DNA from: a virus
Lineage: Duplodnaviria > Heunggongvirae > Uroviricota > Caudoviricetes
Length of the DNA stretch: 8,403 nt
Reading direction: 5' to 3' (one strand)
IMG/VR virus record: IMGVR_UViG_2802429224_000013
Below are positions 1 through 8,403 of the stretch, piece after piece. The position numbers were made by a program, and so were the translations under genes. Positions within the stretch are counted from its first letter, which is position 1; the number at the start of each line of letters is the position of its first letter. The notes beneath the pieces were generated by a model. That model saw only the letters and a list, made by a program, of their open reading frames with translations. It was not told the DNA's origin and searched no databases.

Positions 1-488
1 AAAACAGCCATGTGTAACGCTCTGACCGTTACAAAAAGAGAAAGCGCCCCGTTGCCGGAGCGCCTTTGTGAACGAATTACCTGTAGCACCGCGATGTTTG
101 CTATATGGGTGAATTTTAGCGACAAGTTCGTTCAATGTGAAGGCGCTGATCACCGTTACTACAGCACGCCAGAAATGCAGAATATTTTGCTGCAAAATGC
201 CGTTGGCCACGCCGTCCGGAAAGCAAAAAATTTTGCTGGTGGCGCGACCGATACGATTTTTTCTGGTAGCCCGGTGCTGATCAACTTAGCTTGGATTTAT
301 GTGCAACATTGCAACTATTCCGACTTTAAGCTGAATGTGACTTTACCTATATCTTTAGAGGTGTGGTCGCGCTTGACCTCTATTTCACCATTTTGTAGCC
401 CTGCTACAAAAAAATATAAAAGTGTCAATGCTGCTGCAATCAGTAACCATTTTCTAGGAATATACATTCTTGATTTTACCCTTAATCA

Positions 489-662
489 TCAACCTTTTGG
501 CTCGATGCCCCGCTGTTGTAATTCTTTGCGGAGTACTCGTTTAATCCAAGTAGCTAATGAGGTGTCGCCGTCTGCTTTGGCTGCCTCCTCAAGTTGCGCT
601 CTAAATTCTTCTGGTAGTCGCATTTGGTATGGTGGCGATCGTTTCTCTAATGGTGTTGACAT
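489..662 (-). CDS. Ribbon-helix-helix (Arc/MetJ/CopG-like) DNA-binding protein, 57 aa; candidate repressor of the divergent operon
   Basis: Hand translation of the minus strand gives MSTPLEKRSPPYQMRLPEEFRAQLEEAAKADGDTSLATWIKRVLRKELQQRGIEPKG, with a beta-strand-like YQMRLP followed by two helices, the classic RHH layout. ATG at 662-660, stop as TCA at 489-491 on the plus strand, SD-like AAGGG 8 nt upstream. Not in the ORF track because it is shorter than the track cutoff. Confidence 0.6.
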   Translation of the reverse strand: MSTPLEKRSPPYQMRLPEEFRAQLEEAAKADGDTSLATWIKRVLRKELQQRGIEPKG

Positions 663-702
663 GGTAATTACCCTTAATTACTATAGTTACATGGTAATTA
701 CC
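656..702. promoter_or_regulatory. Divergent promoter/operator region with two copies of ACATGGTAATTACC spaced exactly 30 bp
   Basis: The 14-mer occurs at 659-672 and 689-702; its core GGTAATTACC is a perfect 10-bp palindrome. The first copy overlaps the start codon and RBS of the RHH gene. A consensus TTGACA sits at 656-661, with TACTAT 17 bp downstream (679-684) as a possible -10 for the plus-strand operon. Confidence 0.45.
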
Positions 703-792
703 ATTGTACTTACCATTACGCAAAAAACAACGCCCCGCAGTGCTGGAACACATGCAGGGCGTCTAACCAAACCGTTAAACGAGGTAACGATT

Positions 793-1161
793 ATGGCTGG
801 AACACAGCATACCCAAACTCACCCTAAATTTATATACACCTTCCTGGCGGTGCACCGTGATTGCATCGCTGACGGTAAAAATACTGTTCATGTAGCCGCC
901 GATACGCTGGTTGATGCCTGCGAGATGCTCAATGACATGGGCTATATCTCGGCAACATGGAAAGGGCGTGAAGAAAACACGTTGTTTATTCAGAAATGCG
1001 AAAACAATTTTATCTGGCGTTTTATCGCCCTGAGTACGGCACAACCGCGCGTGATTCACATCGAGGCCACCAGCGAACAGGAAGCACGCCAGCAATCTCC
1101 TGATGGCTGCGTGATGGTATTCGCTGCCCGTATTCGCCAGGAGGTGCATCATGTGCAATAA
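793..1161 (+). CDS. Hypothetical protein, 122 aa; first gene of the coupled plus-strand operon
   Basis: ATG at 793 preceded by GAGG at 781-784 (8-nt spacing). It is the 3' part of the 10..1161 track ORF. The stop at 1159-1161 overlaps the next gene's start within CAGGAGGTGCATCATGTGCAATAA. No family recognised. Confidence 0.6.
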   Translation: MAGTQHTQTHPKFIYTFLAVHRDCIADGKNTVHVAADTLVDACEMLNDMGYISATWKGREENTLFIQKCENNFIWRFIALSTAQPRVIHIEATSEQEARQQSPDGCVMVFAARIRQEVHHVQ

Positions 1162-1369
1162 AAACACGCCGGACGCAGCCGCCGAAGCCATCAAAACGCT
1201 AATGCACGCGCTGATTGATATTAATTACACGGCAGGGCTGGCAAAGAATAAAAAAGATGCGGTATTCACATCGAGCGTACTGGAATCTATTCAGATTATT
1301 GCTGAGCATGCACTGAATAAATCTCAAAATATTCTGATTGCTGATGTGCAGGAGGTGCACCATGCATAA
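1151..1369 (+). CDS. Hypothetical small protein, 72 aa
   Basis: ATG at 1151 with a perfect AGGAGG at 1139-1144 (6-nt spacing), embedded in the 3' end of the upstream gene. Ends QEVHHA, mirroring the upstream gene's QEVHHVQ end (see duplication finding). Confidence 0.45.
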   Translation: MCNKNTPDAAAEAIKTLMHALIDINYTAGLAKNKKDAVFTSSVLESIQIIAEHALNKSQNILIADVQEVHHA

Positions 1370-1730
1370 CCTGTCAATTTCTGACCTTAACAGCATTCAG
1401 TTTGACGAGAAATTTACCGGGCAGTTGCTGGTCAATGTGGAGAACGGGCGCATAGTGCGTAATTACCACCTGCCGGATGGTGCAATTGCCGGAAGCGTTG
1501 AAGCATTGCTGGAACTGGCGGAACGTGCGCGACTGATTAAGCCGTCAACGTGCCATCACGATGATGATCTGCATTTTACCGGGTGTATGGTGAGTCACTA
1601 CGAAAACGGCGTTGAAGTATCCTGCGAACGTCTGCGTGATGATTGCTGTTTCGGCACACTGCCGGAATTTATCGAATTGCTGACCAGTTGCGGTTATCAG
1701 GTCATTCAGGGGGGGGTGAATCATGGGTAA
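1362..1730 (+). CDS. Hypothetical protein, 122 aa
   Basis: ATG at 1362 with GGAGGTG upstream; the start overlaps the stop of the previous gene (ATGCATAA). The stop at 1728-1730 overlaps the next start (ATGGGTAA). No family recognised. Confidence 0.6.
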   Translation: MHNLSISDLNSIQFDEKFTGQLLVNVENGRIVRNYHLPDGAIAGSVEALLELAERARLIKPSTCHHDDDLHFTGCMVSHYENGVEVSCERLRDDCCFGTLPEFIELLTSCGYQVIQGGVNHG

Positions 1731-1923
1731 TAAGCCAGCAACAATGACAATTACCCTGAATGTGCCAGAGGATTTCACCGGACGCATACTGGTTTACCTG
1801 GATAAAGGGAAAGTGAAATCACAATGCCGGCTGCGAAATAATGAAATTGTAAGTACGGCAGAAGGCTTTTCTGAACTCTGTATTAGTGCAGGAATAAAAC
1901 CGGAACTGCTGACAGGAAAATAA
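1723..1923 (+). CDS. Hypothetical small protein, 66 aa
   Basis: ATG at 1723 preceded by a G-rich SD (GGGGGGGGTGA); translationally coupled to the gene upstream. Confidence 0.5.
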   Translation: MGNKPATMTITLNVPEDFTGRILVYLDKGKVKSQCRLRNNEIVSTAEGFSELCISAGIKPELLTGK

Positions 1924-1927
1924 AACC

Positions 1928-2218
1928 ATGAAAAAGAAAAATTCTGGCTTTACTGCCAGCGGTCTCTCTCGGCCTGAAATCAGACACGGAGATATTTACC
2001 GCGACACCAGACGTGGGGGACGAGTGGTTATTCGTCACGTTACGCCAGGCAATATCACCTACCGCCGTGAGGCTTACGAATATGACTGCGTAATGCCGCG
2101 CCGTCAGTTTGAGCGTGATTTTATTCTGGTTGAAAACAAACAACAGGCAGTGGCAAGACGTGCAGCCACGAATATTAAAAAAATCCGGGCAATGTTGGTT
2201 GCGGGAGGTAAGAAGTGA
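1928..2218 (+). CDS. Hypothetical basic protein, 96 aa
   Basis: ATG at 1928 with AGGAAA 8 nt upstream. The stop TGA at 2216-2218 overlaps the GTG start of the helicase gene (GTGA). Confidence 0.55.
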   Translation: MKKKNSGFTASGLSRPEIRHGDIYRDTRRGGRVVIRHVTPGNITYRREAYEYDCVMPRRQFERDFILVENKQQAVARRAATNIKKIRAMLVAGGKK

Positions 2219-3627
2219 AAAACGCACCGAATTTAAAATATCAGCCGAAGGATAAATTCACCGAGGTAATCATTTTTGCCGGGACGGACGCTTACTCCCA
2301 TGCTCAACACTGGATTGAAAGCGAAGGACGAAAACACGGCGATAACGTACCACCTGTTTACCTGGGGCCGAAGCAACTGGCAGACCTGGCGAATATCCGC
2401 ATTATTGACGAGAAACGCCGCTTTGCGCGTGTCTATCTCGCGGGGGAGATCGAACCAATCCAGATCAATGCTATCGCTGAAAAACTGGCGCTGGCTGGCG
2501 TACAGGAGGCGAAATTATACAAAGGCATCACCGACCGGGAGCCGGAGAACTGGCGCGATTACCTGCAACGAATCCGCGAACAGCCAGAGCACGAAGAAAT
2601 GCTTACTGACGAGCAATACAGCCAGCGAAAAACCACACTACCAATGAGCATTGGATCGGAAGGATATGATTCACAGCTTAGCTATGTAGTTAAGGGCGTG
2701 ATTCCGGCTAATTCGCTATGTAGCACATACGGTGCGAGCGGTTCTTATAAGTCGTTCCTTGCGTGTTCGTGGGCATGTCATGTTGCTACCGGTATCCCGT
2801 GGGGAGGTCGCAGGGTTGTACATGGTGCGGTTATGTATGTCGTTGGTGAGGGCGGGATCGGTGTTCCTCGTCGTATCAAGGCATGGGAACTGGTGAACAG
2901 TGAGCAGGTGAAAAATCTGTACCTGGTAAATCGTCCAATTTTTCCGGCCGCACCGAGTGATGTTGATGAAATGGTTATTGCTGCCCGACAGGTTGAGCTG
3001 GAAACGGGTAAACCTGTACGCATGATTATTCTGGATACTCTGGCGCGTTGCTTTGGTGGCAGCGATGAAAATGATGCGCGGGATATGGGGGCATTTGTCC
3101 ATGGATGTGACGAACTGAAACGGCGTACAGGCGCTACAGTGCTGGTAATTCACCATTCCGGCAAGGATGAAACAAAGGGTGCGCGCGGTTCCAGTGCGTT
3201 TCGTGCAGCACTGGATGCAGAGTACCGGATACGCCGTGAAGGTGCAGGCAGTGAAGCCCTGGTTATCGCATGTACCAAGATGAAGGATGCGGAGGAACTG
3301 AAAGAAATGGCTTGCGATTTGCGCGAGGTTGAGCTTTTCAAGGATGAAGGCGGGGAGTTAATCACGTCGTTGGTGCTGGAGGATAAACCCCGTCCGCCAG
3401 TTGAACTGGAGCGCATCGAGTACGTTGCTAACAAGACAGAGAATCACGCCGCGCTATGGGGCTGTATCCGTTCACGCACGCAACGCGGAGATAAATGCAC
3501 TATCCCGTTGTTGCGCGATGACATGAAAAAGCTGGGGTATGAGATGAAAAACTTCCGACGCTGGCTGTACAAGCTGGAAGGTGACGGCGTAATCGCTATT
3601 GACGATGATGACGTGCGCCCACTGTAA
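2215..3627 (+). CDS. RepA-like / DnaB-like P-loop ATPase (AAA_25-type), candidate replication initiator-helicase, 470 aa
   Basis: GTG start at 2215 with GGGAGG at 2203-2208. Recognisable motifs: P-loop-like YGASGSYKSF, Walker-B-like RMIILDTLARCFGG, and a VLVIHHSGKD motif typical of RepA/RecA-fold helicases. Roughly 150 aa of N-terminal and 100 aa of C-terminal extension may carry origin-binding function. Confidence 0.85.
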   Translation: MKNAPNLKYQPKDKFTEVIIFAGTDAYSHAQHWIESEGRKHGDNVPPVYLGPKQLADLANIRIIDEKRRFARVYLAGEIEPIQINAIAEKLALAGVQEAKLYKGITDREPENWRDYLQRIREQPEHEEMLTDEQYSQRKTTLPMSIGSEGYDSQLSYVVKGVIPANSLCSTYGASGSYKSFLACSWACHVATGIPWGGRRVVHGAVMYVVGEGGIGVPRRIKAWELVNSEQVKNLYLVNRPIFPAAPSDVDEMVIAARQVELETGKPVRMIILDTLARCFGGSDENDARDMGAFVHGCDELKRRTGATVLVIHHSGKDETKGARGSSAFRAALDAEYRIRREGAGSEALVIACTKMKDAEELKEMACDLREVELFKDEGGELITSLVLEDKPRPPVELERIEYVANKTENHAALWGCIRSRTQRGDKCTIPLLRDDMKKLGYEMKNFRRWLYKLEGDGVIAIDDDDVRPL

Positions 3628-4015
3628 AAAGTGAGGCGTAAAAGTGAGGGGGACAGGGAATATTTAAAAATCACCCCTGTTTCCCTCACTTCTCAACCTG
3701 TATATATACCAAAAAGTGAGGAGTTAATTTTGTACTAAAAAAACAAAGAGTTAAGTGTATTCGCATTTTCTATTTTTGAATATAGGGCAAATAATAAATG
3801 TGAGTAGTAAATGTGAGGAATAGTGAGTAAATAGAATAAATTCTCTGGAAATTACAAACAGGTAAAAAATAAAACAAATAAAGATTTTAACTAAAACTTA
3901 ACTATTTGCCTCATATTTGCGTATATATAGGGGTTTTAAAGTGAATACTTAAAAATACATTTAAAATCATATTGTTATTAACTTCATAAATTCTCACTGT
4001 GTAGCAGGTGAGGAA
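3627..4015. repeat. Iteron-containing, AT-rich origin-like region immediately downstream of the helicase gene
   Basis: At least eight copies of (A)AAGTGAGG / TGTGAGK in both orientations: 3631-3636, 3644-3649, inverted 3684-3689, 3716-3721, tandem 3800-3805/3813-3818/3823-3828, inverted about 3992-3997, and 4008-4013. An imperfect 15-bp inverted repeat lies at 3644-3690. The 3840-3990 stretch is very AT-rich, as expected for an unwinding element. Confidence 0.55.
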
Positions 4016-4038
4016 TTAAAAAATCAGGAATGTTAAAA

Positions 4039-4812
4039 ATGAAAACAGAACGTTACATACCTCAGGGTATGACTTACATAGAGCGTGAAGAACTGAAAAG
4101 TTTTGCGACATCATGTGGACTACGCGGCGATATTCAGAGCCTTACCAGAACTCTGATAATGATTGCGCACTGGATGAGGCAGGGTAAGCCAGTGAGCTTC
4201 ACAGAATACGCCAGCCAGTGGACAGAGGCACAGCGCGAACGGGACGACGGTAATCACTCAACGCCTGAAATGGCGAAGCAATGGCCTTTCAGTGGCAAAC
4301 GATGCATTTATCCCAGGTGCTCCGATTACTACCCATACGGAACGGAAAGAGAACATCAGGATGACGAAACGGAAATTAAACACGCAGTAACGGTAATTCT
4401 TGCCAAATACCCGTTTTTTAACCGCAATGGTCTTGTTCGGTATAGCCGTGACAAGCCATGGGAGCACCCGCTTGATTATGTCTGTTTTATGGAGGAGGCA
4501 AAAAGCTGTTTGCGCTGGATAAGGGAGAACAATCTTACCGACTGCAAAATTGCATCATTCCCCGGTAAAAATCCGACATCCTACGGCCTGAAACATTGTG
4601 TTGAACGGGCGAATCAAATAAGAGCAAAGGCAAACGGAAAACCCACGGAGCCGACGTATATCACAAACGGTGCTCTAATTGCCGCAATGGTCGCGGCTGG
4701 TTATCAGATAAAGCCTGAAGGAAGGATGAATTGCCGATTCAATATTTCGCGTAAGCAGCTTAAGAGTGTATTGAGCGGGGAATCTTACAAATCAGGAGAG
4801 TGGACGATATAA
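4039..4812 (+). CDS. Hypothetical protein, 257 aa, no family recognised; cysteine-containing, first gene of an accessory operon
   Basis: ORF track 4030..4812. The preferred start is the ATG at 4039 (AGGAA 8 nt upstream); the ATG at 4030 is the alternative. It follows a long AT-rich, promoter-like region and is followed at 12-24 nt by the FinO-like gene. Several Cys pairs (KRCIYPRCS, CFMEEAKSC) are present but no catalytic motif is evident. Confidence 0.7.
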   Translation: MKTERYIPQGMTYIEREELKSFATSCGLRGDIQSLTRTLIMIAHWMRQGKPVSFTEYASQWTEAQRERDDGNHSTPEMAKQWPFSGKRCIYPRCSDYYPYGTEREHQDDETEIKHAVTVILAKYPFFNRNGLVRYSRDKPWEHPLDYVCFMEEAKSCLRWIRENNLTDCKIASFPGKNPTSYGLKHCVERANQIRAKANGKPTEPTYITNGALIAAMVAAGYQIKPEGRMNCRFNISRKQLKSVLSGESYKSGEWTI

Positions 4813-4835
4813 CAGAAACATCTATGGGGCAAAGC

Positions 4836-5366
4836 ATGACTAAGCTGACCATTAACAGAAAACCAAAAGGCATTTACGGCACGCCGCAGAAAACGACGCA
4901 GGCGGCGCAAGAGCAGGATAAAACCACGTCGGCGCATAAAGTGATGCCCGGTAACCAGAAAGCGCAGCAGAAGCCCACAGGGGCGACACCGTGGCGGCAT
5001 ATGACCAAACGCCAGCGCAAAAACCGCAGGCGCGTTAACCGCCTCACTGAGTTGTGGCCTGACTTATTCAGCCGGGAAGCACCGAAGCCGCTTAAGGTGG
5101 GGATATTCGACGACCTGATGCAGGATCTCGCCGTCAGGGGGCTGGCATTCGGGCCAGGGGCATTGCGTGCGACGCTGGCATCTTATGCGCAGTGTCCGCG
5201 CTATTACCGCGCCTTAATGGCTGGTGGGGTACGCTACGACCTGAAAGGCCAGCCGTGCGGCGAGGTGACACCACAGGAACAACAGGACGCAGAAACGCGG
5301 CTGGTGGCGCTGAATGAGAAGCGCAAACGTCAGCGCCGGGCAGCAAAGGAGAAAACAGGCGCATGA
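4836..5366 (+). CDS. ProQ/FinO-family RNA-binding protein (RNA chaperone-like)
   Basis: The segment PLKVGIFDDLMQDLAVRGLAFGPGALRATLASYAQCPRYYRALMAGGVRYDLKGQPCGEVTPQEQQDAETRL matches the conserved ProQ/FinO N-terminal domain pattern (PLKIGIF..DL, LR.AL..Y..S.RY, R.DL.G.PCGE), and the C-terminus is basic. Start is uncertain between ATG 4824, ATG 4836 (GGGG 6 nt upstream, preferred) and the track's GTG 4800. Confidence 0.85.
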   Translation: MTKLTINRKPKGIYGTPQKTTQAAQEQDKTTSAHKVMPGNQKAQQKPTGATPWRHMTKRQRKNRRRVNRLTELWPDLFSREAPKPLKVGIFDDLMQDLAVRGLAFGPGALRATLASYAQCPRYYRALMAGGVRYDLKGQPCGEVTPQEQQDAETRLVALNEKRKRQRRAAKEKTGA

Positions 5367-5650
5367 TTCACGACAGCAAAGCGGAAGCACTGGAAGCGCG
5401 TGGTCTGTACCGGAGAGCGGCGGCGCGGTGGGCTGAGGTCATCATGCTGGCGAATGATGACAAGGCACGGGAACAGGCGGCAAAACGTCGCGCGGAATGT
5501 ATCCGCAAGGCAGCACGCCCACCAGCAAGGCAGGATAATTTCGGAGAGATGCGCGAAACCATCAGCCGGGCACATGCCGGGATGGGATTACATCAGCCCA
5601 ATGGTAAGGCATTCAGGAAATACCCTGGATCGAAAAATTGCAGTCAGTGA
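5363..5650 (+). CDS. PerC-family-like small transcriptional regulator, 95 aa
   Basis: The N-terminal AEALEARGLYRRAAARWAEVIML fits the PerC-family signature as I recall it (LE.RGL.RRAA.RW.EV). The ATG overlaps the FinO stop (ATGA), and AAGGAG lies upstream. Confidence 0.6.
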   Translation: MIHDSKAEALEARGLYRRAAARWAEVIMLANDDKAREQAAKRRAECIRKAARPPARQDNFGEMRETISRAHAGMGLHQPNGKAFRKYPGSKNCSQ

Positions 5651-5654
5651 CGGA

Positions 5655-5680
5655 GGCCGGGATTTTTCCCGGCTTTTTTG
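5655..5680 (+). terminator. Rho-independent terminator closing the 257-aa/FinO/PerC operon
   Basis: A perfect 7-bp GC-rich stem (GCCGGGA, loop TTTT, TCCCGGC) is followed by TTTTTT at 5674-5679, starting 5 nt after the PerC stop. Confidence 0.7.
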
Positions 5681-5693
5681 TGCCAGTAAAAAA

Positions 5694-5726
5694 CCCGCAG
5701 CCAGAAGTGTTGCGGGCTTTGTTTTT
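5694..5726. terminator. Second hairpin, possibly a bidirectional terminator
   Basis: Stem CCCGCA (5694-5699) pairs with TGCGGG (5711-5716) around an 11-nt loop. It is flanked by an A-tract upstream and a T-rich run downstream, so it could terminate on either strand. Confidence 0.4.
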
Positions 5727-5851
5727 CAGGTGATTGAAGTCAATGGGAAGAACGCGATCATCATGCGTTATTGTTTCATAAATTGCAACGATGTAGATCG
5801 TTATTTTAGTTTGTGCAATCATAACCATTGTTTTGTTCAGGAGATATGACT

Positions 5852-6025
5852 ATGAGAAAAGCCAGCGTGAAACCCGTTTTACTCGCTCGTGATCAGATTG
5901 AAGCATTACAGCGCATCCAGGACGAGGAACGCCGCAATTCTCCGCTGGGGATTGCTCCGAGCATTCATGAGGTCGCCCGGCGTTTAATGCAGCGGGCGCT
6001 TTATCCCGTAGAACGTCCGGCCTGA
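5852..6025 (+). CDS. Small hypothetical protein, 57 aa; possibly a small DNA-binding (RHH-like) regulator
   Basis: ATG at 5852 with GGAG 8 nt upstream (track ORF 5828..6025). KPVLLARDQIEALQRIQDEERRN...SIHEVARRLMQRAL has a strand-helix-helix look. First gene after the terminators. Confidence 0.5.
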   Translation: MRKASVKPVLLARDQIEALQRIQDEERRNSPLGIAPSIHEVARRLMQRALYPVERPA

Positions 6026-6064
6026 TGGTCGTGATTTTTTGGTGAAAAAAGAGAGGTGGTAAAA

Positions 6065-6649
6065 ATGCCAGCAAGCAAAGAAGATTTGCGATTAAAACTG
6101 ATGGAGGTGGTTAACGCTCTGTCAGAGTCGCAGGGCAGCACTCCGCAGGAGATTATCGAAATTCTGAATGCGATCCCCGCACAGGATTTCACAAAAGCGG
6201 ACGAGGATGACGCGAATAAAAACATCGTCGCGTCAGTCGAAGATGAATCCTCACTGGCAGAAGCCCAGGCTAAAGCGGATTCCGCATACAGCAATATGGG
6301 CCGTCGCGCTCCAGCCCCGTTTGCTGGTGAAAAGTCGATGGATTACCGCAAGCGTGCATTAATTGGTGCACAGAAGCTGGCTAAAAAATTCAGTGATGTG
6401 GATATTCGTTCCGTTTCAGATTCTGCAACGCTGGCGGTGCTGGAAGATCAGATTTACCAGGCTGCAAAAGACAGTGTTCAGTGGGCTGTGGAAAATACGC
6501 CGGGCTATTTGCGTAAAACCGTAAGAATGGATGAAGCCGGACGGCGGATTACTGAATATCAGGGGGATCCGAATAACTGGCTTAGTGCTTTCAAAATCCC
6601 TCCCCGTCGCCTGGTTAAAATTAACGTTGCAAGCCTCGCGGGGGCATGA
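6065..6649 (+). CDS. Hypothetical protein, 194 aa, acidic N-terminal half; no family recognised
   Basis: ATG at 6065 with a strong SD (GAGAGGTGG) upstream; track ORF 6056..6649. Sits in the operon with the Nu1-like gene, so a morphogenesis or packaging role is possible but unproven. Confidence 0.65.
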   Translation: MPASKEDLRLKLMEVVNALSESQGSTPQEIIEILNAIPAQDFTKADEDDANKNIVASVEDESSLAEAQAKADSAYSNMGRRAPAPFAGEKSMDYRKRALIGAQKLAKKFSDVDIRSVSDSATLAVLEDQIYQAAKDSVQWAVENTPGYLRKTVRMDEAGRRITEYQGDPNNWLSAFKIPPRRLVKINVASLAGA

Positions 6650-6713
6650 AAAACGTGCTGATTTCAGCCCTGCCGGATTTGGTGGGGCTTATTGCTTATA
6701 ACCGGGGGACATT

Positions 6714-7385
6714 ATGCTTTTAACAGAAATTGAGGCGGCAAAGCAGATTCGGGACGGTCAGCTACCGTCGCCTTATCAGTTTTCCAACATGTGGCTGATT
6801 AACCTGCGTATCACAGGAACCGGAATGGCCTATCGCGCCGAAGAAAAAGAATTTGTCTGGCGTTCACCGCAAACTTATCTCAATCCGCAGTTCCTGGAAC
6901 GTTGCGCCGGAGTACCCGTCATCATCGACCATCCCGAAAGCAAAACCCTTGAAGACGTGGGCGAACGGTCGCGCATTATTGGCACCGTCATGTTGCCGTA
7001 TATTCGCGGTGACGAGGTGTGGGGCGTATGCCGGATTTACGGGCAGGAAATCATCGATTACATCCAGAAAGCCCGGGGGGAGATATCCACCAGCCCGTCG
7101 GTTGTGTTTTGTGGTGCGTCCGGTGGGGCAGAAGTTCCTGATGTAATGGGCGAGGACAATTTTTTTATTGAGGGTACGCCATTTCTTATCGATCACGTTG
7201 CACTCGTACCGTTGGGCGTATGGGATAAGGGCGGGAAACCATCAGGTGTGGAAGTAACAACGCCGACAGAAGAAGAACAGCTCGCCGGAATGGTTCGTGA
7301 AGTTATTGATGCGGCCTGCAAGCCAGCCCTGGAAAAACTGGAAGAAATATCCGGGCGGCTGGCTCAACTGGAAAAAGAAGGGTGA
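6714..7385 (+). CDS. Hypothetical protein, 223 aa, with a C-terminal coiled-coil-like tail
   Basis: ATG at 6714 with a GGGGGA SD. The C-terminus (EEEQLAGMVREVIDAACKPALEKLEEISGRLAQLEKEG) looks helical or coiled-coil. No family recognised. Confidence 0.7.
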   Translation: MLLTEIEAAKQIRDGQLPSPYQFSNMWLINLRITGTGMAYRAEEKEFVWRSPQTYLNPQFLERCAGVPVIIDHPESKTLEDVGERSRIIGTVMLPYIRGDEVWGVCRIYGQEIIDYIQKARGEISTSPSVVFCGASGGAEVPDVMGEDNFFIEGTPFLIDHVALVPLGVWDKGGKPSGVEVTTPTEEEQLAGMVREVIDAACKPALEKLEEISGRLAQLEKEG

Positions 7386-7391
7386 GTCATA

Positions 7392-7919
7392 ATGCTAATG
7401 AGCAAGGCAGAATATGCCAAACACAAAGGCGTAAGCCGCCAGACAGTTTACGACTGGATCGAGAAAGGCGAAGTGATCATGTCTGGCAAAAAAATTGATG
7501 TGGAGGCGACAGAGCAGCGGAACAGCCCACCGGAACAAGGGAAAGACACCGTTTCTGAAATGTGGCCAGAAAGAACGCTGGAAATGACGTGGGGCGAGTT
7601 CTGGAAAGCAGTTAAGGCCAGAGACGGTAAAGACCCAGCGCCAGTAACTGACGATGATATAGAGCAGCGCGTGCGGAATGCAGCCGAAGAATTAGGCTGG
7701 GAAGTGCAATTTCTTGATGGTGGTGCTATCTGCCTTGAGGATTGCGACGGACAGCATTACTTTGAGCAATACGATTTGCTGGGTAATGCTCGTCTGGCAA
7801 TTCGTATGCTGCGTTGCGAACTCTGCTATGTTGCAGGTGATTATCCCGATGAACTGGAATCATGGAGTGAAGCCGGGCTAAACGCCCTGGCTGAATGGGA
7901 AAAATCAGACCATCAATGA
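7392..7919 (+). CDS. Protein with N-terminal AlpA/Nu1-type helix-turn-helix, 175 aa; candidate small-terminase-like or packaging-redirecting DNA-binding protein
   Basis: The N-terminus (MSKAEYAKHKGVSRQTVYDWIEKGEVI) resembles the winged-HTH start of lambda gpNu1 as recalled (KKQLADIFGASIRTIQNWQEQGMPV) and AlpA/excisionase-type HTHs. Its size is close to Nu1, and it is followed directly by a complex repeat array. Confidence 0.6.
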   Translation: MLMSKAEYAKHKGVSRQTVYDWIEKGEVIMSGKKIDVEATEQRNSPPEQGKDTVSEMWPERTLEMTWGEFWKAVKARDGKDPAPVTDDDIEQRVRNAAEELGWEVQFLDGGAICLEDCDGQHYFEQYDLLGNARLAIRMLRCELCYVAGDYPDELESWSEAGLNALAEWEKSDHQ

Positions 7920-7923
7920 CATC

Positions 7924-8215
7924 AAAAAGTGTCAAGTTGAGCAGCTTGCCAGGTTGACACTTTGCACTCTGAACGCGAAAAAGTGTCAACCTCGCTGTAA
8001 ACCCCGCCGTTACTGGCTTTGCGCCAGATTTACCACGTCAAAAAGCCGAAAAAAATCGCGAAAAGTGTCAAGTTGCCATGCTTAGAAATGCTAAGGTTTG
8101 ATAAGGTTTGATAAGGTTTTTCGCGAAAAAGTGTCAAGTGTGTCAACCTGCGATGTTAAGATTTGTTAAGGTCTCAAGCCGGAAAGTGTCAACCAGCCCC
8201 TAAGATTTCCTAAGG
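7924..8215. repeat. Array of GTGTCAA(G/C) motifs in both orientations, interleaved with TAAGG-type repeats; candidate packaging (cos/pac-like) or multi-operator site
   Basis: GTGTCAAG/C at 7929-7936, 7983-7990, 8065-8072, 8131-8138, 8140-8147 and 8186-8193, with an inverted copy GTTGACAC at 7953-7960; three share the longer CGCGAAAAAGTGTCAA context. Three tandem TAAGGTTTGA units at 8092-8120. TAAGATTTGTTAAGG (8157-8171) and TAAGATTTCCTAAGG (8201-8215) are near-identical 15-mers. A GC-rich core with a small hairpin (CTGGC tttgc GCCAG) lies at 7996-8032. Confidence 0.8.
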
Positions 8216-8223
8216 TGTAAATC

Positions 8224-8403
8224 ATGACCATCACCGAAGCCGATTTGCTGGAGATGATCCGCAGCATTGCCGGAATCAAACAACCTGCAAGCAAAATTAA
8301 CAGGTGTTCAGCGCCTGTTTCCGTTGTGCTGCAACAGGAACGCCACCAGCATGATGATGTGAGGCCGTATCAGTGGCGGAAACCGGATAGGCCACGACGG
8401 TGA
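8224..8403 (+). CDS. Small hypothetical protein, 59 aa
   Basis: ATG at 8224 with AAGGTG 7 nt upstream; this SD is the last TAAGG repeat. The TGA stop falls exactly on the last three bases of the window. Translation: MTITEADLLEMIRSIAGIKQPASKINRCSAPVSVVLQQERHQHDDVRPYQWRKPDRPRR. Below the ORF-track size cutoff. Confidence 0.45.
   Translation: MTITEADLLEMIRSIAGIKQPASKINRCSAPVSVVLQQERHQHDDVRPYQWRKPDRPRR

What the first reader, a model, noticed from the sequence alone, without database searches (positions are those of the whole stretch)
489..792. Candidate genetic switch: RHH protein with twin palindromic operators over a consensus-like promoter
Two identical 14-mers, ACATGGTAATTACC, are spaced exactly 30 bp (three helical turns) in the divergent region. 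One overlaps the RHH gene's start codon and RBS, and both overlap a TTGACA-17-TACTAT promoter aimed at the replication operon. This is the architecture expected for a master repressor keeping the element quiescent, although known SaPI Stl and PICI regulators are not RHH proteins as far as I recall.
Basis: partly seen in the sequence, partly recalled or inferred. Interest (0 to 1): 0.55.

Follow-up and report, generated by a model that had tools for sequence, protein, structure and literature searches.

The report
Ribbon-helix-helix repressor switch in satellite
A tiny uncharacterised DNA-binding protein and its two matching binding sites sit on the promoter of the replication genes of an E. 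coli phage satellite, which makes it the best candidate yet for the "missing" repressor of Gram-negative phage-inducible islands.

Summary
ACATGGTAATTACC occurs at 659-672 and 689-702. It lies over a TTGACA-17-TACTAT promoter aimed at the Icd-like/helicase operon, and the 57-aa ORF (489-662, minus strand) starts inside the -35 hexamer.

Comparison with about 70 related loci from many Gammaproteobacteria supports the repressor/operator reading:
- The -35 hexamer, a -10 at 17-18 bp, one palindrome in the spacer and one at the start site keep their places while the flanks diverge.
- Four types of protein N-terminus/beta-strand each go with their own palindrome (TGGTA..TACCA, TTGTAATTACAA, GGTATATACC, GTGTAATTACAC).
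- Palindrome type follows the small protein, not the genes on either side.
- The gene is under purifying selection and has no conserved toxin partner.

I add two parts. The first is a conserved leftward promoter facing the rightward one across the second palindrome. The second is a 77-nt antisense RNA, related to SymR, that covers the ribosome site of the first operon gene.

Binding, repression and any role as master repressor are inferred, not shown. Published work on these islands names only the activator AlpA and calls a repressor "unclear". I file this as a new member of a known kind (a Mnt/Arc-style switch). Interest is moderate.

The parts
489..662 (-). Gene for a 57-aa ribbon-helix-helix (RHH) protein, the proposed repressor
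   Evidence: ORF. PHROG Arc-like repressor, E 4.9e-7. Pfam Arc 16.5 bits (cut-off 20.4) and NCBIfam YlcI_YnfO_N 20.1 bits (cut-off 30), both below threshold. AF2 model: extended N-terminus plus helices 18-31 and 36-50, pLDDT 76. Foldseek top hits are nearly all RHH proteins, though all have E>1. dN/dS 0.09-0.13. 93 homologous clusters across Gammaproteobacteria.
656..684 (+). Rightward promoter P_R: -35 TTGACA (656-661), 17-bp spacer, -10 TACTAT (679-684). Expected start about 691.
   Evidence: In relatives TTGACA is invariant even where the RHH start codon changes (ATG, GTG, TTG), and a -10 is always found at 17-18 bp.
659..674 (.). Operator O1 (ACATGGTAATTACC; palindrome core 663-672). It lies in the P_R spacer, over the RHH start codon and its Shine-Dalgarno region.
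   Evidence: Its centre is fixed at +12 from the first T of TTGACA in relatives.
689..704 (.). Operator O2 (ACATGGTAATTACCAT; perfect 14-bp palindrome 691-704). It lies over the expected start sites of both P_R and P_L.
   Evidence: In relatives the outer TGGTA/TACCA bases are kept while the central 4 bp vary.
703..730 (-). Leftward promoter P_L for the RHH gene: -35 TTGTTT (730-725), 16-bp spacer, -10 TACAAT (708-703). Expected start about 696, so it faces P_R.
   Evidence: Found by my own scan. The same TTG(T/C)TT / TA(C/A/T)AAT pair at 16-18 bp sits at the same offset (47-48 nt from TTGACA) in most class-1 loci, 8-10 of 12 matches. It was below the threshold of the tool's scan.
706..716 (.). 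Possible weak third site (GTACTTACCAT)
   Evidence: inverted repeats I3 and I4, 91% complementary. Not conserved in the group-B E. coli loci, so doubtful.
722..798 (-). SymR-like antisense RNA of about 77 nt. Its 5' stem-loop exposes the anti-Shine-Dalgarno CCUC. The terminator hairpin is at 762-730 and the U-tail at 729-722. It is fully complementary to the SD (781-784) and ATG (793) of the Icd-like gene.
   Evidence: The hairpin is more stable on the minus strand in 42 of 50 distinct loci, p 7e-8. 21 pairs, 95.8% paired, 14 pairs with compensatory changes, 0 of 500 shuffles reach the observed value. Rfam SymR sub-threshold hits at the orthologous place. A model built from these RNAs hits K-12 symR, E 5e-6.
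806..811 (-). -10 element of the antisense RNA promoter (TATGCT on the minus strand), inside codons 5-7 of the Icd-like gene
   Evidence: A at +13 in 51 of 54 loci, T at +17 in 53 of 54 (a third codon position, while the amino acid varies) and A at +18 in 51 of 54. The symR -10 lies at the same offset in symE (PMC1891008). No good -35 in this window.
793..3627 (+). Target operon: Icd-like protein (793-1161), three small ORFs, DUF4222 (1928-2218), AAA_25 RepA-type helicase (2215-3627)
   Evidence: The same order is annotated in E. coli relatives.
41..467 (-). Rest of the leftward transcription unit: a 50-aa hydrophobic ORF (467-315), a conserved unannotated stretch and a minus-strand terminator (66-41)
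   Evidence: The 50-aa ORF is found only in close E. coli relatives. Not part of the conserved module.

Best explanation
The 57-aa protein is an RHH transcriptional repressor. It probably binds each palindrome as a pair of dimers, one dimer per TGGTA/TACCA half-site. Bound at O1 (between -35 and -10) and O2 (over the start site), it would keep RNA polymerase off the strong rightward promoter that drives the Icd-like/replication operon of this integrative phage satellite.

Its own gene is read leftwards from a weaker promoter that faces P_R across O2, so the protein should also limit its own synthesis. The two promoters should compete for the same DNA, as at P22 Pmnt/Pant. When P_R fires it would silence the repressor gene, giving a two-state switch.

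A SymR-like antisense RNA made from inside the first operon gene would add a second lock on translation of the Icd-like protein.

Shown here: the sequence parts, their conservation, protein/operator co-variation, RNA structure co-variation and purifying selection. Inferred: binding, repression, autoregulation, promoter competition, stoichiometry and how helper phage or AlpA flips the switch.
For: - Repeat and promoter are real and non-random.
- In about 45 distinct loci from Escherichia, Salmonella-like enterics, Xenorhabdus, Photorhabdus, Yersinia, Pectobacterium, Pantoea, Gilliamella, Pasteurellaceae and Oceanisphaera, TTGACA overlaps the RHH start codon. One palindrome is centred at +12 and a second at +42 to +46, while the sequence between and around them diverges.
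- Four protein classes map one-to-one to four palindrome types: KRSP[QP][YF]QMRL, K[TS]DQYQ[IL]RL and relatives, KRSPQFPMRL, and RRGNPPFQFRL.
- Palindrome type does not follow the rightward first gene. L005 and L065 share it but differ in RHH and operator, and class 1 is joined to at least 10 different first genes. It does not follow the leftward neighbours either.
- RHH assignment: PHROG Arc-like, E 4.9e-7. The model has two helices after an extended N-terminus. Foldseek hits are AmrZ, Arc, CopG, NikR, ParD and MazE9.
- dN/dS is about 0.1.
- A leftward promoter sits at a fixed offset.
- Islands with the same leader but another repressor carry a YlcI/YnfO-type RHH gene in the same slot, with other repeats.
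- Antisense RNA.
Against: - No experiment of any kind supports binding or repression.
- Curated family thresholds are not reached (Pfam Arc, NCBIfam YlcI_YnfO_N).
- No Foldseek match is statistically significant, and the PDB sequence search gave only spurious designed repeats plus AmrZ at E 0.94.
- The monomer model cannot show the beta-sheet dimer.
- P_L has a poor -35, which doubles as the U-tail of the antisense RNA terminator. Its conservation could be due to that role alone.
- The antisense promoter has no -35 in this window.
- For related islands the literature shows dependence on the activator AlpA, so this repressor may be a secondary control rather than the master one.
- Only about 9% of complete E. 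coli genomes carry this RHH.
Confidence: 0.75

Rival explanations
1. The RHH protein is the antitoxin of a type II toxin-antitoxin pair. The downstream 50-aa membrane-like ORF (467-315) would be the toxin, and the palindromes would be only the pair's autoregulatory operator.
For: Many RHH proteins are antitoxins, and some database names for homologues say 'HicB family'. A small hydrophobic ORF follows on the same strand. O1 and O2 overlap the gene's own promoter and start.
Against: There is no conserved downstream partner in 60 loci. Several loci have no ORF of 30 aa or more within 200 nt, and those present cluster only within genera. The 50-aa ORF is seen only in near-identical E. coli islands. 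At 57 aa the protein has no room for a toxin-binding tail. The constant partner is the divergent promoter of the replication operon.
Confidence: 0.05
2. The protein binds the palindromes but is only an autoregulator or a fine-tuner of early expression. Quiescence and induction are governed by AlpA and by the antisense RNA, so deleting the RHH gene would not induce the island.
For: AlpA is required for induction of EcCICFT073 and EcCIEDL933, and a repressor is called unclear (PMC6092414; 10.1101/2022.09.08.507074). Many islands lack this particular RHH. The antisense RNA is more widespread than the RHH.
Against: O1 sits in the spacer of a near-consensus promoter and O2 on its start site, which is the classic geometry for strong repression. 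Islands lacking this RHH carry another RHH-type gene in the same slot, so the slot itself is conserved.
Confidence: 0.2
3. The palindromes are bound by some other factor (AlpA, a Bro/Ant-family protein of the island, a host or helper protein), and the small ORF is unrelated to them.
For: No binding data exist. The island encodes other DNA-binding proteins upstream: an AlpA-like HTH and Rha/AntA family proteins.
Against: Palindrome type co-varies with the RHH class while the upstream Bro-zone genes and the downstream operon genes are shuffled independently. On plasmid L008 the module occurs without int/alpA yet still has the RHH and its matching palindromes.
Confidence: 0.04

Closest known systems
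Mnt and Arc repressors of the phage P22 immI region (background knowledge; Arc structures 1par and 1bdv appear)
   Same: Small RHH repressors with palindromic operators placed on a strong promoter. Like mnt, the gene is read divergently from the promoter it represses, with overlapping competing promoters. An antisense RNA (sar in P22) acts on the first transcript as a second layer.
   Different: There is no significant sequence similarity beyond a weak Arc-profile match. There are two separate 14-bp palindromes about 30 bp apart instead of one 17-21-bp operator. The protein lacks Mnt's C-terminal tetramerisation tail (57 aa in total). The target is a satellite replication operon, not an antirepressor gene.
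Stl/Rpr master repressors of Gram-positive PICIs (SaPIs)
   Same: The gene is divergent from the operon that carries the replication functions of a phage satellite, and repression is expected to keep the island silent.
   Different: Stl proteins are larger HTH proteins encoded on the same strand as int (PMC6092414). Here the protein is an RHH, opposite in strand to int/alpA, and no helper-encoded antirepressor is known.
LexA / SymR control of symE in E. coli K-12 (PMC1891008)
   Same: A protein repressor at the promoter is combined with a 77-nt cis-antisense RNA that starts 5 nt inside the ORF, with its -10 at ATG+13 to +18. The RNA here is a detectable relative of SymR.
   Different: The transcriptional repressor is an island-encoded RHH, not LexA. 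The controlled gene is an Icd-like protein heading a replication operon, not the AbrB-fold SymE. Rfam's SymR threshold is not reached.
YlcI/YnfO family (NCBIfam NF041551), uncharacterised prophage proteins
   Same: Closest curated family. Members occupy the same slot, divergent from the Icd-like gene, in sister islands. The class-4 relatives of this protein are annotated with this name.
   Different: The window protein scores 20.1 bits against a cut-off of 30. No function for the family was found in the literature searched.
P4-type RNA immunity (CI/C4 RNA with seqA/isrK targets)
   Same: An RNA-based lock on the early/replication operon of a satellite, in the zone between the Bro genes and the replication genes (PMC10111431).
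   Different: There is no C4 or isrK match in this window. The RNA here is a cis-antisense of the translation start, not a trans-acting terminator inducer. One relative (L037) has both systems.

Membership tests
Ribbon-helix-helix (Arc/MetJ) superfamily | A domain of about 45 aa with an N-terminal beta-strand followed by two helices | tested here: inconclusive
   AF2 monomer: residues 1-17 extended, helices 18-31 and 36-50, pLDDT 76. 'RLPEEFR' aligns with the strand/helix-1 junction of AmrZ (37% identity over 38 aa, rmsd 1.4). Most Foldseek hits are RHH proteins, but all have E>1. PHROG Arc-like repressor, E 4.9e-7.
Ribbon-helix-helix (Arc/MetJ) superfamily | Dimer formed by an antiparallel beta-sheet that reads the major groove of repeated or palindromic sites | not testable with these tools
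   Only single chains could be modelled. The indirect support is operator co-variation with the N-terminus/strand.
Pfam Arc (PF03869) | Score at or above the gathering threshold (20.4 bits) | tested here: not met
   16.5 bits, E 0.0079, residues 9-32 only.
NCBIfam YlcI_YnfO_N (NF041551) | Score at or above the curated cut-off (30 bits) | tested here: not met
   20.1 bits, E 4.8e-4. Class-4 relatives are annotated as this family by PGAP.
PICI master repressor (Stl/Rpr type) | Gene divergent from the xis/replication operon and controlling it | tested here: inconclusive
   The divergent position and the operators on the operon promoter are met. Control itself is untested.
PICI master repressor (Stl/Rpr type) | HTH (cI-like) repressor on the same strand as int, relieved by a helper-phage protein | tested here: not met
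   The fold is RHH, not HTH. In relatives int and alpA are on the opposite strand. Relief by a helper protein is not testable here.
Type II toxin-antitoxin antitoxin | A conserved adjacent toxin gene in one operon | tested here: not met
   No conserved downstream or upstream partner in 60 loci.
Gram-negative PICI / cf-PICI-like satellite (the host element) | int and alpA, a Bro zone, a replication zone (primase/helicase) and a late zone, integrated at a fixed chromosomal site | tested here: inconclusive
   The window holds the end of a Bro-zone gene, the replication zone (Icd-like, DUF4222, AAA_25 helicase), ProQ/FinO, PerC, a DUF2213/protease-like protein and a terS-like HTH protein. int and alpA lie outside the window but are present in a 97%-identical island between abgR and smrA. 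Helper dependence is untested.
Rfam SymR (RF01809), for the antisense RNA | Score at or above the gathering threshold (61 bits) | tested here: not met
   26.2 bits in the window and 26.7-42.1 bits in relatives. However, the reciprocal model R1 hits K-12 symR at 33.6 bits, E 5e-6, over its full length. Length (77 nt), start (ATG+5) and -10 position are the same (PMC1891008).

The most novel reading that the evidence does not exclude
The RHH protein, the face-to-face promoters and the SymR-like antisense RNA together form the long-sought immunity module of Gram-negative phage-inducible islands. Exchangeable repressor/operator cassettes (at least four specificities, plus the YlcI/YnfO types) would define immunity groups. 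Helper phages would induce the island by neutralising the RHH or overrunning it with AlpA-dependent transcription from upstream. The chromosomal symE/symR locus would be a domesticated remnant of the same leader cassette.
Probability: 0.3. Interest if true: 0.7.

Novelty: new member of a known kind. Interest (0 to 1): 0.55.

Why it matters
The founding paper on Gram-negative PICIs states that a global repressor is unclear and that only the activator AlpA is known. A conserved, self-contained repressor/operator pair on the replication-operon promoter gives that question a concrete, cheap test: gel shifts, reporter fusions, and a deletion in an island with a known helper.

This RHH is present in about 9% of complete E. 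coli genomes, including O157:H7 islands that carry capsid genes. The four natural specificity classes are ready-made controls for operator-swap experiments and for asking whether satellites have immunity groups.

The gene is often left unannotated or overlapped by a wrong pseudogene call, so it is easy to miss in surveys.

The side finding could change how the type I toxin-antitoxin-like symE/symR locus is viewed. Relatives of SymR appear to guard the first gene of satellite replication operons. The leader-plus-Icd-like segment that includes this RNA matches about a quarter of complete E. coli genomes; the RNA model itself was run on only a handful of loci.

Tried and rejected
- **PDB sequence search** with the family profile gave only designed helical-repeat proteins, which are spurious matches to the amphipathic helices, plus AmrZ at E 0.94. 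It was not useful.
- **Toxin-antitoxin reading.** Rejected, because there is no conserved partner.
- **Partition-protein reading** (weak PHROG hits to 'partition protein ATPase' families at residues 8-32, E about 1e-3). Rejected: there are only two sites, both on a promoter, and no ParA-type gene nearby.
- **P4-type CI/C4 immunity RNA.** No hit in the window.
- **Hairpin 730-762 as a leader structure or terminator of the rightward transcript.** Rejected: it has no U-tail on the + strand, and its G.U pairs make it markedly more stable on the minus strand.
- **-35 for the antisense promoter.** None convincing in the window, although TTG-containing hexamers occur at 16-18 bp in many relatives.
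- **Helical phasing of the two operators as the key constraint.** Not supported, because spacing varies from 29 to 34 bp.
- **Literature searches** for RHH or YlcI/YnfO proteins in PICIs found nothing relevant.
- **Not checked:** whether the experimentally studied EcCICFT073 or EcCIEDL933 themselves carry the gene. I only showed that O157:H7 strains carry it, in an island with capsid, decoration and terS genes.

Full report
**1. What is in the sequence**

The two 14-mers ACATGGTAATTACC lie at 659-672 and 689-702. Each contains the perfect palindrome GGTAATTACC, and the second copy extends to the 14-bp palindrome ATGGTAATTACCAT at 691-704. The promoter scan reports TTGACA (656-661), a 17-bp spacer and TACTAT (679-684) on the + strand, 10 of 12 matches. 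The 57-aa ORF on the minus strand (489-662) starts with the ATG at 662-660, so its first two codons are written inside the -35 hexamer.

An exact 14-mer repeated within 60 bp arose in 1 of 1000 dinucleotide shuffles. A lone 14-bp palindrome is not rare, since 46% of shuffles contain one. The signal is therefore the pair and its position.

**2. What the element is**

The window is part of an integrative phage satellite of E. coli.
- To the right of the switch lie an Icd-like protein, small ORFs, DUF4222 and an AAA_25 RepA-type helicase (793-3627).
- Further right are a ProQ/FinO-domain protein, a PerC-family protein, a DUF2213/protease-like protein and a terS-like HTH protein.
- The first 17 bases are the end of a Rha/AntA-family gene.
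- A 97%-identical island lies between abgR and smrA with a tyrosine integrase and an AlpA-like HTH gene upstream.

This matches the zone order published for Gram-negative PICIs: Int/AlpA, Bro zone, replication zone, late zone (PMC10111431).

The 323-bp switch region is found at 80% coverage or more in 493 of 5426 complete E. coli genomes. These include O157:H7 islands that carry capsid, decoration and terS genes. In several records the small gene is not annotated at all. In O157:H7 it is overlapped by a doubtful pseudogene call on the other strand.

**3. Is the small ORF a real RHH protein?**

Homologues of 55-59 aa form 93 clusters in Enterobacterales, Pasteurellaceae, Orbaceae, Aeromonas and Oceanimonas/Oceanisphaera. 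Most are named 'hypothetical'; a few are named 'Arc family DNA-binding protein'. Against relatives, dN/dS is 0.09-0.13 where dS is not saturated. The O157:H7 copy is 98% identical in protein at about 86% DNA identity over the switch region.
- Profile matches point to the Arc/RHH world, but they are weak: PHROG Arc-like repressor E 4.9e-7, Pfam Arc 16.5 bits (cut-off 20.4), NCBIfam YlcI_YnfO_N 20.1 bits (cut-off 30).
- The AlphaFold model has an extended N-terminus and two helices (18-31, 36-50), as expected for one chain of an RHH dimer.
- Its Foldseek hits are almost all RHH proteins (AmrZ, Arc, CopG, NikR, ParD, MazE9, PutA), though none is significant for so small a domain.

I accept the RHH assignment as likely. 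Membership of any curated family is not met.

**4. Does it bind the palindromes?**

This cannot be shown here, but the comparative evidence is strong. I collected 9 E. coli loci and 60 loci from one genome per species, then lined up the regions upstream of the RHH gene.
- In about 45 distinct sequences TTGACA is invariant and overlaps the start codon, even where the start codon itself changes to GTG or TTG.
- A -10 follows at 17-18 bp.
- One palindrome is centred 12 bp after the first T of TTGACA, and a second is centred 29-34 bp further on. The sequence between and beyond them is free to change.
- Palindrome sequence falls into four types that match four types of N-terminal arm/beta-strand:

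| Protein N-terminus/strand | Palindrome |
|---|---|
| KRSP[QP][YF]QMRL | (A)TGGTA-NN(NN)-TACC(AT) |
| K[TS]DQYQ[IL]RL and relatives | TTGTAATTACAA |
| KRSPQFPMRL | GGTATATACC |
| RRGNPPFQFRL | GTGTAATTACAC |

- Within class 1 the outer TGGTA/TACCA bases are fixed while the central four bases vary (AATT, AATG, AACG, ACCG, AAGT). This argues for two half-site contacts per palindrome, that is a dimer of dimers, as in Arc.
- The operator type does not follow the genes on either side. Class 1 is joined to at least ten different first genes of the operon. L005 (class 1) and L065 (class 4) share the same first gene. The genes downstream of the RHH gene are unrelated between genera or absent.

The only constant partner of each palindrome type is its RHH type.

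**5. Extra anatomy found in the flagged interval**

(a) *A leftward promoter.* On the minus strand TTGTTT (730-725), a 16-bp spacer and TACAAT (708-703) abut O2. The same pair, TTG(T/C)TT and TA(C/A/T)AAT at 16-18 bp, sits at the same offset in most class-1 loci of other genera. Its expected start (about 696) lies 5 nt to the right of the expected P_R start (about 691). The two promoters therefore face each other, and their polymerase footprints overlap. O2 covers both starts. O1 lies in the P_R spacer and in the leader of the RHH mRNA.

(b) *An antisense RNA.* The hairpin at 730-762, which the scan flagged as a minus-strand terminator, is conserved with many compensatory changes. It is more stable on the minus strand in 42 of 50 distinct loci (mean -20.6 against -15.7 kcal/mol, p 7e-8), because its wobble pairs are G.U on that strand.
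- An alignment of 36 minus-strand sequences gives a two-hairpin structure: a 5' stem-loop with the anti-Shine-Dalgarno CCUC in the loop, then the terminator. It has 21 pairs, 95.8% paired cells and 14 pairs with double changes. No shuffle (0 of 500) reached the observed values, and the slid controls stayed below 48% paired.
- Inside the Icd-like gene, positions +13, +17 and +18 from the ATG are A, T and A in 51-53 of 54 loci. Meanwhile codon 6 encodes seven different amino acids, always with T in the third position. On the minus strand this reads TAnnnT, a -10 element that would start an RNA at ATG+5.
- Rfam's SymR model matches the same place over its full length but below threshold: 26 bits here and up to 42 bits (E 1e-4) in relatives.
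- A covariance model built from these RNAs finds the annotated symR of E. coli K-12 at E 5e-6.
- SymR is 77 nt, starts at ATG+5 of symE, and has its -10 at the same offset (PMC1891008).

The predicted RNA here (798 to about 722) has the same length. The leader-plus-Icd-like segment that includes this RNA gave megablast matches in 1362 of 5426 E. coli genomes, many of which lack this RHH. In the sister islands examined, the slot is filled by a YlcI/YnfO-family RHH gene with other repeats.

**6. Most likely mechanism**

RHH tetramers at O1 and O2 block the strong P_R, and through O2 they also limit P_L (autoregulation). Because P_R and P_L cannot be occupied together, firing of P_R should shut off the repressor gene, which gives two stable states. 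This is the logic described for P22 Pmnt/Pant, and the divergent gene position makes this protein Mnt-like rather than Arc-like (background knowledge). Leaky P_R transcripts would be neutralised by the antisense RNA pairing with the ribosome site of the Icd-like gene, a plausible need if that protein inhibits cell division, as its family name says.

How the switch is flipped is unknown. Related islands need AlpA, whose expression is turned on by the helper (PMC6092414; 10.1101/2022.09.08.507074). No strong + strand terminator lies between the Bro-zone gene and P_R. AlpA-driven transcription from upstream could therefore run over the RHH gene and the operators. An AlpA of Pseudomonas acts as an antiterminator (PMC7969949, abstract only). 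A helper-encoded antirepressor is the other option. Both are speculation.

**7. Comparison and verdict**

In how it works, this is a Mnt/Arc-type switch combined with a SymR-type antisense lock. In membership, the protein fails the curated thresholds of Arc and YlcI/YnfO. It is not an Stl-type PICI repressor, since it has a different fold and strand arrangement. It is not a toxin-antitoxin antitoxin either.

I found no paper describing an RHH repressor in Gram-negative PICIs, and the founding paper calls a repressor 'unclear'. I rate it a new member of a known kind. It has moderate interest because it makes an open question in satellite biology directly testable.

Confidence that the protein binds the palindromes and represses P_R is about 0.75. 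Confidence that it is the master repressor of the island is about 0.3-0.4.

Noticed in passing
window 722-811 (minus strand): A 77-nt SymR-like cis-antisense RNA covers the SD and start codon of the Icd-like gene, with strong structural co-variation and a -10 hidden in codons 5-7. A model built from it reciprocally hits E. coli K-12 symR. The leader-plus-Icd-like segment that includes it matches about a quarter of complete E. coli genomes, with or without this RHH.
   Followed up: yes
window 4800-5366: The island encodes a ProQ/FinO-domain protein (Pfam E 1.3e-23). Proteins of this family bind terminator hairpins of antisense RNAs, so it might be a chaperone for the SymR-like RNA. This is pure conjecture.
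   Followed up: no
window 8092-8140: A tandem repeat TAAGGTTTGA (about 2.8 copies, 8092-8119) runs into a 14-bp palindrome TTTTTCGCGAAAAA (8117-8130) and GTGTCAA repeats. This lies between the terS-like gene and the next ORF and could be a packaging or regulatory site.
   Followed up: no
window 5654-5723: Two terminator-like hairpins in tandem lie just after the PerC-family gene (a weak Rfam ncr1175 match, E 0.076, which is probably just the hairpins). They likely mark the boundary between the early and late transcription units.
   Followed up: no
window 5849-6025: A 58-aa ORF (MRKASVKPVLLARDQIEALQRIQ...SIHEVARRLMQRAL) looks by eye like a second RHH protein at the head of the late region. It has no Pfam or PHROG match.
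   Followed up: no
window 68-300; L070 2501-2786: A conserved unannotated stretch lies downstream of the RHH transcription unit and ends in a minus-strand terminator (66-41). It is shared with islands that carry a YlcI/YnfO gene instead, and it holds a 41-aa ORF (284-159, minus strand) conserved at 95% in L001 and L070. Function unknown.
   Followed up: partly
L003 8554-9170; L001 12193-12363: The RHH gene is intact but not annotated in these RefSeq records. In O157:H7 a pseudogene labelled 'Icd-like, incomplete' is drawn across it on the opposite strand.
   Followed up: partly
L008 3001-6306 (plasmid pPRO_A-1505-6W-A_2): A class-4 RHH with its own palindromes, the conserved leader and a short Icd-like-type ORF sits directly upstream of a WYL (BrxR-like) gene and a BREX operon on a plasmid, flanked by IS and Tn3 remnants. 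The module may have been reused to control a defence system.
   Followed up: no
L004 2997-4377; L009 2996-4733: Two repressor/leader cassettes occur in tandem: this RHH type followed by a truncated leader, then a YlcI/YnfO type with a full leader. This suggests cassette exchange by recombination at the conserved leader.
   Followed up: partly
L037 2507-2736 (Pasteurella testudinis): C4 antisense RNA and isrK (the P4-type immunity RNA and its target) are found above Rfam thresholds in the rightward operon, next to an RHH module. That island therefore combines both kinds of immunity.
   Followed up: no

What the first reader, a model, noticed from the sequence alone, without database searches (positions are those of the whole stretch)
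3627..4015. Iteron origin with GTGAGG repeats and an adjacent AT-rich unwinding region
Multiple direct and inverted RWGTGAGG repeats lie directly 3' of the RepA-like helicase gene, followed by about 150 bp of very AT-rich DNA. This is the layout expected for a self-encoded ori of a satellite or PICI. The same AT-rich DNA probably also holds the promoter of the accessory operon, so replication and cargo expression may be linked.
Basis: partly seen in the sequence, partly recalled or inferred. Interest (0 to 1): 0.5.

Follow-up and report, generated by a model that had tools for sequence, protein, structure and literature searches.

The report
Replication origin of an E. coli phage satellite
The repeats just after the helicase gene are very probably the replication origin of an E. 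coli phage-satellite island, read by the helicase's own DNA-binding tail; this is an ordinary example of a published origin layout, though one amino acid in that tail tracks one base of the repeat.

Summary
GTGAGG occurs 11 times in the window against 2.8 expected, six of them in 3627-4015. A looser 10-nt match finds 11 sites in the 411-bp gap between the genes, against 0.9 in shuffles.

The window lies in a roughly 15-kb PICI-type island: integrase at tRNA-Thr, AlpA, a RepA-family helicase, ProQ/FinO and PerC. The repeats form three clusters, 3627-3727, 3796-3829 and 3906-4014, separated by spacers of 18-24% G+C.

Three comparative results support the origin reading.
- Sister islands with other replicases (DUF927, DUF5906, primase family) swap the gene and the whole intergenic region together. 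Each has its own repeat family there.
- In two E. coli islands all 11 sites read GTGGGG. Their helicase differs class-specifically at one residue, N446H.
- Across about 90 loci from many Enterobacterales, residue 446 tracks repeat base 4: N with A, H or K with G, S or G with C.

Residue 446 caps the recognition helix of a confidently predicted C-terminal winged helix. This layout is published for PICIs and SaPIs (Fillol-Salom 2018), and the published island EcCIO42 carries the same helicase type and GTGAGG repeats. No binding or replication was tested. The promoter idea has no support. Verdict: a new member of a known kind, of modest interest.

The parts
2215..3627 (+). repA: RepA-family (Pfam AAA_25, RecA-fold) hexameric-helicase gene, 470 aa; the proposed initiator-helicase
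   Evidence: PF13481 AAA_25, E 5.9e-44, residues 151-319. Weak match to RSF1010 RepA 1g8y. phrog_2850 matches full length. Annotated 'helicase RepA family protein' in RefSeq relatives.
2215..2603 (+). N-terminal domain of RepA, about 130 aa, shared with the other replicase alleles; it lies outside the swapped cassette
   Evidence: About 93% nt identity to the 5' ends of the DUF927, DUF5906 and primase-family genes in L091-L093. Homology stops at 2593-2603. phrog_864 'DNA primase', E 1.4e-8. AF2 predicts an alpha/beta domain, pLDDT roughly 60-90.
3427..3624 (+). C-terminal winged-helix domain of RepA (residues about 405-470), the proposed iteron reader
   Evidence: AF2 on the C-terminal domain alone: pLDDT 88, H409-424, H430-439, H447-456, strands 460-463 and 466-469. 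Most of the best Foldseek PDB matches are winged-helix domains, including the top hit (MCM C-terminal WH 2ma3, DtxR, LexA, IclR, MCM8 WH), mostly probability 0.9-0.99.
3550..3552 (+). Codon 446 (AAC, Asn), at the N-terminal cap of the recognition helix; the specificity-linked residue
   Evidence: It is the only residue separating GTGAGG islands (N) from GTGGGG islands (H). Across loci: N with A in 31/33, H with G in 12/14, K with G in 33/36, S with C in 7/7, G with C in 2/2.
3627..3727 (.). Iteron cluster A: AAGTGAGG at 3629-3636 (+), 3642-3649 (+), 3684-3691 (-) and 3714-3721 (+). Copies 2 and 3 form a 24-nt-arm inverted repeat, 3642-3691.
   Evidence: The same order (direct, direct, inverted, TATATA box, direct) starts right after the stop codon in every specificity class and genus examined. 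The hairpin folds at -33 kcal/mol as RNA in the centroid structure, z -4.6.
3699..3708 (.). Conserved TGTATATATA box between the divergent iterons at 3684-3691 (-) and 3714-3721 (+); candidate first melting site
   Evidence: Present as (C)TGTATATA, CATATATA or a close variant at the same relative position in E. coli, Xenorhabdus, Leclercia, Pantoea, Serratia, Pectobacterium, Morganella, Rahnella and others, whatever the iteron sequence.
3728..3795 (.). AT-rich spacer 1 (23.5% G+C), sequence-variable between islands
   Evidence: There are 19-30 mismatches per 60 nt against other GTGAGG-type islands, while the iteron cores are kept.
3796..3829 (+). Iteron cluster B: three direct copies, ATGTGAGT 3798-3805, ATGTGAGG 3811-3818 and TAGTGAGT 3821-3828
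   Evidence: The corresponding cluster directly precedes the next gene in the short 200-bp origins of EcCIO42 and its relatives.
3830..3905 (.). AT-rich spacer 2 (18.4% G+C), among the least stable duplex DNA of the window; candidate unwinding element
   Evidence: Nearest-neighbour stability scan: the least stable 30-mers of the window start at 3859-3879 and 3933-3966.
3906..4014 (.). Iteron cluster C: CCTCATAT 3909-3916 (-, degenerate), GCGTATATATAG box 3919-3930, AAGTGAAT 3939-3946 (+, degenerate), CTCACTGT 3993-4000 (-), AGGTGAGG 4006-4013 (+). The stretch 3909-3944 is an inverted copy of 3686-3721.
   Evidence: Inverted repeat I1, 36 nt, 75% complementary. All four sites switch to the GGG form in L004 and L005. 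This cluster is absent from the short origins such as EcCIO42.
3947..4038 (+). Block nearly invariant among RepA-type long origins, ending in the ribosome-binding site of the next gene; function unassigned (5' UTR, possible regulated promoter, or part of the origin)
   Evidence: Alignment A1. No sigma-70 consensus promoter and no intrinsic terminator in 3500-4150. No Rfam family above threshold.
4039..4812 (+). Optional 257-aa gene of unknown function between the origin and the ProQ/FinO gene; not part of the origin and marks its right-hand limit
   Evidence: Annotated start in L001. Replaced after window 4054 by a 16-codon ORF in L007-L010. No Pfam hit.

Best explanation
The intergenic region 3628-4038 is the cognate replication origin of a Gram-negative phage-inducible chromosomal island (PICI). 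It forms one inherited module with the helicase gene just upstream.

Proposed mechanism. After induction, RepA is made. RepA has a RecA-fold, RSF1010-RepA-like hexameric helicase core and a C-terminal winged helix. The winged helix reads the 8-10-bp repeats (A)AGTGAGG(A), and residue Asn446 at the start of the recognition helix pairs with the A at repeat position 4. Oppositely oriented repeats flank a short conserved TGTATATA box and two spacers of 18-24% G+C. Binding there concentrates RepA, the AT-rich DNA opens, and the helicase loads itself without DnaA.

What is shown and what is inferred.
- Shown by sequence comparison: the repeats, their position, their co-inheritance with the replicase, and their co-variation with residue 446.
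- Shown by structure prediction: the winged-helix fold.
- Inferred by analogy with SaPI and PICI Rep proteins and with the tested EcCICFT073 rep-ori: binding, melting, self-loading and autonomous replication.
For: 1. Enrichment and position. There are 11 repeat-like sites in 411 bp against 0.9 expected. The first starts one base after the stop codon.

2. Cassette swap. Sister islands with DUF927, DUF5906 or primase-family replicases lose homology from 2593-2603 to 4806-4824. Each has a different repeat family in the same slot: TGAGACAAC, about 11 copies; GGGTAGA, about 10 copies; GGTAGAC/GTAGACA, 6 copies each.

3. Concerted change. In L004 and L005 all 11 sites read GGG instead of GAG, on both strands. 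Their repA coding DNA is almost identical to the window, at 0-6 mismatches per 60 nt (0-3 over the last 900 nt), and N446H is the only class-specific residue.

4. A residue-to-base rule across about 90 loci from more than 20 genera: N with A in 31/33, H with G in 12/14, K with G in 33/36, S with C in 7/7, G with C in 2/2.
- It held on loci fetched afterwards: L094-L096, L097-L100 and L101.
- Where I read the sequence of non-conforming loci (L031, L075, L086, L087, L089), the repeat array is missing or reduced to a remnant; two of them have a truncated or frameshifted helicase gene.

5. Purifying selection. Among GTGAGG-type islands, 89% of core columns are invariant against 53% of other columns in 3628-3905 (Fisher p = 2e-7).

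6. Fold. The C-terminal domain is a confident winged helix with residue 446 at the N-cap of helix 3.

7. Context. The 99.7%-identical island in E. coli ARS-C101 has an integrase next to tRNA-Thr, AlpA, one-directional genes and PerC.

8. Literature.
[quoted passage not shown] The EcCICFT073 rep-ori drives plasmid maintenance (PMC6092414).
- SaPI Rep proteins read iterons through a C-terminal winged helix (PMC9371898).
- The published EcCIO42 carries a RepA-family helicase with the KNF helix and GTGAGG repeats.

9. No DnaA box within two mismatches and no IHF consensus in the region.
Against: - Nothing here measures DNA binding, melting or replication.
- The co-variation counts include many closely related loci (about 25 Xenorhabdus), so the number of independent events is far below the number of loci.
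- Within E. coli the N/H switch may reflect recombination of a unit made of the helix and the origin rather than point mutation.
- Several copies in clusters B and C of this particular window are degenerate compared with sister islands (ATGTGAGT, CCTCATAT, AAGTGAAT), so this copy may fire less well.
- The motor is RecA-fold, not the SF3/AAA+ motor of the characterised SaPI Rep proteins. Self-loading is therefore an analogy across non-homologous helicases.
- No primase gene was recognised in the window.
- The full-length AF2 model is poor, pLDDT 64.
Confidence: 0.85

Rival explanations
1. The repeats are operators rather than an origin. RepA, through its winged helix, binds them to repress or activate transcription of its own operon or of the downstream ProQ/PerC genes, as iteron-plasmid initiators autoregulate at inverted repeats. 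This could also be a second role alongside origin function.
For: Cluster C (3906-4014) and the invariant block 3947-4038 sit just upstream of the next gene, and their sites co-vary with RepA like the others. Cluster C is absent from the short origins of EcCIO42-type islands, so it is dispensable for the basic origin. The inverted pair 3642-3691 resembles an autoregulatory inverted repeat.
Against: No sigma-70-like promoter is found in 3500-4150. The same position was shown to act as an origin in EcCICFT073 and in SaPIs. All four replicase alleles, of different protein families, carry repeat arrays there, which fits origins better than four independent operator systems. The binding protein is a helicase.
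Confidence: 0.07
2. The main feature is the strong hairpin at 3642-3691, acting as a transcription terminator or attenuator, or as an RNA stability element, at the end of repA. The other GTGAGG copies would be incidental.
For: A 17-bp stem, -33 kcal/mol as RNA in the centroid structure, z -4.6. Hairpin potential at the same place in most relatives.
Against: No U-tract follows, and the terminator scan finds nothing. In several relatives (for example L004, L095, L096) the pairing rests essentially on the two inverted iterons, while the sequence between them is not conserved and not palindromic. This does not explain the nine other sites, their concerted change or the link to residue 446. Rfam gives only sub-threshold microRNA hairpin matches.
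Confidence: 0.03
3. The region is a packaging (cos/pac) site or a recombination site with repeated binding sites for a terminase small subunit or a recombinase, not for the helicase.
For: Satellites carry helper cos or pac sites. Repeated short motifs with AT-rich DNA also occur in cosB-type regions. A protein with a TerS-like HTH is encoded at 7392-7919.
Against: The repeats travel with the replicase allele, not with the downstream packaging-related genes, which stay constant across alleles. They track a residue of the helicase. ProQ, PerC and DUF4222 protein accessions are shared between GTGAGG and GTGGGG islands.
Confidence: 0.02
4. It is an origin by descent but no longer functional in this island: a decaying remnant like the repeats kept beside truncated repA genes elsewhere.
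For: L007 and L008 keep intact repeat arrays next to truncated repA. In the window and L001 several cluster B and C copies carry private substitutions.
Against: repA is an intact 470-codon ORF, 97% identical to a protein cluster of 258 members. Cluster A has four perfect AAGTGAGG copies. The element context is complete in L001.
Confidence: 0.03

Closest known systems
Replication origins of Gram-negative PICIs (Fillol-Salom et al. 2018, ISME J, PMC6092414), including EcCICFT073 (tested) and EcCIO42
   Same: The origin lies immediately 3' of the initiator gene, with short iterons in sets flanking AT-rich DNA. The island has an integrase, AlpA, one-directional genes and PerC. E. coli PICIs have four replicase alleles, matching the four seen here. 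EcCIO42 (L094) has the same RepA-family helicase (81% nt identity), the same KNF helix and GTGAGG repeats.
   Different: This island has a 411-bp origin with a third repeat cluster and a second, inverted 'iteron-TATATA-iteron' unit. EcCIO42-type islands have about 200 bp and two clusters. Function was tested only for EcCICFT073. I could not establish which replicase family EcCICFT073 carries.
SaPI origins and Rep / Pri-Rep proteins (Ubeda et al. 2007 and 2012, from my own knowledge; Qiao et al. 2022, PMC9371898)
   Same: A self-encoded initiator-helicase with a C-terminal winged helix reads 5-8-nt iterons directly downstream of its gene. There are 6-12 iterons, half on each side of an AT-rich centre, with opposite orientations. 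Specificity is allele-specific.
   Different: SaPI Rep motors are SF3/AAA+ 3'-5' helicases. This motor is AAA_25, RecA-fold and RSF1010-RepA-like, so it is not homologous. Polarity and loading route may differ. The hosts are Gram-positive, and the SaPI regulatory layout is divergent.
Satellite phage P4 alpha protein with ori and crr (from my own knowledge; mentioned in PMC6092414)
   Same: An enterobacterial satellite whose multidomain replicase carries a C-terminal winged-helix domain that binds short repeated octamers. Two separate repeat-bearing regions (ori and crr) are needed, which recalls clusters A/B and C here.
   Different: P4 alpha is a primase plus an SF3 helicase. Its repeats (TGTTCACC type) and their spacing of several kb differ. 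PICI and P4 gene sets are distinct.
IncQ plasmid RSF1010 replication system (RepA helicase, RepB primase, RepC initiator; from my own knowledge; PDB 1g8y)
   Same: The helicase core belongs to the same family (AAA_25; weak direct match to 1g8y).
   Different: In RSF1010 a separate protein (RepC) reads 20-bp iterons and RepA has no DNA-reading domain. Here the reader domain is fused to the helicase and the repeats are 8-10 bp.
Classical iteron plasmid origins (pPS10, F, R6K, RK2)
   Same: Repeated initiator sites next to an AT-rich unwinding element, and inverted copies that can serve autoregulation.
   Different: Those iterons are 17-22 bp, the initiators are winged-helix proteins without helicase activity, and DnaA boxes and host DnaB loading are required. 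No DnaA box is present here.

Membership tests
PICI / SaPI-type replication origin | Lies immediately 3' of the initiator (rep) gene | tested here: met
   The first repeat starts at 3629; the repA stop codon ends at 3627. The same holds in all relatives examined.
PICI / SaPI-type replication origin | Short iterons in at least two sets flanking an AT-rich region, with copies in opposite orientation | tested here: met
   Clusters A, B and C with spacers of 23.5% and 18.4% G+C; minus-strand copies at 3684-3691, 3909-3916 and 3993-4000.
PICI / SaPI-type replication origin | Iterons are specific to the cognate Rep allele (rep and ori form one module) | tested here: met
   Cassette swap with four replicase families, each with its own repeats. 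Residue 446 tracks repeat base 4.
PICI / SaPI-type replication origin | Rep carries a C-terminal winged-helix domain that recognises the iterons | tested here: inconclusive
   The winged-helix fold is predicted with pLDDT 88 and matches winged-helix structures, and co-variation points to its recognition helix. Physical binding was not measurable.
PICI / SaPI-type replication origin | The rep-ori fragment supports autonomous replication | not testable with these tools
   Shown only for EcCICFT073 in the literature. A 17-kb circular K. pneumoniae record (L101) with the same module is suggestive only.
Gram-negative PICI (the element as a whole) | Integrase at a specific attachment site, AlpA regulator, genes in one direction, size about 10-15 kb, no full phage structural or lysis set | tested here: met
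   In the near-identical island L001: integrase next to tRNA-Thr, Phage_AlpA (E 2.4e-19), rightward genes, about 15 kb to the next element. No match to phage genomes at the DNA level.
Gram-negative PICI (the element as a whole) | Induction, packaging and transfer by a helper phage | not testable with these tools
   There are only hints: a TerS-like HTH protein at 7392-7919 and a DUF2213 / protease-like gene.
SaPI Rep helicase family (SF3 / AAA+ motor) | Helicase core homologous to SF3 / D5-type AAA+ ATPases | tested here: not met
   The core is PF13481 AAA_25 (RecA-fold), E 5.9e-44. The best PDB sequence match is RSF1010 RepA 1g8y. The top fold match for the full model is the Twinkle helicase.
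Classical iteron-plasmid origin | 17-22-bp iterons, DnaA boxes, and an initiator without helicase activity | tested here: not met
   Repeat unit 8-10 bp. No DnaA box within two mismatches between 3386 and 4114. The candidate binding protein is a helicase.
IncQ (RSF1010) replication system | Separate RepC initiator and RepB primase, with three 20-bp iterons | tested here: not met
   No RepB or RepC homologue among the window ORFs. The repeats are short and numerous.

The most novel reading that the evidence does not exclude
This family may be a natural, readable 'specificity code' for a self-loading replicative helicase of the RecA-fold RepA type. One residue at the start of the winged-helix recognition helix (N, H, K, S or G at position 446) would set base 4 of the iteron (A, G, G, C, C). 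A single N446H change would then be enough to re-pair the helicase with a GTGGGG origin and so create a new incompatibility or specificity group. I found no description of this in the paper library I could search. It would also make this the first RecA-fold helicase shown to act as its own origin reader, in contrast with the SF3-type SaPI Rep proteins and P4 alpha.
Probability: 0.4. Interest if true: 0.45.

Novelty: new member of a known kind. Interest (0 to 1): 0.3.

Why it matters
For annotation, it fixes the rep-ori module of a widespread E. coli island family. RepA-type genes were found in 682 of 5426 complete genomes. It also gives a simple rule for finding such origins: count short repeats in the 200-400 bp after the replicase stop codon.

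For biology, the module decides which satellites can replicate independently in one cell. The residue-to-base correspondence offers a cheap, testable handle on how new origin specificities arise, and on how a RecA-fold helicase can act as its own initiator.

It does not change the current picture of PICI replication, which already predicts this layout.

Tried and rejected
- Known RNA. An Rfam scan of 3500-4200 gave only sub-threshold microRNA-type hairpin matches to the inverted iterons. Rejected.
- Intrinsic terminator or sigma-70 promoter. The consensus scan found none in 3500-4150. The hairpin 3642-3691 is explained by two inverted iterons.
- DnaA boxes and IHF sites. None in the intergenic region.
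- Other island proteins as the repeat reader. DUF4222, ProQ/FinO and PerC protein accessions are shared between GTGAGG and GTGGGG islands. The 257-aa protein is absent from L007-L010, which keep the repeats. All rejected.
- Fold search with the full-length model. It was uninformative for the C-terminal domain because of low model confidence. I repeated it on the C-terminal domain alone.
- Sequence searches of the C-terminal and N-terminal domains against Pfam. No significant hit.
- DNA search of phage genomes. No match. A protein search found only distant helicase cores.
- Fillol-Salom 2018 text and supplements searched for the GTGAGG iteron. Only a coincidental primer match. The iteron sequences are in a figure that is not held, so I could not confirm that this exact repeat was listed.
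- Apparent exceptions to the residue-to-base rule. The five I read (L031, L075, L086, L087, L089) lack a repeat array or keep only a remnant, and L031 and L087 have a damaged helicase gene.
Full report
**1. Observation**

The stretch 3627-4015 lies between the stop codon of a 470-codon ORF (2215-3627) and the next gene. That gene's annotated start corresponds to 4039.

- GTGAGG occurs 11 times in the 8403-nt window against 2.8 +/- 1.7 expected. Six copies lie in the stretch.
- RWGTGAGG occurs 6 times against 0.7 expected, five of them at 3629-3818.
- A looser match to AAAGTGAGGA gives 11 sites in 3620-4029 against 0.93 +/- 0.92 in 2000 shuffles, maximum 6.
- G+C is 28% over 3628-4038 against 49% for the window. 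The least stable duplex DNA of the whole window lies at about 3859-3908 and 3933-3995.

There are three repeat clusters:
- A, 3627-3727: copies in the order +, +, -, +.
- B, 3796-3829: three + copies.
- C, 3906-4014: copies in the order -, +, -, +.

Two AT-rich spacers separate them, 3728-3795 and 3830-3905. A TGTATATATA box (3699-3708) sits between the divergent copies of cluster A. The stretch 3909-3944 is an inverted copy of 3686-3721, with its own TATATATA box.

**2. What the element is**

The upstream ORF has a RepA-type helicase core (Pfam AAA_25, E 5.9e-44). It matches the RSF1010 RepA structure 1g8y weakly.

The window is 99.7% identical over 3400-4100 to a chromosomal island of E. coli ARS-C101. 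That island has:
- a tyrosine integrase next to tRNA-Thr;
- an AlpA-family regulator (PF05930, E 2.4e-19);
- an AntA-like gene and an Icd-like gene;
- DUF4222, the RepA helicase, ProQ/FinO, PerC, NUDIX and DUF2213 genes.

All genes from DUF4222 onward read in the same direction. The island spans about 15 kb. There is no DNA match to phage genomes.

This is the gene layout of Gram-negative phage-inducible chromosomal islands described by Fillol-Salom et al. 2018 (PMC6092414).

**3. Cassette test**

Parts of the window occur in 1611 of 5426 complete E. coli genomes, but the replicase differs between islands. It is a RepA helicase, a 'DNA primase family' protein, a DUF927 protein or a DUF5906 protein.

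In three such islands (L091-L093), homology to the window stops at 2593-2603, about 130 codons into repA. It resumes only at 4806-4824, just before the ProQ gene.

The intergenic DNA after each alternative replicase carries its own repeat family in the same mixed-orientation, AT-rich layout:
- TGAGACAAC, about 11 copies;
- GGGTAGA, about 10 copies;
- GGTAGAC/GTAGACA, 6 copies each.

The replicase core, its C-terminal part and the entire intergenic region are therefore inherited as one unit.

**4. Concerted change and co-variation**

*The alignment.* I aligned the intergenic region from ten RepA-type E. coli islands. In L004 and L005, all 11 sites read GGG where the others read GAG, on both strands.

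*The helicase in those two islands.* Its coding DNA is almost identical to the window, at 0-6 mismatches per 60 nt (0-3 over the last 900 nt). The intergenic DNA has 20-26 mismatches per 60 nt. Exactly one residue separates the two groups: N446 in GTGAGG islands, H446 in GTGGGG islands.

*Conservation.* Among GTGAGG islands, 89% of repeat-core columns are invariant against 53% of the other columns in 3628-3905 (p = 2e-7).

*A wider sample.* A scan of one genome per species returned 80 loci from more than 20 genera. The commonest G+C-containing words in the 450 bp after the stop codon follow the residue at the equivalent position:

| Helix motif | Repeat |
|---|---|
| K-N-F | AAGTGAGG |
| K-H-F | AAGTGGGGA |
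| K-K-F | AAGTGGGGGA |
| K-S-F | AAGTGCGGCA |

*Formal count*, using base N in [AG]TG-N-G within 300 bp:
- N with A: 31 of 33 loci.
- H with G: 12 of 14.
- K with G: 33 of 36.
- S with C: 7 of 7.
- G with C: 2 of 2.

I read the sequence of five of the seven non-conforming loci (L031, L075, L086, L087, L089). All lack a repeat array or keep only a remnant, and L031 and L087 have a truncated or frameshifted helicase gene.

*Loci fetched afterwards behaved as predicted.*
- EcCIO42: N with GTGAGG.
- Two diverged E. coli islands: H with GTGGGG.
- VKNM with GTGAG, TKHL with GTGGG, and two RKGF loci with TGCG.
- A 17-kb circular Klebsiella record: KSF with TGCGGC.

*Caveat.* Many loci are close relatives, so independent events are far fewer than loci. 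Still, N and H alternate among close E. coli relatives and recur in distant genera.

**5. The reader domain**

AlphaFold2 on the last 73 residues, with a 25-sequence alignment, gives pLDDT 88. The predicted elements are helices 409-424, 430-439 and 447-456 and a beta-hairpin at 460-469.

Most of the best Foldseek matches in the PDB are winged-helix domains, including the top hit: the MCM C-terminal WH, DtxR/IdeR, LexA, IclR and the MCM8 WH. Most have probability 0.9-0.99 and TM about 0.6-0.7. The E-values are weak, as expected for a domain this small.

Residue 446 is the N-terminal cap of the third, recognition helix. Asn with adenine and His or Lys with guanine are chemically ordinary pairings for direct base readout. 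That statement rests on general knowledge, not on a model of the complex.

The full-length model is poor, pLDDT 64.

**6. Mechanism proposed**

RepA binds the repeats through its winged helix. Oppositely oriented copies flank the conserved TGTATATA box, which is present at the same relative place in every specificity class. The low-stability spacers lie beside them.

The AT-rich DNA opens, and the hexameric helicase assembles on it without DnaA. There is no DnaA box or IHF consensus in the region.

The steps beyond sequence recognition are inferred from two sources. SaPI Rep proteins have a winged-helix C-terminal domain, bind without ATP, and load themselves (PMC9371898). The EcCICFT073 rep-ori fragment maintains a plasmid (PMC6092414).

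**7. Rivals**

- A role as RepA operators for downstream transcription cannot be excluded, especially for cluster C and the invariant block 3947-4038. It is more likely an additional role than an alternative.
- No sigma-70-type promoter or intrinsic terminator is detected.
- The strong hairpin at 3642-3691 consists of two inverted iterons. The sequence between them is not conserved, and in several relatives (for example L004, L095, L096) it is not palindromic.
- No Rfam family matches.
- A packaging or recombination site is unlikely, because the repeats travel with the replicase and not with the constant downstream genes.
- In sister islands homology resumes only 10-30 nt before the ProQ start. 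Any promoter between origin and ProQ would therefore have to be cassette-specific, so read-through across the origin is the simpler reading. This is an inference.

**8. Comparison with what is known**

The layout is the one published for PICI and SaPI origins: iterons immediately after rep, in sets flanking AT-rich DNA, specific to the allele.

The published island EcCIO42 carries the same helicase family and the same repeat, in a shorter 200-bp origin. The finding is therefore a new member of a known kind.

Differences worth noting:
- The helicase motor is RecA-fold (AAA_25), not the SF3/AAA+ type of the characterised SaPI Rep proteins and of P4 alpha. 'Works like' holds but 'member of that protein family' does not.
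- This island's origin is twice as long, with a third cluster and a second, inverted 'iteron-TATATA-iteron' unit. This loosely recalls P4 ori plus crr.
- I did not find the one-residue to one-base correspondence in the literature I could search.

**9. Verdict**

The origin interpretation is supported at about 0.85 confidence. The promoter and coupling idea is untested and currently without support.

Interest is modest at 0.3, since the layout is the expected one. The most novel reading still open is a single-residue specificity code for a self-reading RecA-fold helicase.

Noticed in passing
window 2215-2603: The first ~130 codons of repA are about 93% identical at the DNA level to the 5' ends of the DUF927, DUF5906 and 'DNA primase family' replicase genes of sister islands. 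They also hit phrog_864 'DNA primase' (E 1.4e-8). The recombination joint of the rep-ori cassette therefore lies inside the replicase gene, and this N-terminal domain is a shared module of unknown role.
   Followed up: partly
L008 (E. coli cq9) 256-3154; L007 (E. coli 52F4) 2366-3153: L008 carries two origins in tandem. A primase-family replicase with its own GGTAGA repeats (L008 2005-2320) is followed by a C-terminal remnant of repA and an intact GTGAGG repeat region. L007 also keeps the repeats beside a truncated repA.
   Followed up: partly
window 4039-4812 (joint near 4054): The 257-aa gene after the origin has no Pfam family and is optional. In L007-L010 the sequence diverges after window 4054 into a 16-codon ORF followed directly by the ProQ/FinO gene. 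In L002 and L006 other genes follow.
   Followed up: partly
L101 = CP018459.1 (K. pneumoniae pKp_Goe_795-4, 16,971 bp, circular): A record deposited as a non-mobilizable plasmid looks like a satellite in circular form. It has an integrase, capsid, head-tail adaptor and terminase genes. It also carries the same helicase family, with a K-S-F helix and TGCGGC repeats in the same layout.
   Followed up: partly
window 3699-3708 and 3919-3930; same relative position in L012-L101: A TGTATATA-like box between an inverted and a direct iteron is conserved across all repeat specificity classes and genera, although it does not co-vary with the helicase. It may be the first melting point or a priming signal.
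   Followed up: partly
window 3631, 3716, 3800 (also 3644 and 3813): GTGAG cores of clusters A and B are spaced 85 and 84 bp apart (169 bp for the second pair), which is close to whole numbers of helical turns. These copies would therefore face the same side of the DNA.
   Followed up: no
window 10-1161: A 383-codon ORF has no Pfam family. Its PHROG hits ('transcriptional repressor' and unknown-function families) are concentrated in about the last 70 residues, apart from one weak match at residues 241-284. RefSeq annotates Icd-like proteins of varying length over that end. The long ORF is not annotated as such, and YlcI/YnfO genes lie on the other strand in some relatives.
   Followed up: no
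window 7392-7919 and 6714-7385: The 175-aa product has a TerS-like or excisionase-like HTH at its N-terminus (phrog_57, E 3e-7). The DUF2213 product weakly resembles head maturation proteases (phrog_530). These are candidate helper-interference or packaging genes of the island.
   Followed up: no
window 4800-5650: A ProQ/FinO-family RNA-binding protein gene is followed, with a 4-nt overlap, by a PerC-family activator gene. The pair is kept across islands whatever the replicase allele. Published work links PICI-encoded PerC and RgdR to control of LEE virulence genes.
   Followed up: no

What the first reader, a model, noticed from the sequence alone, without database searches (positions are those of the whole stretch)
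3720..5680. Self-contained three-gene operon: unrecognised 257-aa protein, ProQ/FinO RNA chaperone, PerC-like regulator
The three genes are tightly linked (12-24 nt gap, then an ATGA overlap). The operon is preceded by a roughly 300-bp strongly AT-rich region and closed by a textbook intrinsic terminator. It sits between the replication origin and the packaging-like module, which is the kind of position where satellites and PICIs are known to carry accessory or anti-phage cargo. Pairing an RNA chaperone with a protein of no recognisable family suggests an RNA-based regulatory or interference mechanism rather than a structural function. This is my best candidate for an undescribed system in the window.
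Basis: partly seen in the sequence, partly recalled or inferred. Interest (0 to 1): 0.8.

Follow-up and report, generated by a model that had tools for sequence, protein, structure and literature searches.

The report
PICI backbone genes plus one cargo gene
The three genes are real, but they are not one system: two are standard backbone genes of E. coli phage satellites, and the third is an optional, uncharacterised cargo gene whose conserved half usually sits in phage DNA-replication modules.

Summary
Three co-directional ORFs lie at 4039-4812 (257 aa, "g1"), 4836-5366 (ProQ/FinO) and 5363-5650 (PerC). They are preceded by an AT-rich region and followed by two intrinsic terminators.

The interpretation does not hold. 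The window is an E. coli phage-inducible chromosomal island (PICI), and the AT-rich region is its iteron-bearing replication origin. FinO-PerC is a conserved backbone pair, found in 226 of 5,426 complete E. coli genomes, usually directly after the origin or after an SSB gene. g1 occurs full-length in only 12 genomes. It is a cassette-like indel (window 4055-4823). Related islands with the same RepA gene and a homologous origin carry nothing or unrelated cargo there. g1 homologues also occur in other islands without FinO or PerC.

g1 matches no Pfam, NCBIfam or PADLOC model and is not a Tai homologue. It fuses two domains that also exist as stand-alone proteins. The C-terminal domain has a winged-helix-like predicted fold. 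In phages and satellites it typically lies beside DNA polymerase A or primase-helicase genes, and in some PICIs g1 overlaps an SSB gene.

Best reading: g1 is an optional replication-module accessory of unknown precise role, sitting in the known post-pri accessory slot. This is an ordinary element with one uncharacterised gene.

The parts
2215..3627 (+). RepA-like replicative helicase (PICI Rep). This is context, not part of the finding.
   Evidence: Pfam AAA_25 E = 5.9e-44. Annotated 'helicase RepA family protein' in the homologous island.
3627..4020 (.). PICI replication origin: an AT-rich core flanked by direct and inverted (A)AGTGAGG iterons.
   Evidence: GC is 0.235. Iteron copies lie at 3629, 3642, 3714 and 4006, with variant and inverted copies elsewhere in the region. 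This matches the E. coli PICI ori layout described in PMC6092414.
4039..4812 (+). g1, a 257-aa two-domain protein of unknown function. The N-domain covers about residues 5-100 and the C-domain about residues 110-248.
   Evidence: No Pfam, NCBIfam or PADLOC hit. phrog_9576 matches the C half. AF2 gives pLDDT 88 for the whole protein and 92 for the C-domain alone. Each half occurs as a stand-alone protein.
4055..4823 (.). The variable cassette, meaning the segment that is absent or replaced in otherwise homologous PICIs.
   Evidence: L033 has 40 nt in place of 4055-4823. L034 keeps g1 up to window 4212, then carries 2.76 kb of other cargo. In both, homology resumes at 4824.
4836..5366 (+). ProQ/FinO-domain protein (alternative start at 4824). 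A conserved PICI backbone gene.
   Evidence: PF04352 E = 1.3e-23. The closest solved structures are ProQ NTD 5nb9 (E = 7.5e-12) and FinO 1dvo. It scores below the NCBIfam FinO and ProQ cut-offs. Found with PerC in 226 genomes.
5363..5650 (+). PerC-family small regulator. Its start overlaps the FinO stop (ATGA).
   Evidence: PF06069 E = 2.2e-32. The 4-nt overlap recurs in L002, L024, L025, L026 and L033. PerC-like genes in PICIs are documented (PMC6092414, PMC11773190).
5655..5680 (+). Intrinsic terminator 1.
   Evidence: RNA fold -18.7 kcal/mol, z = -3.2, followed by U6.
5694..5726 (+). Intrinsic terminator 2.
   Evidence: Found by the terminator scan. Folds at -14.2 kcal/mol, z = -2.4.

Best explanation
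The region is a stretch of an EcCICFT073-type E. coli PICI, not a stand-alone system.

**Layout.** The order is Rep helicase, then iteron origin, then an optional cargo slot, then a conserved ProQ/FinO-PerC pair with overlapping stop and start codons, then terminators, then the packaging module.

**FinO and PerC.** These are backbone regulators of the island. The FinO-domain protein presumably binds terminator-type hairpins of island RNAs. PerC presumably acts as a small transcription factor. Both roles are inferred from family membership only.

**g1.** This gene is independent cargo in the slot. It fuses two domains that each circulate on their own in phage and satellite early or replication modules.
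- The C-domain has a winged-helix-like predicted fold.
- It carries an invariant SYGxKH...E...NG surface.

**Most likely role of g1 (inferred).** It is a nucleic-acid-binding accessory that is co-expressed with the replication genes. It would act on replicating or incoming element DNA, for example by helping the replisome, the origin or SSB-coated DNA. This makes it comparable to the SSB gene that occupies, or shares, the same slot in sister PICIs.

**Shown versus inferred.** The architecture, the cassette boundaries, the lack of co-occurrence, the domain structure and the genomic contexts are shown. DNA binding and a replication role are inferred.
For: **The element is a PICI.** Its closest relative is about 11.8 kb, inserted in yifB, and carries an integrase, an AlpA-like HTH gene, Rep, DUF2213 and a TerS-like gene. 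The origin has iterons.

**FinO-PerC is backbone.**
- It is present in 226 genomes.
- It follows Rep and ori directly in L002, L024, L025 and L033.
- It follows SSB in L003 and L026-L028, one of which (L027) carries its own capsid, protease and portal genes.

**g1 is a cassette.**
- Full-length g1 is in 12 genomes.
- The indel boundaries are precise, at 4055 and 4823/4824.
- L034 has alternative cargo in the same place.
- The g1 family occurs without FinO/PerC in L004 and L005.

**Domain fusion.**
- 906 library proteins match at E <= 0.001. Of the sequences collected match the N half only and 99 the C half only.

**Replication context of the C-domain.**
- It sits directly after primase-helicase genes in Streptococcus phage Javan526, L012, L019, L081 and L106.
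- In 73 IMG/VR loci, 51 (15 of 32 clusters) have a PolA, primase-helicase, PD-(D/E)XK nuclease or SNF2 helicase gene within three genes.

**Replication context of the N-domain.** A stand-alone copy lies between primase and SSB in an Erwinia satellite.

**Link to SSB.** The g1 stop overlaps the SSB start, followed by FinO, in L087 and L091.

Against: - There is no sequence similarity to the C-termini of Rep proteins.
- L033 has the same RepA gene and a homologous origin but lacks g1, so g1 is not needed for that replicon to exist.
- Lying inside a replication module does not prove a replication function. From my own knowledge, T7 places host-takeover and anti-RecBCD genes between its polymerase and exonuclease genes.
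- Some C-domain neighbours are orphan methyltransferases, restriction enzymes or Lar-like genes. That pattern fits an anti-defence role equally well.
- The slot is a documented site for immunity cargo.
- No experiment bears on any of this.
Confidence: 0.55

Rival explanations
1. g1 is a single-gene anti-phage or helper-interference cargo, carried in the PICI accessory slot next to pri and acting independently of FinO and PerC.
For: - The slot is the one in which the Tai immune genes of PICIs were found (PMC11364771).
- g1 is present in only some islands and is exchanged for other cargo.
- It is absent from current family libraries, as new defence genes often are.
Against: - g1 is not a Tai homologue: hhalign probability is 0.5% against phi80 TaiEcA.
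- No PADLOC model matches.
- Both domains are mostly carried by phages themselves, inside replication modules.
- The same slot carries SSB, and g1 overlaps SSB in some PICIs.
Confidence: 0.2
2. g1, or at least its C-domain, is an early anti-defence or host-takeover protein. It would protect incoming or replicating element DNA from restriction or nucleases.
For: - C- and N-domain genes neighbour orphan N6/N4, Dam-type and C5 methyltransferases, a Lar-type restriction-alleviation gene, a SacI restriction enzyme and a type I R-M locus.
- They sit in early regions together with SSB. From my own knowledge, this resembles the leading regions of plasmids.
Against: - There is no similarity to known anti-restriction families in Pfam.
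- The dominant neighbours are polymerase, primase, nuclease and helicase genes rather than defence-related genes.
- The invariant polar surface across very diverse hosts argues for a universal ligand such as DNA rather than a host-specific target. This last point is inference.
Confidence: 0.15
3. One reading: the 257-aa protein, FinO and PerC form one self-contained, RNA-based regulatory or interference system.
For: - The three ORFs are tightly spaced on one strand, with no terminator between them and terminators after them.
- An Enterobacter island also has a g1-derived gene directly before a ProQ/PerC gene.
Against: - Co-occurrence fails: 12 genomes against 226.
- g1 is cleanly absent or replaced in islands with homologous flanks.
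- g1 homologues occur without FinO/PerC.
- FinO-PerC occurs without g1 in most PICIs sampled.
- g1 shows no RNA-related domain.
Confidence: 0.04

Closest known systems
EcCICFT073-type Gram-negative PICIs (Fillol-Salom et al. 2018, PMC6092414)
   Same: - The gene order is integrase, alpA, pri/rep, iteron origin, then regulators including PerC, then the packaging-redirection module. Integrase and alpA are seen in the homologous island, not in the window.
- The element is about 12 kb and sits at a specific chromosomal site.
   Different: - The Rep here is a RepA-type helicase rather than a primase fusion.
- An extra 257-aa gene sits between the origin and FinO.
PICI accessory region adjacent to pri (Tai immune systems, PMC11364771)
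   Same: - g1 occupies the same position, immediately downstream of pri/rep.
- The content of the position varies between islands.
   Different: - g1 has no detectable homology to TaiEcA.
- No anti-phage activity is known for g1.
- Its relatives sit in replication modules.
Plasmid FinO and FopA RNA chaperones, and chromosomal ProQ
   Same: Gene 2 has a bona fide FinO domain. From the family review (PMC9977716), such proteins bind terminator hairpins of antisense or small RNAs that control replication or transfer of mobile elements.
   Different: - It scores below the NCBIfam cut-offs for both FinO and ProQ.
- It has a long basic, Gln-rich N-terminal extension.
- It is satellite-encoded and its stop overlaps the PerC start codon.
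- No RNA partner is known, and I found no paper on it.
PerC / Pch regulators of the LEE island
   Same: The PF06069 match is full length. PICI-encoded PerC homologues are documented, with activating, neutral or repressing effects on LEE1.
   Different: The target in this island is unknown. Its conserved position before the packaging module suggests a role in the island itself. That is speculation.
Winged-helix DNA-binding domains, for example the P4 alpha origin-binding domain 1ka8
   Same: The g1 C-domain core (helix, helix, beta-hairpin) superposes at 2.7-3.5 A over 57-78 residues on the best hits. It sits next to a replicative helicase gene.
   Different: - There is no profile similarity to Rep C-termini.
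- It has an extra N-terminal helical part and a distinctive SYGxKH motif.

Membership tests
Phage-inducible chromosomal island (Gram-negative, EcCICFT073 type) | Integrase and an AlpA-type regulator at the left end, about 10-15 kb, inserted at a specific chromosomal site, with no lysis or tail genes. | tested here: met
   The closest relative (95% identity over 97% of the window) is about 11.8 kb. It lies between the two halves of yifB and carries a tyrosine integrase and an HTH regulator. No tail or lysis genes are annotated.
Phage-inducible chromosomal island (Gram-negative, EcCICFT073 type) | A replication initiator followed by an iteron-bearing, AT-rich origin. | tested here: met
   RepA-like AAA_25 helicase. 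AAGTGAGG iterons flank a region of 23.5% GC.
Phage-inducible chromosomal island (Gram-negative, EcCICFT073 type) | Induction, replication and packaging by a helper phage. | not testable with these tools
   This needs helper-phage induction experiments. A TerS/Rpp-like HTH gene (7392-7919) and a DUF2213 protease-like gene are present.
ProQ/FinO RNA chaperones (gene 2) | A FinO domain above the Pfam gathering score. | tested here: met
   PF04352 scores 83.5 bits against a cut-off of 27. PDB hits are ProQ, FinO, NMB1681 and RocC.
ProQ/FinO RNA chaperones (gene 2) | Equivalence to FinO or ProQ proper. | tested here: not met
   NCBIfam FinO scores 64.6 bits against a cut-off of 136. ProQ scores 57.6 against 127.
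PerC family (gene 3) | A full-length PerC domain. | tested here: met
   PF06069 scores 111.6 bits and covers profile positions 1-89 of 90.
   - Full-length g1 is in 12 genomes and FinO-PerC in 226.
- Both g1-less and FinO-less arrangements exist.
Tai (tail assembly inhibition) immune proteins | Homology to TaiEcA (phi80 orf63). | tested here: not met
   BLASTP E = 0.39. hhalign probability 0.5%.
Known anti-phage defence systems (PADLOC-DB v2) | A match to any defence-protein model. | tested here: not met
   No hit for g1, FinO or PerC at E <= 1.
Winged-helix nucleic-acid-binding domains (g1 C-domain) | A helix-turn-helix plus beta-hairpin wing fold with a significant structural match. | tested here: inconclusive
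   [not shown]

The most novel reading that the evidence does not exclude
Two unstudied things may be hiding in an ordinary island.

1. The g1 C-domain defines a widespread family with no Pfam model. 906 library proteins match the g1 family profile at E <= 0.001, most of the best 150 through the C half. It could be a new replisome-associated or DNA-protecting factor of phages and satellites. It lies next to PolA or primase-helicase genes and has an invariant SYGxKH...E...NG motif. In Enterobacterales it is fused to a second orphan domain.

2. The conserved FinO-PerC pair may be a post-transcriptional plus transcriptional switch of the PICI life cycle, with an unknown RNA partner.
Probability: 0.3. 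Interest if true: 0.55.

Novelty: new member of a known kind. Interest (0 to 1): 0.3.

Why it matters
As an "undescribed three-gene system" it does not matter, because that reading is wrong. What remains is modest but usable.

- **The cargo slot now has mapped boundaries.** In this PICI lineage the right edge is fixed at the FinO start codon, which helps in mining satellite cargo.
- **g1 points to an orphan protein family.** The C-domain is conserved from Streptococcus phages to marine phages and lies inside replication modules. Nobody appears to have studied it.
- **The FinO-PerC pair has no reported function for the FinO partner.** It is conserved in hundreds of E. coli genomes. FinO-family proteins classically control replication or transfer of mobile elements through antisense RNAs, so this is a reasonable target for RIP-seq.

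Tried and rejected
**Homology and fold searches**
- Pfam, NCBIfam and PADLOC on g1 gave nothing. Only phrog_9576, of unknown function, matched the C half.
- PDB sequence searches with g1 and with both domain profiles gave nothing significant.
- Pfam scans of 50 C-domain members and of 10 representative hits gave only scattered chance hits.
- Foldseek against BFVD gave one unnamed hit. The afdb50 library was unavailable.

**Hypotheses tested and rejected**
- g1 is a Tai homologue: rejected.
- The C-domain is a detached copy of the Rep C-terminal DNA-binding domain: no profile similarity.
- The 74-76-aa genes upstream of g1 homologues are detached N-domains: rejected.
- Stand-alone N- and C-domain genes sit next to each other (a Rosetta-stone pattern): not seen in the 73 viral loci.

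**Other negative results**
- Rfam on the window gave only two sub-threshold hits: the tandem terminators and a symR-like hit at E = 0.13.
- tblastn of g1 against 50,697 phage genomes gave only two weak Streptococcus phage hits.
- Literature searches for FinO or ProQ in E. coli PICIs found nothing relevant.
- The first attempt at search for related loci, using the 50-sequence alignment, failed. A 14-sequence subset worked.
Full report
**1. Observation**

The ORF list shows three co-directional ORFs on the + strand.
- The first runs 4030/4039-4812.
- The second runs 4800/4824/4836-5366.
- The third runs 5363-5650.

In the closest RefSeq relative the corresponding genes are 774, 531 and 288 nt. 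That fixes the starts at 4039 and 4836. The sequence shows TAA at 4810-4812, ATGs at 4824 and 4836, and an ATGA overlap at 5363-5366.

GC drops to 23.5% between 3701 and 4000. Just after the PerC stop there are two hairpins with U-tails.
- The first, at about 5655-5680, folds at -18.7 kcal/mol, z = -3.2.
- The second, at 5694-5716, folds at -14.2 kcal/mol, z = -2.4.

Gene 2 is a FinO-domain protein (PF04352, E = 1.3e-23). Gene 3 is a PerC-family protein (PF06069, E = 2.2e-32). Gene 1 ("g1") has no Pfam, NCBIfam or PADLOC match. Every descriptive element of the finding is therefore correct.

**2. What the window is**

The window matches E. coli chromosomes in 1,611 of 5,426 complete genomes. 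Only 7 of them cover at least 80% of it.

In strain ETEC1748 the homologous element is about 11.8 kb and splits yifB. Its genes, in order, are:
- a tyrosine integrase
- an HTH regulator
- AntA/B
- Icd-like
- DUF4222
- a RepA-family helicase
- a hypothetical protein (g1)
- ProQ/FinO
- PerC
- small ORFs
- DUF2213
- a TerS-like protein

This is the architecture of Gram-negative phage-inducible chromosomal islands, in which PerC homologues are already documented (PMC6092414; PMC11773190).

The AT-rich stretch contains (A)AGTGAGG iterons in direct and inverted orientation around the AT core. It is therefore the island's replication origin, not simply a promoter region.

**3. The three genes are not one unit**

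Searched separately, the FinO-PerC segment (4836-5680) is found at 80% coverage or more in 226 genomes. g1 is found at 80% or more in only 12.

Sampled islands show the following arrangements after Rep and ori:
- FinO directly in L002, L024, L025 and L033
- SSB, or a small ORF plus SSB, then FinO in L003 and L026-L028, one of which (L027) encodes its own capsid, protease and portal

Two elements are the most informative, because they share the window's RepA gene and have a homologous origin.
- **L033.** Homology to the window runs to position 4054 and resumes at 4824. Only 40 nt replace the 769 nt in between, and the g1 start codon survives as a 19-codon stub.
- **L034.** Homology runs to 4212, which keeps the first 174 nt of g1. 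It is then replaced by 2.76 kb of unrelated cargo: ORFs of 121 and 74 aa, an SDH-family Clp-fold serine protease, and an IS remnant. Homology resumes at exactly 4824.

g1 is therefore a cassette in a variable slot whose right edge is the FinO start.

Conversely, about 130 genomes carry a 245-aa g1 homologue, matching at about 77-79% nucleotide identity over the N-terminal third. In the two such islands inspected, it follows a DUF5906 or primase-helicase gene and neither FinO nor PerC is present.

**4. What g1 is**

The full-length family is small, with 22 full-length homologues and several fragments. It is confined to Enterobacterales, including E. coli, Raoultella and Xenorhabdus.

A profile search of 1.84 billion representative proteins returned 906 hits at E <= 0.001. 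Among the best 150, almost all match only one half of g1. Of the sequences collected:
- 44 proteins, mostly 85-130 aa, match only the N half
- 99 proteins, mostly 110-170 aa, match only the C half
- 23 enterobacterial proteins have both halves

*Conserved residues.* In g1 numbering, S181, Y182, K185, H186 and N210 are invariant in both the family and the C-domain alignments. E189 is invariant within the g1 family and nearly invariant across the C-domain family. G211 is nearly invariant across the C-domain family.

*Exclusions.* g1 is not related to phi80 TaiEcA. It is also not related to the C-termini of Rep proteins.

**5. Genomic context of the two domains**

*C-domain next to primase-helicase genes.* Stand-alone C-domain genes lie immediately after such genes in:
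- Streptococcus phage Javan526
- a Mu-portal-type phage, after D5_N/DUF5906
- a small integrative element, after Prim-Pol/D5_N
- L081
- L106, after a VapE/NrS-1-type gene

*C-domain in environmental phages.* In 73 IMG/VR loci, the commonest arrangements are PolA, then C-domain, then PD-(D/E)XK nuclease, then SNF2 helicase, or PolA, then SprT-like, then PD-(D/E)XK, then C-domain, then SNF2. Overall, 51 of 73 loci, or 15 of 32 clusters at 60% identity, have one of these replication genes within three genes.

*C-domain minority contexts.* A few copies lie next to methyltransferases, a SacI restriction enzyme, an integrase, or a type I R-M locus.

*N-domain.* A stand-alone copy lies between primase and SSB in an Erwinia satellite. 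Others lie in prophage early regions.

*Link to SSB.* In PICIs L087 and L091 the g1 stop overlaps the start of an SSB gene, and FinO and a PerC-sized ORF follow.

**6. Interpretation**

The best-supported reading has three parts.
- FinO-PerC is a conserved regulatory pair of the PICI backbone.
- g1 is optional cargo in the post-Rep slot, with no functional tie to FinO or PerC.
- g1 is most likely a nucleic-acid-binding accessory of the replication module, in the same class as the SSB that shares the slot.

The last point is inference from context and a weak fold match. Two rivals remain open. The first is a stand-alone immunity or interference gene, because the slot hosts such genes. The second is an early anti-defence protein, because of the methyltransferase and R-M neighbours and because small host-takeover genes can sit inside replication modules. 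The three-gene RNA-based system is effectively excluded by the distribution data.

**7. Novelty and score**

The element, its origin, PerC and the accessory slot are all known. The FinO-like gene is annotated but apparently unstudied in PICIs: no relevant paper was found. g1 and its two domains are orphan families.

I classify this as a new member of a known kind, with modest interest (0.3). The residual value lies in two places: the orphan C-domain family linked to replication modules, and the unexplored FinO-PerC pair.

Noticed in passing
window 6056-6649 and 6714-7385: Both proteins match the same PHROG (phrog_6216, 545 aa), but in swapped order. The upstream gene matches profile positions 405-544 and the downstream DUF2213 gene matches 115-328. 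RefSeq labels the first one 'NUDIX hydrolase' in the relative, yet no Pfam NUDIX hit was found here.
   Followed up: no
L034 6100-8096 (E. coli L7_E1373_ETEC, NZ_LR882990): This is alternative cargo in the same slot: ORFs of 121 and 74 aa plus a 298-aa 'SDH family Clp fold serine proteinase', followed by an IS remnant. None matches a PADLOC model. It may be another uncharacterised cargo set.
   Followed up: partly
window 4869-4885 and 5028-5044, minus strand: Two terminator-like hairpins with T-runs lie antisense to the 5' part of the FinO gene. They recur in L002. They could mark an antisense RNA for the FinO-like protein, or they could be chance. L002 carries a 96.6%-identical copy of this segment, so their recurrence there says nothing.
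   Followed up: partly
window 3642-3691: A 24-nt-arm inverted repeat (79% complementary, 2-nt spacer) lies directly after the RepA stop. It is built from inverted iteron copies, AAGTGAGG and CCTCACTT. It is probably a Rep-binding element of the origin.
   Followed up: no
L015 7470-8093 (Enterobacter mori): A single called 207-aa product carries both PerC and ProQ Pfam hits. It lies directly after an N-terminally deleted g1 derivative of 158 aa. It is either a fusion or a gene-calling artefact.
   Followed up: no
window 10-1161: The 383-aa ORF is very likely spurious. It overlaps the small genes annotated in relatives, namely the YlcI/YnfO-family gene on the minus strand at 489-662 and the Icd-like gene.
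   Followed up: no
window 726-798, minus strand: There is a sub-threshold Rfam match to the SymR antitoxin RNA, at 26 bits against a gathering score of 61, E = 0.13. It is probably chance.
   Followed up: no
L040, L047, L058, L061 and other IMG/VR loci: Environmental phages share a conserved module of PolA, C-domain protein, PD-(D/E)XK nuclease and SNF2 helicase, sometimes with a SprT-like gene. The C-domain protein has no Pfam family.
   Followed up: partly

What the first reader, a model, noticed from the sequence alone, without database searches (positions are those of the whole stretch)
7924..8215. Modular repeat array after the Nu1-like gene: candidate cos/pac-like packaging site with its own recognition motif
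Seven GTGTCAA(G/C) octamers in both orientations flank a GC-rich core (about 7996-8032), and the units on the right are each followed by TAAG-N-TAAGG elements. In lambda, by established knowledge, the cosB R sites bound by the small terminase winged-HTH lie next to the Nu1 gene; here an HTH protein of similar size is encoded immediately upstream. The motif does not resemble lambda R sites, which would mean a distinct packaging specificity, possibly one that redirects a helper terminase. Alternatives are a multi-operator regulatory region or a second origin.
Basis: partly seen in the sequence, partly recalled or inferred. Interest (0 to 1): 0.7.

Follow-up and report, generated by a model that had tools for sequence, protein, structure and literature searches.

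The report
Satellite packaging site copying helper signals
The repeat array after the helix-turn-helix gene of this E. coli phage satellite most likely starts DNA packaging: it holds near-copies of three variant forms (alleles) of a short site inside the small-terminase gene of one family of helper phages, each placed beside a satellite-specific GTGTCAA box.

Summary
All seven GTGTCAA(G/C) octamers of the window lie at 7929-8193 (0.5 expected by chance), and three right-hand boxes are each followed 15-17 nt later by a pair of TAAG half-sites 10 nt apart.

The window is an E. coli phage-inducible chromosomal island (PICI). The 175-aa gene plus array recurs in relatives with three different replicases, always just before the variable cargo genes.

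Each TAAG unit matches, on the same strand, one short site inside terS (PF03592) of a family of E. coli prophages whose Pseudomonas relatives F116 and phiC725A package by headful (pac) cutting:
- unit 1: ASRMLRNARVF and Rac-SA53 alleles
- unit 2: ASRLLRNVKV allele
- unit 3: ASQLLRNPKV allele

Cognate z scores are 5.6-8.1; most other pairs score about 0. In the phages the two half-sites covary although they sit in different codon phases. That points to a DNA site, probably pac.

The GTGTCAA boxes are absent from the phage terS regions I fetched. They co-occur across genera with the nearly invariant winged-helix N-terminus of the 175-aa protein.

Best reading: a multi-allele pac mimic coupled to a satellite adaptor protein. 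It is not a lambda-type cos site, and nothing supports a nick in the core. No step has been tested experimentally.

The parts
7392..7919 (+). Gene for the 175-aa satellite protein. Residues 1-44 form a winged helix-turn-helix of the TerS/Rpp/Xis type, residues 46-56 are a disordered linker, and residues 60-170 form an alpha/beta domain with no confident structural match. Proposed to bind the GTGTCAA boxes.
7926..7936 (+). Left box 1, AAAGTGTCAAG. Forms a 10-nt inverted repeat with left box 2 across 18 nt.
   Evidence: Invariant in six E. coli relatives.
7953..7963 (-). Left box 2, the only box on the minus strand (GGTTGACACTTT on the + strand).
   Evidence: A minus-strand box at the equivalent place in Raoultella, Serratia, Pseudocitrobacter, Lelliottia and Enterobacter loci.
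7980..7990 (+). Left box 3, AAAGTGTCAAC.
7991..8061 (.). Box-free core of unknown role (candidate cutting or bending region). TTACTGG at 8010-8016 lies within CCGCCGTTACTGGCTTTGC, a stretch that recurs across genera.
   Evidence: More variable than the boxes within E. coli, except ATTACTGG. GTTACTGG.TTTGC recurs in Pantoea, Raoultella, Serratia and Enterobacter arrays. No significant similarity to helper terS genes, z at most 1.8. 51% G+C.
8062..8125 (+). Composite site 1: box AAAGTGTCAAG (8062-8072) followed by unit 1 (8080-8125), GCTTAGAAATGCTAAGG + GTTT + 2x GATAAGGTTT + TTCGCG. Mimics the terS-internal site of the ASRMLRNARVF allele and of the Rac-SA53 ASRLIRNDKVF allele.
   Evidence: Phage vB_EcoS-473R12 terS reads atgcttagaaatgccagggtttttcgcg; Rac-SA53 terS reads ctgataagaaatgataaggtttttcgtg. 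Unit 1 against L124 z 7.8 and against L123 z 6.3, best match at the same terS site on the + strand. Relatives carry the exact phage string: 19/19 in L002 and L004, and an ungapped 24/24 run in L016 (28 matched bases plus one 1-nt gap across 29 phage positions). Relative L001 has one GATAAGGTTT copy fewer.
8128..8171 (+). Composite site 2: double box GTGTCAAGTGTGTCAAC (8131-8147) followed by unit 2, GTTAAGATTTGTTAAGG (8155-8171). Mimics the ASRLLRNVKV terS allele.
   Evidence: The terS gene encoding P0148 reads ctgttaagaaatgttaaggtt. Unit 2 against L145 z 5.6; against the other alleles z -1.1 to 0.4. Across satellite arrays the two half-sites change together: GTTAAG/GTTAAG in 9, ATTAAG/ATTAAG in 14.
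8183..8215 (+). Composite site 3: box AAAGTGTCAAC (8183-8193) followed by unit 3, CCTAAGATTTCCTAAGG (8199-8215). Mimics the ASQLLRNPKV terS allele, the commonest among the 120 protein clusters examined. Its second half-site (TAAGGTG) also serves as a likely ribosome-binding site for the next ORF.
   Evidence: The terS gene encoding P0118 reads cagctcctaagaaatcctaaggttt, against window cagcccctaagatttcctaaggtgt. Unit 3 against L144 z 8.1; against the other alleles about 0. It is the commonest unit among 52 distinct arrays, 29 copies.
8224..8403 (+). 59-aa ORF immediately right of the array, conserved in many relatives. Variable cargo genes are inserted around it in other islands. Not shown to belong to the mechanism.
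   Evidence: Only weak matches to PHROGs of unknown function.
6056..7385 (+). Two genes (197 aa at 6056-6649; 223-aa DUF2213 at 6714-7385) homologous to the protein at the scaffold/protease position of Rac-SA53-type phages. Context that links this island independently to the same helper family.
   Evidence: phrog_6216 E 8e-47 and 9e-80; DUF2213. 67% nucleotide identity to the Rac-SA53 430-aa gene, which lies between the portal / MuF-position genes and the likely major capsid gene.

Best explanation
The array at 7926-8215 is the packaging-initiation (pac-type) region of a phage satellite. Its right half holds three composite sites. Each has a GTGTCAA box followed about one and a half helical turns later by a near-copy of the site that the helper phage's small terminase is inferred to recognise: two 5-6-nt half-sites 10 nt apart, which in the phages lie inside terS, in the codons for the recognition-helix stretch AS(R/Q)(L/M)(L/I)RNxKV. 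The three units copy three different natural alleles of that site. The island could therefore be taken up by several specificity variants of one family of E. coli prophages whose Pseudomonas relatives F116 and phiC725A are headful packagers. The 175-aa protein encoded just upstream is inferred to bind the GTGTCAA boxes through its TerS/Rpp-like winged helix. It would then favour assembly of the helper terminase on satellite DNA, in the manner of Rpp or the PLE packaging specifiers. Packaging would proceed rightwards through the cargo genes. Shown here: the repeat anatomy; the allele-specific identity to terS; the half-site covariation; the co-conservation of protein and box; the independence from replicase type. 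Inferred: that the terS site is pac; which protein binds which element; where DNA is cut.
For: (1) Allele-specific matches at one terS position on the same strand. Unit 1 against L124 and L123 gives z 7.8 and 6.3; unit 2 against L145 gives z 5.6; unit 3 against L144 gives z 8.1. Seven of the nine non-cognate pairs give z between -1.1 and 0.4; unit 1 also scores z 5.2 and 4.3 against L144 and L145 at the same terS site. Eight of nine satellite arrays from six genera have their best match at that same site. These include GCTTCAGAAAACTTCAG, 17/17 identical between Lelliottia/Enterobacter satellites and Klebsiella phage ST16-OXA48phi5.1 terS.
(2) I predicted from units 2 and 3 that terS alleles with GTTAAG/GTTAAG and CCTAAG/CCTAAG half-sites should exist, then found them.
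(3) In the phages the two half-sites covary although they sit in different codon phases: CCTAAG/CCTAAG, GTTAAG/GTTAAG, GATAAG/GATAAG, CTTCAG/CTTCAG, GCTAAG/GCTAAG. This period-10 repeat ranks among the top 1-8 of roughly 730-1015 scanned positions per gene in 7 of 9 phages.
(4) Same TerS family: phiC725A read coverage rises from about position 23,500, within terS, about 170 nt beyond the equivalent site (PMC5217972). P22 pac is likewise inside its terS gene and looks similar, GAAGATTTATCTGAAG.
(5) A second, independent link to the same phage family comes from the island's DUF2213/phrog_6216 genes.
(6) GTGTCAA boxes cluster beside the gene in Pantoea, Raoultella, Serratia, Pseudocitrobacter, Lelliottia and Enterobacter, where only the N-terminal 40 residues stay invariant. 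They also sit beside a 29%-identical homologue where the order of array and gene is reversed. The boxes are absent from the helper terS regions, apart from one stray copy in 8 loci.
(7) The gene is the last core gene before the cargo, the position of SaPI terS (from my own knowledge). Cargo lies between the array and the island end, as reported for SaPI pac sites (PMC12829572).
(8) The N-terminal fold matches TerS and Rpp DNA-binding domains.
(9) There is a precedent for pac mimicry plus specifier proteins in PLE.
Against: No experimental data exist for this island or for the pac site of Rac-SA53-type phages; 'pac' is inferred from covariation and from one related phage. Units 2 and 3 carry ATTT in the centre where the phage alleles have AAAT. 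The winged-helix fold matches excisionases, Cox and AlpA as well as it matches TerS, with Xis the top hit, and the C-terminal domain is unlike TerS or Rpp. The closest relative has a phiP27-type cos site elsewhere, so at least some islands may be packaged through cos instead or as well. The left three boxes and the core are unexplained. GTGTCAA arrays also occur as apparent iterons in unrelated elements. No helper has been shown to mobilise this island.
Confidence: 0.68

Rival explanations
1. Operator array. The 175-aa protein is a Cox/AlpA/Xis-like regulator that binds the repeats to control transcription of the downstream ORF and cargo genes, or its own operon. The resemblance to terS would be incidental or serve some other purpose.
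For: The fold is closest to Xis, BldC, Cox and AlpA-type proteins, which bind arrays of direct repeats; phrog_575 'Cox-like' E 1e-4. The array lies between the operon end and the next ORF, and unit 3 overlaps that ORF's ribosome-binding site. In L066/L069 the array lies upstream of the homologous gene, like an autoregulated promoter.
Against: No sigma-70-like promoter or terminator was found in 7300-8403. This reading does not explain why three units match three alleles of one terS site, nor the same pattern in other genera. The cargo downstream is variable while the array is conserved.
Confidence: 0.14
2. RNA-level interference. The minus strand of the array is transcribed into an antisense RNA whose unit sequences pair with helper terS mRNAs of several alleles. 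The island's ProQ/FinO protein would assist, blocking helper TerS synthesis.
For: The 14-29-nt identities lie in terS coding sequence, in the orientation that makes a minus-strand transcript antisense. The island encodes a ProQ/FinO-domain protein at 4800-5366. Every box reads TTGACA, the -35 consensus, on the minus strand.
Against: No acceptable -10 element, promoter or terminator was predicted and there is no Rfam match. The phage site itself carries a period-10 direct repeat with covariation, which fits a protein-binding DNA site. Satellite units keep both half-sites and covary. Box-less multi-unit arrays sit near a terS gene in another element.
Confidence: 0.07
3. Second replication origin or partition-like site, with the GTGTCAA boxes acting as iterons or centromere repeats.
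For: Repeats flank a central spacer as in an origin. GTGTCAA arrays lie next to RepA-like genes in unrelated low-GC viral contigs.
Against: The same array, more than 87% identical, accompanies three unrelated replicases: RepA helicase, DUF927 primase and a DNA primase family protein. A separate iteron and AT-rich region sits right after the rep gene at 3627-3721. No partition ATPase is present. This reading does not explain the terS matches.
Confidence: 0.04

Closest known systems
Rpp-cosB redirection in Gram-negative cos PICIs (EcCICFT073 RppA, EcCIED1a RppC; PMC6739421, PMC9026076)
   Different: No detectable sequence homology to Rpp, and the C-terminal domain differs. No lambda cosQ or cosN. 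The site lies downstream of the gene rather than between cosN and the gene. The site contains copies of the helper's own recognition sequence, whereas the EcCICFT073 cosB is described as completely different from the phage cosB. The likely helpers belong to a TerS family with pac-type members, not lambda-like cos phages.
PLE pac-site mimicry with packaging specifiers GpsA/GpsB (Vibrio cholerae PLE and ICP1; bioRxiv 10.1101/2024.04.22.590561)
   Same: A satellite carries a short copy (14 bp in PLE) of the helper pac site and also encodes proteins that make packaging satellite-specific.
   Different: Unrelated organisms and proteins. Here there are several mimic units matching different helper alleles, each coupled to a separate satellite-specific box. 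Nothing has been tested experimentally.
SaPI TerS and SaPI pac site (Staphylococcus aureus pathogenicity islands)
   Same: The gene is the last core gene before the accessory genes, next to capsid-remodelling genes derived from the helper (SaPI layout from my own knowledge). Cargo lies between the packaging site and the island end (PMC12829572).
   Different: The 175-aa protein resembles TerS only in its first ~42 residues. SaPIs replace the helper TerS and use a distinct pac; here the DNA copies the helper's own site.
P22 pac site inside gene 3 (terS)
   Same: A short site within terS made of two similar half-sites around an A/T-rich centre, GAAGATTTATCTGAAG. This is the model for a pac site lying in the terS reading frame.
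   Different: A different TerS family, with 12-nt rather than 10-nt spacing. The resemblance is descriptive, not homology.
P1 and SPP1 pac sites (repeat clusters flanking a cleavage region)
   Same: The overall layout of repeated short motifs on both sides of a central segment. This comparison rests on my own knowledge and was not tested.
   Different: No sequence or protein relationship. There is no evidence that cutting occurs in the core here.

Membership tests
Rpp-cosB system of cos-type Gram-negative PICIs | Island protein homologous to RppA, RppB or RppC | tested here: not met
Rpp-cosB system of cos-type Gram-negative PICIs | Lambda-type cosQ-cosN with an island-specific cosB immediately upstream of the rpp gene | tested here: not met
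   No lambda cosN or cosQ in the window or in any fetched relative, allowing up to 8 mismatches. The array lies downstream of the gene.
Rpp-cosB system of cos-type Gram-negative PICIs | The protein binds helper TerS and blocks helper packaging | not testable with these tools
   Needs two-hybrid, pull-down and plaque assays.
Headful (pac) packaging site | Sequence recognised by the helper small terminase | tested here: inconclusive
   The units are near-identical to a covarying period-10 repeat inside helper-family terS genes. That this repeat is pac has not been shown for these phages. Packaging of the related phage phiC725A starts in or near terS.
Headful (pac) packaging site | A series of packaging ends starting at the site, with circularly permuted particle DNA | not testable with these tools
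   Needs sequencing of particle DNA.
Satellite-encoded small terminase (SaPI TerS type) | Full-length TerS homology, including the oligomerisation core | tested here: not met
   phrog_57 and phrog_3218 match residues 1-44 only. No Terminase Pfam family. The C-terminal alpha/beta domain has no TerS-like structural match. No similarity to the helper-family TerS.
Satellite-encoded small terminase (SaPI TerS type) | Position as the last core gene, before the accessory genes and next to capsid-remodelling genes | tested here: met
   Gene maps of the window and of L001-L005.
Iteron-type replication origin | The repeats accompany and covary with a particular initiator | tested here: not met
   The same array occurs with three different replicases. 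A separate iteron region follows the rep gene.
Cox/Xis-type operator or recombination-directionality array | Direct repeats bound by a small winged-helix protein at a promoter or an att arm | tested here: inconclusive
phiP27/HK97-type cos site | The 10-nt cos core with conserved flanks | tested here: not met
   Absent from the array. It is present elsewhere in relative L001 (13521-13595) and in a minority of family members.

The most novel reading that the evidence does not exclude
The array is a 'master key'. In this phage family the pac site is spelled by the very codons of the TerS recognition helix, so the protein's specificity and its DNA site diversify together into alleles. The satellite collects one copy of each circulating allele and couples each to its own adaptor box, so that any variant of the helper family can package it. 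Similar multi-unit arrays without boxes occur beside a terS gene in another element and in GC-33% Firmicute PICI-like contigs. That would make multi-allele pac mimicry a general satellite strategy across phyla.
Probability: 0.4. Interest if true: 0.85.

Novelty: new variant of a known kind. Interest (0 to 1): 0.75.

Why it matters
For a large group of E. coli and other enterobacterial PICIs that lack a lambda-type cos site, an Rpp homologue and a full-length TerS, it is not known how they are packaged. One paper read here (PMC11773190) notes that such islands are abundant but cannot be confidently annotated because key modules are missing. This analysis gives three concrete, testable things: a defined 300-bp candidate packaging region, a candidate adaptor protein, and a named helper family (prophages with a PF03592 TerS, Rac-SA53 / vB_EcoS-473R12 type).

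It also predicts the pac site of that phage family, at terS nt ~420-450. It suggests how packaging specificity alleles arise: coupled change of a DNA site and the recognition helix it encodes.

If the multi-allele design is real, it would explain how one satellite exploits many helper variants. It would also explain why defence and virulence cargo sits just downstream of the array, where packaging, and possibly lateral transduction, would carry it.

Tried and rejected
- **Lambda-type cos.** I searched cosN and cosQ with mismatches in L001, in all other fetched loci and in the window. None found.
- **P2-type cos.** None found.
- **Array as a copy of a phage cos or pac detectable by BLAST.** blastn of 7900-8240 against 50,697 phage records gave only one 34-nt match, to a Streptococcus satellite, probably chance. 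The real matches were too short for BLAST E-values and came to light through the Rac-SA53 terS gene.
- **Rpp homology.** Rejected at sequence level.
- **EcCIMP1, the PerC-bearing PICI mobilised by Kapi1.** It is a different island without this gene or array.
- **Defence-system models.** No PADLOC hit for the 175-aa protein or its neighbours.
- **Core region derived from terS sequence next to the pac-like site.** Not significant, z at most 1.8.
- **Promoter, terminator and RNA-family scans.** Empty.
- **Exact 16-18-mers of units 2 and 3 in IMG/VR.** None of the new hits examined lay in a terS gene. They were other arrays or unrelated sequence, because the phage alleles differ in the central AAAT. 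The cognate alleles were then found through protein variants.
- **Literature.** No paper held in the library describes this array, motif or protein family.
Full report
**1. The observation**

GTGTCAA(G/C) occurs seven times in the 8403-nt window. All seven lie between 7929 and 8193. Dinucleotide-preserving shuffles give a mean of 0.52 and never more than 3.

Six copies are on the + strand and one on the - strand (7953-7960). Five extend to AAAGTGTCAA, and the minus-strand copy reads TTGACACTTT on the + strand.

Three right-hand boxes (8065, 8140, 8186) are each followed by a pair of TAAG-type half-sites exactly 10 nt apart, starting 17, 17 and 15 nt after the box start:
- GCTTAGAAATGCTAAGG, extended by two GATAAGGTTT copies (8080-8119)
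- GTTAAGATTTGTTAAGG (8155-8171)
- CCTAAGATTTCCTAAGG (8199-8215)

The fourth right-hand box (8131) abuts the box at 8140. The 'GC-rich core' is only 51% G+C, against 44% for the array and 49% for the window.

The upstream gene (7392-7919) encodes a 175-aa protein with an N-terminal helix-turn-helix. The description therefore holds, apart from the GC claim and the thin basis for 'both orientations'.

**2. What the window is**

The genes present are:
- DUF4222
- an AAA_25/RepA-type helicase (2215-3627)
- ProQ/FinO
- PerC
- a DUF2213 protein
- the 175-aa HTH protein

The closest complete-genome relative is E. coli ETEC1748, locus L001, 94.6% identical over the query 7392-8403. It shows the whole element. 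The order is integrase, small HTH regulator, antirepressor, Icd-like protein, the genes above, the array and a 59-aa ORF. The element is inserted in yifB. This is a phage-inducible chromosomal island (PICI).

Directly after the helicase gene lie three AAAAGTGAGG repeats, inverted copies and an AT-rich stretch (3627-3721). This is the usual rep-ori arrangement (PMC6092414).

**3. The gene and array form one conserved module, independent of the replicase**

173 of 5426 complete E. coli genomes carry the region. In L002 (O104:H4) and L003 the same gene and array (87-91% identical) accompany a DUF927 primase and a 'DNA primase family' protein instead of the RepA helicase. They also accompany different morphogenesis-like genes.

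Right of the array the islands differ:
- an AAA ATPase plus a DUF4435 protein
- DUF4747
- other cargo
- the 59-aa ORF alone

These arrangements are shown.

Homology between islands breaks inside the right part of the array. In the alignment the boxes are invariant and the core is more variable. This argues against an origin tied to the initiator.

**4. The protein**

It has about 100 homologues, all in Enterobacterales, and nearly all are labelled hypothetical. The first ~40 residues (MLMSKAEYAKH.GVSRQTVYDWI.KGE...G.KIDVEATE) are almost invariant, while the rest falls to 34-60% identity.

PHROGs match only residues 1-42, to a Nu1-type small-terminase family (E 3e-7), and more weakly to Cox-like and excisionase families. 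The AlphaFold model (pLDDT 87.6) has a winged helix at 1-44, a disordered linker, and an alpha/beta domain at 60-170.

- a TerS DNA-binding domain (6.7)
- lambda TerS (6.5)
- RppC (6.1)
- BldC, RdfS
- P2 Cox (5.6)
- AlpA

The C-terminal domain has no convincing match in the PDB or BFVD. There is no sequence homology to RppA, RppB or RppC or to the helper-family TerS. The fold is compatible with a TerS/Rpp-like role but does not single it out.

**5. The box goes with the protein**

In loci from Pantoea, Raoultella, Serratia, Pseudocitrobacter, Lelliottia and Enterobacter (protein 36-61% identical), GTGTCAA or GTGTAAA boxes cluster right after the gene, or 1.6 kb after it in Serratia oryzae. They are followed at the same spacing by period-10 half-site pairs.

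A scan of viral contigs for two AAAGTGTCAA copies 30-60 nt apart returned 100 loci, and 43 of them carry the gene. A further group (L066, L069 and similar) carries a 29%-identical homologue with the same N-terminal motif. There the GTGTCAA array lies upstream of the gene.

The order differs but the linkage holds, which is what a protein and its binding site would show. That the 175-aa protein binds GTGTCAA is an inference.

GTGTCAA arrays also occur next to RepA-like genes in unrelated low-GC contigs, where they look like iterons. The heptamer alone is therefore not diagnostic.

**6. Not a cos site**

No lambda-type or P2-type cos sequence occurs in the window or in any relative. In EcCICFT073 the cos1 site lies immediately upstream of rppA, which is a different layout.

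L001 carries a phiP27-type cos region. It is 84% identical over 75 nt to the annotated cos of phiP27, with core CGCACGCCTC against CGCCCGCCCC in the phage. It lies at L001 13521-13595, about 1.1 kb right of the array and beyond the window end.

Only some family members have it: L064, L080 and L114 in full, L004 and L083 as remnants. The search did not find it in L002, L003, L005, L073, L076 or L088. The conserved feature of the family is the gene plus array, not that cos site.

**7. The decisive comparison**

The island's 197-aa and 223-aa proteins match phrog_6216. Their DNA is 67% identical to a 430-aa gene of Escherichia phage Rac-SA53. That gene lies between the portal / MuF-position genes and the likely capsid gene, the position of a scaffold or protease.

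Inside the terS gene of that phage I found CTGATAAGAAATGATAAGGTTTTTCGTG. Window 8098-8125 reads TGATAAGGTTTGATAAGGTTTTTCGCG.

The same position in homologous terS genes (PF03592) reads:
- vB_EcoS-473R12: ATGCTTAGAAATGCCAGGGTTTTTCGCG
- a Yersinia phage: TTGATGAGGAATGATAAGGTTTCACG
- Klebsiella ST16-OXA48phi5.1: CTGCTTCAGAAAACTTCAGTTGCG
- Klebsiella phage 5 LV-2017: CTCATAACGAATCCTAACGTTGCG
- Serratia phage Parlo: CTGCTAAGCCAGGCTAAGGTTCAGG

Local alignment of nine satellite arrays from six genera against six terS genes put the best hit of eight arrays at exactly this site, always on the + strand. Scores were 33-50 against a shuffle mean of about 23, sd about 2.

Examples are ATGCTTAGAAATGCCAGGG, 19/19 in L002 and L004. 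In L016 there is an ungapped 24/24 run, within an alignment of 28 matched bases and one 1-nt gap across 29 phage positions. GCTTCAGAAAACTTCAG is 17/17 in L013.

**8. A prediction that was met**

Units 2 and 3 had no counterpart among the first six phages. If the units copy terS alleles, then alleles with GTTAAG/GTTAAG and CCTAAG/CCTAAG half-sites should exist.

Among the 120 best TerS protein clusters the site reads ASQLLRNPKV (66), ASRMLRNARV (48), ASRLLRNVKV (1) and two other single variants.

The corresponding DNA is CAGCTCCTAAGAAATCCTAAGGTTT for ASQLLRNPKV and CTGTTAAGAAATGTTAAGGTT for ASRLLRNVKV. Window unit 3 is CAGCCCCTAAGATTTCCTAAGGTGT and unit 2 is ATGTTAAGATTTGTTAAGGTC.

Unit-by-allele scoring:

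| Unit | Cognate terS locus | z |
|---|---|---|
| 1 | L124 | 7.8 |
| 1 | L123 | 6.3 |
| 2 | L145 | 5.6 |
| 3 | L144 | 8.1 |

Seven of the nine non-cognate pairs give z between -1.1 and 0.4. The exception is unit 1, which scores z 5.2 against L144 and 4.3 against L145 at the same terS site; the TAAGGTTT stretch is common to these sequences.

I had guessed the peptide literally (LRF.KV). The phage alleles instead have AAAT, an Asn codon, where the satellite has ATTT. The half-sites are what match.

**9. Why the terS site is probably pac (inferred)**

The two half-sites are 10 nt apart, so they occupy different codon phases, yet they change together between alleles. The pairs are CTA/CCT, TTA/GTT, ATA/GAT, and CTTCAG or GCTAAG duplicated. 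This couples a Leu/Ile codon choice to the residue four positions on (P, V or D).

This period-10 repeat ranks among the top 1-8 of roughly 730-1015 scanned positions per gene in 7 of 9 phages. It is the single best in two of them. That is a DNA-level constraint of the kind a binding site imposes.

In phiC725A, an F116-like member of this TerS family, read coverage rises from about position 23,500 and then declines along the genome. That point is within terS (23107-23997) and about 170 nt beyond the equivalent site. The authors take it as a possible position of packaging initiation, while also considering replication or recombination (PMC5217972).

P22 pac is annotated inside gene 3 and has a similar look, GAAGATTTATCTGAAG.

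Satellite unit 2 shows its own covariation: GTTAAG/GTTAAG in 9 arrays and ATTAAG/ATTAAG in 14. GTGTCAA boxes are absent from the phage terS regions.

**10. The model**

The right half of the array offers three helper-type recognition sites of different allelic specificity. Each sits at a fixed distance from a satellite-specific box.

The 175-aa protein, bound to the boxes, would help or bias assembly of helper TerS and TerL on island DNA. Packaging would run rightwards, the direction of terS to terL in the phage, through the cargo.

[quoted passage not shown] It may also explain why homology between islands breaks at the right edge of the array.

The closest known systems are these:
- PLE copies 14 bp of the ICP1 pac site and adds specifier proteins.
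- Rpp redirects lambda TerS to a PICI cosB (PMC6739421).
- SaPIs encode their own TerS.

The present system is a member of none of them.

**11. What remains open**

- The role of the three left boxes and of the conserved core motif TTACTGG. The core has no similarity to terS.
- Whether cutting occurs there.
- What the C-terminal domain contacts.
- Whether the phiP27-type cos in some islands is an alternative route.

Rival readings keep some weight: an operator array, an antisense RNA against terS assisted by ProQ/FinO, or a second origin. None of them explains the allele-specific identity together with the half-site covariation. No promoter, terminator or known RNA family was found.

**12. Breadth**

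Box-less arrays of several different half-site pairs (CCTCAG, GTTAAG, CCTAAC, CGTAAC, CTTGAC) lie roughly 0.7-1 kb upstream of a phrog_309 terS gene in L135. Similar arrays occur in GC-33% PICI-like contigs that carry a primase (L139-L141). This hints that multi-allele arrays are widespread. I did not follow it further.

**13. Verdict**

The mechanism is refined to pac mimicry plus an adaptor box, and it is not a cos site.

It is a new variant of a known kind of satellite strategy. I found no description of it in the library searched. Everything here rests on sequence comparison, and the experiments listed would settle it.

Noticed in passing
window 3627-3721 (to about 3960): Three direct AAAAGTGAGG repeats, inverted copies and an AT-rich stretch lie immediately after the RepA-type helicase gene (2215-3627). 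This is probably the island's replication origin.
   Followed up: partly
window 659-717: ACATGGTAATTACC-type direct and palindromic repeats lie beside the 57-aa ribbon-helix-helix-like gene (489-662, minus strand). They are probably operators of the island's regulatory switch.
   Followed up: no
L001 13521-13595 (beyond the window's right end); also L064, L080, L114; remnants in L004 and L083; L020 about 10166-10243: A phiP27/HK97-type cos region, 84% identical to the annotated phiP27 cos with core CGCACGCCTC, lies near attR of the closest relative. Most other islands with the array lack it. EcCIMP1 has one too. Some islands may carry both a cos site and the pac-like array.
   Followed up: partly
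window 6056-6649 and 6714-7385: The 197-aa and 223-aa (DUF2213) proteins correspond to the C-terminal and middle parts of one phage protein (phrog_6216; 430 aa in Rac-SA53, at the scaffold/protease position), in swapped order. They are candidates for capsid remodelling or interference.
   Followed up: partly
window 8092-8119 versus L001 12702-12719: The 10-nt unit GATAAGGTTT varies in copy number between close relatives; the window has one more copy than L001. The change keeps the helical phase.
   Followed up: no
window 419-428: One extra exact AAAGTGTCAA lies far from the array, about 0.016 expected by chance, and is conserved in L001. It sits inside a possible 50-aa hydrophobic ORF on the minus strand. 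It could be a stray binding site or chance.
   Followed up: partly
window 8211-8226: The second half-site of unit 3 (TAAGGTG) sits 8 nt before the ATG of the 59-aa ORF and would double as its ribosome-binding site.
   Followed up: no
L066 12214-13037; L069 8667-9500: A 194-aa distant homologue of the HTH protein (29% identity) has a GTGTCAA/GTGTAAA array upstream of it. It sits between tail-fibre-assembly and tail-sheath genes of a myovirus-like prophage, followed by variable genes. The same module appears in a different kind of element.
   Followed up: partly
L109 9908-10190; L042, L052 and L098: Dense TTGACACYTTGACACC arrays lie next to RepA-like helicase genes in low-GC viral contigs. They look like iterons, an apparently independent use of the same heptamer.
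   Followed up: partly
L135 4230-4430; L139-L141 (e.g. L141 8650-8790); L134 and L136: Arrays of 3-5 different period-10 half-site pairs without GTGTCAA boxes. One lies upstream of a phrog_309 terS gene; others are in GC-33% PICI-like contigs that carry a primase. Some 18-mers are identical to those in the E. coli array.
   Followed up: partly
L124 1219-2313 (phage vB_EcoS-473R12 terS): TerS proteins of this E. coli phage family are unusually long (about 364 aa) and carry an extra N-terminal helix-turn-helix ahead of the Terminase_2 domain. In Rac-SA53 the gene is annotated as a deletion fusion.
   Followed up: no
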